From an uncultured Desulfospira sp. (GTDB lineage: Bacteria; Desulfobacterota; Desulfobacteria; Desulfobacterales; Desulfobacteraceae), in assembly GCA_963663165.1 (NCBI GenBank), contig OY760175.1, positions 5,216,001 through 5,280,000 of the forward strand: 64,000 nt of DNA, given 5' to 3'. A model generated the notes under the pieces. That model was not told the DNA's origin. It saw only the letters and a program-made list of their open reading frames with translations, and ran no database searches. The translations under genes were made by a program, and so were the position numbers. Positions 1 to 64,000 of this stretch are shown here, in pieces (position 1 is the first letter of the stretch; the number at the start of each line of letters is the position of its first letter).

Positions 1-279
1 CTGCCTGAATTGATTGCAAAGGACATGGATGGCTACGAGGCACTGGCCCTGGAACTTGCCCAGAACCCGGGGCGGTTGGCGGAATTTAAAACCAGGATAG
101 CCCAGACCCTCCGGACCGCGCCCCTGTTTGATACGCCAAGGTTTGTTCAAAATCTGGAAAGGGCTTATGAACAAATGTGGCAGGTGTATATCCAGAAATC
201 GCCGGTCCGGCCCATTACCGTTACCGATCCCGTATTAAATGGAGACCGGAAACCGGAGACGGGAGACCGGACTGCGTAA
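1..279 (+). CDS. C-terminal end of a TPR / O-GlcNAc transferase (SPINDLY-like, GT41) protein, partial
   Basis: LPELIA..YEALALELA..APLFDTPRFVQNLERAYEQMW matches the typical GT41 C-terminus; cut by the window edge. Confidence 0.75.
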   Translation: MPELIAKDMDGYEALALELAQNPGRLAEFKTRIAQTLRTAPLFDTPRFVQNLERAYEQMWQVYIQKSPVRPITVTDPVLNGDRKPETGDRTA

Positions 280-313
280 ACCCGGGGGCACCGCGATTTC
301 CGGTCTCCGTTTT
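241..313. repeat. GGAGACC heptamer array followed by an inverted copy
   Basis: ggagacc-ggaaacc-ggagacg-ggagacc, then ttccggtctccgttt. Confidence 0.75.
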
Positions 314-386
314 ATGAATTTGTCAGCAAAGAATACACATTTTAGTTGACAAAGGGTCATGGGATATCTTAACGCTGTGGCAGACC

Positions 387-2696
387 ATGCTTACAAACAA
401 TCCATGGAGCTGCCGCGTGAACCGATCCAGAACTGTCCAGCTGACGCAGGAAGACAGGCCTTTTTCCGGAATCCGGACTTTTTTTCATTCCATTCAGATC
501 CGGTATAAGTTTCTGATCAGCTTTGCGGCGATTTTTTTTCTGTCCATGTTTTTGTGCAACCTGTTTATCTATGCCTATGTCCGGACCAATATCCAGGACC
601 GGATTGAAAGCGAGCTGTCCAATACCACCCGGATGATTCATCATATGGTGAATGCCTCGGTGAATGTGTCCATTAAAAATCATCTTCGGGCCGTGGCGGA
701 AAAGAACCTGGATATCCTGGCCGGGTTGTACAAAAAATCCCGTGCCGGTCTGATTTCAGAACAGGAGGCCCGGACCCGGGCGGCGGATGTGATTTTAAGC
801 CAGACCATCGGCTCGTCCGGATACCTTTACTGCCTGGACAGCAAAGGCGATGTGACGGTCCATCCCAGTGCCGGACTGATCGGCACCAATGTGGCCGGCC
901 ATGCCTTTGCCCGGCAGATGGTGAAAAAAAAAGACGGGTACCTGGAGTATGAGTGGAAAAATCCCGGCGAAGAAACCGCTCTGCCAAAGGCCCTTTATAT
1001 GTCTTATTTTGAACCCTGGGACTGGATCATCGCCATCAGCGCCTACCGGTCGGAATTCATCAAACTGGTCAATGTGGAGGATTTCAGGGAAAGCGTTTTG
1101 TCCTTGAAATTCGGGAAAACCGGATATGCCTTTGTCATTGACAAGGATGCCAATGCCATTATCCATCCGGCCCTTGAGGGGGTGAACATCTTTGAGGCCA
1201 AGGAACTGCCCAACCGGTACCTTGAAGATATGATGGCCCGAAAAAAAGGAAAAACCGTTTACTTCTGGAAAAATCCCGGGGAACCGGAGCCCCGGCTTAA
1301 ACTGGTGATGTTTGATTATATCCCCGAATATCAGTGGATTGTGGCATCCTCGTCTTACCTGGACGAACTTTATTCTCCTTTAAAAACCATCCGGAATGTG
1401 ATTGTGGGCATATCCTTGCTGTTTTTCGTCGTTATGCTGGCCGTGACCTTTGGGATCAGCCGGACCATCACCACACCGCTGCGCCAGTTGATGGCCAGGT
1501 TCAGTGCGGCCACGGCCGGGGATTATTCCACCCGGATGGAGAGTCGGTCAGGGGATGAGGTCGGCCAGCTTTCCCGGTATTTTAACCGGTTCATGGACCA
1601 GCTGGAAACCTCCCATCAAAGCCTTGAGGACCAGATGCGTGTCAGCCGGATGGCGGAGCAGGCCAGAAAGGAAAGCCAGGAGCGGTATTACCTGCTCATG
1701 GAAGCCGCGCCTGACCCCATTGTCAACTATGATATGGAAGGCCGGGTGATTTATATTAATCCGGCCTTTACCCGGGTGTTCGGCTGGAGCCTGGAGGAAT
1801 GCGCCGGCCATAAAATGGATCACTTTGTGCCCAACGCCTGCTGGCCGGAAACCAGGGCCATGATAGCCCAGGTCAATGCCGGGGACGGAATTTTTGATGT
1901 GGAGACCCGAAGATACACCAAAGACGGGCGGACTGTGGATGTCAGCATTTCAGGGGCATCGGCTTTTGACGGCAAAGGAAAGCTTGCCGGCAGCATTATC
2001 ATTCTCAGGGACATCACCCGGTCCAAGGGGCTGGAAAAACAGGTGATGCTGGCCGGAGACCGGGAACGGCTCAACATCGGCCAGGACCTTCATGATGACC
2101 TTTGCCCCCATCTTATCGGGGTTTCAGGCCTTGCGGCCGTTCTCAGGGATAACCTGAAAGGGCGGCAGGACCCCTCCTGCGATCTGGCGGTAAAAATCGG
2201 AGATCTCATGGAAGATGCCGTGGACAAGACCCGGCAGCTGGCCCGGGGACTTTGTCCGGTCCACCTGGTCAGCCAGGGGTTCCAGACCGCATTGGAAGAG
2301 ATTGCCGACCAGTTCTCTTATTTTCCGGGCATCCAGTTTGAATGCCACATGGACCCTGACACCGATATTCTGGAAAACACCTGTGCCATTCACCTTTACC
2401 ATATTGCCCGGGAAGCGGTGAACAATGCCGTTAAGCATTCAGGGGCCGGAACGGTAAATATTTTTCTGGAGCGGGAAACCTTAGCGGACGGCAGCGGCTT
2501 GATTCATTTAAGGGTCACCGATGACGGCAAAGGGATCGGGACATGCCGGTCCGGCCGGGGCATCGGCCTTCAGATCATGGAATACCGGGCAAAGATTATC
2601 GATGCCCAGTTCAATATTGATACCGGGGCCTGGGGAACACAGATTCACGTCAGCCTGAACCCGGTTCTCTGGGAAAAGGAGGCCATGCCGGCATGA
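387..2696 (+). CDS. Membrane sensor histidine kinase (Cache-HAMP-PAS-HisKA_3-HATPase)
   Basis: Two TM segments, Cache-like region, HAMP, PAS, ERxxIGQDLHDD H-box, EAVNNAVKH, DDGKG, GxGL; exact start uncertain. Confidence 0.9.
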   Translation: MLTNNPWSCRVNRSRTVQLTQEDRPFSGIRTFFHSIQIRYKFLISFAAIFFLSMFLCNLFIYAYVRTNIQDRIESELSNTTRMIHHMVNASVNVSIKNHLRAVAEKNLDILAGLYKKSRAGLISEQEARTRAADVILSQTIGSSGYLYCLDSKGDVTVHPSAGLIGTNVAGHAFARQMVKKKDGYLEYEWKNPGEETALPKALYMSYFEPWDWIIAISAYRSEFIKLVNVEDFRESVLSLKFGKTGYAFVIDKDANAIIHPALEGVNIFEAKELPNRYLEDMMARKKGKTVYFWKNPGEPEPRLKLVMFDYIPEYQWIVASSSYLDELYSPLKTIRNVIVGISLLFFVVMLAVTFGISRTITTPLRQLMARFSAATAGDYSTRMESRSGDEVGQLSRYFNRFMDQLETSHQSLEDQMRVSRMAEQARKESQERYYLLMEAAPDPIVNYDMEGRVIYINPAFTRVFGWSLEECAGHKMDHFVPNACWPETRAMIAQVNAGDGIFDVETRRYTKDGRTVDVSISGASAFDGKGKLAGSIIILRDITRSKGLEKQVMLAGDRERLNIGQDLHDDLCPHLIGVSGLAAVLRDNLKGRQDPSCDLAVKIGDLMEDAVDKTRQLARGLCPVHLVSQGFQTALEEIADQFSYFPGIQFECHMDPDTDILENTCAIHLYHIAREAVNNAVKHSGAGTVNIFLERETLADGSGLIHLRVTDDGKGIGTCRSGRGIGLQIMEYRAKIIDAQFNIDTGAWGTQIHVSLNPVLWEKEAMPA

Positions 2697-3358
2697 ACCC
2701 GTTACCCCGCAAAGCCCGTATTGTTATTGTGGATGATCATCCCATCTTTTGCCTTGGCATGAGCGAGCTGATCAACCGGGAGCCGGATCTCACGGTGGCG
2801 GCCTGCCCGGAAACGGCGGATGAGGCTTTAAAGATTGTTCGAGAGGATATGCCGGATTTGATGATCGTGGACATTTCCCTTGCCGAGAGCAACGGGATCG
2901 ACCTGGTGGAAGACCTTCGCCGGGATTATCCGGAACTGCCCGTACTGGTCCTGTCCATGTATGATGATGCCATGTATGCCGAAAGGGCGTTGATGGCGGG
3001 CGCCCGGGGATACGTGATGAAACAGCGGGCCATCGCCCAGGTGGTGGAGGCTGTCCGCCGGGTGCTTTCAGGCCATATCTATGCCAGCGACAAGATCAAG
3101 GACCGGATGCTCAACCATATGATCGCCAGCAAATCATCCGGGAGCGGCTTCAGCCTGGATGCTTTGACCAACCGGGAACTTGAGGTTTTCCGTCTCATGG
3201 GAGAGGGGCTGGATTCAAAAGAGATTGCCGCAAGGCTGAACCTGAGCATGAAAACCGTGGGCACCCACCGGGAAAAAATAAAAGAAAAACTGGAACTCAA
3301 ACATTATACGGAACTGGTTAAGGCGGCCGTACACTGGGTCCACCAAATGAAAAAATAA
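2693..3358 (+). CDS. NarL/LuxR-family response regulator
   Basis: REC domain (VDDHP, D, GYVMK) plus LTNRELEVF..EIA..LNLS.KTV HTH; ATGA overlap with the kinase. Confidence 0.93.
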   Translation: MNPLPRKARIVIVDDHPIFCLGMSELINREPDLTVAACPETADEALKIVREDMPDLMIVDISLAESNGIDLVEDLRRDYPELPVLVLSMYDDAMYAERALMAGARGYVMKQRAIAQVVEAVRRVLSGHIYASDKIKDRMLNHMIASKSSGSGFSLDALTNRELEVFRLMGEGLDSKEIAARLNLSMKTVGTHREKIKEKLELKHYTELVKAAVHWVHQMKK

Positions 3359-3370
3359 CTCAATAAGGGA

Positions 3371-4672
3371 ATGGGTGGCTCTGTTTGTACGCCTTTTCCA
3401 GGAGACTGCATAATCGTGACGGAAATACAAAACCAAAGCAAATCCGGCTATTATTCATGGCTGATCGTTTTATCCGCTTTTTTTTATTGCATCATCTGGT
3501 CAGGTCTCAGTTATTACGTGTTTAGCGTGTTTGTTAAACCACTGCAAGCGGAGTTTGGCTGGGAGCGGTCGGCCATTATGGCGGGTTTTTTAGCCTGGTC
3601 ATTAACCAATGGCATAGCCAGCATATTTGTCGGCAGAGCCGTTGACCGGTTTCACCCCAAAAGGGTTATGATGGCTGGGGCTGGTATTACCTGTATTGGT
3701 TTCATCGCACTCAGTTGCGTTCAATCCATATTTCATTTTTATCTTGGCTATATCATTGTGGGCATCGGGATAGCCTCCACAGGGCAGGTGCCCTGCAGCA
3801 CCCTGATATCGGAATGGTTTGAAAATAAAAGAGGACTGGCCATCGGATTCATGTCCGTTGGGGTGGGGGTCGGCGGGCTGATTGCACCGGCATTGGCCGG
3901 CGGTTACCTGATACCGGTATTCGGGTGGCGGACGGCCTACCTGATTCTGGGCATTATCGCATTTGTCATCCTTTTCCCCATAGCGTTATTGGTCATCAAA
4001 CCCAAGGCCGGCAAACAGGCCCTTTGTTCGACTGCCCAGAAGAATAAACATGCCGTTTCCAAGCCTGAAACACAGGACCGGAAGTCTAAAAACCGGTACC
4101 TGTTCTCACCGCTGCTCTGGCTGATCGCCCTCTCATTTCTCGTCAGTCAGTTCGGGCTGACAGGCACATTGCAAAATCAGGTCCCCCACATGATAGATAT
4201 CGGCTTTTCACCAATTGTTGCCTCCTCCATACTGGGAATGATCGGTTTGTTCAGCTCGTTGGGGAAGTTGTTTTTCGGATGGTTGTGTGATTTTATCCAA
4301 GTCAGATATGCGTTCATGATCACCGTGCTGCTTGAGGCAGTCGGAACAGCCATACTTTTATCGCTGACGCCGGATACGCCCTTTGCCGTTATGTGGATTT
4401 ATGCGTTTTCCATTGGGATTGGCGGGGGCACCTGGCTGCCCATCATGTCCATGTATATCAGCCGGGGGTTTCCGATTCAATATTATGGAACCCTTTTTGG
4501 ATTTGTTAATTTTTGTTTTTGTATCGGGGTCGCTTTTGGACCTGTTTTTGCCGGCGCCCTCTTTGATCATTATGGAAATTACCATATGGCATTTAAAATC
4601 TTTTTAGGCGGCTACGCATTGGCCGTCATCATGGGTTTTTTCTCAAAACCGGACAAAAAAGAAGCCGCGTAA
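3371..4672 (+). CDS. MFS transporter (OFA/monocarboxylate-like)
   Basis: About 12 hydrophobic segments, GRAVDRFHPK and GWLCD motif A, WFENKRGLA; start may lie slightly downstream. Confidence 0.88.
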   Translation: MGGSVCTPFPGDCIIVTEIQNQSKSGYYSWLIVLSAFFYCIIWSGLSYYVFSVFVKPLQAEFGWERSAIMAGFLAWSLTNGIASIFVGRAVDRFHPKRVMMAGAGITCIGFIALSCVQSIFHFYLGYIIVGIGIASTGQVPCSTLISEWFENKRGLAIGFMSVGVGVGGLIAPALAGGYLIPVFGWRTAYLILGIIAFVILFPIALLVIKPKAGKQALCSTAQKNKHAVSKPETQDRKSKNRYLFSPLLWLIALSFLVSQFGLTGTLQNQVPHMIDIGFSPIVASSILGMIGLFSSLGKLFFGWLCDFIQVRYAFMITVLLEAVGTAILLSLTPDTPFAVMWIYAFSIGIGGGTWLPIMSMYISRGFPIQYYGTLFGFVNFCFCIGVAFGPVFAGALFDHYGNYHMAFKIFLGGYALAVIMGFFSKPDKKEAA

Positions 4673-4835
4673 CTGCCTTCATCCTTAACTTGTAGGGTAA
4701 AAACCTATGGGGGGTCAGTCCTGCGGCTATAAGAATATGAGGCGGTTGCCGATTGAATCTTTATCTTGCGGGTTGGCAAGGATAGCCAGGTCACTTCGTC
4801 CTAAAAAAATCACTTTTAACAAGGAGGATTCAGCC

Positions 4836-6446
4836 ATGTCAGACAAAATCGTTAATTACGATCTTCTCAGCCCCACTAACTTTTTGGCCCGGAGTGTGGA
4901 AGTGTTTCCCGACAAGACCGCCATCATCTACGGGGAAAAATCCTTTACCTGGGTACAGTTCCAGGAACGGGTGTTCCGTCTGGCCAATGCCCTGAAGGCC
5001 AAGGGGATCGGCCCCGGGGACAAGGTGGCGTTTATCTGTCCGAATATTCCGCCCATGCTGGAGGCCCATTATGCAGTGCCCCTGCTCGGGGCGGCCCTGG
5101 TATCCATCAATATCCGGCTGTCCGCCGGTGAGATTGCCTATATTATCAACCATTCCGATGCCAGGGTCGTGGTCGCTGACAACGAATTCGGCAAGGTAGT
5201 GGCCGGGGTGGCCGGTGAACTTTCTGCCGTGGAAACCTTTGTGAACGTCTGCGACATTGACGATTCCATGCCCCTGGACGGTCCCGAGTATGAAAGTTTT
5301 CTGGCAGACAGTTCGACCGAACCGGTTTCGCTGGCCATTACGGATGAACGGGATATTCTTTCCATTAATTATACCTCGGGCACTACGGGCCGGCCCAAAG
5401 GGGTCATGTACCACCACCGGGGAGGGTATCTGAACGCCATAGGGGAAATTTTAGAGTTTAAGGTCACCGATACGAGCAGGTACCTGTGGACCCTGCCCAT
5501 GTTCCATTGCAATGGATGGTGCTTTACCTGGGGGCTTACGGCCATGGGCGCCACCCATGTCTGTTTAAGAAAGGTGGAACCCGCTGAAATTTACCGGACC
5601 ATTGAAGACGTCGGCATCACCCATCTGTGTGCCGCGCCCACCATCCTGATCGGCATGTCTGCCTTTGCCAAGGAAAACCAGGTTAAGCTTTCCCATGGCC
5701 TGGAGATCATGACCGCCGGGGCCCCGCCGGCCCCCATGGTAATCCAGAACATGGAAAGCATTGGCGCCAACATCACCCAGACCTATGGCCTTACCGAGGT
5801 TTTCGGCCCCCATTCCGTATGCCAGTGGCAGGAGAAATGGAATGATCTGGAACCCATGGCCAAGGCCGGGCTCAAGGCCCGCCAGGGGGTTGCCTTTATT
5901 GTGGCCGAGCATATGGATGTGGTGGACCCCATGACCATGGAACCGGTGCCCAGGGACGGTAAAACCATGGGGGAAATCGTCATGCGGGGAAACAATGTCA
6001 TGCTCGGGTATTATAAGGATGAGGCCGCCACCGCAGAGGCTTTCAGAGGTGGCTGGTTCCATTCCGGGGACCTGGCCGTGATGCATCCGGACAACTATGC
6101 CCAGATCATGGACCGGAAAAAGGACATTATCATTTCCGGCGGTGAAAACATTTCAACCGTTGAGATTGAAAATGTGCTTTACAATCATCCCGATGTCCTG
6201 GAAGTGGCCGTTGTCCCGGTCCCGGATGAAAAGTGGGGAGAAGTTCCCAAGGCCTTTATTGTGCCGCGGGCCGATTCAAACCCTGATCCCGGGGAACTGA
6301 TCGCATTCTGCAAGGAAAAACTGGCCCGGTTTAAGGCGCCCAAACATATCGAGTTTGGGCCGCTGCCCAAAACCGCAACGGGAAAAATTCAGAAATTCAA
6401 GCTTCGGGAAAAGGAGTGGAAAGGGCGCGACCGCATGGTTAATTAG
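4836..6446 (+). CDS. Acyl-CoA synthetase (AMP-binding family)
   Basis: YTSGTTGRPKG, YGLTE, WFHSGD, PKTATGK; AAGGAGG RBS places the start at ATG 4836. Confidence 0.93.
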   Translation: MSDKIVNYDLLSPTNFLARSVEVFPDKTAIIYGEKSFTWVQFQERVFRLANALKAKGIGPGDKVAFICPNIPPMLEAHYAVPLLGAALVSINIRLSAGEIAYIINHSDARVVVADNEFGKVVAGVAGELSAVETFVNVCDIDDSMPLDGPEYESFLADSSTEPVSLAITDERDILSINYTSGTTGRPKGVMYHHRGGYLNAIGEILEFKVTDTSRYLWTLPMFHCNGWCFTWGLTAMGATHVCLRKVEPAEIYRTIEDVGITHLCAAPTILIGMSAFAKENQVKLSHGLEIMTAGAPPAPMVIQNMESIGANITQTYGLTEVFGPHSVCQWQEKWNDLEPMAKAGLKARQGVAFIVAEHMDVVDPMTMEPVPRDGKTMGEIVMRGNNVMLGYYKDEAATAEAFRGGWFHSGDLAVMHPDNYAQIMDRKKDIIISGGENISTVEIENVLYNHPDVLEVAVVPVPDEKWGEVPKAFIVPRADSNPDPGELIAFCKEKLARFKAPKHIEFGPLPKTATGKIQKFKLREKEWKGRDRMVN

Positions 6447-6672
6447 CGGGAAAATTATGAAGAAAATGTGTTAAAATTATCGGAAACTTGAACTTTATTT
6501 TTGATGTTGGGATAATTGCCGCCATCAGGAAGATAATGAAATTGAGACCGGCAACACAAGGGGTATTGCCGGCGGGTTGCTCGAAAACATGATGATTTCC
6601 GGCCACCTCATTTTTTTAATTTCCGATCAAGGGTTGCCGGGCACAAAGCGGCCCTGAAAAAAGGGGGCAACA

Positions 6673-7137
6673 ATGAACATCCAGGGAATAGGGCAGGTAT
6701 TTACGGCTTACCAGCCGGAGTCTGTTTCCAGCGACACCCAGTCATTGGAATATGATGTCCAAAGCATCATATCTGAAGAAGACAGCAATGGTGACGGTTT
6801 TCTGACCATTGATGAAACAGTCCTTTCTGAAGATATGTTTTCCGATTTTGATGCCGATGGCGACGGACTTCTCACGGCCGAAGAAATTGAGGCCATGGAA
6901 CCGCCTGCCCAGCCGCCGGAAGGCGGCGATATGGTGCCTGGTGAGGAGGATGATTCAGCATATGATACCCTGATCAGCGCATTGGAATCCTCAGAGCAGA
7001 CCGGTCGGGAAAATGAGCAGAACCTGTTACAGACCATGGCCATGAGAGCCTACCAGGATACCCTGGCTCAAGCCATGAACTTTGAAAATGAATATGACAC
7101 AACCGGCCAGAGCGAGTTACTTCAAATCTTAGCTTAG
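6673..7137 (+). CDS. Acidic EF-hand protein
   Basis: Two EF-hand loops, DSNGDGFLTIDE and DADGDGLLTAEE. Confidence 0.8.
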   Translation: MNIQGIGQVFTAYQPESVSSDTQSLEYDVQSIISEEDSNGDGFLTIDETVLSEDMFSDFDADGDGLLTAEEIEAMEPPAQPPEGGDMVPGEEDDSAYDTLISALESSEQTGRENEQNLLQTMAMRAYQDTLAQAMNFENEYDTTGQSELLQILA

Positions 7138-7174
7138 CGCCGTTTTTCCCCTCGAAGCGATTCCCTCCTCCCTG

Positions 7175-7206
7175 AAGGGGCGGTTAATTAACTTAACCGC
7201 TCCTTT
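7175..7206 (+). terminator. Hairpin after the EF-hand gene
   Basis: aaggggcggttaa / ttaaccgctcctt. Confidence 0.55.
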
Positions 7207-7291
7207 CCTCGCCTTTCCCTGATCTGGTTTTTATGGTAATTTTTTTCTTTACGCCACTCGAAATTACATATGAAACTCAACAGGATGAGAC

Positions 7292-7990
7292 ATGATGAAA
7301 AAAAGGTACAAAAGAATTCTTTATAGATATATTTTACCTTACGCCGGGGTTTTTCTGGTCAGGCTGCTGTCAGCCACATACCGGGTCAGAATCCTTGACC
7401 CGGAAAATGAATTTCAATTTATCCAAAGGAAAAAAGGCCTGGTCTATGCTTCATGGCATCAGCGGTTTTTTCCAGGGATCACCTTTTTTTCTTTCCGCCG
7501 GCCCATTGCCATTATCATTTCCCAGAGCCGGGACGGGGAGATGGCGGCCCGGGCCGTGGAGGTTCTTGGCTGGAAAGCCATCCGGGGCTCTTCTACCCGC
7601 GGGGGAAGACAGGCCCTGGAAGAAATTAAGGCCCTTGGCCGGTCAGGGTACAAGGTCGGCCATATAGTAGACGGCCCCCAGGGCCCTTTTGGGAAGGTCA
7701 AGCCCGGGATTGTCCGGATTGCCCAGTATGCCGGCCTGCCAATTGTGCCGACCATTACCTCCGGCCAGAACCGCTGGGTGTTCAATTCCTGGGACCGGTT
7801 TATGATTCCCAAACCTTTTTCCCGGGTGATCATCCGGTTTGGGGAACCGGTCTGGGTGCCTGAAGACCTAACCCCGGAAGAATTTGCGGCGGTTCAGGCG
7901 GATCTGGAACAAAGACTGGCCAGGATTTACGAGGACACAGACCGGATCTGGGAAGACCCGGATCGGGCCGGGCTGGTTTTTCATAAATGA
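7292..7990 (+). CDS. DUF374 / lysophospholipid acyltransferase family protein
   Basis: WHQR, SxSRDGE, IRGSSTRGG, DGPQGP, SWDRFMIPKPF. Confidence 0.88.
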   Translation: MMKKRYKRILYRYILPYAGVFLVRLLSATYRVRILDPENEFQFIQRKKGLVYASWHQRFFPGITFFSFRRPIAIIISQSRDGEMAARAVEVLGWKAIRGSSTRGGRQALEEIKALGRSGYKVGHIVDGPQGPFGKVKPGIVRIAQYAGLPIVPTITSGQNRWVFNSWDRFMIPKPFSRVIIRFGEPVWVPEDLTPEEFAAVQADLEQRLARIYEDTDRIWEDPDRAGLVFHK

Positions 7991-7991
7991 T

Positions 7992-8020
7992 TTGACAAAA
8001 TCCGTATTAATACGTATGGT
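7992..8020 (+). promoter_or_regulatory. Sigma70-type promoter with a palindrome in its spacer
   Basis: TTGACA-17 nt-TATGGT; spacer contains the perfect palindrome CGTATTAATACG. Confidence 0.5.
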
Positions 8021-8101
8021 TTATAGTTAAAAGGGATATTGGATCCTTAAAGCAAAAACAAACAACCGCCCAAATGCCCTGCGGGGCGTCATGAGGGAAA
8101 A

Positions 8102-8404
8102 ATGCTGACCGCCGTATCCAACATAAATTTTACAACCGGATATCAGGTTCAGCAGGCTGTTTTAGACAATTCATCCAATACCACAAACACCTCCGGGGAA
8201 CAGGCCAACACTGAAGATAAAGTGAGCCTGTCCCAAAAAAGCGGCGCGATTGAGCAGGCATATGCCCAGAAAAAATCTGAATTGGAGCAGACATATAACA
8301 GCGAAGTCCAAAAGCTTGAAAGAGAGTACGAGCAGGACAGAAAACAGCTTGATAAAGAACTTAGCCGGAAAAAACAGGCTTTAGGGGTAAATATTTACGC
8401 CTGA
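8102..8404 (+). CDS. Hypothetical coiled-coil protein with a DKVSLS motif
   Basis: GAGGG RBS, own promoter and terminator, polar N-terminus then coiled coil. Confidence 0.7.
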   Translation: MLTAVSNINFTTGYQVQQAVLDNSSNTTNTSGEQANTEDKVSLSQKSGAIEQAYAQKKSELEQTYNSEVQKLEREYEQDRKQLDKELSRKKQALGVNIYA

Positions 8405-8459
8405 ACCTTAACCTGTCGACCGGCCCGCATTAAGGTTTTTTAGACTGTGGGTTGCCATG

Positions 8460-8504
8460 CCCGTGAATTCATCTTCATTCGGGGAAGAATTTACGGGTTT
8501 TTTT
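8460..8504 (+). terminator. Intrinsic terminator
   Basis: cccgtgaattc / gaatttacggg followed by T7. Confidence 0.6.
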
Positions 8505-8677
8505 ATGAAAAATCAGATCCATGACGGGTCAGCCGGTATGAATCACAACCCCTGGCATTTATCCCATCACTTTTTTAAATGAATTTTTTATGGCGGTAAG
8601 TTTTGGATTGTAATAAAAAATTAAAATTGGTATCAGCATCCCGGCGATCATAACCCCTGAAGTTCAGTTGAGATAAC

Positions 8678-9409
8678 ATGGCCAACATTATTGACGTACA
8701 AGATCTGAAAAAATCATATAACGGTGCGCCTGCCGTTGAGGGCGTAAGCCTTTCCATCGGTCCGGGCACCTGCTACGGGCTGTTAGGCCCTAACGGGGCC
8801 GGGAAAACCACTACTGTAGAAATGATGGAAGATATCCTGGCACCGGATTCAGGCAGCATTCTGTACAAGGGGAACCCCAGGGGGACGCTGTTCAAACAGG
8901 AAGTGGGCATTCAGTTTCAGCAGACCGAACTGTTTTCCTTTTTAACGGTTTTGGAGACCTTGAGGACCTTCGCTGCTTTTTATGACCATCCGCTGCCTGT
9001 GGAACAGGTCATGGCCATGTGCATGCTGGACAGTATTCAAGATAAAATGAACAATAAAATTTCAGGGGGCCAGCGCCAGCGGCTGCTGCTTGCCCTTGCC
9101 CTGATCAATGATCCGGATCTGATCTTCCTGGACGAACCTTCCACGGGCCTGGACCCCCAGGCCCGTCAGCACGTGTGGCAGATCATTAAAGATATCAAGG
9201 CCCGGGGAAAAACCGTTGTCCTGACCACCCATTACATGGAAGAGGCCACGGTGTTGTGCGACACCTTAGGGATCATGGATCAGGGCCGCATTATTGAGAC
9301 TGGTACCCCGGGCCGGCTCATTGAGCGGCACTGCAGTAAAATGGCCCCTGAAAAACGGAACCTGGAATCCGTATTTCTCAAATTAACCGGAAAGCGCCTG
9401 AGGGAATAA
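8678..9409 (+). CDS. ABC-2 type exporter ATP-binding protein
   Basis: GPNGAGKTT, ISGGQRQR, LDEPSTGLD, TTH. Confidence 0.93.
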   Translation: MANIIDVQDLKKSYNGAPAVEGVSLSIGPGTCYGLLGPNGAGKTTTVEMMEDILAPDSGSILYKGNPRGTLFKQEVGIQFQQTELFSFLTVLETLRTFAAFYDHPLPVEQVMAMCMLDSIQDKMNNKISGGQRQRLLLALALINDPDLIFLDEPSTGLDPQARQHVWQIIKDIKARGKTVVLTTHYMEEATVLCDTLGIMDQGRIIETGTPGRLIERHCSKMAPEKRNLESVFLKLTGKRLRE

Positions 9410-9413
9410 GGGG

Positions 9414-10466
9414 ATGAAATTTAGAAGAATATGGGTTCTGTTCCTGGCGCGAAACCGTGAATTTTACAGGGACAAGGCAGGCTTTGGCTGGAACATCCTG
9501 TTTCCTTTTTTAATTGTGATCGGATTTGGCCTGATGTTCGGGACCGGCGCCAAAAAGGAGTTCAAGGCCGGGATTTTTCCGGTTTCAGATTCACCGGGCT
9601 GGACAGCATCTTTGAACATTCCGGAAAAGTTTAAGGCCAATGGTGTTATACAAATGGTCCCCCTGGCATCAAAGGATCGGGGCCTGGACCTGCTGATTCA
9701 CCATAAAATTGATATTCTCATAGAAAACAATACCGCTCCTTTGGCTTACTGGCTCAATGATTCATCTCCCAAAGGACGGCTGATGGAAAAAGTGGTTAAA
9801 GAGGCCATGATCCCGGAATCCCGGTTTGAAGGGCTGGTGGTCCGCCAGGCCATTAAAGGAGAGCAGGTCCGATATATTGACTGGCTGTTTCCCGGCATTC
9901 TTGGTATGAACATGATGTTTTCAGCCTTTTTTGGGGTGGGATACGTCATTGTCCGGTATCGGCGAAGCGGGGTTCTTAAACGATTGAAAGCTACGCCTGT
10001 GAGCGCCTTTGAATATCTGACCGCCCAGCTCATATCCCGGGTGGTGATCCTGATGGTTTCGTGTGCCCTGGTATGGGCCGGTTGTGATCTGATTTTTTCC
10101 TTTCAGATGAAAGGCAGTTACCTGGATGCGTTTCTGGTGTTTCTGGCCGGGACCATCTGCCTGATTGCCTTCGGGCTGGTGCTGGCCTCAAGAGGTATCA
10201 ATGAGGAGCTGACCTCGGGAGTGATCAACTTTATCTGTTGGCCCATGATGTTTTTGTCTGAAGTCTGGTTCTCCATTGAAGGGTCTTCGGAATGGATTAA
10301 AACCGTGTCATCCTGTCTGCCGCTCACCCATTTTTTAAGGGCGGCCCGGGCCGTGATCAACGATGGGGCGGGGCTTTCCCAGGTTTCCCATGAACTTTTT
10401 GTCATGGGCGTGATGAGCCTGGTATGTCTGGCCATTGGTGCCTGGATGTTTTCGTGGACCAAATGA
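9414..10466 (+). CDS. ABC-2 type exporter permease
   Basis: YIDWLFPGILGM, GVLKRLKATP, LPLTH; adjacent to the ATPase. Confidence 0.9.
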   Translation: MKFRRIWVLFLARNREFYRDKAGFGWNILFPFLIVIGFGLMFGTGAKKEFKAGIFPVSDSPGWTASLNIPEKFKANGVIQMVPLASKDRGLDLLIHHKIDILIENNTAPLAYWLNDSSPKGRLMEKVVKEAMIPESRFEGLVVRQAIKGEQVRYIDWLFPGILGMNMMFSAFFGVGYVIVRYRRSGVLKRLKATPVSAFEYLTAQLISRVVILMVSCALVWAGCDLIFSFQMKGSYLDAFLVFLAGTICLIAFGLVLASRGINEELTSGVINFICWPMMFLSEVWFSIEGSSEWIKTVSSCLPLTHFLRAARAVINDGAGLSQVSHELFVMGVMSLVCLAIGAWMFSWTK

Positions 10467-10469
10467 AAT

Positions 10470-10561
10470 AGGTAATTAGGCTGAAGGTTTTTAGACTGAA
10501 GGCTGAAGATAATTGGGTTGGGATTCACATCTTTTAGCCTAAACCCCTTCAGCCTAAATCC
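10470..10561 (+). repeat. GGCTGAA-family inverted repeat element, copy 1
   Basis: aggtaattaggctgaagg...cttcagcctaaatcc; same ends as 13930-14010 in opposite orientation. Confidence 0.75.
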
Positions 10562-10594
10562 CTAAGCCCCTAAACTGCTAACGGAGGTTAACAT

Positions 10595-12043
10595 ATGAAA
10601 CCGGTAGTGGCCCTTCTTGGCCGGCCCAATGTGGGGAAATCCACGTTGTTTAACCGAATTGTCAAGTCCCGCCAGGCCATTGTGGACGACATGCCCGGGG
10701 TGACCCGGGACCGTCATTACGGGGATGCGGTCTGGGAGGACAAGGCCTTTACCCTGATTGACACCGGCGGGTTTTTAAGCGCGGATGACGATTATTTTGC
10801 CTCCCAGATCAAGGAGCAGCTTACGGCCGCCGTGGACCAGGCCGATGCCCTGGTATTGATCCTGGACGGCCGGGCCGGCCTGTCTCCCTTTGACCGGGAC
10901 CTTTCCGATATGCTCAGAAAGACCGAGAAACCCGTGTTTTACCTGATCAACAAGATTGAAAGTCTAAGGCAGGAAGGTGAGCTCGGGGACTTTTACACCC
11001 TGGGCATTGACCGGTTTTACCTGGTGTCTGCCGAACATGGTTTAGGGGTGGGCGATTTTCTGGACGACCTGGTCAAAGATTTTCCGGAAAGTGAAGAAGA
11101 AAAAGAGGAAAACCTGCCCATCCGGGTGGCCATTGTAGGCCGCCCCAATGTGGGCAAGTCCTCTCTGGCCAACCGGCTGTTCGGGGAAAACCGGGTGGTG
11201 GTCAATGAAAAGGCCGGCACCACAAGGGACGCCATTGAACTGAGCGTGGTCTACAACGATAAAGAATTTACCCTGGTGGATACGGCCGGGATCAGAAGAA
11301 AGGGAAAGGTCACCCAGAAGCTTGAAAAATTTTCCATCCTCAAATCTTTAAAGTCCATGGACGACTGTGATGTGGCCCTGATCCTCATTGACTGTGAAGA
11401 GGGGATCACAGACCAGGATATCACCATTGCCGGGTATGCGGAAAAAAGAGGGTGCGGGGCCGTGTTTGTACTGAACAAATGGGATCTGGTGGACAAAACC
11501 CAGACCAGTGAGAAACAGTTCTTAGATGACTTGCGGTACAAGGCCAAATTTTTATCCTATGCCCCGGCCGTTACCGTGTCGGCCCTTACCGGCCAGCGGT
11601 GCCACAGGATATTGGGCATGGCCGCCAAGGTTTATGAGGAATACGGCCACCGGGTCAACACCGGGACCGTGAACCGGATCATTGAAGATGCGGTCTACAG
11701 AGAGGAGCCCTCCCTTCACAAAGGGCGCAGGATCAGGTTTTTTTATGCCACCCAGGTGGCGGTGAAGCCGCCTTGTTTTGTCTGTTTTGTGAACTATCCC
11801 AAGGCGGTCCATTTTTCATACCACCGGTATCTGATGAACCAGCTGCGGCAGATGATCCCTTTAAAACTGACGCCCATCCGGCTTTACTTCAGGGAAAAGA
11901 CCGGAAAAATTGATTTTTCCGCCAAAACAAAAGAATCTGAGCGGATTAAAGAAAAGAAAAGCAGGATTACGGCCAAACGCCAGAAACAGCGAAAAGACCA
12001 GAGCCGGAAAAAAAGGGCACGGGATCAGGGTAAAGGGGTTTAA
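10595..12043 (+). CDS. der: Ribosome biogenesis GTPase Der
   Basis: Two GRPNVGKS P-loops, GVTRD and GTTRD, DTGG and DTAG, KH-like C-terminus. Confidence 0.96.
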   Translation: MKPVVALLGRPNVGKSTLFNRIVKSRQAIVDDMPGVTRDRHYGDAVWEDKAFTLIDTGGFLSADDDYFASQIKEQLTAAVDQADALVLILDGRAGLSPFDRDLSDMLRKTEKPVFYLINKIESLRQEGELGDFYTLGIDRFYLVSAEHGLGVGDFLDDLVKDFPESEEEKEENLPIRVAIVGRPNVGKSSLANRLFGENRVVVNEKAGTTRDAIELSVVYNDKEFTLVDTAGIRRKGKVTQKLEKFSILKSLKSMDDCDVALILIDCEEGITDQDITIAGYAEKRGCGAVFVLNKWDLVDKTQTSEKQFLDDLRYKAKFLSYAPAVTVSALTGQRCHRILGMAAKVYEEYGHRVNTGTVNRIIEDAVYREEPSLHKGRRIRFFYATQVAVKPPCFVCFVNYPKAVHFSYHRYLMNQLRQMIPLKLTPIRLYFREKTGKIDFSAKTKESERIKEKKSRITAKRQKQRKDQSRKKRARDQGKGV

Positions 12044-13368
12044 TGGACCTGTTTGAATCAAATGCACAGGAAGACCTGGCCGGCACCGCCCCTTTGGCGG
12101 ACCGGATGCGGCCTTTGGTTCTTTCCGAGCTGGTGGGGCAGGATCATATCACCCGGGAGGGCAGTCTTCTGGCCCAGGCCATTGCCCACGACCGGGTGTT
12201 TTCCATGATTCTGTGGGGACCGCCCGGATGTGGGAAAACCACACTGGCCGGGATTATTGCCAACCAGACCCGGTGTGAGTTTGTCCGGATTTCTGCCGTG
12301 CTGGCCGGGGTAAAGGATGTCCGGCAGGTGATTGACCGGGCAAAGGAGCTTCGAAGGCTTTACAAACAACGGACCCTGCTGTTCGTGGATGAGATCCACC
12401 GGTTTAACAAGGCCCAGCAGGACGCCTTTCTTCACCATGTGGAAACCGGTCTGATCACCCTGGTGGGGGCCACCACGGAAAACCCGTCTTTTGCCGTGAT
12501 CCCGGCGTTGGTGTCCCGGTGCCGGGTGTTTGCCCTCAAAAGCCTTGAACCCGGCCATATTGTCCGGATTCTGACCCGGGCGGCAACAGGCAAAAAAAAG
12601 GGCCTGGGTCTTTTACCTGATGTGTTTTCACCGGAAGCCCTGTCCCATATTGCCCGGGTGTCGGACGGGGATGCCCGGACCGCTCTCACCAACCTTGAAA
12701 CGGCGGCCCTTTATTTTAGAGACAAAGAAACCATCACCGTTCAGGATGTTGAAACGGCAGTGGAAAAAAAGTCGTTGCTTTACGACAAGGCCGGAGAAGA
12801 GCATTTTAACCTGATTTCCGCCTTTATCAAGAGCATGCGGGGCTCTGACCCGGACGCGGCCATGTACTGGATGGAACGGATGCTGGCCGCAGGGGACGAC
12901 CCCTGTTACCTGATCCGGCGCATGATCCGGTTTGCCACAGAAGACATTGGCATGGCCGATCCCGGGGCCCTGACCATGGCCCTTAATGCCGGTGAATCTT
13001 TTAGAATTTTAGGAAGGCCCGAAGGGGACGGCTCTCTGTTCCAGGCGGCGGTTTATCTTGCCACAGCCCCCAAAAGCAACTCCGTGTATGCGGCCCAGAA
13101 ACAGGTTAAGCAGACCATTCAGGAAACCGGTTATGCACCGGTCCCCCTCCATATCCGGAATGCGCCCACAAAGCTGATGAAAGAGATGAACTACGGCAAG
13201 GGATATAAATACGCCCATGACTACAAAGGCGGATTTGTTCCCCAGTCCTATCTTCCGGAAACGCTTTCCGGCAGCAGGTTTTACTTTCCCACGGACCGGG
13301 GATACGAGGCCACGGTCAAACAGCGGCTGGAAGCCTGGTTAAAGCTCAAGAATCAGAACCCGGTTTGA
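12043..13368 (+). CDS. rarA: Replication-associated recombination protein A
   Basis: APLADRMRP, GPPGCGKTT, DEIHRFNKAQQD, SAFIKSMRGSD, HIRNAPT. Confidence 0.95.
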   Translation: MDLFESNAQEDLAGTAPLADRMRPLVLSELVGQDHITREGSLLAQAIAHDRVFSMILWGPPGCGKTTLAGIIANQTRCEFVRISAVLAGVKDVRQVIDRAKELRRLYKQRTLLFVDEIHRFNKAQQDAFLHHVETGLITLVGATTENPSFAVIPALVSRCRVFALKSLEPGHIVRILTRAATGKKKGLGLLPDVFSPEALSHIARVSDGDARTALTNLETAALYFRDKETITVQDVETAVEKKSLLYDKAGEEHFNLISAFIKSMRGSDPDAAMYWMERMLAAGDDPCYLIRRMIRFATEDIGMADPGALTMALNAGESFRILGRPEGDGSLFQAAVYLATAPKSNSVYAAQKQVKQTIQETGYAPVPLHIRNAPTKLMKEMNYGKGYKYAHDYKGGFVPQSYLPETLSGSRFYFPTDRGYEATVKQRLEAWLKLKNQNPV

Positions 13369-13376
13369 TCCAAGCC

Positions 13377-13769
13377 TTATTTTGTAAGCCACTCAACCGC
13401 TTCTTTCCGGCTGTCGAAAAATTTTATATTTTCCGGAGAATCACTGGCCCAGTATTCGTAAAACAATGTGACTGTTCTTGAATTTCCTTTAGATGTAATC
13501 GCTGCAGTTTTTTTTGACTCAATTCCATGGCGTTTATAGTATGCGCTTATTCATAGGGCCAACCCGATTATCCCCGAACTGGTGATTTCTGAAAAATCTG
13601 CCATGGTAAGATCTGCCAGTTCGGGAAATTCGGGAGTCCAAAGAGGGCTCTTTTCAAAGGCCGCGTAAAAAACCTCATACAAAGGAACCAGTTCATCATC
13701 ATATATTTTGCCTTTCCAATGGGTGATGAAATATTTACCACTCTCATGGATCATGATATTAATCGGCAT
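13377..13769 (-). pseudogene. SpoIIAA/STAS-like protein with an in-frame TGA
   Basis: The frame stays open after TGA (13551-13553) to ...FFDSRKEAVEWLTK*, the family's typical F..EA..WL ending. Confidence 0.7.
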
Positions 13770-13929
13770 TATTGGCCTCCGCTCGGCATCATAAAATCAG
13801 TATATCGTCCACGCATCCATAATATACTTAATAATTGTTTGAAAAATAATCAACTCGTTTAAAGGTTGAATGCAAGGTAACCCAAGGTAACCGCGTTTGA
13901 AATAATATATTTATTCTCCAATTATGTAA

Positions 13930-14010
13930 GGATTTAGGCTGAAGACTGAAGGCTGAAGGGGTTTAGGGTTGCGTATCCCTTCAGCCTAACCACCTTCAGT
14001 CTAATTACCT
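13930..14010 (-). repeat. GGCTGAA-family inverted repeat element, copy 2
   Basis: ggatttaggctgaag...ccttcagtctaattacct. Confidence 0.75.
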
Positions 14011-14110
14011 TTTCTACATATTAACTTTACAACCGATATCAGAAGATCATACCGGATTATAACCGCTGGGCCGCTTGAACATTAGTTAAAAACAGTGTAA
14101 TCCGGTTGGC

Positions 14111-14668
14111 ATGCAACAGAAAAACCATATTGTCCCCTGGCAAAACGCCTCTGAATGGAATGAGATCGGCCTGTTTTTCAGGCGGGTTGATCGGGCTCAT
14201 CAGGGGGACTTTAACCGGGTCAGAAAAACAGTTAAGACAATTTTTACCCTTTATGAAAGTCTTTCCGGCCCCATGGATGAGCTGTGCGCGCTTACCTGCC
14301 CGGACTGCCGGGACAGCTGCTGTAAACGGGCAACAGTCTGGTATGATTTTAAAGACCTTGTTTTTTTCTTTTATGCCTTTGGCCGGATGCCTGAAAGCCA
14401 GGTATGCAAGATCCCTCTGGAAAATCAGGGGACCGGCTGTTGCCATCTGGCCTGCCGGGGGTGCCGGCTTTTGCGGCAGCAGCGGCCCTTTATCTGCTCC
14501 TGGTACATTTGTGCTGCACAATCTCGCCTCATCCAGGCCCATCCTTTGGAATACCGGCAGGTTCCGGAAATTGTGGCGCAAATAAAAACCTTTAGAAACA
14601 GTATGGAATCAGAATTCTGCCGTGTATCCGCCCTGGCCCCTGTTCACCGCACCACGGCTGTGGTATAA
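14111..14668 (+). CDS. Cys-rich putative Fe/Zn-cluster protein (YkgJ-like)
   Basis: CPDCxxxCC ... C.HL..GC.L...RPFIC..Y.C. Confidence 0.65.
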   Translation: MQQKNHIVPWQNASEWNEIGLFFRRVDRAHQGDFNRVRKTVKTIFTLYESLSGPMDELCALTCPDCRDSCCKRATVWYDFKDLVFFFYAFGRMPESQVCKIPLENQGTGCCHLACRGCRLLRQQRPFICSWYICAAQSRLIQAHPLEYRQVPEIVAQIKTFRNSMESEFCRVSALAPVHRTTAVV

Positions 14669-14766
14669 CAGCCATACCCTAAAGGGCGTAACCCGGGCTG
14701 ATTTGGAGGGATGACCTTGAGGGACTGCCCGCAATAAACCATGATAAATTTAAGGATGCCGGAAAA

Positions 14767-15069
14767 ATGGCGTTAAAAGGATCACAGAAACGATATTTAA
14801 GGGGGCTTGCCCACAAGCTGAACCCTGCTGCTTTTGTGGGGCAGCACGGGGTTACCCCATCGGTGATGGAAGAAATTGACAAAGCCCTTGATGCTGCAGA
14901 ACTCATTAAGGTCAAGTTCGTGGATCACAAGGACAAAGAAATCAAAACCGCTCTGGTGGATGAAATCTGCAAGCGCTCAGGGGCAACCCTTGCCGGGATG
15001 GTGGGCCATGTGGCCATCTTGTTCAGGCAGAACCCTGATCCTGAAAAGCGAAAAATTAAGATCCCTTAA
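14767..15069 (+). CDS. yhbY: CRM-domain RNA-binding protein YhbY
   Basis: QKRYLRGLAHKLNP, VG..GVT, ELIKVK. Confidence 0.92.
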   Translation: MALKGSQKRYLRGLAHKLNPAAFVGQHGVTPSVMEEIDKALDAAELIKVKFVDHKDKEIKTALVDEICKRSGATLAGMVGHVAILFRQNPDPEKRKIKIP

Positions 15070-15105
15070 GATCCTGTGCCGGCTGCTTAAAAAAAGTGTT
15101 TGCCC

Positions 15106-15984
15106 ATGCCTGAAGTTTGTATTCAGTCCCTTAAAGGAAATCCCATGCGCCTGGACGGCGGCGCCATGTTCGGAAATGCCCCCAAAGATCTGTGGGGCAG
15201 ATGGATGGCGGCCGATGACCGGAACATGATCGACATTGCCTCTAACTGCCTGCTGGTCAGGACCCCTGACGCCTGTCTGTTGTTTGAAACCGGCACCGGG
15301 GCATTTTTATCCCCTGAAATGAAACACCGGTTCGGGGTGGTCGGGGAGGATCATGTTTTGCTGTCTTCGCTAAAAAAAGAGGGGCTTGACCACAAAGACA
15401 TCACCCATGTCATTTTGTCCCACCTTCACTTTGACCACAGCGGCGGCCTTTTAACGGCCTATGATCCGGACCGGAAACCTGCGCTGTTGTTCCCCAATGC
15501 CCGGTATATTGCCGGGCGGGCCAATGTCGAGCGTTCGGGGTCGCCCCACATCAGAGACCGGGCCTCGTTTATTCCGGGGCTTGCTGAACTTCTGGAACAA
15601 AGCGGCCGCCTGGACCTTAAAGAAAATGGGGACCGGCTTGGCCTGGAGGGCGTGGACATTGAGTTCTTTGAAAGCCATGGGCATACCCCGGGAATGCTGG
15701 TTTCATTTATCCGGGCGGCCGGGGTTAACCTGGTGTTTACAGGAGACCTGTCTCCGGGACACCATTGGGTTGACCTGCCCATCACCATGGGGTATGACCG
15801 GTATCCTGAGCTGCTGGTTAATGAAAAACATGAAATGCTGAAGCGCGCCATGGATCTCGATGCCTGGGTGGTGTACCCCCACGGGGAGTATCCGGCATCA
15901 AAACTGGCAGTGGATGAAAAGAAAAAACGGTTTGTCCCGGTGGACCTAACGTCAAAGCTTCACCTGGCTGAGGCTTTATCTTAA
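15106..15984 (+). CDS. MBL-fold metallo-hydrolase
   Basis: LDGGAMFG, HLHFDH, GHTPG, GD, MGYD. Confidence 0.9.
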   Translation: MPEVCIQSLKGNPMRLDGGAMFGNAPKDLWGRWMAADDRNMIDIASNCLLVRTPDACLLFETGTGAFLSPEMKHRFGVVGEDHVLLSSLKKEGLDHKDITHVILSHLHFDHSGGLLTAYDPDRKPALLFPNARYIAGRANVERSGSPHIRDRASFIPGLAELLEQSGRLDLKENGDRLGLEGVDIEFFESHGHTPGMLVSFIRAAGVNLVFTGDLSPGHHWVDLPITMGYDRYPELLVNEKHEMLKRAMDLDAWVVYPHGEYPASKLAVDEKKKRFVPVDLTSKLHLAEALS

Positions 15985-16006
15985 AGAAAATAATAAGGAA
16001 AAATAA

Positions 16007-17074
16007 ATGAAAGTCGGCATTATTGGTTTGCCCCAGACAGGCAAAAAGACATTGTTTCAGATTTTAACGGGGAACGAGATCACGGATCCGGCCAAGGCGT
16101 TTAAACCGGTTCCGGGCGCTGCCGATATTCAGGATTCCCGGTTTGACACCCTGGTCAGCCTGTATGATCCCAAAAAACAGGTCCGGGCCCGCCTGGACCT
16201 GACGCTGCTGCCCAAGATGGAGGCCGAGACCATTGCCCGGGGGGATATTTTCAAAGACATTGCCGACATGGATGCGGTCTGCCATGTGGTCCGGGCCTTT
16301 GAGGACGAGGCGGTCTACCATTCAGAAGGGTCTGTGGATGCCCTGCGGGATTTTGACATGGTGAACTCCGAGCTGATCATGCATGACCAGATTTTTGTGG
16401 AAAAAAGAATCGAGCGGCTCACGGCCATGGTCAAGAAGATCAAGGACGAAACCCAGGTCAAAGAGCTGGACCTCATGAACCGGATGAAAGATCATCTGGA
16501 AGCGGAAAAGCCCCTTCGCCTCATGGCATTGTCCGAAGATGATGAAAAGCTGATCCGAAGCTATCCGTTTATTACCCGCAAAAAGCTGGTCATTGCCGTG
16601 AACGTGTCCGAGGATGATCTGGGCGGGGATATTCTGGACGGATTTAAAGAAAGCTGCCTTGCCCAGGATATTGAGGCCATGGCCATATCGGCCAAGGTCG
16701 AGGCGGAAATCGCCATGCTGGATACAATGGAAGAAAAAAAAGAGTTTCTCGAAGACCTGGGCATTGAAGAAACTGCACTGGAACTGCTCACCCGGCTTTG
16801 CCTGAAAAGCCTGAACCTGATCTCTTTTTTCACCGTGGGCAAAGACGAGGTCAGGCAGTGGCTGGTCAGAAAGGATGCCACGGCGCCCAAGGCAGCCGGC
16901 GTGATTCATTCAGACCTTGAACGGGGGTTTATCCGGGCCGAAGTCTTTAAATATGATGAACTGGCAGCGTTGGGATCCGAAGCCGAACTCAAGAAAAACG
17001 GCAAGTTTTACGTGGAAGGCAAGGATTATCAGGTTCAGGACGGGGATATTCTGAATATCCGGTTTTCGGTGTAG
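16007..17074 (+). CDS. YchF-like protein (DUF933/TGS C-terminus) with degenerate G motifs
   Basis: HVVRAF, LISFFTVG..EVR.W, AAGVIHSDLERGFIRAE, EGKDY.VQDGD; P-loop reads GLPQTGKKT. Confidence 0.85.
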   Translation: MKVGIIGLPQTGKKTLFQILTGNEITDPAKAFKPVPGAADIQDSRFDTLVSLYDPKKQVRARLDLTLLPKMEAETIARGDIFKDIADMDAVCHVVRAFEDEAVYHSEGSVDALRDFDMVNSELIMHDQIFVEKRIERLTAMVKKIKDETQVKELDLMNRMKDHLEAEKPLRLMALSEDDEKLIRSYPFITRKKLVIAVNVSEDDLGGDILDGFKESCLAQDIEAMAISAKVEAEIAMLDTMEEKKEFLEDLGIEETALELLTRLCLKSLNLISFFTVGKDEVRQWLVRKDATAPKAAGVIHSDLERGFIRAEVFKYDELAALGSEAELKKNGKFYVEGKDYQVQDGDILNIRFSV

Positions 17075-17075
17075 C

Positions 17076-17160
17076 GGCTGAAAGGCATTAGCCGTTAGCA
17101 ATCAGCTTTTAGCTGTTAGCTATCTGAACAGCATCGCCTGCTAACAGCTGACAGCTAATA
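17076..17160. repeat. TTAGCTG heptamer inverted array
   Basis: ttagccg-ttagcaa-tcagctt-ttagctg-ttagc ... gctaaca-gctgaca-gctaa between convergent genes. Confidence 0.75.
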
Positions 17161-17164
17161 TAAA

Positions 17165-19069
17165 TTAAACCCTTTCCATCAACCGGTTGATGCTCTGAAT
17201 ATAGTCCATGTTTTTACAGGGCTTGGACACGTGGCCAATGCAGGGGTCTTTTTGGGTAAGATCTTTTATGGATTCCAGAAATTCGATGTTTCCTGAAATA
17301 AAAAGAATGGGAATATTGGGGTCTTTTTTCCGGATATAATGGTAGACATCCATGCCGTTAATCCCGCCGGGCAGGATATAGTCCAGGCTGACAAAATCAT
17401 ATGAGTTTTTGTCAAACAGGTCCATGGCCTTCTGCCCAGTGGCGGCCATGTCCACCCGGTGGTGGCAGGGCGGCCGGGTCAAAATCTGATACTGGATATC
17501 GGATATGGCCGGCTCGTCTTCTACCAGCAGAATATGCCGGTCGGTGAAAAATCCCTGGGTTTCAACCTTTTGGACCTCTGCCGGGGTCAGATCCCGCTCA
17601 ATAACCGGCAGGGCCAGCGTGACCTTTGTCCCTTGTCCGGCTTTGGAAACGATGTTGATCCTGCCCTGATGCTGGTCAATGTATTTTTTCACGTTGGCCA
17701 TTCCGTACCCGGTCCCCTTGATCCCATCCTTATAGGCCTTTGTGCTGTCCCGGCTTCCCTTGAGGGTAAAGGCGGGTTCAAAAATCCGGTCCAGGAACTC
17801 GTCGGGGATACCGCACCCATTATCCTCGACCTCAATCAGGATATCCCCGTTTTCATGATAGGCCCGGATGAGAATGGTGGGGTATTGGGAACGACTGGTG
17901 GCATGGATGGCATTTTGCAGGATGTTTACCAGGGCATGCTCGATCATGCCGGGATCGGCAAACAGGTCCGGTCCGTCCGGGCTTAAATCCCGGATCAGGT
18001 GGATGCCCTCAAGATCCCTTTCCAGCAGTTTCAGGACAAGCTCAATTTTTTCATCAACGGGGAAAAATTCCTGCCGGGGCTCCTGGTCCTTGGCAAAAGC
18101 CACCAGGTTCCGGGTCAGGCTCCGGCCCCTCTGGGTCTGTTCCAATACCAGCTCAAGGGTTTTCTTAAGCCCTGGATCCTGGCAGCTGAGCAGGGACAGC
18201 TCCACATTGCCCATGATGATCCCTAAGATGTTGTTGAAATCATGGGCCATTTTCCCGGCCACCTGGCCCACCAGGGCCAGTTTCCGGGCTTCGGCCACCT
18301 CGGCCAGGGCCTGGATTTTTTCAGCCTGGATTTTTTTCCGGTCACTGATGTCCCGCAGGGCCGTAATCCGTATTTTACGGCCAAAGGCATCAAACATCCG
18401 GCCCTGGATTTCAGCTGGGAAAGTGGTTCCGTCCTTTCGCAGGGCCGTGACCTCGTATGGTTTTTCATAACCGGACAAGATATTGTTCCTTACCGTTTCC
18501 CGGTCTGCCGGCAGGATCCACTCCATCCCGTACCGGCCCACGGCCTCTTCCCGGGTATAGCCGAACATTCTCTGGGCTGTAAGGTTCTGGTCTAAACAAA
18601 TCCCCTGGTCTGAAAGGAAAATGGATTCAAAAGAGGCGTCGGAAAGGGCGGCCAGCCGGTTCTGGCTTTCCTGCAACTGCCGTTGGAACCGGATCCGTTC
18701 GGAAATATCCCGGTTGATACAAAACACCAGTTCCCGCCCGTCCCGAATGGCCTTGTTGGTGCTGACCTCTACATCAAAAACAGACCCGTCTTTTCGCCTG
18801 TGAAGGGTTTCAAACCGGTCTCCGGATTCATCCACGGTTCTGAGCATCTTCAGGATATGCGTCCTGGACCACTTGGCGTCCCAGTCAAAAACCGTCAGGT
18901 TTAAGACCTCTTCAATGGTGTGCCCTATATTCTGGGCAAAGGCGCGGTTGACATTATACACCCGGCCCTGCCGGTCCAGTATCACAATGCCGTCCCGGGA
19001 GCCGTTTAACAAAAGCCGCAACCAGGCGGCTTCCTCCCGAAGGTCTTTTTCAATTTTAGGGATATTCAT
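17165..19069 (-). CDS. Cytoplasmic hybrid histidine kinase (2 PAS-HisKA-HATPase-REC)
   Basis: Two PAS domains, AHDFNN, NILQNA, DNGCG, GTGYG, C-terminal REC. Confidence 0.9.
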   Translation of the reverse strand: MNIPKIEKDLREEAAWLRLLLNGSRDGIVILDRQGRVYNVNRAFAQNIGHTIEEVLNLTVFDWDAKWSRTHILKMLRTVDESGDRFETLHRRKDGSVFDVEVSTNKAIRDGRELVFCINRDISERIRFQRQLQESQNRLAALSDASFESIFLSDQGICLDQNLTAQRMFGYTREEAVGRYGMEWILPADRETVRNNILSGYEKPYEVTALRKDGTTFPAEIQGRMFDAFGRKIRITALRDISDRKKIQAEKIQALAEVAEARKLALVGQVAGKMAHDFNNILGIIMGNVELSLLSCQDPGLKKTLELVLEQTQRGRSLTRNLVAFAKDQEPRQEFFPVDEKIELVLKLLERDLEGIHLIRDLSPDGPDLFADPGMIEHALVNILQNAIHATSRSQYPTILIRAYHENGDILIEVEDNGCGIPDEFLDRIFEPAFTLKGSRDSTKAYKDGIKGTGYGMANVKKYIDQHQGRINIVSKAGQGTKVTLALPVIERDLTPAEVQKVETQGFFTDRHILLVEDEPAISDIQYQILTRPPCHHRVDMAATGQKAMDLFDKNSYDFVSLDYILPGGINGMDVYHYIRKKDPNIPILFISGNIEFLESIKDLTQKDPCIGHVSKPCKNMDYIQSINRLMERV

Positions 19070-19090
19070 AAGTGTTATGGATTTACAGGG

Positions 19091-19495
19091 CTACTCCCCG
19101 GCATTGGCGTGGGCCTGGGAAAGCCGCTGTTTCAGATACGCGATTTCATCTTCGTCGTATTCATAAAGGTCAAAGCAGTAGCCGTCCTCTCCGAGCAGTC
19201 CTTCAGGGATAAGGTCTCCCATTTCATCAGGGTCTGAAATCATTTCTCCGTAAAAACAGACCGACAGCCACCGTTCACTGGGGTCATCATCAATCACATC
19301 CACCATGGCAAACAGGGACCGGGTTTTCTGATCCGCCCGTTTGGGCCTTAGCGAATAGCTGACCTTGGGCCGGGCATTGAAGTCAAGTTCTGTGTCCGCA
19401 AGGGTCTTGAGGTGTTCAAACAGTTCAACAAACGCTTTTCTGGTCTGAGAATCATTATCCTGCCAGGCATCAATAAATTCTTCGATCTCTTTCAT
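19091..19495 (-). CDS. Hypothetical protein
   Basis: Tightly packed operon ORF with an AAGGA RBS. Confidence 0.75.
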   Translation of the reverse strand: MKEIEEFIDAWQDNDSQTRKAFVELFEHLKTLADTELDFNARPKVSYSLRPKRADQKTRSLFAMVDVIDDDPSERWLSVCFYGEMISDPDEMGDLIPEGLLGEDGYCFDLYEYDEDEIAYLKQRLSQAHANAGE

Positions 19496-19500
19496 TGGCT

Positions 19501-20001
19501 TTATTCCTTTATGTGTTTAACAAGGTGTCCGAGTTCCGGGAAGATCAGCTGGCCGCAAGCCAGTTTACAGGCTTTAAGGCTCCCGGGGATAGAAAAAACA
19601 ATGGTGCTATCAATAACTCCTGCCGTTGCCCTTGACATGATGGCGGCAGAGTCTATTTCCTGAAAACTGAGCTGGGCAAATACCGGGCCAAAGGAAGTCA
19701 GCTCTTTATCAAACATGGGGCGGACCGCCTCAATGCTCACGTCCCTTGGGCTGATGCCTGTCCCGCCGGTGAGGATAACGGCATGGGGGTTGATCCGGGT
19801 CACCACATGCTGGACAAGCTCCTGGATGGCGGCAATGTCATCGGTGACGGTCTGGTGAATGACCACCTCGTGTCCTTCTTTTTTGGCCTCTTTTTTGATC
19901 CATGCCCCGCTTTTGTCTTCGGAAAGCTTGGTCCGGGTGGTGGAGGCGGATATAACGGCAATTTTTAAGTTTTTAGGGGTGTCTTTCTTGTGGATCAGCA
20001 T
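19501..20001 (-). CDS. moaB: MoaB/MogA molybdopterin adenylyltransferase family
   Basis: DKSG, TGGTGISPRD, SRATAG, PGS. Confidence 0.88.
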   Translation of the reverse strand: MLIHKKDTPKNLKIAVISASTTRTKLSEDKSGAWIKKEAKKEGHEVVIHQTVTDDIAAIQELVQHVVTRINPHAVILTGGTGISPRDVSIEAVRPMFDKELTSFGPVFAQLSFQEIDSAAIMSRATAGVIDSTIVFSIPGSLKACKLACGQLIFPELGHLVKHIKE

Positions 20002-20006
20002 TTGGG

Positions 20007-20552
20007 TTATTCCCTTTCCCGGGTTTCTTTGAAGACCATATCCTTTTGGTCGTGTTCCTGGACAAAAACCTGAATCATGTCTTCGGGATCGGTATCAATG
20101 AAGATGCCTTTGTAATCCGCCTGGATGGGGACTTCCCGGTGTCCCCGGTCCACCAGAACGGCCAGTTCGATTCTGGCCGGCCGCCCAAAATCCATGAGGG
20201 CTTCCATGGCGGCCCGGATGGTTCTTCCCGTGAACAGGACATCGTCCACCAGGATGATCTGCCGGTCATCCACTGAAAAGGGAATGTCCGAAGGCCGGAC
20301 AATGGGCTGATGGCTGATTTTTGTCCAGTCATCCCGGTACATGTTGATGTCCATGGACCCCACCGGAATACGGGTGCCTTCTATTTCCTGAATCTGGTCG
20401 GCCAGCCGCTTGGCAAGAGAATCTCCCCGGGTCAGAATGCCGACCAGTGCCAGTTGCTGAGTCCCCCTGTGGGTTTCAATGATTTCATAGGCAATCCGGG
20501 TGATGGTCCGCTTGAAATCCTGATCTGTCAGAATGGTTTTGGACTGTTTCAT
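20007..20552 (-). CDS. pyrR: PyrR regulator / uracil phosphoribosyltransferase
   Basis: YRDD, LVDDVLFTGRTIRAA, DRGHRE.PI.ADY.G. Confidence 0.95.
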   Translation of the reverse strand: MKQSKTILTDQDFKRTITRIAYEIIETHRGTQQLALVGILTRGDSLAKRLADQIQEIEGTRIPVGSMDINMYRDDWTKISHQPIVRPSDIPFSVDDRQIILVDDVLFTGRTIRAAMEALMDFGRPARIELAVLVDRGHREVPIQADYKGIFIDTDPEDMIQVFVQEHDQKDMVFKETRERE

Positions 20553-20694
20553 AAAATGCCTTTTCAGCTGCGGTCAAAATTGTCCCCTGTCATTTAAGGC
20601 CCGCCGGTATGGCGACACCGGCTTAAAACCCTCGGGCGGTTAACCGTTCCATAACATTTTTTTTTTTGCCGGGCAAGAAACAAGAAAGGGAGAC

Positions 20695-20998
20695 CAGGGC
20701 AATCGCATGTAACTTTCCCCACTGTTTAAGCTTACCGAATGCAATTTCAGTGCGCAGCACTGAAACTCTGTGTTTCTCTGTGCCCCTCTGTGGTTAAATA
20801 TAAAGAGTGGGCAAAGCGCACAATTTATAAAAACCGGGAGGTTAACGAAGAACAATTCAATCCCTTCGGGATTTCATGTTTTTAAACCACAGAGGGCACC
20901 GAGGTTTGGCTTTGGCCAAACACCACAGAGGGCCGGCCCTTGAATGCCTATGTAAATAAAAATCATTAAGGATAATTTTTTTACATGCGATTGCCCTG
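20695..20998. mobile_element. 304-bp MITE, probably IS4-family derived
   Basis: Perfect 18-bp TIR CAGGGCAATCGCATGTAA (20695-20712 / 20981-20998); 10-bp flanking direct repeat AAAGGGAGAC (20685-20694 / 20999-21008). Confidence 0.88.
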
Positions 20999-21000
20999 AA

Positions 21001-21102
21001 AGGGAGACCGGTAACTGGAAAAAGGAGACCGAAAACCGGAGACCGGAGACCGGAATGCAAAACCCCTGAGGATGGGCGATCCGGTCTCCGGTCTCCGGTT
21101 TT
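21001..21102. repeat. GGAGACC heptamer inverted array
   Basis: About 8 forward units, then ccggtctccggtctccggttt. Confidence 0.8.
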
Positions 21103-21229
21103 TACATTAAATTTACCCGTAAGGAACATCCATCCGAATGGCCCTGTCATAGTTTGGGCTTGGTATTGATTTTAGGGCGATGTTCCTATACATCTTCTGG
21201 CATAAAAATTAAATTTAAAGGGTGGGGCG

Positions 21230-21835
21230 ATGCTGTCTGACTGTACGGGAGTGATCCTGGTGGGCGGGGAAAACAAACGGCTTCCCGGGAAAAAAAAAGG
21301 GTTTCATACATTAGGAGGGATTACCATGATCGAGGGTATCCTTTCGGTTTTTTCAGATCTGTTCGAGGAAATTATCCTGGTGGCCAGGGACCCAAAAGAT
21401 TTTACCGGCCTTGACGTGATGGTGGTGACCGATATTATACCGGCCCAGTGTTCTCTGGCAGGGCTTCATGCCGGCCTGTTTTACGCCTCAAACCCCTGGG
21501 CCTATGTCACGGCCTGGGATTTTCCTTTTCCTAACCGGGCCGTTATTGAACATTTAATGAAGCAGACAAAAAGCGGGGCCCAGGTGATTGTCCCAAGGAC
21601 CTATGACGGGCTTGAGCCTTTAAGCGCAATGTATGCCAGGACCTGTATCCCTTTAATTGAAGCGGCCCTTGAAAAAAAGATCTATAAAATTAAAGGATTT
21701 TATAATAAGAAAAGGGTTCGGGAAATTGGCCCTGAACAATTGGAAAAACTGGATCCGGAGTTTAAGTTTAAGTTTAATGTGAATACCCCTGAAGATCTGG
21801 CCAGGGCAAAAGAAATGGCTGAGGGCGGCATCTAA
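21230..21835 (+). CDS. mobA: Molybdenum cofactor guanylyltransferase
   Basis: GVIL.GG..KR, LAGLHAGL, D.PF, EPL.A.Y, NVNTPEDL. Confidence 0.9.
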   Translation: MLSDCTGVILVGGENKRLPGKKKGFHTLGGITMIEGILSVFSDLFEEIILVARDPKDFTGLDVMVVTDIIPAQCSLAGLHAGLFYASNPWAYVTAWDFPFPNRAVIEHLMKQTKSGAQVIVPRTYDGLEPLSAMYARTCIPLIEAALEKKIYKIKGFYNKKRVREIGPEQLEKLDPEFKFKFNVNTPEDLARAKEMAEGGI

Positions 21836-21884
21836 TGTTTGGCCCTAAGGATTTGGGGGAAAGTAAATTTGGGGGGAGAAGCGA

Positions 21885-22244
21885 ATGGATATTGCAGCAA
21901 TGATGGCCAAGGTCAAGGCCCATCCTGATTTTTCAAAAGCCGGCATGATCCTGTGCCATAACGGTGTGGTCAGGGAAAACACCCGGGAAGGCGAACCGGT
22001 TACGGAACTGTCAATCCAGGTGGACCATGACCTGCTTTCAAAGATTATTGACCAGCAAAAGGCAAAGCCCGGCATCATTGAGGTGTTAGTTCACATTGAA
22101 GAGGGCAAACCCCTTAAGGTGGGCGATGACATCATGGCACTGGTGGTGGCCGGGGATATCCGGGAAAATGTGATTGAAACCCTGACGGACACGTTGAATC
22201 AGATTAAGAGCAGGGCCACCAGGAAAACCCAAGTATATAAATAA
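21885..22244 (+). CDS. moaE: Molybdopterin synthase catalytic subunit
   Basis: GMILCHNGVVR, LKVGD, VAGDIRE; Moco cluster context. Confidence 0.82.
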   Translation: MDIAAMMAKVKAHPDFSKAGMILCHNGVVRENTREGEPVTELSIQVDHDLLSKIIDQQKAKPGIIEVLVHIEEGKPLKVGDDIMALVVAGDIRENVIETLTDTLNQIKSRATRKTQVYK

Positions 22245-22246
22245 CA

Positions 22247-22320
22247 GGACTTGAGACATGGGACTTGAGAAAGCAGGCATAATGCCATCTAAAGTCTATA
22301 GTCCCGCGTCTAAAGTCTAT
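22247..22320. repeat. GGACTTG-family inverted array
   Basis: ggacttg-agacatg-ggacttg-aga ... tctaaagtctatagtcccgcgtctaaagtct. Confidence 0.6.
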
Positions 22321-22339
22321 CACGTAAAGGTTGGATAAA

Positions 22340-22837
22340 ATGAATGACTTTACACACCTGGATGCCGACGGCAGGGTCAGGATGGTGGATGTGGGGGATA
22401 AAGATGAGACCCGGCGGACGGCGGTGGCCGGGGCCAGTGTGATCATGTCTCCTGAAACCCTTGCCCGGATCATGGATGAAAAGGTTAAAAAAGGAAATGT
22501 CCTGGAAACGGCCCGGATCGCCGGGGTCATGGCGGCCAAGAAAACAGCGGACCTGATTCCCATGTGCCATCCTTTGAACATTACCTATGCCCGGGTGGAT
22601 TTTACCCCGGACCCGGATGCGCATACCATTCACATTGAGGCCGAGGTCTCTTTAACCGGGAGAACCGGGGTGGAGATGGAGGCCCTGACCGCTGCGTCCG
22701 TGGCCGGCCTGACCATTTACGACATGTGCAAGTCCTATGACAGGGCCATGTCCATTTCCCGGATCTATCTGAAATCCAAGGCAGGGGGAAAAAGCGGGAC
22801 CTTTATTGCCCCGGACCAGGAAAATGGCCTTCCCTGA
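22340..22837 (+). CDS. moaC: Cyclic pyranopterin monophosphate synthase
   Basis: THLD..G..RMVDV, LIPMCHP, TGVEMEAL, IYDMCK. Confidence 0.96.
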   Translation: MNDFTHLDADGRVRMVDVGDKDETRRTAVAGASVIMSPETLARIMDEKVKKGNVLETARIAGVMAAKKTADLIPMCHPLNITYARVDFTPDPDAHTIHIEAEVSLTGRTGVEMEALTAASVAGLTIYDMCKSYDRAMSISRIYLKSKAGGKSGTFIAPDQENGLP

Positions 22838-22838
22838 T

Positions 22839-24023
22839 ATGGGAGCCATTACCCCCGAACATCTGGCCTGGCTGGGAATCGGGTTCGGCTTGGGCGTTTT
22901 GGTCAGTCTGGTCCTGGTCAGGGCCGGACTGTTCTTTTTTTCAAGGCAGTACAAAAAGGTGGCGGACCAGGCCCTGTATAAAAATTCCAGCCGGTTCATG
23001 GCGCTTGCCGATCAATATTTTTCATCCTATGTCCGGGAGGCCGGCAAGGACCTGAACATTCACCGGGATGAAATACGGCACACCATTGATCCCATTAAAC
23101 AGACCTTAACCCGGTATGAGGCCCGCCTCAACGACATGGAACGGCAGCGGGAAACCGCCTATGGCGCCATCAGCGAGAAACTTCTGGAAGTCGGCCGGAC
23201 TCAGCACCTGCTCTACATGGAAACGGGAAACCTGGTCAAGGCCCTGCGACAGCCCCATGTGCGGGGGCGGTGGGGGGAAATGACCCTGAGACGGGTGGCG
23301 GAACTGTCCGGCATGGCCGCCCACTGCGACTTTGAAGAGCAGGTTACGGGCGCGGGGGACAAGGGCCTTGTCCGGCCGGATATGGTGGTCACCCTCCCGT
23401 CGAACCGGAAGGTCATCGTGGATGCCAAGGTGCCGCTCATGGCCTTTCTGGACGCCCTGGAAGCGGATAACGAAACCGAACGGGCGGCCAGGATGGTCGA
23501 TCACGCAAGACAGGTCATGGCCCATGTCACCACCCTGGGCTCTAAACGGTACCAGGCCCATTTTTCCCCGACTCCGGAATTTGTTGTCCTGTTTATCCCC
23601 GGAGAAAATTTTTTTTCAGCGGCCCTGGAACAGCAGCCCGACCTGATTGAACGGGCCGTTGAAAAGGGGGTGATTCCGGCAACGCCCACCACCTTGATTG
23701 CGTTGTTAAAGGCGGTCTCTTATTCATGGCTTCAGAAAAAAACCTATGAAAATGCCGAGGAAATCAGGGAAATGGGGATTGAGTTGTATGCCCGGCTGGC
23801 CGGTATGGCCGATCATATGAACCAGCTGGGAAAAGATATCGAGAAGTGTGCGGCAAGTTTTAACCGGACCGTGGGGACCATGGAAAGACGGGTGATGCCG
23901 TCGGCCAGAAAGCTGGAAGCCCTGGGGCCCGGGGCCGGCAAGTCCATGGGGCTTGCCTTTCTGGACGAGTCCAGGACATCGGCCCGGCAGGTGAGGTCAG
24001 ATCAAACTGAAGGAGTAAGATGA
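22839..24023 (+). CDS. rmuC: DNA recombination protein RmuC
   Basis: N-terminal TM, RGRWGE, RPD, VDAKVP, EFVVLFIPGE, TPTTL. Confidence 0.92.
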   Translation: MGAITPEHLAWLGIGFGLGVLVSLVLVRAGLFFFSRQYKKVADQALYKNSSRFMALADQYFSSYVREAGKDLNIHRDEIRHTIDPIKQTLTRYEARLNDMERQRETAYGAISEKLLEVGRTQHLLYMETGNLVKALRQPHVRGRWGEMTLRRVAELSGMAAHCDFEEQVTGAGDKGLVRPDMVVTLPSNRKVIVDAKVPLMAFLDALEADNETERAARMVDHARQVMAHVTTLGSKRYQAHFSPTPEFVVLFIPGENFFSAALEQQPDLIERAVEKGVIPATPTTLIALLKAVSYSWLQKKTYENAEEIREMGIELYARLAGMADHMNQLGKDIEKCAASFNRTVGTMERRVMPSARKLEALGPGAGKSMGLAFLDESRTSARQVRSDQTEGVR

Positions 24024-25327
24024 GAAGCATGCGGTTACATGGTGGTCCAATATATTCAAAATTAGAAGGGCGGTTTTTCCGGGGGCCCCGGTCTGAGAAG
24101 GTCAATGCTTTAATCGGCTGTTTTCTGGTCTTGCTGGCCGTTTGCTGCGGCCTTTCAGGCTGCAAACCCGATGAACCGGCCAAAGAAAAAACAAAAAAAA
24201 TTCCGGACGCCCCGGCACTCCCGTTAAAAAAGCTGTTTTGGGGGGAATATCCTGAGTTTGACGACTGCCTTGACCTCAAAGGGCTTAACGCATCCATTGA
24301 CAGCAGCCTGACGTATTTTTCACGGGTTCCCGGGGACCGGACATACCCGTTTGGCAAGGAAACCGTCACGGCCCGGCATATGGTCCGGTCGCTTAAAGCA
24401 TTTCAGGCTTTTATTGCCCGTTCCCCGCTGCCCGAACAGGTCAACGCCTTTATCGAAGAAAAGTTCCAGGTTTATGAAAGTGTGGGAAACCCGGGAGGCA
24501 AGGTCTTGTTTACCGGTTATTTTGAACCCACCTATGAGGGGTGTCTTAACCCTGATGAAACCTGCCCATACCCCTTGTTTTCCCTGCCTTCGGATCTGCT
24601 GAAAATCGACCTGTCTTTGTTTTCCGATGAATATAACGGCCACAAAACCCTTACGGGCAGAGTGGACGGGGGAAGGGTGGTCCCCTATTATTCCCGGGAG
24701 CAGATCAACCTGCAGCAGGGATTCGAGACCAAGGCCAAACCCGTGGTCTGGCTGGAAAACCGGGTGGACCGGTTTTTTCTTGAAGTTCAGGGATCAGGCC
24801 GGATCCTTTTGCCCAACGGTAAAATCATCCGGGTCCATTACGCCGGGTCAAACGGCAACCCTTACCGGTCCGTAGGGCGGTACCTGATCGACAAGGGCGA
24901 GGTCCCCAAAGAGGCAATGTCCATGGATGCCATCCGGAACTTTCTGGAAAAAAATCCCGGCCGGATGGATGAAGTCCTTAACCACAACCCGAGTTTTGTG
25001 TTTTTTCAAAAAGAAGAGGGCGGGCCTTACGGCAGCCTTGGGGTTGCCCTGACCCCCTTTCGTTCCATTGCCACGGACCAGCGGGTTTTCCCCAAAGGTG
25101 CCCTGTGCTTTGTCATGGCCTCCCTGCCGGAAAAAGGCGTGTACGGGCCAAGGGATCAGTGGAAGAGCGCTTCGTTTTTTGCCATGAACCAGGACACCGG
25201 CGGGGCCATTAAAGGACCGGGCCGGGCAGACCTGTTCTGCGGCAACGGCCGGTACGCCGAATTTACCGCCGGGAACATGAACAACGTAGGCCGCCTGTTT
25301 TTCCTGGTTTTAAAATCAAACCCGTGA
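24020..25327 (+). CDS. mltA: Membrane-bound lytic murein transglycosylase A
   Basis: LSGC lipobox, FTGYFEP, QGSG, NPSFVFF, QDTGGAIKG..RAD; start uncertain. Confidence 0.92.
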   Translation: MRSMRLHGGPIYSKLEGRFFRGPRSEKVNALIGCFLVLLAVCCGLSGCKPDEPAKEKTKKIPDAPALPLKKLFWGEYPEFDDCLDLKGLNASIDSSLTYFSRVPGDRTYPFGKETVTARHMVRSLKAFQAFIARSPLPEQVNAFIEEKFQVYESVGNPGGKVLFTGYFEPTYEGCLNPDETCPYPLFSLPSDLLKIDLSLFSDEYNGHKTLTGRVDGGRVVPYYSREQINLQQGFETKAKPVVWLENRVDRFFLEVQGSGRILLPNGKIIRVHYAGSNGNPYRSVGRYLIDKGEVPKEAMSMDAIRNFLEKNPGRMDEVLNHNPSFVFFQKEEGGPYGSLGVALTPFRSIATDQRVFPKGALCFVMASLPEKGVYGPRDQWKSASFFAMNQDTGGAIKGPGRADLFCGNGRYAEFTAGNMNNVGRLFFLVLKSNP

Positions 25328-25507
25328 ACATGACCAATTGGTCATCCCGGTGTCATGTTCACGTCATTTTGGGCTGATAAAACCATGCCCATGCTGTCGG
25401 GCAACCTATAAAACACTTGCACCCACATTGCCCAACATAAATTTTCTTCTCTCCTTCCTTACCACTCCGGGCCGTCACGAAGGCGGCCCGGCTTTTCTAT
25501 TTTGCTC

Positions 25508-25756
25508 TTACCGATCCTTCAGAAAAAGTTCATGATACTCATCCTCGGACAAATATTTTTTTAACAAATTGTTAACAAACCCGTATATATTTTCCAGCTC
25601 CTGATCTGGAAGCCTTGGCAGGAAAGCGGCCATAAATTTGTCCTCTGAAAATTTTTGAAGGTAAAACATAATGGTCTGTTCGTCTGTGCTGCGGCCCATG
25701 CCAAAAGCCCCGATGCCGTTATATTCCTGGATAAAATGATGGGTATGTTTTTTCAT
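25508..25756 (-). CDS. Small hypothetical protein
   Basis: AAGGA RBS; coherent 82-aa ORF ending EYHELFLK. Confidence 0.7.
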   Translation of the reverse strand: MKKHTHHFIQEYNGIGAFGMGRSTDEQTIMFYLQKFSEDKFMAAFLPRLPDQELENIYGFVNNLLKKYLSEDEYHELFLKDR

Positions 25757-25792
25757 GGTTGATTCCTTTCCGGTTTATCTTGTGCCTTGATC

Positions 25793-25831
25793 TTAACATC
25801 CATGTAATGTAATTTTAACAGAATCCTAACG
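25793..25831 (+). promoter_or_regulatory. Pho-box-like tandem repeat upstream of phoU
   Basis: TTAACA (25793), GTAATG (25804), TTAACA (25815), CTAACG (25826): exact 11-bp period. Confidence 0.7.
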
Positions 25832-25888
25832 TAAAAATGTTAAAAAACCCCCGATGATTACCAAGTTATATTAAAACCAGGAGAATTC

Positions 25889-26536
25889 ATGACCGCACAT
25901 CTGCAAAAGGCCATGCATCAAATTAAAAAAGAGATCCTTTCACTGGGTGCCATGGTGGAGGACCGGTTAAGAAAATCCATTGAAGCCGTTCAGACCGAGA
26001 ATTTAGAGCTTGCCCAGACCGTTGTCAATTCGGATTTTGAGGTGGATGAAAAAGAGATCGAAGTTGAAGAAGAATGCCTCAAAACCCTGGCCCTGTATCA
26101 GCCGGTGGCTACTGACTTAAGGCTGATTGTGGCGGTCATTAAGATCAACAATGACCTGGAGCGGATTGCCGATTATGCGGTTAATATTGCCAACCGGTTC
26201 AGGGCCTCGGCCGATGACCCCAACAAGTTTAAATATGATTATACAGCCATGGCGGACCAGGCCTCTAAAATGCTTAAAAAAAGCCTGGATGCCCTGGTCA
26301 GTATGGACGTGGATATGGCCTATGAAGTAAGGGAAATGGACGAGCAGGTCAATACCATGAGAAATGAGGCCTATGATGCCATGAAACAGGATATTCAGGA
26401 ACATCCGGACATGGTGGGGGAAATTATCAACATGTATTTGATTTCCAGGCATATTGAAAGAATCGGGGATCATACCAAAAATATTGCCGAAGAAGTTATT
26501 TACCTGATTGAAGGGGAGATCATCCGTCATACCTGA
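25889..26536 (+). CDS. phoU: Phosphate signalling protein PhoU
   Basis: QPVATDLR, DLERIADYA, ERIGDH.KNIAE. Confidence 0.96.
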   Translation: MTAHLQKAMHQIKKEILSLGAMVEDRLRKSIEAVQTENLELAQTVVNSDFEVDEKEIEVEEECLKTLALYQPVATDLRLIVAVIKINNDLERIADYAVNIANRFRASADDPNKFKYDYTAMADQASKMLKKSLDALVSMDVDMAYEVREMDEQVNTMRNEAYDAMKQDIQEHPDMVGEIINMYLISRHIERIGDHTKNIAEEVIYLIEGEIIRHT

Positions 26537-26550
26537 TGGAATGATACGGG

Positions 26551-27249
26551 ATGGGAGATATGTTGAAGGAAACCATACTCATCGTCGACGACGAAGAAGA
26601 TATTATTGAGCTGATCAAGTACAACCTTAAAAACGAGGGGTACAATATTCTGACAGCCCTTACCGGTGAAGAGGCCATTAAAATTTCCAAACAGACCCGG
26701 CCGGATCTGATGGTTTTGGACCTGATGCTGCCGGGCATAGACGGCCTTGAAGTCACCCGTTACTTGAGAAGCAACGGGGAAACCAAGGACATGCCCATTG
26801 TCATGCTCACGGCAAAGGGGGAAGAGTCTGATGTGGTGACAGGGCTTGAGCTTGGGGCCAATGATTATATGTCCAAGCCCTTCAGCCCCCGGGAGCTGAC
26901 GGCCCGGATCCGGGCCATTTTAAGGCGGCGCCAGCAAAAGGTGATCGAATCCAAAACCCGGGTCAAACAGGAAGGGGAAATGATCATTGACCGGGCCAAG
27001 CATGTGGTCACCATTGAGGGCAGTGTCATTGATTTAACCCTGTCCGAATTTGAACTGCTTTCCTTTCTGGCCGATAAAAAAGGGTGGGTGTTTACCCGGG
27101 GGCAGATTGTGGATGCCATCCACGGTGAAAATTATGCGGTGACAGAGCGGAGTATTGATGTCATCATTGTCGGACTGCGCAAAAAATTAAAACAATATGC
27201 CTCTTTGATTGAGACCGTGAGAGGTGTGGGATACAGGTTTAAAGAATAG
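26551..27249 (+). CDS. phoB: PhoB/OmpR-family response regulator
   Basis: REC plus winged helix (ETVRGVGY); lies between phoU and the kinase. Confidence 0.88.
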   Translation: MGDMLKETILIVDDEEDIIELIKYNLKNEGYNILTALTGEEAIKISKQTRPDLMVLDLMLPGIDGLEVTRYLRSNGETKDMPIVMLTAKGEESDVVTGLELGANDYMSKPFSPRELTARIRAILRRRQQKVIESKTRVKQEGEMIIDRAKHVVTIEGSVIDLTLSEFELLSFLADKKGWVFTRGQIVDAIHGENYAVTERSIDVIIVGLRKKLKQYASLIETVRGVGYRFKE

Positions 27250-27252
27250 CAT

Positions 27253-29019
27253 ATGCCCCGTAAACGAAGACTGATCTGGCAGATTTTTCCATCCTTTTTG
27301 ATTATTATCCTTCTTTCTCTTTTTGTGGAAACCCTGTATTCCACAAACCATTTCAAGAGTTTTTTCCTGGAAAATTTAGAAAGGGAACTGACCGTCAGGG
27401 CCAAGCTGATCCAGAGCAAGTTTGCCATGGCCTTTGAGCAGGGTGCTATAAGTGTCGCAGATATTGACCGGTTGTGCAAGGATATCGGCAGCAGCATTGA
27501 TACCCGGGTCACGGTGATTGATTCAACCGGTGCTGTTCTAGGCGACTCTGTCGGCCGGGCGGAAACCATGGAAAACCATAAAAACCGGCCTGAAATCAAA
27601 AGCGCCCTCCAGGGGGACAAAGGGCTTTCTGTCCGGTACAGCTCCACCCTTGACAACAATATGATGTATATTGCCCTGCCCGTAATCGAAAAAAACGGCC
27701 ACCGGGTGGTTGTCCGAACAGCGGTCTCTGTGGCCACCATTGATAAAAGCATCCGGGCCGTGCGAAATAATATTATCATTGCCGCATTGCTGACCGTTCT
27801 GGCCGCCGGCCTTGCCAGCCTTTTTGTAAGCCGGAGAATCAGCCGGCCTGTGGAGGAACTCAAAAAAGGGGCCCAGGAGTTTGCCAAGGGAAACCTGGGC
27901 AGCCGCCTGGCCTCACCGGATACCGAGGAGCTGTCTGAGCTTGCCCGGGCCATGAATACCATGGCCGGGAGTTTAGATGAAAAGATTCGGGACAGCATCA
28001 ACCGGCAGTCCGAATTAGAGGCGGTCCACGCCAGTATGCAGGAAGGGGTGATCGCCATTGATAATGAGGAGCGGATCATCACCATTAATGCCGCGGCGTC
28101 CACCATTTTCGACTTTCCGGCGTCCCAGCTTAAGAAAAGAAATATTCTGGAGGTGGCCCGGAATTTCGAGCTTCAAACCTTTATCCAGAAAGCCCTGGCC
28201 ACCCATGAGCCTGTTGAAGGTGATATTATTGTACAAAAGGGAAAGGACCGGATTCTCAATATTCATTCCACGGCCCTTTATGACACCCGTGAAAAACGGA
28301 TGGGCACCCTGATCATCTTCCATGACATCACCCGGATCCGGCGGCTGGAGTCCATGCACAAGGCGTTTGCCGCCAATGTGTCCCATGAACTCAAGACGCC
28401 GCTGACAACCATCAAGGGATTTATCGAAACCCTTCAGGAAATGCTCCAGACAGATGACGAGACCAGAAATTTCCTTAAGATTATTGAAAAAAATGTCAAC
28501 CGGATGATTGAGCTGATCAATGACCTTTTGGCCCTGGCCCGGCTGGAACGGCTCCAGGGAACCGGGATCGAATTTGAAGAGCAGAGTCTTTCCGATATTG
28601 TTGACGGGGTGGTGAATATCTGCCGGCCCGGGGCCGAAGAAAAACAGATCGATATTGAGTTTAACTGCCCTGAAAACCTTAAGGCCATGTTGGATCCCAT
28701 TCTCATGGAGCAGGCCCTGATCAACATTGTGGACAATGCCATCAAGTACAGCCCGGAAAAGGCCAAAGTGACCATAGAGGCCCAGCAGTCCGGCCAGGGG
28801 GTGGAAATCCGGGTCAGGGACACCGGGGTCGGCATTGACAAGGAACACCTGCCCAAGATTTTCAACCGGTTTTACCGGGTGGACAAAGCCCGGAGCCGGA
28901 ACCAGGGCGGCACCGGCCTCGGGCTTGCCATTGTCAAACACATTGTCCAGTACCACGAGGGCCGGATTGAGGTTGAGAGCAAAAAAGGGATGGGCACTTG
29001 TTTTACTATCTATATTTAA
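27253..29019 (+). CDS. phoR: PhoR-like sensor kinase
   Basis: MENH..RPE sensor, HAMP, PAS, NVSHELKTPLT, FYRVDKARSR. Confidence 0.88.
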   Translation: MPRKRRLIWQIFPSFLIIILLSLFVETLYSTNHFKSFFLENLERELTVRAKLIQSKFAMAFEQGAISVADIDRLCKDIGSSIDTRVTVIDSTGAVLGDSVGRAETMENHKNRPEIKSALQGDKGLSVRYSSTLDNNMMYIALPVIEKNGHRVVVRTAVSVATIDKSIRAVRNNIIIAALLTVLAAGLASLFVSRRISRPVEELKKGAQEFAKGNLGSRLASPDTEELSELARAMNTMAGSLDEKIRDSINRQSELEAVHASMQEGVIAIDNEERIITINAAASTIFDFPASQLKKRNILEVARNFELQTFIQKALATHEPVEGDIIVQKGKDRILNIHSTALYDTREKRMGTLIIFHDITRIRRLESMHKAFAANVSHELKTPLTTIKGFIETLQEMLQTDDETRNFLKIIEKNVNRMIELINDLLALARLERLQGTGIEFEEQSLSDIVDGVVNICRPGAEEKQIDIEFNCPENLKAMLDPILMEQALINIVDNAIKYSPEKAKVTIEAQQSGQGVEIRVRDTGVGIDKEHLPKIFNRFYRVDKARSRNQGGTGLGLAIVKHIVQYHEGRIEVESKKGMGTCFTIYI

Positions 29020-29024
29020 TTGGG

Positions 29025-29053
29025 TTGACAAAACGGAAGTTTTTATTTTAAGA
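29025..29053 (+). promoter_or_regulatory. Sigma70-type promoter
   Basis: TTGACA-17 nt-TAAGAT upstream of the VPxPxA-CTERM gene. Confidence 0.5.
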
Positions 29054-29222
29054 TGGCGAAAATCAAATTTAACGGGAACCCAAAAAGAATAAAATATTCG
29101 TTAAATTTAGTGTTGCAGGGGTAGAATCCTCCTTCCTCAATTTTTTGTATTTCTGACAGCCTGATTTACCTGCGTAACCCAAAATAATCCATAGTTTTAT
29201 TATTTTTTTAAGGAGAAAGCTC

Positions 29223-29879
29223 ATGAGCCGATTCTTTAAATTATTGCCGTTGCTGGCCGTCTGTTTTTTATTGACTGTCGCGACCGGAGCCGTTTTTGTT
29301 TCAGGGGCGAACGCATCTGTGGTTGAATTTTCAGTCTTTGATGACCTGGATGAATCTTCAACAAACTTTGACCCTGATCCAACTGCTACCTATTGGATTG
29401 ATGGCGATAGTAAATTGGTCATTGGCCTTAATAGCTTTATGGCCGATGAAAGTTCTGTGGTTGCATATGATACCCTCACCTTCACCATCACTGCGGCTGA
29501 GGGATATTTGATTAAAACCATATCCTATTTTGAATCCGGATTAACCAGCGGAGATCAAGGCAGCACAACCGTTGCCACAGGCTCACTGACGCTAAACGAA
29601 GAAGCATATGACTTAGGGCATCATGTTTTTCCCCTCGCTGGCAACGGTGAAGCGGGATGGAAACTGTTCCTGAATGGTATTTATGTTGGAGTCGATGAAG
29701 TCTCTGTGGTCATTACGAACAATCTGATAGCCGTTGGGAGCAATGCCCAAATTTCTAAAACAGAGGCATACTTGATAATAGAAACCGCCAATGTTCCGGT
29801 TCCGCCGGCTGCATGGCTGTTGGGCTGCGGAGTGATCGGGCTTCTGGGGATCAGAAGAAGACGGCTGAACCAGGAATAA
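29223..29879 (+). CDS. PEP-CTERM-like (VPLPA-CTERM) sorted surface protein
   Basis: Signal peptide; C-terminal NVPVPPAAWLLGCGVIGLLGIRRRR. Confidence 0.85.
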   Translation: MSRFFKLLPLLAVCFLLTVATGAVFVSGANASVVEFSVFDDLDESSTNFDPDPTATYWIDGDSKLVIGLNSFMADESSVVAYDTLTFTITAAEGYLIKTISYFESGLTSGDQGSTTVATGSLTLNEEAYDLGHHVFPLAGNGEAGWKLFLNGIYVGVDEVSVVITNNLIAVGSNAQISKTEAYLIIETANVPVPPAAWLLGCGVIGLLGIRRRRLNQE

Positions 29880-29945
29880 TCCATCTCGGTTTCTGATTTT
29901 TTTCACGGCGCCATCCGAAAATTTCCGGTGCAATACCCGTAACGG

Positions 29946-29978
29946 TTTTGACAGGGGATAAAAAATCCCCTGTCAAAA
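29946..29978. terminator. Perfect hairpin between convergent genes
   Basis: ttttgacaggggat / atcccctgtcaaaa. Confidence 0.5.
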
Positions 29979-30074
29979 TAGCCGGCCGCAGCACCCTGCG
30001 CCGGAGCCATCCCCCTCGCGTATCCTTGCAGGGCAATGAAAACAGCCGGATAAGGCTATCCCGGTATTCCAGGT

Positions 30075-30863
30075 TCATCTAAATTTTTTTCCTATATAAA
30101 AAACATATCCGAAAAAGTCTTTATATTTGTAATACAATTCAGCCTCTTCTTGTTGATATGTTACAAATTCTTCGGCGGCACGAATGCCGGCATGTTTTTT
30201 CAAAAATTTTTCCTGCACAGCAACCTGGGGATCATAAAAATGCTCTGTCCAGCATTTTTCAGGCAGCACAAACGTAGCGATGGGAATATATCCGGCTTTT
30301 TGCAGTTGTGCTACTTTATGGGGAATGGTGTCTATTTCCGGATAGGCATGATTCCAGAATTCATCAATTTCGGCCGGCCGCTTTTCAGTGAACCATGACG
30401 CCTCTGAAACGGCAATGTATGCCCCTTCTTTTAAGAAGTTACGCCACTCAGTGATGCCCCGCTCAAATCCAATATTGTAGATGGCGCCCTCTGACCAGAT
30501 CAAGTCTAACTCCCCAGTCTGAAACCCGAGGTTTTTCCCCAGGTCCTCCATTGAACCCACCACGCCTTTTACCCGGTCCTGGAGATTCAGCTTCAGGCAA
30601 TTTTCATTGAACAGGTCTATAAATTCGGGAAACAGGTCAATTCCGGTAACCTTAGCTGATGTATGAGTGGCGATGACCATTGTCTGGCCGCCGGTTCCAC
30701 AACCGATGTCGGCAATTTTAGATTTACTTGTCAGGTTATCAATAAAGTTTAAAGCCTGAAGGGTCACATCAGGGTTTCCCGGCCCCTGCCGTTCTAAATA
30801 TGAGAAATATTCACAGATGAGTTTCAAATCAAACTCGTGAATTGACTTGGTCTTATCGCCCAT
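30075..30863 (-). CDS. Class I SAM-dependent methyltransferase
   Basis: [24 protein letters not shown]. Confidence 0.9.
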
Positions 30864-31596
30864 GATGAATTCCTTGTTTAGATGCAATCATTGTAACCAA
30901 CCCTTCCTCAACGGTTGTGTCCACCTTAAATCCGCACTGCAATAATTGATCAGCCACCCACTGCTTTGACAACCGCAGTTTCCGGTAAAAGCTTTTAAAA
31001 AAGTGCCATTCCCCATTCAGTCTTTTATATATAATATCATGCACCTTTACCGTTTCAGGCTCATATTCAAGAAAGCATGTGAAAATGATACGTTCGTCAC
31101 TTTTAACCGGCAAAAATCTGTCTGTATCCTTTAACTCATATGTTAAATCCCTGAAGGTCATGATAAACCTGCCGTTAACTTCCAACGAATTGATAACTTT
31201 AGCGAAAAGCAAAGAAACGGTTTCTTTTGATTCCAGGTGAAGCAGGGTATCCGTCATGCAGACCATTAACTCAATGCCGCTTCTGACGGATTTGTCAAAA
31301 TCAATCAGGTCTCCCTGGACAGGGGTGATGTTAAGATTTGCCGCATTGCTTTTTAATTCATCCAGGAGTGTCGGGTCCAGGTCAATTGCCGTTACCGAAT
31401 ATCCTGCCTTGGCCAAAGGAATGGATTGAAACCCGCTGCCCGCCCCTAAGTCAACCGCAACCCCCGATCCCCTGGGGATCAGTTGATGTTGGCTGAAAAA
31501 TTGAGCATTGCGCTGAATGCCACTGTCCAATCCGCCATACACCCAGGAATAAACGTCTGAAAGCACTTTAGCATAATGTTCTTTAACCGTTGCCAT
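30853..31596 (-). CDS. Class I SAM-dependent methyltransferase
   Basis: [21 protein letters not shown]. Confidence 0.85.
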
Positions 31597-31617
31597 GTTC
31601 TAATCCTTTTTAATTGG

Positions 31618-31834
31618 TCATGATGCGGATTCGTCAAAGTATTCCAGAATATCACCCGGCTGGCAAGTCCAGGTGACGACAAATGGCGTCAAGGGTGGAA
31701 AATCGAATGGCCTTGGCCCTTCCTGTTTTCAGGATAGATAAATTTTGGGCAGTGATGCCTATTTCTTCAGCCAGGGTATTGGATTTAAGTTTACGCTGAG
31801 CCAGCATGACATCCAGATTGATACGAATGGCCAT
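31618..31834 (-). pseudogene. YozG-like Xre HTH regulator, +1 frameshift
   Basis: NLSILKTGRAKAIRFSTL..IC; removing one T in GACTTGC restores DCQPGDILEY...*. Confidence 0.8.
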
Positions 31835-31844
31835 TATTCTCCGT

Positions 31845-31990
31845 CTAAATCGTTAAGTTTTGTTCTTCCTGCAGTTGGCAGCCTTCTTGCATTACGCGGG
31901 CGATGGTTGCCATGATATACCCTATGATAAACAGGGTGATATCCTGTCCCTTTAATGCCAAAGAAATCATGCGTTCCCCCTGGGGCTGGT
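31845..31990 (-). pseudogene. DUF2975 membrane protein, 3' remnant
   Basis: Translates GERMISL..D..LF.IG..IARVMQEG..LQEEQNLTI*, directly before the YozG-like gene; no 5' part. Confidence 0.72.
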
Positions 31991-32442
31991 GATGGGTGAT
32001 AAATTTTTGACCATCCGGATACATTCAAGCCTTGATCCATCCGGCAGGCAGTGAAACGTCAATTTTTCTTCCAAATATCCATGGGCAGCATAAAAGCCTT
32101 TTGCATTTAATGTGGCATAAACCGTAATTTTTATAAGGTTATTTTTTCGGGCTGTCTTCTCAAGTTCACCAAGGAGTGTTGACCCAATCCCCTTTCCGGT
32201 AACTTCAGGATGAATGTAAATGGCACTGATTTGTGCATTTTCAACATCTATAATTCCTATTCCCGTCAGATCCTGTTGAGAATTACAAGCAACCAAAAAT
32301 ACCTTTTCTCTTAAGGCTTGATCGCGGTCCAGGCGTTTAACTGTTCATGGGTATAGTGATCAGCGCACAGTTTTCTGGTTGACTCGATATGCAGCCTTGA
32401 AATATGTTCCTTATCAGCAACGGTTGCTTTTCTTATGTTCAT
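31967..32442 (-). pseudogene. GNAT acetyltransferase split by a frameshift
   Basis: MNIRKAT..EQLNAW in one frame; DQALREKVFLVA..IYIHPE..GKGIGS.LL..NA.GFY in another. Confidence 0.8.
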
Positions 32443-32699
32443 ATTTTTACATTTCTGTTCAAGGGTCAATATATAGGGGGTATCTGCATCGATTTTATTA
32501 AAATTCCCCTCAGGGGTCAGATACATTCTCAAGGGAACCGCCCGAACATTTCTGCACGAGTCCCCGTCCTCTATCATTGAACTTTCCCCAAAGTCTGCCG
32601 TCATCCACTATCTCCCCGGCATCCTGGCCACCTTCGAGGTCGCACCCAAGCCCGATATCCGGATGCTGGGCATTGATGTCCACCTTAGGGATTCAAGCT

Positions 32700-32880
32700 G
32701 GTTTTCGGTAAAACCGCTTATGCCTGCCTGCTTGAGGCCCGTATGGAAAAGGCATATGCCCTTTTGTCCCAGGGCCGGATGAATGTCAGCGAAGTGGCCT
32801 GGGAAGTCGGCTACATCAATGTCAGCCATTTTGGCGCAGCATTCCGGAAACAATACGGCGTAAATCCCAAGGTGTTCCAG
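32700..32880 (+). pseudogene. AraC-family regulator C-terminal HTH remnant
   Basis: FGKTAY..L..RMEKA..LL....NVSEVAWEVGY...SHF..AFRKQYGVNP. Confidence 0.8.
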
Positions 32881-33465
32881 GTGGCCTGGCATCATAACCC
32901 TGACCTGATGACCTATGCCGGTGTTTCCCGCGGGTATCGCAGCGGAGGCTTCAATACCGCTTATCAGGACGCTTCTGATATAAAATTCGGGAGTGAATTC
33001 AGCTGGAACTATGAACTGGGATGTAAATCCTCGTGGTTTAACCACCACCTTCAATTGAATACCACCCTGTTTTTTATCGAGATTAAAGACCAGCAGATCG
33101 TTCAATTGCTTCCCTCTGCAGATACCATAATCAAAAATGCCGGCAAATCCCGGAGCGAGGGCTTTGAAATAGAGACCAAAGCCCAATTGCATAAGGGCCT
33201 GACTCTGGAAGCAGGCCTGGGGTATGCCGACTCGGAATTCAAAGACTACACTGATCCTTTGGCCGGTACGGACTATAAAGGCAACAGGACCCCTCTGGCA
33301 CCTGAATACACGTACAATCTTGCCCTGCAGTACAATAAATCCCTGTCAGACCGGTGGGATATTTTTTTGAGGACGGAACTCAACGGTATTGGCTCCTTTT
33401 GCTGGGACGATGCCAATACACTGAAGCAGGATTCTTACCGGCTGGTGAACATGAGCCTTGGCAGG
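32881..33465 (+). pseudogene. TonB-dependent receptor internal fragment
   Basis: SRGYRSGGFN, NYELG.K, NAG.S.S.GFE, P.AP..T; no plug domain or terminal Phe strand. Confidence 0.8.
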
Positions 33466-33879
33466 AGAGGACGTTTTGTCTATCCCAAAACGATTTCAAC
33501 AGATTTTTTTTGTAAGGTTTGTTTTTGATTTTTTAGTTAAGGAAAACAAGACGTTATTGTATCCCAAATTTGAATTAAACACCTTATCAGAACAAAAGAG
33601 GCGCTTTTATGGCCCCTTGTATTCAACCGAGATCCGACTTTATTTATCCTGGTGCCGGGCAGTTTGGCGAATTTGTTTACGAGATTGACGGCATGGCCGG
33701 GCTCAACTGCCTGCCAATGGTATTTCCGGTTGTTTGGCTGCATGAACGGGCCTGCCGCAGCCTATCCCCGTATTGATTTCAAGGTGGCCAATGCACCGGA
33801 TTCATTTGGAATCCTCAGCCCGCCGCAACTTCAGGGGTTTTCCCTGGGCCTGTTTTACCAAGGCCGGGCCATGATGCTT

Positions 33880-34491
33880 TTATTCCGGCAGTTTGATCAT
33901 AAGGGCGTCGGCAGTTTCGCCGGACCCCGGCAGAACGGAAAGCAGGCCGTCAACTTTTTGCTGTTCTGTGAGGTCCATGATGAACGGTTCCCAATTGCAC
34001 CACAGGGTGGTGCACTCAGAGAGGATGGAATCCGCCGCATAAGTATGACCGGCAACTGCTGTAAATTCAATAAGGACACCGACGGTTGATTTTTTCTGGG
34101 CGTACAGGGGGTCATTGTACCATATGGTTAACGTGTGCGTTCCCGGAAGAACGGTTACTTTGGTGATGCCGATTGACCGGGCCAGGGTAAAATATCCTCC
34201 GCCAAAGGGCAAAAATGATTTTCCCGCATTGGGCCGGGTCTCCCGGCCGTTGATCTGGGTAATCCATGTGCCGTTGTTGATCAGGACAAAGGTGGCGATT
34301 TCTGAATCCGGCAAGGTTTTGCCTGAATAATGTTTGGATGTAAACCCTTTTGTCTTGGAGGCCATGGTGTCCGTTGTCGCCAGAAAATCGTTTGAATTCT
34401 TGCCTGTCGGACTGCATCCGGTCAATCCTCCTGCAAAGAGCAGCAACGCCCCTGTCAGCGCAATCCCCCTTTTTTTATACGAAAGCCTCAT
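33880..34491 (-). CDS. Hypothetical lipoprotein
   Basis: LTGC lipobox; LPGTH.L...Y, FTAVAGHTY. Confidence 0.7.
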   Translation of the reverse strand: MRLSYKKRGIALTGALLLFAGGLTGCSPTGKNSNDFLATTDTMASKTKGFTSKHYSGKTLPDSEIATFVLINNGTWITQINGRETRPNAGKSFLPFGGGYFTLARSIGITKVTVLPGTHTLTIWYNDPLYAQKKSTVGVLIEFTAVAGHTYAADSILSECTTLWCNWEPFIMDLTEQQKVDGLLSVLPGSGETADALMIKLPE

Positions 34492-34523
34492 TAACGTCGG
34501 CCCTTTCTTTGTCTCCACACCAC

Positions 34524-35069
34524 TTAACGCCACAGTTTGACGGTTCCGCCGGTCCGGGTCTTATATTCATGGGGGGATATCGGGGAGCGGTCTCCCTGAA
34601 AATACTTTTCCACCCGTTGTTTTATGGCGTCAGGATCCCGGTCCGCAATCTGTGAATAATCCTGGTCATCGGCAATATCAATGACCACAGGCTGCCATCT
34701 GTTGGAGGATAAAAATTCAGGTTTGATGTAATAGACATGACCTGCTTTTGCGGTGAAAGCAATGGGCATGTCGTTACCGATGGTTTTGCTGTATGTCCCG
34801 CCGGAATAATATCTGACCACCAGCGTATAGCTGCCGGGAAGAATTTCACCATTGGTCTCGGACCAGCATAACAGCTTTATTTTTTCCTGTCCTTGTCTGG
34901 TGATCTCTCCGATCTGGCAATGGCGTGCCAGGTATATAAAGGCAACCTCTTCTCTGGGGAACACTTCTCCGGTATAGTATCGTAGGCCTGAAAATGAGGC
35001 ACACCCGGAAAGAAAAAAAGAAAGAAATATAAAACAGCCGGTGAATCTAAGGCGATAATCTGTTTTCAT
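34524..35069 (-). CDS. Hypothetical lipoprotein, paralog of its neighbour
   Basis: LSGC lipobox; LPGSY.L...Y, FTAKAGHVY. Confidence 0.7.
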   Translation of the reverse strand: MKTDYRLRFTGCFIFLSFFLSGCASFSGLRYYTGEVFPREEVAFIYLARHCQIGEITRQGQEKIKLLCWSETNGEILPGSYTLVVRYYSGGTYSKTIGNDMPIAFTAKAGHVYYIKPEFLSSNRWQPVVIDIADDQDYSQIADRDPDAIKQRVEKYFQGDRSPISPHEYKTRTGGTVKLWR

Positions 35070-35258
35070 GATCCCCAATATTAAACGAAAAAATATACCG
35101 TATTATTTGGGGGTGAAGATGAGCGCGTGCCTGTTGCTGAGGTAAGGTATCAAAATCCCCAAATCTCAAAGGTTCTTTTCCTGATACAAGAACAACATGC
35201 AGTTCTTGTATCAGGGGGATCTAATCCGGTCAAGGTAAAAAAATAACCGGTGGATTAT

Positions 35259-36113
35259 TTAAGAACCAACCGCTTTTGAATAGAATACGGCGGCGTTTTT
35301 TCCTAAAACCATGTCCTTTTGCTCTTGGTTGAGCCCGGACTGGTCCAGGTCTTTGTAGTACCGCTGGGGCTTGAGCAGGGGAAAATCCGTTCCAAACAGG
35401 ACTTTATCGATCACCCCGGCGGCGGCTGCCATGTCATAGATACTTGAATCATAAAGAAACACAGAGGCGGCCGTGTCATACCAGATGTTTTTTAGATCTT
35501 GTTTTAACTGCCGCTTCATTACATGGTAAAAAAAGATGCCGCCCCCCCAGTGGGCCAGGATAATCCGGTTGTCCGGGAAGGTTCTGGCAAGGGTGTTGAT
35601 CTGGTCAAGGGTGACCGGTGTTTTGCCCGGATACAGGTGGCCCAATGGCTCGTTAGTGTGGATCATGCAGGGCAGGTTGCCCTTGTCCCGCAGGACCGCC
35701 ATGACCGGGCTCAGGCTTTCCAGGGCGGTACGGTCAATTCCTGACAAATAAAAGGCCAGCTCCCCGACGCCGGAAAGCCCGGCATCAATACACCGTTCAG
35801 CCTCCCGGGCCGCTTCGGGCCAGGCCGCGTTAAAACAGGCAAGCCCCCGGATCCTGTCCGGATACTTTAGCACGGCCTCAATGACCATATCATTGTTTTG
35901 CCTGGCATATTCGGGGTGACGCCAGGGAAACCCCGACACCACGGATATATCCACTTGCTGTTCGTCCATGACGCGGATCAGTTCTTCGACCCCGGAAATG
36001 GGGGATTTGGGCGAATCATAAAGGAGTTTGAATTCAGGTTCACCGTTAAAAAACGGTGACCGGTCCGATTGAACGGCTTTTGAAAACAGGTGAACGTGGC
36101 TGTCGATAATCAT
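35259..36113 (-). CDS. Amidohydrolase_2 family protein
   Basis: IDSHVH, GVGE, ILAHWGGG, LFGTDFP. Confidence 0.9.
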   Translation of the reverse strand: MIIDSHVHLFSKAVQSDRSPFFNGEPEFKLLYDSPKSPISGVEELIRVMDEQQVDISVVSGFPWRHPEYARQNNDMVIEAVLKYPDRIRGLACFNAAWPEAAREAERCIDAGLSGVGELAFYLSGIDRTALESLSPVMAVLRDKGNLPCMIHTNEPLGHLYPGKTPVTLDQINTLARTFPDNRIILAHWGGGIFFYHVMKRQLKQDLKNIWYDTAASVFLYDSSIYDMAAAAGVIDKVLFGTDFPLLKPQRYYKDLDQSGLNQEQKDMVLGKNAAVFYSKAVGS

Positions 36114-36190
36114 TAAAATCTCTCCTAACTTTACTGGGTCAGCCCTTCAGGGTAACCGTATTTGTAATAATACAGTTAATCCAATATAAT

Positions 36191-36252
36191 GGACTTGGGA
36201 CTTGGAATATGGGGCTTGCAGTATCCGTGGCCTCCCCAAGTCCCAAGTCCAA
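36191..36252. repeat. GGACTTG heptamer inverted array
   Basis: ggacttg-ggacttg-gaatatg-gggcttg ... ccccaagtcccaagtcca. Confidence 0.7.
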
Positions 36253-36400
36253 ATTTTTTACATTATTAAATCCACCAACGATCCCCAAATACCATGCCGG
36301 ATTATAAATACGGCTACCCTGTGCAACCCTTCAATAACGATTGAAAATTAACCCGTATCAATATATATTAACTATTTTGTTTGAACAAGGAAGAATCAAA

Positions 36401-37063
36401 ATGAAGTATTACCCGGTATGCCTTGATGTGAAACAGCGGAACTGTCTGGTGGTTGGCGGCGGTTCCGTGGGATTTAGAAAGGCATTGGGGCTTGAAAAAT
36501 GCGGCGCCAGGGTCAGGGTGGTCAGCCCTGAGTTTTCACCACAGTTTAACGCCCATCAAAGCCGGGGGATTCAACTGCAATCCCGGGCTTATCAGACATC
36601 GGATCTTGAGGGAACGTTTCTGGTCTTTGCGGCCACGGATAATGCCGATCTGAACCGGGAGGTCATGGATGATGCCAAGGCGCGCGGGGTGTTGTGCTGC
36701 CTGGCAGACCGGCCTGAATGCAGTGATTTTATCCTGCCGGCAGTGGTTGAACAGGGGGACCTGGTCTTATCCGTTTCCACGTCAGGGGCAAGTCCTGCCC
36801 TGGCCCGGAAGATTAAACAGGATATCAGCCGGATGTTCGGGCCGGAATATGCGGTCTTCTTAAGGCTTATGAGACAGATCCGGCAGCGGCTGCTGTCAGA
36901 AGGCCATGATCCTTCAGGGCATCGGCAGGTGTTTACCACCCTGGCCGGGTCTGATATCCCCGGGTTGATCCGTGCCGGGAATACACAAAAGATTGATTCG
37001 ATTTTAACAGGTTTGCTGGGCAGCGAATTTACCTATGAAAGCCTGGCGCCACGGGAGGACTAA
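36401..37063 (+). CDS. sirC: Precorrin-2 dehydrogenase / sirohydrochlorin ferrochelatase (SirC / CysG N-terminal type)
   Basis: YYPVCL, VVGGGSVG.RK, FAATD, STSGASPALA. Confidence 0.88.
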   Translation: MKYYPVCLDVKQRNCLVVGGGSVGFRKALGLEKCGARVRVVSPEFSPQFNAHQSRGIQLQSRAYQTSDLEGTFLVFAATDNADLNREVMDDAKARGVLCCLADRPECSDFILPAVVEQGDLVLSVSTSGASPALARKIKQDISRMFGPEYAVFLRLMRQIRQRLLSEGHDPSGHRQVFTTLAGSDIPGLIRAGNTQKIDSILTGLLGSEFTYESLAPRED

Positions 37064-37897
37064 ATGACGTTGGAATCGGCAAGAATGCTGCTGCAACTGG
37101 CATTTATTCTGTACTGTTCGGGCACGGCCGGTTATGTGTACTACCTTTTTTTTCAAAAGGATAAGATCCAGCAATATTCTTTTGGGCTGACATCCCTGGC
37201 CGTGCTGGTCCATTTTGCCGGGATGGTCTGCCAGGTCGCAGCCATTAAAACCATTCCCGTGTACAACCTTGTCCAGAACCTGTCAATGGCCGGGCTGGCA
37301 TTGGGTGTCATGTTTGTGATCATTCAGCTTAAGTTTAACCTGAAGATTTTAGGGGTGTTTGCCTCATCCATTCTGACGGTCATCATGGCGGCGGTCATGC
37401 TGCTGCCGGACACGCCGGTAGGGGCCGATAAGATTTTCAAAGGGTTCTGGCTTTATTCCCATATTGTCCTGGTGTTTACCGGGGAAGGGGCCCTGGCCCT
37501 GGCCAGTGGCGCCGGCATCCTTTACCTTCTCCAGGAAAAAGGAATCCGGCAGAAAAAAACCGGATTTTTTTTCAGCCGGCTGCCGTCTTTGGATTTTCTG
37601 GATGATGTGAGCTATGCCTGTATCGGTACCGGGTTTGCCCTTTTAACCTTTGGTCTGGTGACCGGGTTTATCTATGCCAAATCCGTATGGGGCCGTTTCT
37701 GGAACTGGGATGTCAAAGAAATTTTTTCCGTGGGAACCTGGCTGATGTATGCGGCCATCCTTCATTTCCGATTTTACTCCGGGTGGCGGGGCCGGCGCTC
37801 GGCCATCATGACTATTGTGGGGTTTCTGGTCATGGTGTTTACGTTTTTAGGGGTAAATTTTTTCCTGGGCGGCCATCATCAGGGGTTTACTCAGTAA
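37064..37897 (+). CDS. ccsA: Cytochrome c assembly family membrane protein (CcsA/HemX-like)
   Basis: RLPSL..LD, WGRFWNWD.KE, GWRGRRSA. Confidence 0.85.
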   Translation: MTLESARMLLQLAFILYCSGTAGYVYYLFFQKDKIQQYSFGLTSLAVLVHFAGMVCQVAAIKTIPVYNLVQNLSMAGLALGVMFVIIQLKFNLKILGVFASSILTVIMAAVMLLPDTPVGADKIFKGFWLYSHIVLVFTGEGALALASGAGILYLLQEKGIRQKKTGFFFSRLPSLDFLDDVSYACIGTGFALLTFGLVTGFIYAKSVWGRFWNWDVKEIFSVGTWLMYAAILHFRFYSGWRGRRSAIMTIVGFLVMVFTFLGVNFFLGGHHQGFTQ

Positions 37898-37981
37898 GGA
37901 CGAGGGATGGCGGATGAATATTGGGGGTTGAAGGCTTCAAGGATGAGAAGGGACCCTTGGTAAGGGTGATAAGAAACAAGA

Positions 37982-39286
37982 ATGATTGATAATTTTCATA
38001 CGGTGGCCAAGCCGGATATTTATTTAATCGGGGCCAGCCACCGGACGGCTCCTGTTGAGCTTCGAGAAAAGTTGGCCTTTTCCCAGGAGGAAAGTGCTGC
38101 GCTTTTAAACCGGTTCAGGTCAGATGAGATGTTCCGGGAAGGCATCCTTTTTTCCACCTGTAACCGGACAGAGGTTCTTTTCATCCCCCATGAGAACCAG
38201 GAAAACCCCGTGGAAAAGATGGTGGAAACAATCAGTTCTTTTAAAGGGATAAAATCCTCCGAGTTTCAGTCCGCCTTATATATTCATAAGGGGGAGGAGG
38301 CGGTCCGCCATATTTTCAGGGTGGCCGCAAGCCTTGATTCCATGATGGTCGGCGAACCCCAGATCCTTGGCCAGGTTAAACAGGCCTATCGGATGGCGGT
38401 TGAGTGTAAAACCTCGGGGGTGCTGGTGAACCGGATGATGCACAAGGCGTTTTCTGTTGCCAAGCGCGTCAGAAAAGAAACCGGGATCGGGGATAATGCC
38501 GTGTCCATCAGCTATGCGGCCATAGAACTTGCCCATAAAATTTTTTCAGACCTGTCAACAAAAACAGCCATGCTGTTAGGGGCAGGGGAGATGGCTGAGC
38601 TTGCCGTTGAACACCTGGCCGCCAACAAGGTCAACCACATTTACGTGGCCAACCGGACCTTTAAAAACGCCATGGCCCTGGCCAAGAAATTCGATGGTGA
38701 AGCGGTACGGTTTGAAGACCGGGGACAGATGCTCAAGGATGTGGACATTATCATCAGTTCAACCGGAGCCCAGGGGTATGTCCTTACCCGGGACCAGGTC
38801 AAAGCGGCCATGAAAAAAAGGAATCACCGGACCCTGTTTTTTATCGACATTGCCGTGCCAAGGGATATTGATCCGGATATCGGCACCGTGCCCAACGCCT
38901 ATGTGTATGACATTGATGACCTTGAAAGCATTGTCCATTCCAACATCCGGCAGCGGGAGCAGGAAACCTTCAAGGCCGAGCGGTTTGTGGAACAGGCCGT
39001 GTTTACCTTTCAAAAATGGATGGACAGTCTTTCAATCGTGCCCACCATCAAGGCCATTAACGACAAGATGGCCCAGATTGTGGAAATGGAGGTTGACAAA
39101 ACCATTGCCCATCTTGGCGATCTGTCCGAAGAGCAAATCAATGCCATACAGCGGATGACCCGGGCCATTGCCTCCAGGGCCATGCATGACCCCATCAAAT
39201 TTTTGCGCAATATCGGCGACCACCGGAATGATTCCCTTTATCTGAATGTCACACGGCAGTTGTTCAATCTGGATATGAAAGAATAA
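37982..39286 (+). CDS. hemA: Glutamyl-tRNA reductase
   Basis: HRTAPVELRE, STCNRTE, LDSM..GEPQILGQVK, DIAVPRDI. Confidence 0.96.
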   Translation: MIDNFHTVAKPDIYLIGASHRTAPVELREKLAFSQEESAALLNRFRSDEMFREGILFSTCNRTEVLFIPHENQENPVEKMVETISSFKGIKSSEFQSALYIHKGEEAVRHIFRVAASLDSMMVGEPQILGQVKQAYRMAVECKTSGVLVNRMMHKAFSVAKRVRKETGIGDNAVSISYAAIELAHKIFSDLSTKTAMLLGAGEMAELAVEHLAANKVNHIYVANRTFKNAMALAKKFDGEAVRFEDRGQMLKDVDIIISSTGAQGYVLTRDQVKAAMKKRNHRTLFFIDIAVPRDIDPDIGTVPNAYVYDIDDLESIVHSNIRQREQETFKAERFVEQAVFTFQKWMDSLSIVPTIKAINDKMAQIVEMEVDKTIAHLGDLSEEQINAIQRMTRAIASRAMHDPIKFLRNIGDHRNDSLYLNVTRQLFNLDMKE

Positions 39287-39369
39287 GTTGGCTTTACTTT
39301 TCAGGGTTTGGTGATATAATACTTCATTTGAGTATCCTTCAGCACAATATAATAAAAGGGACAATGATC

Positions 39370-39732
39370 ATGAAAGAAGAAGATCTGAAGTATTTTAAAA
39401 CTCTTTTAACGGACAGGCTCAATGAGCTTTTGTCCCATGCTGACAGTACGGTGGAGGGGATGACCAAGCCAAAGGAGAATTTCGCCGATCCCACAGACCG
39501 GGCATCCCACGAAGCGGAAAGAAGTTTTGAACTGCGGATCAGGGACCGTGAGCATAAACTGATTAAAAAGATAAAAAAAGCCCTGGTAAGGATTGAAAAC
39601 GGAACCTTTGGCGTCTGTGAAGTCTGTGAGGAAGATATCTCCATTGAACGGCTCAAGGCCAGGCCCGTGACCACCCATTGCATTGACTGCAAAACCAGGG
39701 AAGAAGATATGGAGAAAGCGCTCGGCCTTTAA
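39370..39732 (+). CDS. dksA: RNA polymerase-binding protein DksA
   Basis: ADPTDRA, RDRE.KL, CxxC..RL.ARP...CxxC. Confidence 0.93.
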   Translation: MKEEDLKYFKTLLTDRLNELLSHADSTVEGMTKPKENFADPTDRASHEAERSFELRIRDREHKLIKKIKKALVRIENGTFGVCEVCEEDISIERLKARPVTTHCIDCKTREEDMEKALGL

Positions 39733-39751
39733 CGGGCTTTGGGAAAGACCC

Positions 39752-41326
39752 TTGATTGACCTTCACATACATTCTACCGCTTCTGACGGCTCTTTTACCC
39801 CCCTGGAAATTCTGAGCCTTTCAAAGGATAAGGGCCTTGAGGCCATCTCTTTGACCGATCACGATACCATTGAGGGAATCAGGGCAATTCATGAACATCT
39901 TCACTGCTTTTCCTTAGAGTTTATCTCCGGGGTCGAACTGTCCTGCACCCCACCTGAAGAATTCAAACGCGCTGGCAGCGTCCACATGCTTGGTTACGGG
40001 TTTTCCGTCTATGATACCCGGTTAAACCATTTGCTTGAAGAGGCAAAAGCCGCCAGAGAACAACGCAATTCAAAAATTATCAAAGCCCTGAATCAGATTG
40101 GCGTTCATATCAGCCTTAAAGAGGTCGAGGACCGGTTCGGCGCAGAACAGACCGGCCGCCCCCATATTGCCGAGCTTCTTAAAGAAAAGGGCGTGGTTGA
40201 CAGCTTTGACCAGGCCTTTAAATTATACTTAGGACAGGGCAAACCCGGGTATGTGGATAAATATAAAGTTTCCTGCGAAACAGCCATTCAGGTCATTACC
40301 GATGCCGGCGGGGTTCCGGTGCTGGCCCATCCGGGGCTGCTCAGACTCGACACCGACAGTGAGCTGGCCGCCTTTGTCCAAAAACTTGCCGGGTACGGTC
40401 TTCAGGGGATTGAAGTCTTTTATACAGACCATGATTCTGAACGAACGGCCTTTTTTAAGTCCCTTGCCGAACAAAACAAGCTGTTAACCACCGGTGGATC
40501 GGATTTTCACGGCACTTTTAACGCCGGGGTTGAACTGGGCACGGGCAAGGGAAATCTTGACATCGGGTTTGGCCTTTTCCAGACCCTGGCCAGGCGGGCA
40601 GCCTCCATCAGGACCCTTCACGTCCGGCTGGACATCCTTGAATCCAACTTAGGATACCGGTTTATTGACCGGCCGCTTTTGGAAAATGCCCTGTGCCACC
40701 GGTCCTACCTGAATGAAAATCAGAAAACCTGTTCATCGGACAACGAGCGCCTTGAATTTTTAGGGGATGCGGTCCTTGGCCTGTGTGTGGGCCATATTCT
40801 CATGAAAAGCAATCCGGATAAAAAAGAGGGCGACCTGTCAAAGCTTCGGTCCAGCCTGGTTTCAGAACCTGCCCTGGCCGACATGGCCAGAAAGATTGAC
40901 CTTGGGCGGTTTGTCCGGCTTGGAAAAGGGGAGGCCGTGTCGGGCGGGGCGGATAAAGATTCCATCCTTTCCGATGCCTTTGAGGCCTTGATGGCCGCTG
41001 TTTACCTGGATTCCGGGTTTGAGCGGACCTTTGAACTGGTTCAGGGCCTGTTTTCCCCCTGCATTGAAACGGCAGAGTCCAGCCTGCAAATCAGCGATTA
41101 TAAAAGCGCCCTCCAGGAGTATGCCCAGGAGGCGTGGTCGGTGACGCCGTCTTACACCCTGTCCGGCGAGATGGGGCCGGACCACGACAAAATTTTTGAA
41201 ATCAGCCTGGAACTGCCCCATATCCGGTCCACCGGTTTCGGAAAGACCAAAAAGGCAGCCGAACAGGAATCGGCCAGAAATGCCCTGGAACAGATTTACA
41301 GCGAACGGGACCAAAGCGCCGGATAA
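39752..41326 (+). CDS. rnc: PHP-domain hydrolase - ribonuclease III fusion
   Basis: N half DLHIHS..SDG, TDHD, GRPH, AHP, GGSDFHG; C half NERLEFLGDA, DAFEA and dsRBD (DYKS.LQE, GPDH, KKAAEQ); probable TTG start at 39752. Confidence 0.92.
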   Translation: MIDLHIHSTASDGSFTPLEILSLSKDKGLEAISLTDHDTIEGIRAIHEHLHCFSLEFISGVELSCTPPEEFKRAGSVHMLGYGFSVYDTRLNHLLEEAKAAREQRNSKIIKALNQIGVHISLKEVEDRFGAEQTGRPHIAELLKEKGVVDSFDQAFKLYLGQGKPGYVDKYKVSCETAIQVITDAGGVPVLAHPGLLRLDTDSELAAFVQKLAGYGLQGIEVFYTDHDSERTAFFKSLAEQNKLLTTGGSDFHGTFNAGVELGTGKGNLDIGFGLFQTLARRAASIRTLHVRLDILESNLGYRFIDRPLLENALCHRSYLNENQKTCSSDNERLEFLGDAVLGLCVGHILMKSNPDKKEGDLSKLRSSLVSEPALADMARKIDLGRFVRLGKGEAVSGGADKDSILSDAFEALMAAVYLDSGFERTFELVQGLFSPCIETAESSLQISDYKSALQEYAQEAWSVTPSYTLSGEMGPDHDKIFEISLELPHIRSTGFGKTKKAAEQESARNALEQIYSERDQSAG

Positions 41327-41331
41327 ACAAA

Positions 41332-41440
41332 GGGTAACCGAAAAAGAATGGAGACCGGATACGGGAAGCGGGAGACCGGATGTTGCGAATCCCTTAGGGT
41401 TACGCATTCCGGTCTGCGGTCTCCTTTTCTCGGGTTTTCC
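41332..41440. repeat. GGAGACC heptamer inverted array
   Basis: ggagacc-ggatacg-ggaagcg-ggagacc ... ccggtctgcggtctcc. Confidence 0.7.
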
Positions 41441-41461
41441 ACCATTTAAAGGTCTTGTATC

Positions 41462-42541
41462 ATGAACCGGAAAAAAGATGCCCCCCTTGTGATTCCGGTT
41501 TTTATTCCCCATTCAGGATGTCCCCATCGTTGCGCCTTCTGCGATCAGTCCATTATTACCGGGCAGGCGTGTTCGTCTCTGGAACCCATTGATTTAAAGT
41601 CAATTATTGAACAATACCTTAAGTTCAGGGGCGACCGCTCAAGGGTGGAGCTGGCCTTTTTCGGAGGGAACTTTCTCGGGCTTGACCCCCGGGAAATGAT
41701 CGGGCTCCTGGAACAGGCCGCACCGTTTATAAAGGACGGCCTTATTCATGGGATCCGATGCTCTACCCGGCCTGATACCATTACCCCCAAAACCCTGGAC
41801 ATCATCAGTCCCTATGGGGTGTCCCTGGTAGAACTCGGGGTTCAGTCCATGGATGATGCCATTCTATCCCGTCTCCATCGCGGACATACCGGGGATCATA
41901 CCCGTAAGGCCCTTGGGCTGCTCAAACAATATGGCATTCAAAGCGGGGTCCAGGTTATGGTGGGACTGCCCGGGGAGGCCCGGGAGGGGGTGGTCAACGG
42001 GGTCAGGGAACTGACAGCCTTTGAGCCAAAGACCGCCAGGATTTATCCTCTTGTGGTTCTTAAGGGAAGTCTTCTGGCCAAATGGTACCGGGACAAAACC
42101 TTTACCCCGATTTCTCTTGACCAGGCCGTTGAGCGATCAAAATTAATTTATCAGATCTTTACCATTGCCGGTGTAAAGGTAATCCGCATGGGGCTTCAGG
42201 CTTCGGAGGTCATGGATGATCCTGGCAAGGTTCTGGCCGGCCCCTGGCATCCGGCATTCGGTCACCTGGTACTGTCCTCGCTGTGTTACGACCGGGTCAG
42301 GGCCCGGCTGGCATCTGTTCTGGACGAGGTTCCAGTTCCAGAAAAAGGGGGACGGGTTACCATTACCGTCCATCCCAGATCTGAATCCAGGCTGAGGGGA
42401 GATAAAAATTACAATATCCAAAAGCTTATGAAAGCGTATCCCGGTAACGGCTTTTCCATTGCCACATCTTCACAGCTCTCCCTTGATGGGTTCCATTTGA
42501 ATGTAGAGCCCAAGGGTCATGGTGCGGCAAATCGGGGTTAA
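41462..42541 (+). CDS. Radical SAM protein (Elp3/YhcC-like)
   Basis: IPVFIPH.GCPHRCAFC, FFGGNF, STRPD, ELGVQS, GPWHPAFG. Confidence 0.88.
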   Translation: MNRKKDAPLVIPVFIPHSGCPHRCAFCDQSIITGQACSSLEPIDLKSIIEQYLKFRGDRSRVELAFFGGNFLGLDPREMIGLLEQAAPFIKDGLIHGIRCSTRPDTITPKTLDIISPYGVSLVELGVQSMDDAILSRLHRGHTGDHTRKALGLLKQYGIQSGVQVMVGLPGEAREGVVNGVRELTAFEPKTARIYPLVVLKGSLLAKWYRDKTFTPISLDQAVERSKLIYQIFTIAGVKVIRMGLQASEVMDDPGKVLAGPWHPAFGHLVLSSLCYDRVRARLASVLDEVPVPEKGGRVTITVHPRSESRLRGDKNYNIQKLMKAYPGNGFSIATSSQLSLDGFHLNVEPKGHGAANRG

Positions 42542-42663
42542 CCGCCAATCACCGACTTTTTGCGGGAGCCCCCGGATTTGCCTTTAATTGAAGAAGCAGG
42601 TATAAGCTTTGATGGCTCAATCGCAATTGAAGGAAACCAAAACCCATAACCAGCGGATTTACG

Positions 42664-45038
<2,375 letters not shown>

Positions 45039-45209
45039 TAATATTTGAGGGAAGATACCATTCTCATTTGTATCGATAATTTGCAACACAATCAGCTAAA
45101 ACAAGATATATTAATGGAATAGCGCCATAGCAATCAATTTGGTTGCAGTAAAGCACCTGCGGTTGGAAGAACACGCTCACCAACAGGCGTCAATCCCGAT
45201 TTTGGAAGT

Positions 45210-45249
45210 AAAAAAGCCGGGTTTTATACGAGGACGTATAAAACCCGGC
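45210..45249 (-). terminator. Intrinsic terminator of the IS operon
   Basis: Perfect 15-bp stem gccgggttttatacg / cgtataaaacccggc with T6 on the minus strand, just after istB. Confidence 0.8.
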
Positions 45250-45265
45250 AGATGTGAAGAGATGG

Positions 45266-46054
45266 TTATTGGGGTATGGACTGGGGATTAGTAGTGTTCG
45301 TTGTGTTGGGACCTTCCGTTCGATAACTGAGTCCGTCCCGGATATTAATGATGTGAACATTGTGCATCAATCGATCGATAATGGCATGAGTTACAACCGG
45401 ATCTCCCAGAGTCGTCCCCCAATCCTCAAGACTGATTGAAGATGTGGCAATAAAGGCGGTATCGTCCTGGCAGACGCTGATCAAATCCAGCAGCAGGCTG
45501 GGATATTCCGGCTTTGTGCGGATACCGCCCACATTATCTATGATCAGAAGATCAAAACGGCTTAAGCCGGCGACCACCTCATCGGTGGATTCGTCAGCCA
45601 ATGACGTATACAGCATGGCCAGAAGTTTTTGCAGGGAAAAAAATCGAACCTTATAACCCGCACGGCAGGCCTGGTCGCCAAGGGCTGAGGCAATATGAGT
45701 TTTGCCCGTGCCGGTTTTCCCAAAAATAAGCAGCGGCTGCTTTCGATCCACAAAGGATAGCTCCATCAGATCTTTGAGGTGCTCTACATTCAGGCTTGGC
45801 TGGAAGTTAAAATCAAAGTTATCAAAGGTCATGTTTCTGGGGAAATCCGCTGTTTTTAGCCGCTTTTCAAGGGATCGGTGCTTTCTTGCCTTCATCTGTA
45901 CGTCCACGATGTCGGCCAGGAACGCCAAATGACCGGATTGATTTTTCTGCGCCTTGGCAAGGGCCTGCTCCAGATATTGGGCCATATCCTTGAGATAAAG
46001 CTTGCGCAGTTTCTTTTTAACCTGGTCGCTTAAGTTTTCATTCATCCTTGCCAT
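45266..46054 (-). CDS. istB: IS21 helper ATPase IstB
   Basis: FDFNFQP, GKTGTGKTH, AIIDRL.H, SYR. Confidence 0.92.
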   Translation of the reverse strand: MARMNENLSDQVKKKLRKLYLKDMAQYLEQALAKAQKNQSGHLAFLADIVDVQMKARKHRSLEKRLKTADFPRNMTFDNFDFNFQPSLNVEHLKDLMELSFVDRKQPLLIFGKTGTGKTHIASALGDQACRAGYKVRFFSLQKLLAMLYTSLADESTDEVVAGLSRFDLLIIDNVGGIRTKPEYPSLLLDLISVCQDDTAFIATSSISLEDWGTTLGDPVVTHAIIDRLMHNVHIINIRDGLSYRTEGPNTTNTTNPQSIPQ

Positions 46055-47540
46055 CCATTGTTTTTCTGTTAATCAGGTGGTCATACCTTTGTGGGTTATC
46101 CTGCTCCACTGAACAGGATTTCAAATAGCTCCGGGTGTTGTTGGGCAGACCTTTTCCGGCTTTTGTTTTGTTTGAAGCTTTAATGTTTTTCCCCTGGATG
46201 ATACGCAGGACGGCATCAGCACTAAATGAGTCAAACCGCGTGGCATGAGCTAATGCCCCTGAGACCACATCCGCACCATAGCGGTCGGCATATTTGAGGA
46301 TACGGCCCATATGGTACCCGGCAGCGCTTTTCCGGGTTTCTTTCAATCCGTTATAATAGACCTGCGCCACCTCACCCAATCTCAAAAAGGCATCTTTGAG
46401 CAATTGACTCTGGCCTGTCATCTTCCTGTACAGGGCTTCATGTTCAGGCAACACCTGCCTGTCTTCTTGAGTGTAAACATGCCGGCAATCCATCGTTTCA
46501 TCACACCATATTTCAATGTGATCACGGAACAAACGGACCTGGACATAACGGCCTATCAGTTCAGGATTGGCAGAGTATCGTTTTTTGTCGATGGTGACAC
46601 AAAAATCAACGTTAACAAGTCGACGTACTTCCTTAAAAAATTGATCCGTTTTATTCCATGGCACAGGCTTTAACAGACTTTTTTCCCTTGCCAGGCGATC
46701 CACAGGCCTTTCCCGGGTGGTACCGTGGATACGGACATTGGCTGTGTTCGCCCGCCAGGCATCGGCCTTGTTATTGAGATCCTCAAGATCAATAAATTCT
46801 TTGCCTCTAAGGAAATTGTCTTCAATATACCGGAACGGCCGCTCTACCTTGCCGTGTCGTTCCTTTTTGCCGGGTAGAAGGATGACGATCTCAAAGTCAT
46901 ACTCCTGGGCAAACCGTTTAAATACCGGATTGATCCAAACGGTTCCGGGGCCCGTGTGCCTGCCCACCGTGGTCATATTGTCATAGGTGATTTTGTGGGG
47001 AACCGCCCCGATCTCGTCAAACGCCTCTTCATGCAACCGGATCACTGATTCTATAGTTTCATCAAAAAAGTGACGTATAAATATCCAACGACTGAAGCAC
47101 AATACAAAAGATCCGGTATGCACCACCACGCGTTGTCCACCCATGTACACACTATGAGGACTCCAGTCCATCTGCCCCTCATCTCCAGGGGCATGATCAA
47201 TTGGAGGCCTGGGCACCTTCAAGCCTTTGGGCCGGATTATTCTGATATACTCCTTGAGGATGGAGTATCCGCCCGTGTACCCCAACAACGTGATCTCTTC
47301 CAACACCCGAACCCCGCTGAGATGTTTTTCTTTTACAAGGTAACCGATTTTGGCCTTGTAAGGATCAAGTTTGCTTTTGCGGGGACTGGTTTGAGGCGCA
47401 TTAATAACATTGTTGCAGCCCAATGCCCTGCGCACTGCCTTGCGGCTGTGCCCGGTCTGTTTTGCTGTCTGACGGATGGATGCTGTGCGCCCAAAGACTT
47501 TACGAATACGTTCCTGTTCCTTTTCACTCAACCGGCTCAT
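46038..47540 (-). CDS. istA: IS21 DDE transposase IstA
   Basis: N-terminal HTH, SKLDPYK, PGDEGQMDW, YDNM, GKVER, R.HGTT..RP. Confidence 0.93.
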   Translation of the reverse strand: MSRLSEKEQERIRKVFGRTASIRQTAKQTGHSRKAVRRALGCNNVINAPQTSPRKSKLDPYKAKIGYLVKEKHLSGVRVLEEITLLGYTGGYSILKEYIRIIRPKGLKVPRPPIDHAPGDEGQMDWSPHSVYMGGQRVVVHTGSFVLCFSRWIFIRHFFDETIESVIRLHEEAFDEIGAVPHKITYDNMTTVGRHTGPGTVWINPVFKRFAQEYDFEIVILLPGKKERHGKVERPFRYIEDNFLRGKEFIDLEDLNNKADAWRANTANVRIHGTTRERPVDRLAREKSLLKPVPWNKTDQFFKEVRRLVNVDFCVTIDKKRYSANPELIGRYVQVRLFRDHIEIWCDETMDCRHVYTQEDRQVLPEHEALYRKMTGQSQLLKDAFLRLGEVAQVYYNGLKETRKSAAGYHMGRILKYADRYGADVVSGALAHATRFDSFSADAVLRIIQGKNIKASNKTKAGKGLPNNTRSYLKSCSVEQDNPQRYDHLINRKTMDGKDE

Positions 47541-48360
47541 GGTGCCCTCCTATCAACTCATTGAGCCGTTTCATCCGGGCACCGGCCCGCCCTATAAAGT
47601 CTTTAAGGGCGCAGACCTTGGAACCATTGATCGTGCCGCTGCCAATGCAGTTGTTCAGCTTGGACATTTTTGAAAGAATGGCATCAATAATCAAATAATA
47701 ATTTTCCTTGTCCCGGCTTACGGACTCCAGCGCTTGCCTGGGAGATTCAAGCAGGTGGCGCCTGGCTCCGGGATCACTGGTCTTGCACCACAGGTCCACC
47801 AGACGGTTCACCTCCCGGGTTTTAAGGTTGTGTTTTTGAATACAAAGAGAAAAATCGGCCTGGGTTGCAGGCTGCAACCGCGCCAGTGACGGACCGACCC
47901 CGGCAGGGAGCAGCCCAAGTTTGATATCGTGGACAATTTCCGGGGTCAGGCTGCGGATCATGGAAAGCCGTCGGCAAACCCAGCTTTTATGCCGCTCAAG
48001 GAGTATCGCCGCTTCAACCTGATTGAGCCCTTCTATTTCTACAAGTTCCCAGACCACCAGGGCCTCCATGATCGTGGAAAACCCATCCGGGCGGTTCAGA
48101 AGGTAGAGCAATGCCTTGGCTTCTGCAGCACTTTTTTTCAACACAGCCACTTTAAGCGTCTTCATGCCAAGAAGGCCTGCACAGCGATGCCGCTTGAAAC
48201 CGTCTATTAAAATATGGCAACCTCCTTGCTCAACCGCAACAACAGCCGTTAATTGGCCATGCTTGACTAATGAAGCCGCCATCTTTTCCTGGGCACCGGC
48301 GTGGACCGGCCGCAGGAATCCCAGACGTAAATCCAATTGGTCCGGACGCAGGTTAATCAT
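47524..48360 (-). CDS. ParB/RepB/Spo0J-family protein
   Basis: SL..HGQL, LIDGFKR, HTH GLNQVEAA.LL.RHKSWV.RRL; GGAGG RBS. Confidence 0.82.
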   Translation of the reverse strand: MINLRPDQLDLRLGFLRPVHAGAQEKMAASLVKHGQLTAVVAVEQGGCHILIDGFKRHRCAGLLGMKTLKVAVLKKSAAEAKALLYLLNRPDGFSTIMEALVVWELVEIEGLNQVEAAILLERHKSWVCRRLSMIRSLTPEIVHDIKLGLLPAGVGPSLARLQPATQADFSLCIQKHNLKTREVNRLVDLWCKTSDPGARRHLLESPRQALESVSRDKENYYLIIDAILSKMSKLNNCIGSGTINGSKVCALKDFIGRAGARMKRLNELIGGHHEPVE

Positions 48361-48775
48361 TTGGACCTCCGGCTATATTGAGGCTTTTTTGAAAAATCTC
48401 CCCGATTGAGATAAGGCCACTGCCGCCGGTGGGTTGCTTAGGCGCCTTGGACGTCGGTGCTGCAACATTTTTTTTGGGAAGGGAAAGCACTTGAAACAGT
48501 CGGCCGTCAAAGGCTATGAGATCTTTATCAATGAGCCCGTTCCTGGCCTGGATATATTCGTCCAGGCGGATGGCCGTCAATGAACAGATTTTATCATAGC
48601 CGTAATAAGACATTCCCTGACGATCTGCCACCATCACCAGAAAAAGGTACAGCACAAGCTCCTGGTGGTTCAGGCTGCCCCAATACCCCTGGCGGATAAA
48701 CCGGTGGCTTATCCATGCGAAACTGCCGTTAATTTTTCTAATTCGATGGTCCTTCAACGGTTCCTTGGTAATCAT
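48353..48775 (-). CDS. Winged-helix-like protein
   Basis: AAGGAGG RBS before MITKEP; LYLFL...AD..G.SYY...I...I....GLI...LI pattern resembles replication-initiator wHTH domains. Confidence 0.7.
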   Translation of the reverse strand: MITKEPLKDHRIRKINGSFAWISHRFIRQGYWGSLNHQELVLYLFLVMVADRQGMSYYGYDKICSLTAIRLDEYIQARNGLIDKDLIAFDGRLFQVLSLPKKNVAAPTSKAPKQPTGGSGLISIGEIFQKSLNIAGGPND

Positions 48776-49208
48776 TTTTACCCTCCTTGGAAATATAATG
48801 ATGAAAATTGTCGCCTGAATACCGTCTGCCATATCCCCGCCGGGGGAATTGATCTACAATCAGACCTTTTCTTCCGCAAAAACAGCAGCATGGATGGGAA
48901 GACGGAGGCGTTACCCGAAGACTATCATTGGATTTGGAGGGTGTTGAAGTGTCATCATCCACGGTTTTTTGAGAATTTCTTAATCTCCGCTCTTTTTCCT
49001 GCCGACGATGGGCTAACTTACCTTTTTCAGTTTGTCGATATTTCTTCTGGGCGTTACGGTGAGCTTCTCTTTGAGCAGTTTCCCGACAGGATTCACAGCA
49101 ATAAATCTGTCCACGCCAGCAACTGTGGCAGATATAAAAAATGCTGCCGCATCGTTTACACTGGATTTCTTTTAATAAAACGATCTCCACATTTTCCGTT
49201 CTTGCCAT
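48738..49208 (-). CDS. Cys-rich basic hypothetical protein (Zn-finger-like)
   Basis: CKRC, CHSC, YCCESC, basic helix, C-terminal CCFCG. Confidence 0.7.
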   Translation of the reverse strand: MARTENVEIVLLKEIQCKRCGSIFYICHSCWRGQIYCCESCRETAQREAHRNAQKKYRQTEKGKLAHRRQEKERRLRNSQKTVDDDTSTPSKSNDSLRVTPPSSHPCCCFCGRKGLIVDQFPRRGYGRRYSGDNFHHYISKEGKNDYQGTVEGPSN

Positions 49209-50572
49209 AAAACGGAAGCCGTGATTATATGAAGATGTTGGGTAGCTTCCGTATTTTATATGGATGTCTGCTTTTTGAAGGCTCGAAGCGGCCTACTTCG
49301 AGCCTTCCTTATTTTTCAAATCCATCCAAGAAACAAAACCAAATTCAAAGAAAAAAAGGAAGAAAATATATTTTTAAAATATGGGATGAAGAAGAGACAA
49401 AGTAAAAAGGATGGAGGCTTTGTTACCGGCTAAAGGGGTGGCCTGCTTCATCGCCATAGGTGGGGACGGTTACGACCGGCGGTAACAATATATCCGCTAT
49501 AAAGCACGCTGGGGAAAGCCTGCTGACACTGATCAATGACATTCTGGACCTGTCCAAAATAGAGGCAGATAAACTTGAAATAAAATATACCTATTTAAAT
49601 ATTAAAAAACTTCTGGATGAAGTGGAACAGATCTTTGCGGTCCAGTCGGCAGATAAGAATCTTTCTTTTATGATTGATATCAGCCAGGACCTGCCGGATA
49701 CCCTTCTGTTAGATGAGATCCGTTTAAGGCAGGTGCTTTTCAATATAGTCGGCAATGCAGTTAAATTCACACACAAAGGGTATATAAAGCTGTCGGCCCG
49801 TGTTGCCGTGAAAAAAAATGACCACATTGATATGCTGATATCGGTTGAGGATACGGGTGTGGGAATACAAGAGGATGAACTTGAATGTGTTTTTGATGCA
49901 TTTAAACAAAGCTTGGGGCAGGATTCATCAACATTCGGGGGAACCGGGCTGGGGCTGACGATTTCAAAAAGACTGGTTAAAATGATGAACGGGCAAATCA
50001 GGGTAAAGAGTAAACCCAATTCCGGAAGCGTATTTTCCATCACCCTGAAGGATGTTGAATTCAGCCGTGACCCGGTACGATCTGTCCGAGGGTATGCATG
50101 TGACCCGGTAAAATTCAAATCCCGTAAAATTCTGGTGGTCGATGATGCAACATCAACCACTGATTTTCTCAAGGCACTTCTTGGCAGATCAAACCTTGAG
50201 GTGCAAACGGCCGAAAACGGGAAGGAAGCTGTTGCCATGAGTGAACAAATTCTGCCGGCAGTCATATTAATGGATATCCGGATGCCTGTAATGGATGGAT
50301 TTGAAGCAGCCCGCATCATTAAATCCAATCCGGTTACCAGGCAGATCCCCATTATGGCTGTCACGGCTTCAAATCCATCCGAGAATTTTTTAAAACCCTT
50401 TGACTCAGTTTTTGATGCGTGGCTTTTCAAGCCTGTCAGAACCCATGAGTTGATTTCTCATTTAAAAAAGTATCTGCCGGTTGAACCCTTTGAATTTGAA
50501 AAGAAAAAGGCCCCATCCTCAAAATCAGAATGGTTTGATTATACGGAAGACAGTTTAAAATCCATATCTGAT

Positions 50573-50943
50573 GAGAGTGATCACGATATTTGATGGAAAG
50601 AGGCTTTATTTTTTGCAAGCTATCTTATGGAAATTTTTCACTCCCTTTGTCGTTCCTCATTTTTCACTATACTTTAGGGCCGATCGGTCCTCCTTCCGTT
50701 AACTTGAAAGAATCAACGATAAATGAGGGATAGATTTTTTGAATTAGATTTAATTACAGGTAGATATAAAATTCTTAGAGCGTACCACCCCTCCCTTGGG
50801 TATCGTAAAAATTTGCTGGTTTGAGACATTTTTATCAACTTTCCCATCTACCCATGGGGGGTGGTGTGTCAAGCTATTGTTTCTTCTCCTCAGTTCCACC
50901 AAATAGCATGAAAACGTGTCCATCAAATATCGTGATTGCTCTC
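50573..50943. mobile_element. 371-bp MITE
   Basis: 25-bp TIR GAGAGTGATCACGATATTTGATGGA vs GAGAGCAATCACGATATTTGATGGA; 7-bp duplication ATCTGAT (50566-50572 / 50944-50950). Confidence 0.9.
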
Positions 50944-51203
50944 ATCTGATAGCTTATTAAGCATGCTACAGAGCAATTTTATGGCCCAGTGGCAAAATAT
51001 AAAAGACCGGCTCCCCATGGAGGAGGTCAAACAATTTGCAAATGCGTTGAACCAGCTTGGTATCGAGCACAATGCCCCTATGGTTGAAACCTATGGCCGG
51101 AACCTGGCCGGCCATGTCGATAATTTTGATATAACCATGATGCAGCGGTTTGTTGATGAATTCCCTGAGATGATACAAAACATACAGACTTGGAAAATGG
51201 ATA

Positions 51204-51782
51204 ATGCCTTTACCCAATGACATAAAACCGTTTTTAATTTTGATTGTCGATGACGAACCCCGGAACATCCAGATGCTCGGGAGTATCCTTAAATCCAACG
51301 GATATAGGACTGAATTTGCCACCAATGGCGAAAAAGCACTTGACTGGCTGAAGCACAAAGAATTTGACCTGATATTACTGGATATTATGATGCCGGGAAT
51401 GGATGGTTATGAGGTATGTAAAAAGATCAAGGCAAATAAATACATTTCCCATATTCCGATTATTTTTTTGTCTGCCAAGACAGAAAGTGAAGATATTGTA
51501 AATGCCTTCAGTGCCGGTGGAACGGATTATGTTACCAAACCGTTTAATACGCCGGAACTGTTGGCAAGAATAAAAACTCATGTGGAAATAAAAACTTTAC
51601 GGGGACTGATTCCCATTTGTGTCAATTGCAAGAAGCTAAAAAATAAAGAAGGTGTATGGCAACAGATTGAAGCTTACTTTCATGCCCACACAGACGCGCT
51701 GTTAAGCCATGGTCTTTGCCATGAGTGTGCAGAAAAATTATACGGCAGCGAACAATGGTATAAGGACAGGAAGGGAGAATAA
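51204..51782 (+). CDS. Response regulator (REC plus a C-terminal Cys motif)
   Basis: IVDD, LLDIMMP, KPF; IPICxxCK...SHGLCxxC. Confidence 0.88.
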   Translation: MPLPNDIKPFLILIVDDEPRNIQMLGSILKSNGYRTEFATNGEKALDWLKHKEFDLILLDIMMPGMDGYEVCKKIKANKYISHIPIIFLSAKTESEDIVNAFSAGGTDYVTKPFNTPELLARIKTHVEIKTLRGLIPICVNCKKLKNKEGVWQQIEAYFHAHTDALLSHGLCHECAEKLYGSEQWYKDRKGE

Positions 51783-52165
51783 TTAGTGCCTGAACGGGAA
51801 CCCCGTATTTGAACAATAAATCAGCTATCCTCATTTTTTGACAAACAGTGGGCACAACAAGCGTGCTCAACCAATCCGGTTTATATCTATTCTTTTCTGA
51901 AAGGAAGCCCAGACAATAAAATTAGCCTTGACTAATTTTATTGAGGCATTAACTTTAGTTTGTCTGAATCGGTGAGCCATACCCATGGTTTGTAAATATC
52001 CGGTTCAGGTGGGGTTGAAAAACCCGTTTGCCAGGGCGCCAAAGCCGGGCAGGATATAGAATCGGGGGGATTTTTATATCTGTGTTCCCAGGCCCGGCAA
52101 TGGCACCCCTCTTTCCCGGACCATCTGTGAGTCACTGCCATGGGTGGTCCGGGTTTTCTTTAAAA

Positions 52166-52250
52166 AAGCTGTTAGCTATTAGCCTTTAGCGAACAACTGT
52201 AAAGGCTAATGCCTAATAGCTAATGGCTAACAACGGCTTAAGGCTAACAC
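52166..52250. repeat. TTAGCTG heptamer inverted array
   Basis: aagctg-ttagcta-ttagcct-ttagc ... gctaatg-cctaata-gctaatg-gctaaca. Confidence 0.75.
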
Positions 52251-52263
52251 AGCCGAAGGCTGT

Positions 52264-54669
52264 TTAAATTCCTTCCTTGAACAGATCTTCGGACTCCAGG
52301 AAGGTTTCGGGCATCGGGGTATGTTCTGTGGGGACGGTCCCTTCCTTAAAGCATTCAAAAATGGTTTTCTGGGACGCTTCACTGGGAAGAAGGCCGGTAT
52401 CTGCATCGACTTTGGCAAACACGATGCCCTCAGGAACATTAAAGGTCTGTACCGGCTTGCCTTCCAGGGCATTGGCCATGTATTCCAGCCAGATGGGGCT
52501 TGCCGCCCTGGAGCCGCTTTCTCCCCTGCCCAGCGACTCTTCCTGGTCCAGGCCTACCCAGACGCCGGTGGTATACCGGGGCGTGTATCCCATAAACCAG
52601 GCGTCATAGAGATTATTTGTGGTCCCGGTTTTTCCTGCGGCAGGCCGTTTCAGGGCCTTGACCCGCCACCCGGTGCCGGACTGGACAACGCTTTCCAGAA
52701 GATTGGTCATGATATAGGCCGTACTCATGTCGATGACCTTTTTCCGGACCAGATCCGATGTCTCCAGAAGGTTGCCGTCCCGGTCCAGGATTTTGGTGAT
52801 AAAAACCGGTTCGATCAGATATCCCAGGTTTGAAAATACCGAATAGGCATTGACCAGTTCCAGCAGGGATACACCCGAAGATCCCAGGGCAATGGACAGG
52901 TCCCGTTTGATTTCAGAAGTGACCCCTAATTTGCGGGCATAATCAATGACATAATCAACCCCGATATCTTTTAAAATTTTGATGGTGACAATGTTTCTGG
53001 ATTTAACCAGGGCCTTTCTAAACAGGGTCGGCCCGTAAAATTTTTCATTGTAATTGTGGGGTTTCCAGACAAAATCCCGGCTCTTGTCCTCGTAGATAAT
53101 AGGAGAATCGATGATCACGGATGCTACGGTATACCCCTTGTCCAGGGCCGCGGCATAAATAATGGGCTTGAATGCAGAGCCGGGCTGCCGCCTGGACTGA
53201 TAGGCCCGGTTGAACTGGCTGTCCCTAAAATCCCTTCCCCCGATCATGGCTTTGACATGGCCGGTTTCAGATTCAATGCTTAACAGGGCCGCCTGGACCA
53301 ACGGTTCCTGGTACAATGAAAACTCGTATTCTTTGCCTTCAACAATTTCATTGGCCACCTGGACCTGGATCTGATCCCCTGCCCTGAACACCTGGGAGGG
53401 CTTTTTGACAGCCCCTTTATGGGGACCGACCCGGGGATTGGGTTTTCTGGCCCAGTCCATGGTTTCCAGGGGAATCCGTCCCTGAAAGTTTCCCACCCGG
53501 ACCAGGGTGAATTTTTTCTGGTCATCCACATCCAGAACAACGCCCGGGTAAACCTGTCCTTTTTCAAGCAGGTTTGAACCGATTTCATCGGCAATTTCTT
53601 TGCAGAATGCCTCGATTTGAAGGGCGGGAATATTTTTTGCCGCCCCCCGGTAGCCGGTCCGGCGGTCCAGTTCAATCAAGCCGTTTTTAACGGCGGTCCG
53701 GGCGATCTTCTGAAATTCGATATTGACGGCCGTATGGATTTTAAGTCCCTGGTTGTATAGGGCATCTTCCCCGTATTTTTTTTCTACGTAACGCCTGACA
53801 TGCTCGGTATAGCAGGGTACCCGTTCAATGAACCAATTTTTCCTGGGTTTGATATCGAGCTTGCGGTCAATGGCCTCGGTGACCTCAAGGTTGGTGATCA
53901 TCCCCTCTTCTTTCATCCGGTTAAGGGTGTATATCTGCCGTTGTTTGGCCCGGTCCTTATGCCTGAATGGGGAATATCGGCTCGGTGCCTGGGGAAGGCC
54001 TGCGAGCATGGCACATTCGGCCAGGTTCAGATCCTTGGCATGTTTGCCGAAATAATTTTCCGATGCCGCCTCAACCCCGTAAGCCCCGTGGCCAAGGTAG
54101 ATCTGGTTCAGGTACAAAAATAAAATCTCTTCTTTGGAAAATCTTTTTTCGATCTGGTAGGCTAAGAGGGCCTCTTTGAGTTTTCGTTTGTAGGTTCGTT
54201 CCGGGGTGAGCAAAAATGATTTGGTTACCTGCTGGGTAATGGTAGACCCCCCCTGGACAATGGTTCCGGCCTTAAAATTTTTAATGGACGCCCGGACGAT
54301 GGACTGGATGTCAATGCCGGGATGTTCCATGAACCGTGAGTCTTCTGCCGCCATAAAGGCATTGACCATGTTTTTTGGCATTTCCGATAAGGGAATAACG
54401 ATCCGTCGCTCCTTGTAAAACTCGCCAATTTTTCTGCCGTCATCGGAAAACACACTGGTGACCGTTGCCGGCCGGTAATCCGCCAAGGTATTTATTTTTG
54501 GCAGATCCTGGCTTAAATAGAAAAAAAGAAGGGCCACCCCTGTACAGGCCAGAATGGTCAACAGGATGAACAGTGCAATGCCCCACTTTAATAAAGCCAT
54601 CAAAAAACGGGGCCCTTTTTTCTTGCCCCGTTTTTTTAATACCTGGGATTTTGTTTTTTTATCGGTCAT
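52264..54669 (-). CDS. mrcA: Penicillin-binding protein 1A
   Basis: EDSRF, GGSTITQQ, RK.KE, YLN; SAFK, SRN, KTG. Confidence 0.95.
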   Translation of the reverse strand: MTDKKTKSQVLKKRGKKKGPRFLMALLKWGIALFILLTILACTGVALLFFYLSQDLPKINTLADYRPATVTSVFSDDGRKIGEFYKERRIVIPLSEMPKNMVNAFMAAEDSRFMEHPGIDIQSIVRASIKNFKAGTIVQGGSTITQQVTKSFLLTPERTYKRKLKEALLAYQIEKRFSKEEILFLYLNQIYLGHGAYGVEAASENYFGKHAKDLNLAECAMLAGLPQAPSRYSPFRHKDRAKQRQIYTLNRMKEEGMITNLEVTEAIDRKLDIKPRKNWFIERVPCYTEHVRRYVEKKYGEDALYNQGLKIHTAVNIEFQKIARTAVKNGLIELDRRTGYRGAAKNIPALQIEAFCKEIADEIGSNLLEKGQVYPGVVLDVDDQKKFTLVRVGNFQGRIPLETMDWARKPNPRVGPHKGAVKKPSQVFRAGDQIQVQVANEIVEGKEYEFSLYQEPLVQAALLSIESETGHVKAMIGGRDFRDSQFNRAYQSRRQPGSAFKPIIYAAALDKGYTVASVIIDSPIIYEDKSRDFVWKPHNYNEKFYGPTLFRKALVKSRNIVTIKILKDIGVDYVIDYARKLGVTSEIKRDLSIALGSSGVSLLELVNAYSVFSNLGYLIEPVFITKILDRDGNLLETSDLVRKKVIDMSTAYIMTNLLESVVQSGTGWRVKALKRPAAGKTGTTNNLYDAWFMGYTPRYTTGVWVGLDQEESLGRGESGSRAASPIWLEYMANALEGKPVQTFNVPEGIVFAKVDADTGLLPSEASQKTIFECFKEGTVPTEHTPMPETFLESEDLFKEGI

Positions 54670-54683
54670 TGGATTTTTGTTTG

Positions 54684-54730
54684 AAAGCTGTTAGCTGTTG
54701 GCCTTTAGCTGTCTGCCATCAGCCTTTAGC
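54684..54730. repeat. TTAGCTG heptamer array
   Basis: aaagctg-ttagctg-ttggcct-ttagctg; same start as the 52166 copy. Confidence 0.65.
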
Positions 54731-54959
54731 GGGGCCGGTGCAGCCCAAAAGCAAAGTTCTGATGGCTTTCAATCGTTAATTATGGACGAAGCGGGTTCCA
54801 AAACCCTAAGCCGTCCGTGACGGTTTATTTAAAATGCATTAGGTTTTTATCAAATTGCTCTTATAAAGGCAATAGAAGAGAATGAAGGTTGACTTTTTCA
54901 AGGATACCGGGTAATTATATCACTTTTATTATGCGCTTGAATGAGGAAAGAAAATTGCC

Positions 54960-55334
54960 ATGATATCACTTGATTTTAAAAAAACAGGGGGCCTGATTCC
55001 AGCCATTGCCCAAGACTGGGAGACTGGAGAGGTCCTGATGCTGGCTTATATGAACGAGGCATCCTTTAATGAGACGCTTAAGTCCGGCACCGCAGTTTAT
55101 TTCAGCCGGTCCCGGAACAGTTTATGGAAAAAGGGTGAGACCTCGGGCCATGTTCAGGTGGTCAAAGAGATCCGGGTGGACTGCGACCGGGATACGGTGC
55201 TACTCAAGGTTTATCAGAAAGGCGGGGCCGCATGCCACAAGGGATATAAAAGCTGTTTTTATTCAAAAGTGAACGGTGATGAATTGGAAATTACCCAATC
55301 CAAGGTGTTTAATCCTGAAGAGGTTTATAAATAG
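54960..55334 (+). CDS. hisI: Phosphoribosyl-AMP cyclohydrolase
   Basis: SRSR..LW.KGETSG, DCD.D, ACH.G..SCF. Confidence 0.96.
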
Positions 55335-55347
55335 AGGTAAATAAATA

Positions 55348-56223
55348 ATGGAGAAGATTCTCAAGCTGGGCATTCCCAAGGGCAGCCTGCAGAACGCAAC
55401 CATCAATCTGTTTAAACGGTCCGGGTGGCAGATTAATGTGGAAGGCAGAAGCTATTTCCCGGACATCAATGATCCGAGCATCGAATGTGCCCTGTGCCGG
55501 GCCCAGGAGATGTCCATTAACGTAGAAAGCGGTGTGATAGATGCCGGGCTGACCGGCCTGGACTGGATAGCCGAACATGAGTCTGATGTTCATGTGGTGG
55601 CGGACCTGGTGTATTCAAAGGTAAGTGCAAGGCCTGCCCGATGGGTGATTGCCGTGGCCGGGGATTCCCCGGTTGAAAAAGTCGAAGACCTTGAGGGCAT
55701 GACCATTTCAACAGAGCTGGTCCAGTTTACCCGGCGGTTTTTTAAGGAAAGAAACGTCAACGTCAACGTCAAGTTTTCCTGGGGGGCCACAGAGGCCAAA
55801 ATTGTGTCAGGCCTGGCCGATGCCATTGTGGAAATCACGGAAACCGAAAGCACCATCCGGGCCCATAACCTCAAGGTGATCCATGAGGTCATGCAGACCA
55901 ACACCCAGCTGATCGCCAACAAGACCGCCTGGAAAAATTCTCAGAAACGGGAAAAAATCGAGCAGATCGCCATGCTTCTCAAAGGGGCCCTGGTGGCGGA
56001 AAAAATGGTCGGGATCAAGATGAACGTGCCCAAGGACAAGCTGTCGGACATTGTGAACCTGCTGCCCAGCCTGAACGCTCCAACCATTGCCTCCCTGTAC
56101 CAGTCGGACTGGTATTCGGTTGAGAGCATTATTGATACCGGGTATGTCCGGGATTTGATCCCCAATCTTCTCAAAGAGGGGGCGGAGGGGATTATAGAAT
56201 ACCCCCTAAACAAAGTACTTTGA
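55348..56223 (+). CDS. hisG: ATP phosphoribosyltransferase, long form
   Basis: IPKGSL, D.G.TG.D, GATE, DAIVE, C-terminal regulatory domain. Confidence 0.95.
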   Translation: MEKILKLGIPKGSLQNATINLFKRSGWQINVEGRSYFPDINDPSIECALCRAQEMSINVESGVIDAGLTGLDWIAEHESDVHVVADLVYSKVSARPARWVIAVAGDSPVEKVEDLEGMTISTELVQFTRRFFKERNVNVNVKFSWGATEAKIVSGLADAIVEITETESTIRAHNLKVIHEVMQTNTQLIANKTAWKNSQKREKIEQIAMLLKGALVAEKMVGIKMNVPKDKLSDIVNLLPSLNAPTIASLYQSDWYSVESIIDTGYVRDLIPNLLKEGAEGIIEYPLNKVL

Positions 56224-56227
56224 CGTG

Positions 56228-56352
56228 GTGTTTGAACGAATAATCACCCATCTGCTGCGTTGCAGAAAAATTTGCAATCCTCACAACCCCCGGGTTGCTC
56301 CGGTTACAAATTTTTCTACGCCTTGCATCTGGGCAATTCTTCGTCCAAACAC
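56228..56352. repeat. 125-bp structured palindromic intergenic element, copy A
   Basis: Nested imperfect stems; motifs CTGCGTTG, AATCCTC, CTCCGGTT, CGCCTTG shared with 59121-59244. Confidence 0.8.
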
Positions 56353-56457
56353 GGGTTATCTGCTATGCGCAATTTTGGTGTTAATTAACAATAAGCAGTT
56401 AGTGCTAAAGGCTAAAAGCTGAAGGCTAAAAGCTTTCCACAACGAGGTGACTTAAGA

Positions 56458-57612
56458 ATGAAGCCGGCTGATCGGTGCGGGAACATAACCCCTTTTATGG
56501 TGATGGAGGTGCTGGAGAAAATCCAGAAGATGGAGGCTCAGGGGATAGATGTGGTTCACATGGAAATCGGGGAACCTGATTTTGATGTGCCCGAATGTGT
56601 GAACCAGGCCAGTATTGAGGCCATCAAAAGAGGGGAAACCCACTATACCCACAGCTTAGGGGACATCCGGCTGCGCCAGGCCATTTGCGCTTACCACAAA
56701 AAAACATACGGGGTTGATGTGGACCCGGGCCGGATCCTGGTGACTTCAGGAACGTCCCCTGCCATGCTGCTGGTGTTCTCAGCCCTGGTCAACCCAGGGG
56801 ATGAAATTATTATTTCAGACCCCCACTATGCCTGTTATGAAAATTTTGTTCAGTATACCCAGGGAGTTCCGGTGCTGGTGCCTGTGTTTGAGGAAAACGG
56901 GTTTGTCTATACGCCCGAAGCTATCCGGGAAAAAATAACCCCCCGGACAAAGGCCATTTTTATCAACTCTCCATCCAATCCAACGGGAAACGTAATTCCT
57001 GATGAACGGATGACCCAGATCGTTGAAGTGGCCCGGGAGTACGACCTTTATATTATTTCCGATGAGATTTACCATGGCCTGACCTACGAGGGAACAGATC
57101 ATTGCATTCTTGAGTATACCGACAAGGCCTTTGTGCTCAACGGGTTTTCAAAACTGTTTGCCATGACCGGCCTTCGGCTGGGGTATGTGATTGCGCCGCC
57201 TGAGTTTATCCGGGCCCTTCAGGTGCTGCAGCAGAATTTTTTCATCTGCGCCAACTCCGTGGCCCAGTTTGCCGGGGTGGCAGCCCTGACCGGTTCGGAT
57301 AAAGAAACCGCCCGGATGCGGGAAACGTACAACACCCGCAGAAAATACATGATCAAGCGGCTCAAGGAGCTGGGGTTAGGGATCAGCGTGGAGCCTACCG
57401 GGGCGTTTTATGTGTTTGCCAATGTCAAGCACATTTCAATGGATTCCTATAACCTGGCCTTTGATATTCTGGACAAGGCCCATATCGGGGTTACCCCGGG
57501 CATTGATTTCGGGGCCAACGGGGAAGGGTATCTGCGGTTTTCTTATGCCAACTCTCTGGAAAACCTGACCATTGGGCTGGACCGGCTTGAAGCCTATCTG
57601 AAAAACGGATGA
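56458..57612 (+). CDS. PLP-dependent class I/II aminotransferase
   Basis: GEPDF, NSPSNPTG, SDEIY, GFSK.FAMTG.RLG. Confidence 0.93.
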   Translation: MKPADRCGNITPFMVMEVLEKIQKMEAQGIDVVHMEIGEPDFDVPECVNQASIEAIKRGETHYTHSLGDIRLRQAICAYHKKTYGVDVDPGRILVTSGTSPAMLLVFSALVNPGDEIIISDPHYACYENFVQYTQGVPVLVPVFEENGFVYTPEAIREKITPRTKAIFINSPSNPTGNVIPDERMTQIVEVAREYDLYIISDEIYHGLTYEGTDHCILEYTDKAFVLNGFSKLFAMTGLRLGYVIAPPEFIRALQVLQQNFFICANSVAQFAGVAALTGSDKETARMRETYNTRRKYMIKRLKELGLGISVEPTGAFYVFANVKHISMDSYNLAFDILDKAHIGVTPGIDFGANGEGYLRFSYANSLENLTIGLDRLEAYLKNG

Positions 57613-57626
57613 AGGCTAAAGGATAA

Positions 57627-58235
57627 ATGATGAAAGGCGGTATCGAGATTAAGACCGTTGAATTTTTAAAAAGCGCGGTCAAGCCATCCCAGTATCCGGA
57701 ACACGAATTCCCGGAAATCGCCTTTGCCGGCCGCTCCAACGTGGGGAAATCTTCCCTGGTCAATACCCTGGTCAGGCGAAAGGATCTGGTCAAGACCAGC
57801 TCGAAGCCCGGGTGTACCCGGCTGATTAATTTTTTTCTGGTCAATGAAAGCGTCTGTTTTGTGGACCTGCCGGGGTACGGGTATGCCAAGGTTTCCAAAA
57901 AAATTCGCGCCCAGTGGCAGCCCATGGTGGAGCGATACCTTTCCGGGCGGGAAAATCTTTACGGATTGATTCTGCTCATTGATATTCGCCGTGATCCGGG
58001 ACAAGAAGAGCTTGACCTGGCCAACTGGCTGACCAGCCACGCCATGCCCTTTCTGGTGGTGCTGACCAAGGCGGATAAATTGTCAAAGACCCAGCAGACC
58101 AAGCGGATGAACGCCATTTGTTCCCAGCTGAGCCGGGATAAAAACGGGGTGATCCTGTTTTCTTCCAAGACCCGCCAGGGCAGGGAAACCGTTTTGGATG
58201 AAATTTCAAACCTTATAGAATGGTACGAGGGATAA
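57627..58235 (+). CDS. engB: GTP-binding protein YihA/YsxC
   Basis: GRSNVGKSS, PG.T, DLPGYG, TKADK. Confidence 0.95.
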   Translation: MMKGGIEIKTVEFLKSAVKPSQYPEHEFPEIAFAGRSNVGKSSLVNTLVRRKDLVKTSSKPGCTRLINFFLVNESVCFVDLPGYGYAKVSKKIRAQWQPMVERYLSGRENLYGLILLIDIRRDPGQEELDLANWLTSHAMPFLVVLTKADKLSKTQQTKRMNAICSQLSRDKNGVILFSSKTRQGRETVLDEISNLIEWYEG

Positions 58236-58238
58236 GGG

Positions 58239-59114
58239 ATGCATTCGGGATTTGTCGGCATCATTGGCGCGCCCAATGCGGGAAAATCCACCCTGCTTAA
58301 CCAGGTGCTGGGACAGAAAATTTCCATCACATCCCAAAAACCCCAGACCACCCGGGACCGGATTTTAGGGGTCGTAAACCGGCCCGAATCCCAGATTATC
58401 TTTGTGGACACCCCGGGAATTCACAAGGCCACCAGTTTGCTCAACCAGAGGATCGTCGATCAGGCCGTGTCTGCCCTTGAAGACGTAGATTTGATTTTGC
58501 TGGTGGTTGACGCCGTATCCCGGAATTATTCATCGGAGAAATTTATTTTGTCCCGGCTCGCCAAAGCCGCCAAACCGGTCATTCTGGCGCTGAACAAAAT
58601 TGACCTTGCCAAAAAGGCCGATGTGTTTGAGTTGGCGCGAAAATTTCAGGAATTGTTTGAATTCAAATCTGTTATTCCCATATCGGCCAGGGAAAATGTC
58701 CAGGTGGAAACCCTGCTCAACGAGGTTGAGGCAGGCCTGCCTGAAGGGCCCATGCTGTTCCCGGAAGATACCCTTACCGATGTTTCCGAAAAATTTATGG
58801 TTAAAGAAATCATCCGGGAAAAGGTGTTTCGCCTGACCGGGATGGAGATCCCTTACTCATCTGCCGTGACCGTGGATGCATTTGAGGTGGAAAAAAAGCT
58901 GATTGTGATCCATGCCAGTATCCATGTGGAAAGAAATTCACAAAAGGGCATCATTATCGGGAAGAAAGGGACCATGCTCACCCGGATCGGCTCTGCCGCC
59001 AGAAAGGATATGGAGCCCATGCTCGGGTCTAAGGTGCTGCTAAAGCTTTTTGTCAAGGTTTCGAAAGACTGGGTGGGGAATGCAAGGTTACTAAACGAAT
59101 TCGGCTACAAATAA
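58239..59114 (+). CDS. era: GTPase Era
   Basis: G.PNAGKST, QTTR, DTPG, NKID, KH domain IIGKKG. Confidence 0.96.
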   Translation: MHSGFVGIIGAPNAGKSTLLNQVLGQKISITSQKPQTTRDRILGVVNRPESQIIFVDTPGIHKATSLLNQRIVDQAVSALEDVDLILLVVDAVSRNYSSEKFILSRLAKAAKPVILALNKIDLAKKADVFELARKFQELFEFKSVIPISARENVQVETLLNEVEAGLPEGPMLFPEDTLTDVSEKFMVKEIIREKVFRLTGMEIPYSSAVTVDAFEVEKKLIVIHASIHVERNSQKGIIIGKKGTMLTRIGSAARKDMEPMLGSKVLLKLFVKVSKDWVGNARLLNEFGYK

Positions 59115-59120
59115 CGATGG

Positions 59121-59244
59121 GAAAAACGTCCAATTTTGCCCAATTTCTGCGTTGGAAGAAAATTTTAATCCTCGGAATACTCACGGTATGCCTCCGGTTA
59201 AAATTTTCTTCCGCCTTGAACTTGAACAAAATTGAACGTTTTTC
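59121..59244. repeat. 124-bp structured palindromic intergenic element, copy B
   Basis: gaaaaacgtccaattttg / caaaattgaacgtttttc and ggaagaaaattttaatc / ggttaaaattttcttcc stems; same loop motifs as copy A. Confidence 0.8.
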
Positions 59245-59308
59245 TTCGAGGCTTTGAAGTAACAGCCAACAGCTAACAGCTAAAAGCTTAAAAGGGAATA
59301 ATCTGACA

Positions 59309-59632
59309 GTGTCATCTAAGGGCAGGCAGGAACGGTTTCCGAGTTTCGGGGACGAATCTGCCATTAAGAGGGAACGGGATAAGGCAAGGAAGCTGCGGGC
59401 AAGTCAGTGGTGGAAGCGGAAGCGGTCTGCCGGCATTTGCCATTATTGCGGGAAGACCTTTCCACCGGCAGAGCTGACCATGGATCATGCCATTCCCCTG
59501 GCCCGGGGCGGCCGGTCTGAAAAGTTTAACCTGGTCCCCTGCTGCAAGGAATGCAATACCCAGAAACAGCGCCTGCTTCCCTATGAATGGGAGGCGTATA
59601 TGGAATCGTTAACAAAACAGGGGGAAGAATAA
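59309..59632 (+). CDS. Small HNH endonuclease
   Basis: CHYC, TMDH..P..RGG, N.V.CC..CN..K. Confidence 0.88.
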   Translation: MSSKGRQERFPSFGDESAIKRERDKARKLRASQWWKRKRSAGICHYCGKTFPPAELTMDHAIPLARGGRSEKFNLVPCCKECNTQKQRLLPYEWEAYMESLTKQGEE

Positions 59633-59648
59633 ATTCTTCCCCCTGTTT
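59615..59648. terminator. Probable bidirectional terminator
   Basis: aaacagggggaagaat / attcttccccctgttt between convergent genes. Confidence 0.65.
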
Positions 59649-59681
59649 GAATTTGGAACAATCTAACGTTCAAACATCATT

Positions 59682-60470
59682 TTATTTTTTGCTGCACAGC
59701 CTGTGAACGGTTTGCGCATGCCATTCGCCACGGCCGGAAAAGGTGGGTTGCCCCAGGTCAATCAGCCGTTTGGCAACCTGATCAAAGGTCGCGCCCTGGT
59801 CCCGCATGGTATAGATAATATCCATGACTTCATCCCGGCCCATCAACTCTGCACTGTTCTCGGCAGGGGTGTTATCAGGGATTTTAATTTTCCGCACAGC
59901 GGTGTTTTTTCTTCTGCGCAGCACCTGTTTCGTTTTTTGGGGCTGGGGAGCTGCAAATAGGCTGGCCGGTGTTTCTTCTACCGGTTCGCGCTCGTCTTCA
60001 ATAGCTTCCGGTTCTTCCTCATAGACCTCTTCCTGGGAGCTGGAGTAGTGGTTTGCAAATTCAGGAGCGGAATCGGTTTCCGCTAACAGGGGCATGTTGA
60101 GGTGATTGACAATCCTTTCAACAGCAATGGCCAGCCGTTCAAGATTCTCAGCTGTCCGGTCCTGGATGCTGGCCATATATTCCTGGGTCCTGACAAGGGT
60201 CTCAACATGGGAGGCCAGGTTTTCAATGGTATCGGCAAGCAACGCAGTTTCTTCAATGGGCATTTCGTTGCCTCCCTGATGGGGCGCGGCAGGTGGCGAC
60301 TGCCGTTTCATGGGCGGCTGGGGGGGCCTGTTGTAAGGATTGCTCCCATAGGGATGAAATCTCGGGCTGCTGGTGTGATGATAAGGATTATTATCGTAAG
60401 TTTTTCTCGTTTTCTGGGTCCTCTGTTTTTCAGCTTGTCCGTTACGCAAGCTTTGCAGGAAATCGTTCAT
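59682..60470 (-). CDS. Hypothetical protein: low-complexity region, coiled coil and recombinase-like DNA-binding tail
   Basis: AAGGAGG RBS; C-terminal R..G.T..QVA..L...G.PT..G..W...TV. Confidence 0.75.
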   Translation of the reverse strand: MNDFLQSLRNGQAEKQRTQKTRKTYDNNPYHHTSSPRFHPYGSNPYNRPPQPPMKRQSPPAAPHQGGNEMPIEETALLADTIENLASHVETLVRTQEYMASIQDRTAENLERLAIAVERIVNHLNMPLLAETDSAPEFANHYSSSQEEVYEEEPEAIEDEREPVEETPASLFAAPQPQKTKQVLRRRKNTAVRKIKIPDNTPAENSAELMGRDEVMDIIYTMRDQGATFDQVAKRLIDLGQPTFSGRGEWHAQTVHRLCSKK

Positions 60471-60786
60471 ATTATGTATATCCTCCTTGGGAATTTAAAC
60501 TCACCCGACAGACAATATTATAGGTGAGGATTGTTTCCTTGCTATTCCAATTCTTTTTATAAATAGGGGGGGGTAAATCGGTAAACTTTTTAAAAACGCC
60601 CCTTGAAAAATGTTGGTAGTTATCAGCTTTTTTTCGGTACTTGTCAAGAATTTTTTTTTGACGATTTTGGTAAACGGCAAGGGGATGGATGGCGAAGGCG
60701 GTTTGCTGAAGCGCTCTAAGTTGTAAATCCAGAGTCTTTGTGATATTTTTCAGTCCTTCAATAACATTTAATAATAAGGATTTAAA

Positions 60787-61203
60787 ATGGTTGAGAATAA
60801 AAATTACACGGTTCCCTTTAAAATTGATTCCCCGGATGTGGTCCGTGCAGACCTGCTTGAACCCATTGAATATGCTTATAAATCCAAACGAAGCATTGAT
60901 ATCAGGATTACCCAGCCCGAATACACATCGGTCTGCCCCATGACCGGCCTTCCGGATAATGGGTGCATTATGATTGAATACCGGCCGGACCAGTATATTG
61001 TGGAGCTGAAATCCCTGAAATATTACCTGCTTCAGTACCGGAACGTGGGGATGTTCTATGAACACGTTGTCAACAAGATCCTTGACGATCTGGTTCAAAG
61101 AATTCAGCCGTTGAGCATGAAAGTCACCGGGGAATTCACCCCCAGGGGCGGGATCAGTTCCCTTGCGACTGCGATATATGAAAAAAATGATGTCGTATCA
61201 TGA
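60787..61203 (+). CDS. queF: preQ0 reductase QueF (type I)
   Basis: PEYTSVCPMTGLPD, ELKSLKYY, F.PRGG. Confidence 0.94.
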   Translation: MVENKNYTVPFKIDSPDVVRADLLEPIEYAYKSKRSIDIRITQPEYTSVCPMTGLPDNGCIMIEYRPDQYIVELKSLKYYLLQYRNVGMFYEHVVNKILDDLVQRIQPLSMKVTGEFTPRGGISSLATAIYEKNDVVS

Positions 61204-61243
61204 ATACTTTTCATGATACCACTCGATTTATAAAATTTCGGTC

Positions 61244-62224
61244 CTAAGCGTCCCGCTGATTTGAAAGTTCCTGTTCAAAAGCGTGTATCAAATCGAGGGC
61301 ATGGTTCAACGATTGGATTGAAGACAGCCGGTGCCTGAAAGCCGAACAGCCCGGCATCCCCCTGACAAACCAGGACAGCCTGCCCCTGAGCATTTTACAG
61401 GCAGGCTCCTGCCCAAAATAGGCCACGGTTTCCCGGGCAAGATTTTCCATGGCGCGAAAGATTTCCCCCCTGCCCGGACGCGGGTAAGCCCCGGTAGACA
61501 GGAAATCGTCAATCTGTGACAACAAAAAGGGGTTCGCCATGGCTGCCCTTCCCACCATCACGGCGTCACATCCGGTCTGGGAAATCATCCTGCGGGCATC
61601 TTCAGCGCAAAGAATATCCCCATTTCCGATCACCGGGATCGACACGGTTTCCTTTATTTTACGGATGATATCCCAGTCGGCTTTTCCCCGGAACGCCTGG
61701 GTTGCGGTCCGGGGGTGTACGATGATGGCATTCACCCCCTGATCCTGGGCCATGAGCGACAGGTCCCTGGCCTGAATTCCGGATTTGTCCCACCCGGACC
61801 TTATTTTAATGGTAAAGGGCAGGGTTGTGGCCTTTCGTACAGCCCTGATAATATCCCGGGCAAGGCCCGGTTCCTTCATAAGGGCAACACCGGCCCCCTG
61901 TTTAATCACTTTTTTAACGCTGCACCCAAAGTTGATGTCAATGATATCGGCATGGCCGGTCTGCTCCACTGCCCTTGCCGCAAAGGCCATGGATTCAGGG
62001 TCAGCTCCGAAAATCTGGATGGAAAAGGGCGTTTCATCCTCACTGGTATCCATAAGGACCCGGGTTTTCTTAGAATCGTAAAAAAGGCCTTTGGCGCTGA
62101 TCATCTCAGAGCAGACCACGCTGCACCCATACCCTTTGACCAGGCGCCTGAAGGGCCGGTTGGTGATGCCGGCCAACGGGGCCAGAAAGGTTTTTCCGGT
62201 GATGGTTAAATGGTGTATGTTCAT
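61244..62224 (-). CDS. dusB: tRNA-dihydrouridine synthase B
   Basis: LAPLAG.T, QIFG, DINFGC, KIRSGW, HPRT, NGDI. Confidence 0.92.
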
Positions 62225-63153
62225 TGGACTTTAGATTGTTTTATGGCCATGTCCCTGCCGGTATTGGCGTAACAGAACAGGCAGTTGTGGTAACAGGGAT
62301 GGTCCTCATAGGACCCAACGTCAATTGATCTTCTACACCGGCACCCTTTTTTGTATCGCTGGCCGTAATCCCTTCCTAGGTCTAACTCACCGCCATGAAT
62401 TTCTTTTAACAGGGGACCGTCAATACAGGCATTTTCTTTTATCCCGCTTACCCCTTTCTTTTCAGCAGCCTGAAACAGATCCGGTTCACAGCAAAGAAAA
62501 AGCCCGATGTTTAACGGTTCAAGAACGGCGGCCATCCGCTGGATAACGGTGATTTTTGTTTCAAGGCCCGGCTCCATAAATTGAATGTCAGCGGCATCAC
62601 TGCCCCTGGCATGCCGGATCCGGTTTTCAACCTTTTTATAGGGATCGTAAAAACTGGTCACGCATTTGGGGATTTTTAATTTTGCGGCAAACCGGGCGAT
62701 AGCCGGAAAGTCTTCAAGATTGTTGTGGATGTTCCCCCGGCAGTCTTTAAAAAAACAGACCGGGTCAAACCGCCAGGCGATTTGCCGGGGATCATACCGG
62801 TCCGCCAACAGGGCAAGTTGTTCTAAACGGCTCTCAAGACAGGGGATGAGGGGTTCGAGAACAGGGGCGGTCGAGTTGATGGTGAAGTTAAAATACAGTT
62901 TATAGCCCAGGTTCGTCAGGGTCTGATCCGCCTTTAGATCCAGAAAAGGGGCGTAGTTTTTAGACCAGAGGACAATGGAATGAATTTTGTCGGGGGAAAC
63001 CGGGACAGTCCGGACTTTTCGGGTATAAGGATTTTTAATGTTAAACCGCCCCTTTTGAATCCGGTCCAGAAACCAGGGGGTATACCATCCCGGGATGTCG
63101 GTCCGCCTGGATGCAGACAGTATCCTTGGTTTTTCCCTGCCGGTATCAGTCAT
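62221..63153 (-). CDS. DUF1848 family protein
   Basis: [25 protein letters not shown]...C.H.C.FCYA. Confidence 0.9.
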
Positions 63154-63532
63154 CCTTTTTTTGGAAATCTGAAAACGAGATCACCTTGCCGGTTTCCCGG
63201 GAAGGGCTTTTGGCCGGGGCATCCGGCTGGGAAGAGGGGGAGTTTTCAGACTGGTTTTTTCTGTCGGTCCGGGGGATCTGGGCCAGGGAACGGTCTTCCA
63301 CGGGGCAGACCACTTTTTCAAGGCGCATTTTTTTCTGGTTCATGAAAAATTCCTCGCCGTTGATATATTCTTCTTTTAATATCCAGACAACGGCTTGGAG
63401 GGGTATTTGAAGCATGAGCAGTTTGATCTGGAACCAGCCTTTTTTGTGATCCGGAAGAATACTTTCCACCCGGGCAAAGAAAACAGGGGCGTCTTCCAGG
63501 TAAATCAGTACAATGTCATTGGGTTTTGCCAT
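63146..63532 (-). CDS. Hypothetical protein
   Basis: GAGG RBS; ATGA overlap with the downstream gene. Confidence 0.75.
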   Translation of the reverse strand: MAKPNDIVLIYLEDAPVFFARVESILPDHKKGWFQIKLLMLQIPLQAVVWILKEEYINGEEFFMNQKKMRLEKVVCPVEDRSLAQIPRTDRKNQSENSPSSQPDAPAKSPSRETGKVISFSDFQKKDD

Positions 63533-63600
63533 GTGTCCTCTATATTTTTCTTGTTACCAGGCCAGATATATCATAATCTTTGGCACAAGGAGACTGCAAA

Positions 63601-64000
63601 ATGAAATTTTTTCAAAATTATGGCGTATTGGACCAGCCTTATGTTGGACAATTTTTGTTTCATCCCCGGCCCGAATCAGGGGGCCGGCCGCCTTCTGATG
63701 CCAGGGAAGATTTGATGATACCGGTGGCAGACGGCGTTGAGGTGGGGGGAGCCTTTCATTTTTATTCGGATCAGGCACCCATTATTCTGTTTTTCCACGG
63801 GAATGGGGAAATTGTTCAGGATTATGATGACTTGGGGGGATGGTTCACCCGCCGGGGCTTAAACTTTCTGGTGGTGGATTACAGGGGATACGGCAGATCC
63901 TCGGGATCACCGTCCATTTCTGCCATGATGTCCGACAGCCACCATGTCCTGGACTTTTTGATCAAGATGAAATTCGAGCGTCAGTACACCGGAAGACTCT
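63601..64000 (+). CDS. Alpha/beta hydrolase, partial
   Basis: AAGGAG RBS; LFHPR, ILFFHGNGE, DYRGYGRS.G; runs off the window. Confidence 0.85.
   Translation, partial: MKFFQNYGVLDQPYVGQFLFHPRPESGGRPPSDAREDLMIPVADGVEVGGAFHFYSDQAPIILFFHGNGEIVQDYDDLGGWFTRRGLNFLVVDYRGYGRSSGSPSISAMMSDSHHVLDFLIKMKFERQYTGRL

Follow-up and report, generated by a model that had tools for sequence, protein, structure and literature searches.

The window, a 64-kb stretch of DNA analysed here as a whole, contains a gene in which a PHP phosphoesterase domain is joined to ribonuclease III and a dsRNA-binding domain (dsRBD). The gene lies between dksA and a radical SAM gene, and all three are read from the + strand. The features of the locus are as follows.

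39328..39732, + strand: dksA, 134 aa (Pfam DksA_N, 7.9e-27; zf-dskA_traR, 8.9e-13)
39752..41326, + strand: whole PHP-RNase III-dsRBD gene, likely extent, TTG start, 524 codons plus TAA
39752..40618, + strand: PHP (TrpH/YciV, COG0613-type) phosphoesterase domain, residues 1-289 (Pfam PHP, NCBIfam, PDB, Foldseek)
40619..40627, + strand: junction, residues 290-292, between two helices of the AlphaFold2 model
40628..41086, + strand: RNase III catalytic domain, residues 293-445 (PF14622, PF00636, TIGR02191)
41099..41296, + strand: dsRNA-binding domain, residues 450-515 (Pfam dsrm, 3.9e-13)
41462..42541, + strand: radical SAM protein, Radical_SAM plus Radical_SAM_C, Elp3/YtqA-like (Pfam, NCBIfam)

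The open frame extends without interruption from position 39683 to the TAA at 41324-41326, in agreement with the single frame described in an earlier sequence-only reading of this DNA. A TTG at 39752 stands directly upstream of the codons for IDLHIHS, and 19 nt separate it from the dksA stop codon (39730-39732). TTG or GTG was found at the equivalent position in all 17 same-family loci examined, and the fusion gene is likely to comprise positions 39752-41326 and to encode 524 aa. An internal start giving a separate RNase III was ruled out. Residues 257-308 include no in-frame ATG, GTG or TTG and no Met at the junction is conserved in the family, so a separate RNase III cannot begin there by a canonical start codon. 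The AlphaFold2 model of the fused protein (mean pLDDT 91.5, pTM 0.79) was confident across the junction, with the final helix of PHP (273-289) on one side and the opening helix of RNase III (293-300) on the other. Judged by sequence, the part without conservation measures about 10 residues, and overall the junction spans roughly 3-10 residues. Of 76 fused proteins, 71 have a spacing of 83-85 residues from the DFHG to the EFLGD motif. A promoter/terminator scan placed promoter-like sites at 39293-39320, upstream of dksA, and at 40197-40224, within the PHP part; the number of such sites (six versus 4.2 expected) was not above that in shuffled sequences. An Rfam scan of the 64-kb window returned zero matches.

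The PHP half matched Pfam PHP (PF02811) at 3.2e-09 and 37.8 bits, against a gathering cut-off of 26.4, and contains a helical insertion domain. Residues 2-264 aligned end to end with the NCBIfam models of both pAp phosphatase and RNase RNM. The score was 185.3 bits for NF041577 (3',5'-nucleoside bisphosphate phosphatase, CV1693 type; cut-off 400, not reached) and 163.7-166.3 bits for NF047791 (RNase AM/RNase RNM; cut-off 375, not reached), a model on which E. coli Rnm itself scores 505.9. Among PDB sequences 2yb1 was the best match (4.2e-27) and 7ug9 gave 5e-26, the four solved COG0613 relatives ranging from 4e-27 to 2.5e-24. Foldseek target-normalised TM-scores (TMt) to 9etk, 3e0f and 2yb1 were 0.78-0.85. 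By its Pfam score and the fold of solved members, the PHP half belongs to the TrpH/YciV (COG0613) branch of the PHP superfamily. By profiles and PDB matches, RNase AM and the pAp phosphatase CV1693 are about equally close to it. Within the genome, NF047791 gave 166 bits for the PHP half and 61+26 bits for the sole paralog, and identity to E. coli RNase AM was 30% and 27%, respectively; by these measures, E. coli RNase AM has its nearest relative in this genome in the PHP half. In a tree of PHP domains, built without CV1693 and the other solved COG0613 members, the placement of E. coli Rnm was unreliable because its branch was very long (5.6), and the relation to YciV was judged by profile scores and pairwise identity.

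All nine PHP metal ligands were present (H5, H7, D12, H37, E62, H78, H193, D251 and H253), so that the full metal motifs reported earlier held up, and they were kept in 22/22 fused rows of the alignment. The corresponding set in E. coli RNase AM is His13, His15, Asp20, His45, Glu72, His83, His198, Asp255 and His257; the accessible text of PMC9410882 names all of these except His15 as ligands of the three-metal site. The same text assigns the 5'-phosphate pocket to Arg107, Arg110, Arg141 and a stacking Phe161. These four correspond to R102, R105, R136 and F156 of the fused protein, likewise kept in 22/22 fused rows, and the paralog of the genome has K, G, R and I at these positions. Arg201 of E. 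coli, which contacts an active-site sulfate/phosphate, is replaced by Leu196. Arg occupied this position in just 3 of 72 aligned rows and is therefore no family-wide requirement. Judging from its metal site and 5'-monophosphate pocket, the PHP half is predicted to be catalytically intact.

The full RNase III signature and the C-terminal dsRBD were also borne out. The catalytic domain matched Ribonucleas_3_3 (PF14622, 9.6e-38) and Ribonuclease_3 (PF00636, 4.1e-25), and residues 297-515 passed the TIGR02191 equivalog model with 239 bits against a cut-off of 166.25. ERLEFLGD lies at residues 332-339. In the alignment E332, E335, D339, E359, D408 and E411 correspond to E38, E41, D45, E65, D114 and E117 of E. 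coli RNase III, which are its catalytic residues; among the 76 fused proteins E335, D339, E359 and E411 were invariant, and E332 and D408 were conserved in at least 90%. The RNase III half is 36% identical to the E. coli enzyme, and the elements of the dsRBD follow the order alpha-beta-beta-beta-alpha in the AlphaFold2 model. Domain matches with profiles this strong, conserved over many genomes, are far beyond chance. Bacterial RNase III is a homodimer that cleaves dsRNA, leaving 5'-phosphates and 2-nt 3' overhangs. Profile searches of the genome with TIGR02191 and PF00636 recovered the fused protein (241.8 bits with TIGR02191) and no second free-standing RNase III or Mini-III. The fused gene is thus the sole RNase III-family gene of this genome, a single contig of 96.7% completeness from a bacterium of the sulfate-reducer type. 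Public databases label the fused protein simply 'ribonuclease III'.

The fused state was found in 22 of 24 genomes of the same family, whose members share 49-94% identity. The conservation across related genomes that the earlier reading had proposed to check was thus found, and the fusion is no one-off stop-loss artefact. Among the matches listed, all 120 of 120 90%-identity clusters were fused, 113 of them also with a precomputed PHP match. Fused members include Desulfobacula toluolica, Desulfobacter postgatei, Desulfotignum, Desulfospira joergensenii, Desulfamplus, Desulfatitalea and Desulfatibacillum. These observations confirm a genuine, conserved fusion that places both enzymes in one polypeptide chain.

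Two separate genes in relatives had been named as the finding that would speak against the fusion. Such genes occurred only outside the family. In the other families of Desulfobacterales, PHP and rnc were mostly split, adjoining genes; 12 split loci were found in the order, and in three of them a single stop codon and a gap of 0-9 nt separate two genes that share a frame. The conserved gene string in the order is dksA-PHP-rnc-radical SAM. A dksA homologue lay 5' of the PHP or rnc gene in 32 of 32 order-level loci examined, and a radical SAM homologue lay downstream of rnc in 28 of these 32 (one partial); in other lineages, 8 of 76 rnc loci had one there. PHP and rnc were unlinked outside the order. 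A natural fusion of RNase III with a radical SAM protein is also known (P0265). The split genes outside the family mark the ancestral state of the operon, not an artefact, and the fusion arose in this dksA-PHP-rnc-radical SAM operon by loss of a stop codon between tightly packed genes. Fused and split states were intermixed on the tree, which needs at least three changes of fused state (fusion or fission). In one genome of the family (G017, 88% complete) the string reads dksA-rnc-radical SAM, the PHP part is missing and just a distant PHP paralog lies elsewhere; RNase III works there without PHP.

RNase J (609 bits) is also encoded in the genome, as are two RNase E/G proteins; these enzymes could carry out 5'-end maturation in this organism. 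Of its three 23S genes, two have insertions, located at helix 25 and helix 45. A link between the fusion and intervening sequences (IVS) in 23S was considered: five fused relatives with near-complete genomes have 20 full-length 23S copies, all of normal length (2952-2992 nt), and IVS processing therefore does not explain the fusion.

The fusion and its rRNA hypothesis have been in print since 2020. In the Discussion of Jain 2020 (NAR, PMC7261194) one sentence mentions, for delta-proteobacteria, 'RNase AM paralogs in fusion with RNase III' and suggests a single enzyme for several rRNA-processing steps; a 2021 review (PMC8501993) repeats this in one sentence, and neither paper analyses it. Our search of the openly accessible literature, main texts only, found no study in which the fused enzyme had been examined experimentally. 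What is added here is the distribution of fused and split states, the recurrence of the fusion, its operon, its standing as sole RNase III, the retained 5'-phosphate pocket, one PHP loss, and the following caveats on rRNA. The sequence-only reading had noted that YciV/TrpH (RNase AM) trims rRNA 5' ends, including that of 23S after RNase III cleavage. RNase AM does mature rRNA 5' ends in E. coli (23S, 16S and 5S), but the RNase III product is not its direct substrate (PMC7261194). RNase III leaves 7 nt on 23S, the first 4 of which are removed by a separate, not yet named enzyme, and RNase AM takes off the last 3 alone; for 16S and 5S, RNase G and RNase E cuts intervene between RNase III and RNase AM (PMC7261194). 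The action of RNase AM comes late, takes place on ribosomal particles and follows the trimming of the 3' ends (PMC7261194). The earlier proposal that the fusion links two consecutive maturation steps does not hold for E. coli, where RNase AM does not follow immediately on RNase III (PMC7261194).

With these caveats a cut-then-trim interpretation of the fusion in rRNA processing is plausible. We tentatively prefer, at close to even chances, the reading that a housekeeping RNase III has been joined to an intact PHP enzyme that trims the 5'-phosphorylated ends it creates, likeliest those of pre-rRNA. The fused protein would dimerise via its RNase III domains and, as the housekeeping endonuclease for dsRNA, would cut duplexes, among them pre-rRNA stems. 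Two PHP domains would be present per dimer and may remove nucleotides in the 5'-to-3' direction from the 5'-monophosphorylated ends left by RNase III. A 5' end freshly made by an RNase III cut stays base-paired, and the buried 5'-phosphate pocket should therefore refuse it until the duplex opens. The most plausible substrates of the PHP domains would be pre-rRNAs with short 5' tails, after these ends have become single-stranded. Tethering would fix the stoichiometry at 1:1 and keep the local concentration high, and strict channelling would not be required. Against this reading stand the base-paired state of a new 5' end, by analogy the late action of E. coli RNase AM on something other than the direct RNase III product, and from the sequence a PHP half that scores below the RNase RNM equivalog cut-off and has Leu196 in place of Arg201. 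RNase J and RNase E/G could be alternative 5' maturation enzymes; RNase III occurs without PHP in G017, and the genes are unlinked outside the order. If the coupling is real, the protein would be a natural single-chain endonuclease plus 5'-exonuclease for RNA processing made from two unrelated folds, and a convenient in vitro system in which one polypeptide has two separable active sites. It would also offer a handle on a step in E. coli 23S maturation, the loss of the first nucleotides once RNase III has cut (PMC7261194).

The PHP domain might instead be a clean-up enzyme, scavenging pAp and short 5'-phosphorylated oligoribonucleotides released by RNase III in the manner of a nanoRNase or diribonuclease, with no specific role at rRNA 5' ends. 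We regard this as rather unlikely, though it survives best among the alternatives. The best NCBIfam model is the pAp phosphatase (185 bits versus 164 for RNase RNM), RNase J is on hand for 5' maturation, and RNase AM favours pAp and short substrates and is a diribonuclease in Pseudomonas and Vibrio, according to the accessible part of PMC11528712. A scavenger would, however, gain little from a covalent link to RNase III, and the recurrent fusion together with the order-wide adjacency argues for some functional coupling. The second PHP paralog could also scavenge, although it lacks the pocket residues for the 5'-phosphate.

It is also conceivable, but a little less probable again, that the protein is a dedicated 'cut-and-trim' nuclease of ribosome biogenesis, in which PHP docked on the RNase III dimer takes over the 5'-monophosphate ends. 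One enzyme would then do the job of E. coli RNase III, the unnamed nuclease and RNase AM. The dksA-PHP-rnc-radical SAM string would be an undescribed operon of Desulfobacterales for rRNA synthesis, processing and modification, and in the split-gene families the two proteins would form a non-covalent complex.

A neutral fusion, in which the stop codon between translationally coupled genes was lost and the loss tolerated, the domains working independently as in split-gene relatives, seems distinctly unlikely. The three same-frame split relatives are one mutation away from fusion, and the intermixed states on the tree and the deletion of the PHP part in one lineage would fit such an origin. Against this, the fused state was kept in 22 of 24 family genomes despite identities of 49-94%, the junction length is tight, and the pairing of PHP with rnc is conserved across the order. 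That the PHP part is catalytically dead, a mere structural or regulatory appendage of RNase III, is very improbable: the loss of Arg201 and the scores under the equivalog cut-offs point that way, but nine ligands and four pocket residues are invariant in the fused rows and Arg at this position is rare sample-wide. A sequencing or assembly error that took out a stop codon in this genome has a negligible chance and is refuted by the same frame in 22 of 24 family genomes, by the other fused loci checked and by over 100 independent protein clusters, which come from several sources.

Among known systems, the delta-proteobacterial RNase AM-RNase III fusions (PMC7261194) are the same protein family as the protein described here, and the same hypothesis has been proposed for them. 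E. coli RNase AM (YciV/TrpH/Rnm; 7ug9) and V. cholerae RNase AM (9etk) share its PHP fold and insertion domain (TMt 0.78-0.82), and the nine metal ligands and the Arg107/Arg110/Arg141/Phe161 pocket of the E. coli enzyme are common to both. The fused protein and the E. coli enzyme differ in sequence (30% identity; 164 bits versus a cut-off of 375; Arg201 not conserved) and in context, as the PHP domain of the window is fused to RNase III in a dksA operon, whereas the E. coli RNase AM gene adjoins yciO. The best PDB and NCBIfam match of the PHP domain is CV1693 of Chromobacterium violaceum (2yb1, TMt 0.84). CV1693 is a stand-alone enzyme, whereas the PHP domain here is fused and falls below the NF041577 cut-off of 400. 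With class-1 RNase III (E. coli Rnc and the Aquifex and Thermotoga structures) the protein has the catalytic acidic residues and the dsRBD in common. Unlike E. coli Rnc it carries a 290-residue N-terminal enzyme domain, and its gene is flanked by dksA and a radical SAM gene instead of era and recO. In concept it resembles RNase J (beta-CASP), which combines endonuclease and 5'-phosphate-dependent 5'-to-3' exonuclease activity in one chain, an analogy drawn for the fused enzyme in PMC8501993. RNase J, which the same genome also encodes, has an unrelated fold and one active site, whereas the fused protein has two.

The open frame spanning the PHP-RNase III fusion lies on the forward strand between 39683 and a TAA stop at 41324-41326, and the stop codon of dksA lies upstream at 39730-39732. 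Because dksA ends there and the TTG at 39752 is immediately followed by the PHP motif IDLHIHS, 39752-41326 (524 codons) is the likely gene, in agreement with the sequence-only reading. TTG or GTG, and never ATG, was found at the homologous start position in all 17 same-family loci checked (window 39733-39754; relatives' loci L003-L013 and L036-L040). The start lies just 19 nt past the dksA stop, with GGGAAAG, a weak purine-rich stretch, upstream; TTG is the start codon of E. coli rnm as well. Start codon and dksA spacing suggest that translation of the fusion gene may be low or coupled.

Pfam models for PHP, RNase III (two models) and dsRBD all matched the protein, and TIGR02191 (RNase III, NCBIfam; cut-off 166 bits) gave 239 bits; ORF, Pfam and NCBIfam matches thus confirmed one uninterrupted frame with the three domains. 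The PHP half (N-terminal 264 residues) gave end-to-end alignments to two models of the COG0613 type, NF041577 (pAp phosphatase; 185 bits, under the equivalog cut-off of 400) and NF047791 (RNase RNM, that is, RNase AM; 164 bits, under the cut-off of 375). With 76 fused homologues as input, AlphaFold2 gave a model (mean pLDDT 91.5, pTM 0.79) in which the final PHP helix (273-289) is separated by three residues from the first RNase III helix (293-300). Foldseek matched the N-terminal half of the model to V. cholerae RNase AM, E. coli RNase AM, CV1693 (the Chromobacterium violaceum pAp phosphatase) and BAD_1165 (TMt 0.78-0.85), and for the C-terminal half it found bacterial RNase III; none of its matches was a solved chain spanning both halves. 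The spacing from DFHG (PHP) to EFLGD (RNase III) was 83-85 residues in 71 of the 76 fused proteins, and no start codon or conserved Met was found at the junction.

For E. coli RNase AM, passages of PMC9410882 give His13, Asp20, His45, Glu72, His83, His198, Asp255 and His257 as metal ligands, Arg107, Arg110, Arg141 and Phe161 as the 5'-phosphate pocket, and Arg201 as binding sulfate. A 72-row PHP alignment that included E. coli Rnm (NC_000913.3) showed nine ligands (these eight and His15) and the four pocket residues all present in the window protein, which bears out the full PHP metal motifs noticed earlier; the same residues were kept in 22/22 fused rows. Arg201 is replaced by Leu196, Arg being found there in only 3 of the 72 rows. 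The pocket positions of the genome's second PHP protein are K, G, R and I. The C-terminal half shares 36% identity with E. coli RNase III, and its E332, E335, D339, E359, D408 and E411 align with E38, E41, D45, E65, D114 and E117, the catalytic residues of the E. coli enzyme.

The genome is a single contig of 6.74 Mb (96.7% complete) in which TIGR02191 and PF00636 each gave one match, the fusion gene; these searches detected no second RNase III or Mini-III. The fused PHP was also the top RNase RNM match genome-wide (166 bits; 30% identity to E. coli Rnm). A stand-alone PHP paralog (61+26 bits; 27% identity) lies among unrelated metabolic genes at G000:C1:5717795-5718616 of the source genome. 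RNase J is encoded as well (609 bits), as are two RNase E/G proteins.

Single, uninterrupted full-length matches were found in 21 of 24 other Desulfobacteraceae genomes, and G021 carries the fusion too, its PHP part enlarged by an insertion of about 46 residues, so that the fusion is conserved in 22/24. A contig end falls inside the PHP part in G010, and G017 has dksA-rnc-radical SAM without the PHP part and only a distant paralog elsewhere. At the G017 locus (L035, G017:C76; genome 88% complete) the PHP part is cleanly absent and the rnc frame directly follows dksA, making this lineage a natural PHP-less control. Sixteen genomes represented 16 other families of Desulfobacterales: one was fused (G029), three had both parts in the same frame separated by one stop (G025, G028, G036), seven had adjacent separate genes (G030, G032, G033, G034, G035, G038, G040), three had the parts on different, mostly short contigs (G027, G031, G037), and two gave no PHP orthologue with the query used (G026, G039). 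Two additional genomes of the order (G113, G145) were split and adjacent. Among the 30 of 32 fetched loci with both parts, 18 were fused and 12 split; between the PHP stop and the earliest potential start codon of rnc, the split loci have gaps of -140 (overlap) to +313 nt, and of 0-9 nt in the three same-frame cases. Two separate genes in relatives, the outcome that would have pointed to a stop-loss artefact, were seen only outside the family, where they mark the ancestral operon arrangement and no artefact.

Beyond the order, PHP and rnc were unlinked in a survey of 121 genomes of Desulfobacterota: among the matches listed, adjacency occurred only in same-order genomes, and where one contig carried both in other orders (G054, G058, G076, G082, G139) they lay at least 70 kb apart. 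Across 76 rnc loci spread over many phyla, none had a PHP homologue within 1.5 kb of rnc. A quick maximum-likelihood tree built on 72 PHP sequences put every fused or split-adjacent form into one clade (SH-aLRT 99%), and the 17 same-family fused forms also made up a clade (98%). Five further fused forms (G029, P0122, P0123, P0125, P0126) were dispersed among split forms, so that the starred branches force at least three changes of state.

The best 150 matches in a representative library of 1.84 billion proteins held just four further fused clusters of full length, plus one fragment. Among the matches listed, RNase III and dsRBD were matched in 120/120 clusters at 90% identity and PHP as well in 113; the other seven (490-505 aa) probably reflect shortened start calls. 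Fused clusters are named 'ribonuclease III' or 'pAp phosphatase' at source, and named hosts include Desulfobacula toluolica, Desulfobacter postgatei, Desulfotignum, Desulfospira joergensenii, Desulfamplus, Desulfatitalea and Desulfatibacillum. Other unusual fusions were P0241 (509 aa; MazG nucleotide pyrophosphohydrolase, RNase III, dsRBD) and P0268 (418 aa; TrpH-type PHP, GNAT acetyltransferase).

dksA lies upstream of the pair in 32/32 fetched order-level loci, and 28/32 have a radical SAM homologue (one partial) downstream of rnc. Downstream features in the window are:

41462-42541, + strand: radical SAM gene (Radical_SAM and Radical_SAM_C; best matches MnmL/YtqA and Elp3, under every NCBIfam cut-off)
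43959-45041, + strand: truncated-looking kinase ORF (sensor-kinase-like N-terminus, HisKA-type H-box SHEIRTPLN)

Elsewhere, radical SAM follows rnc in 8/76 rnc loci, from Syntrophales, Geotalea and several Clostridia-type MAGs (L043, L047, L051, L053, L055, L061, L087, L089), and P0265 (584 aa) is a natural RNase III-dsRBD-radical SAM fusion. The context suggests an RNA-related role for this uncharacterised family. The kinase ORF stops about 40 residues past the H-box; its listed frame lacks an ATPase domain, and it may represent a histidine kinase that is truncated or frameshifted.

Two of the three 23S rRNA genes of the source genome, L123 (G000:C1:3717946-3721456) and L124 (G000:C1:1023205-1026715), are 3511 nt long versus 2974 nt in L122. 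They carry insertions of ~123 nt in helix 25 (E. coli positions ~540-552) and ~414 nt in helix 45 (~1163-1181), both folding to long stems (z ~ -8); the larger codes for a PF05635 '23S rRNA-intervening sequence protein' (1e-33). Insertions of this type are classical RNase III-excised IVSs. IVS processing was rejected as an explanation of the fusion, since such insertions are absent from five fused relatives (same-genus G001 and four others).

The protein is best read as what would be a housekeeping RNase III bearing a tethered 5'-phosphate-dependent 5'-to-3' trimming domain. Order-wide gene pairing, recurrent fusion, fixed junction length and the retained 5'-phosphate pocket tentatively favour a coupling in which the fused PHP would trim the 5' ends of RNase III products. 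The sequence-only reading had proposed two consecutive steps, a cut and then a trim, from the activity of E. coli YciV/TrpH (RNase AM). That activity is documented in Jain 2020 (PMC7261194), where RNase AM was shown to mature 5S, 23S and 16S rRNA at their 5' ends. A strict relay is weakened by the same source: of the 7 nt that RNase III leaves on 23S rRNA, another enzyme removes the first 4 and RNase AM just the last 3, and RNase AM acts late, on ribosomal particles, after 3'-end processing; in the maturation of 16S and 5S rRNA, cleavage by RNase G and RNase E comes in between. It is weakened further because the PHP half resembles a pAp phosphatase just as closely and because RNase AM homologues are also described, in passages of PMC11528712, as diribonucleases; that the PHP domain is a general scavenger appears rather unlikely. 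The presence of RNase J and the loss of the PHP part in the G017 lineage also tell against a strict relay; a neutral fusion of PHP and RNase III is improbable. The fusion itself is confirmed, and its proposed role in rRNA processing is plausible and partly supported.

A literature search found no experimental work on a fused PHP-RNase III enzyme. Both the fusion and the rRNA-processing inference are already in print, in parts of PMC7261194 and PMC8501993; the latter, a 2021 review, repeats the point of Jain 2020 and compares the fusion with beta-CASP enzymes.
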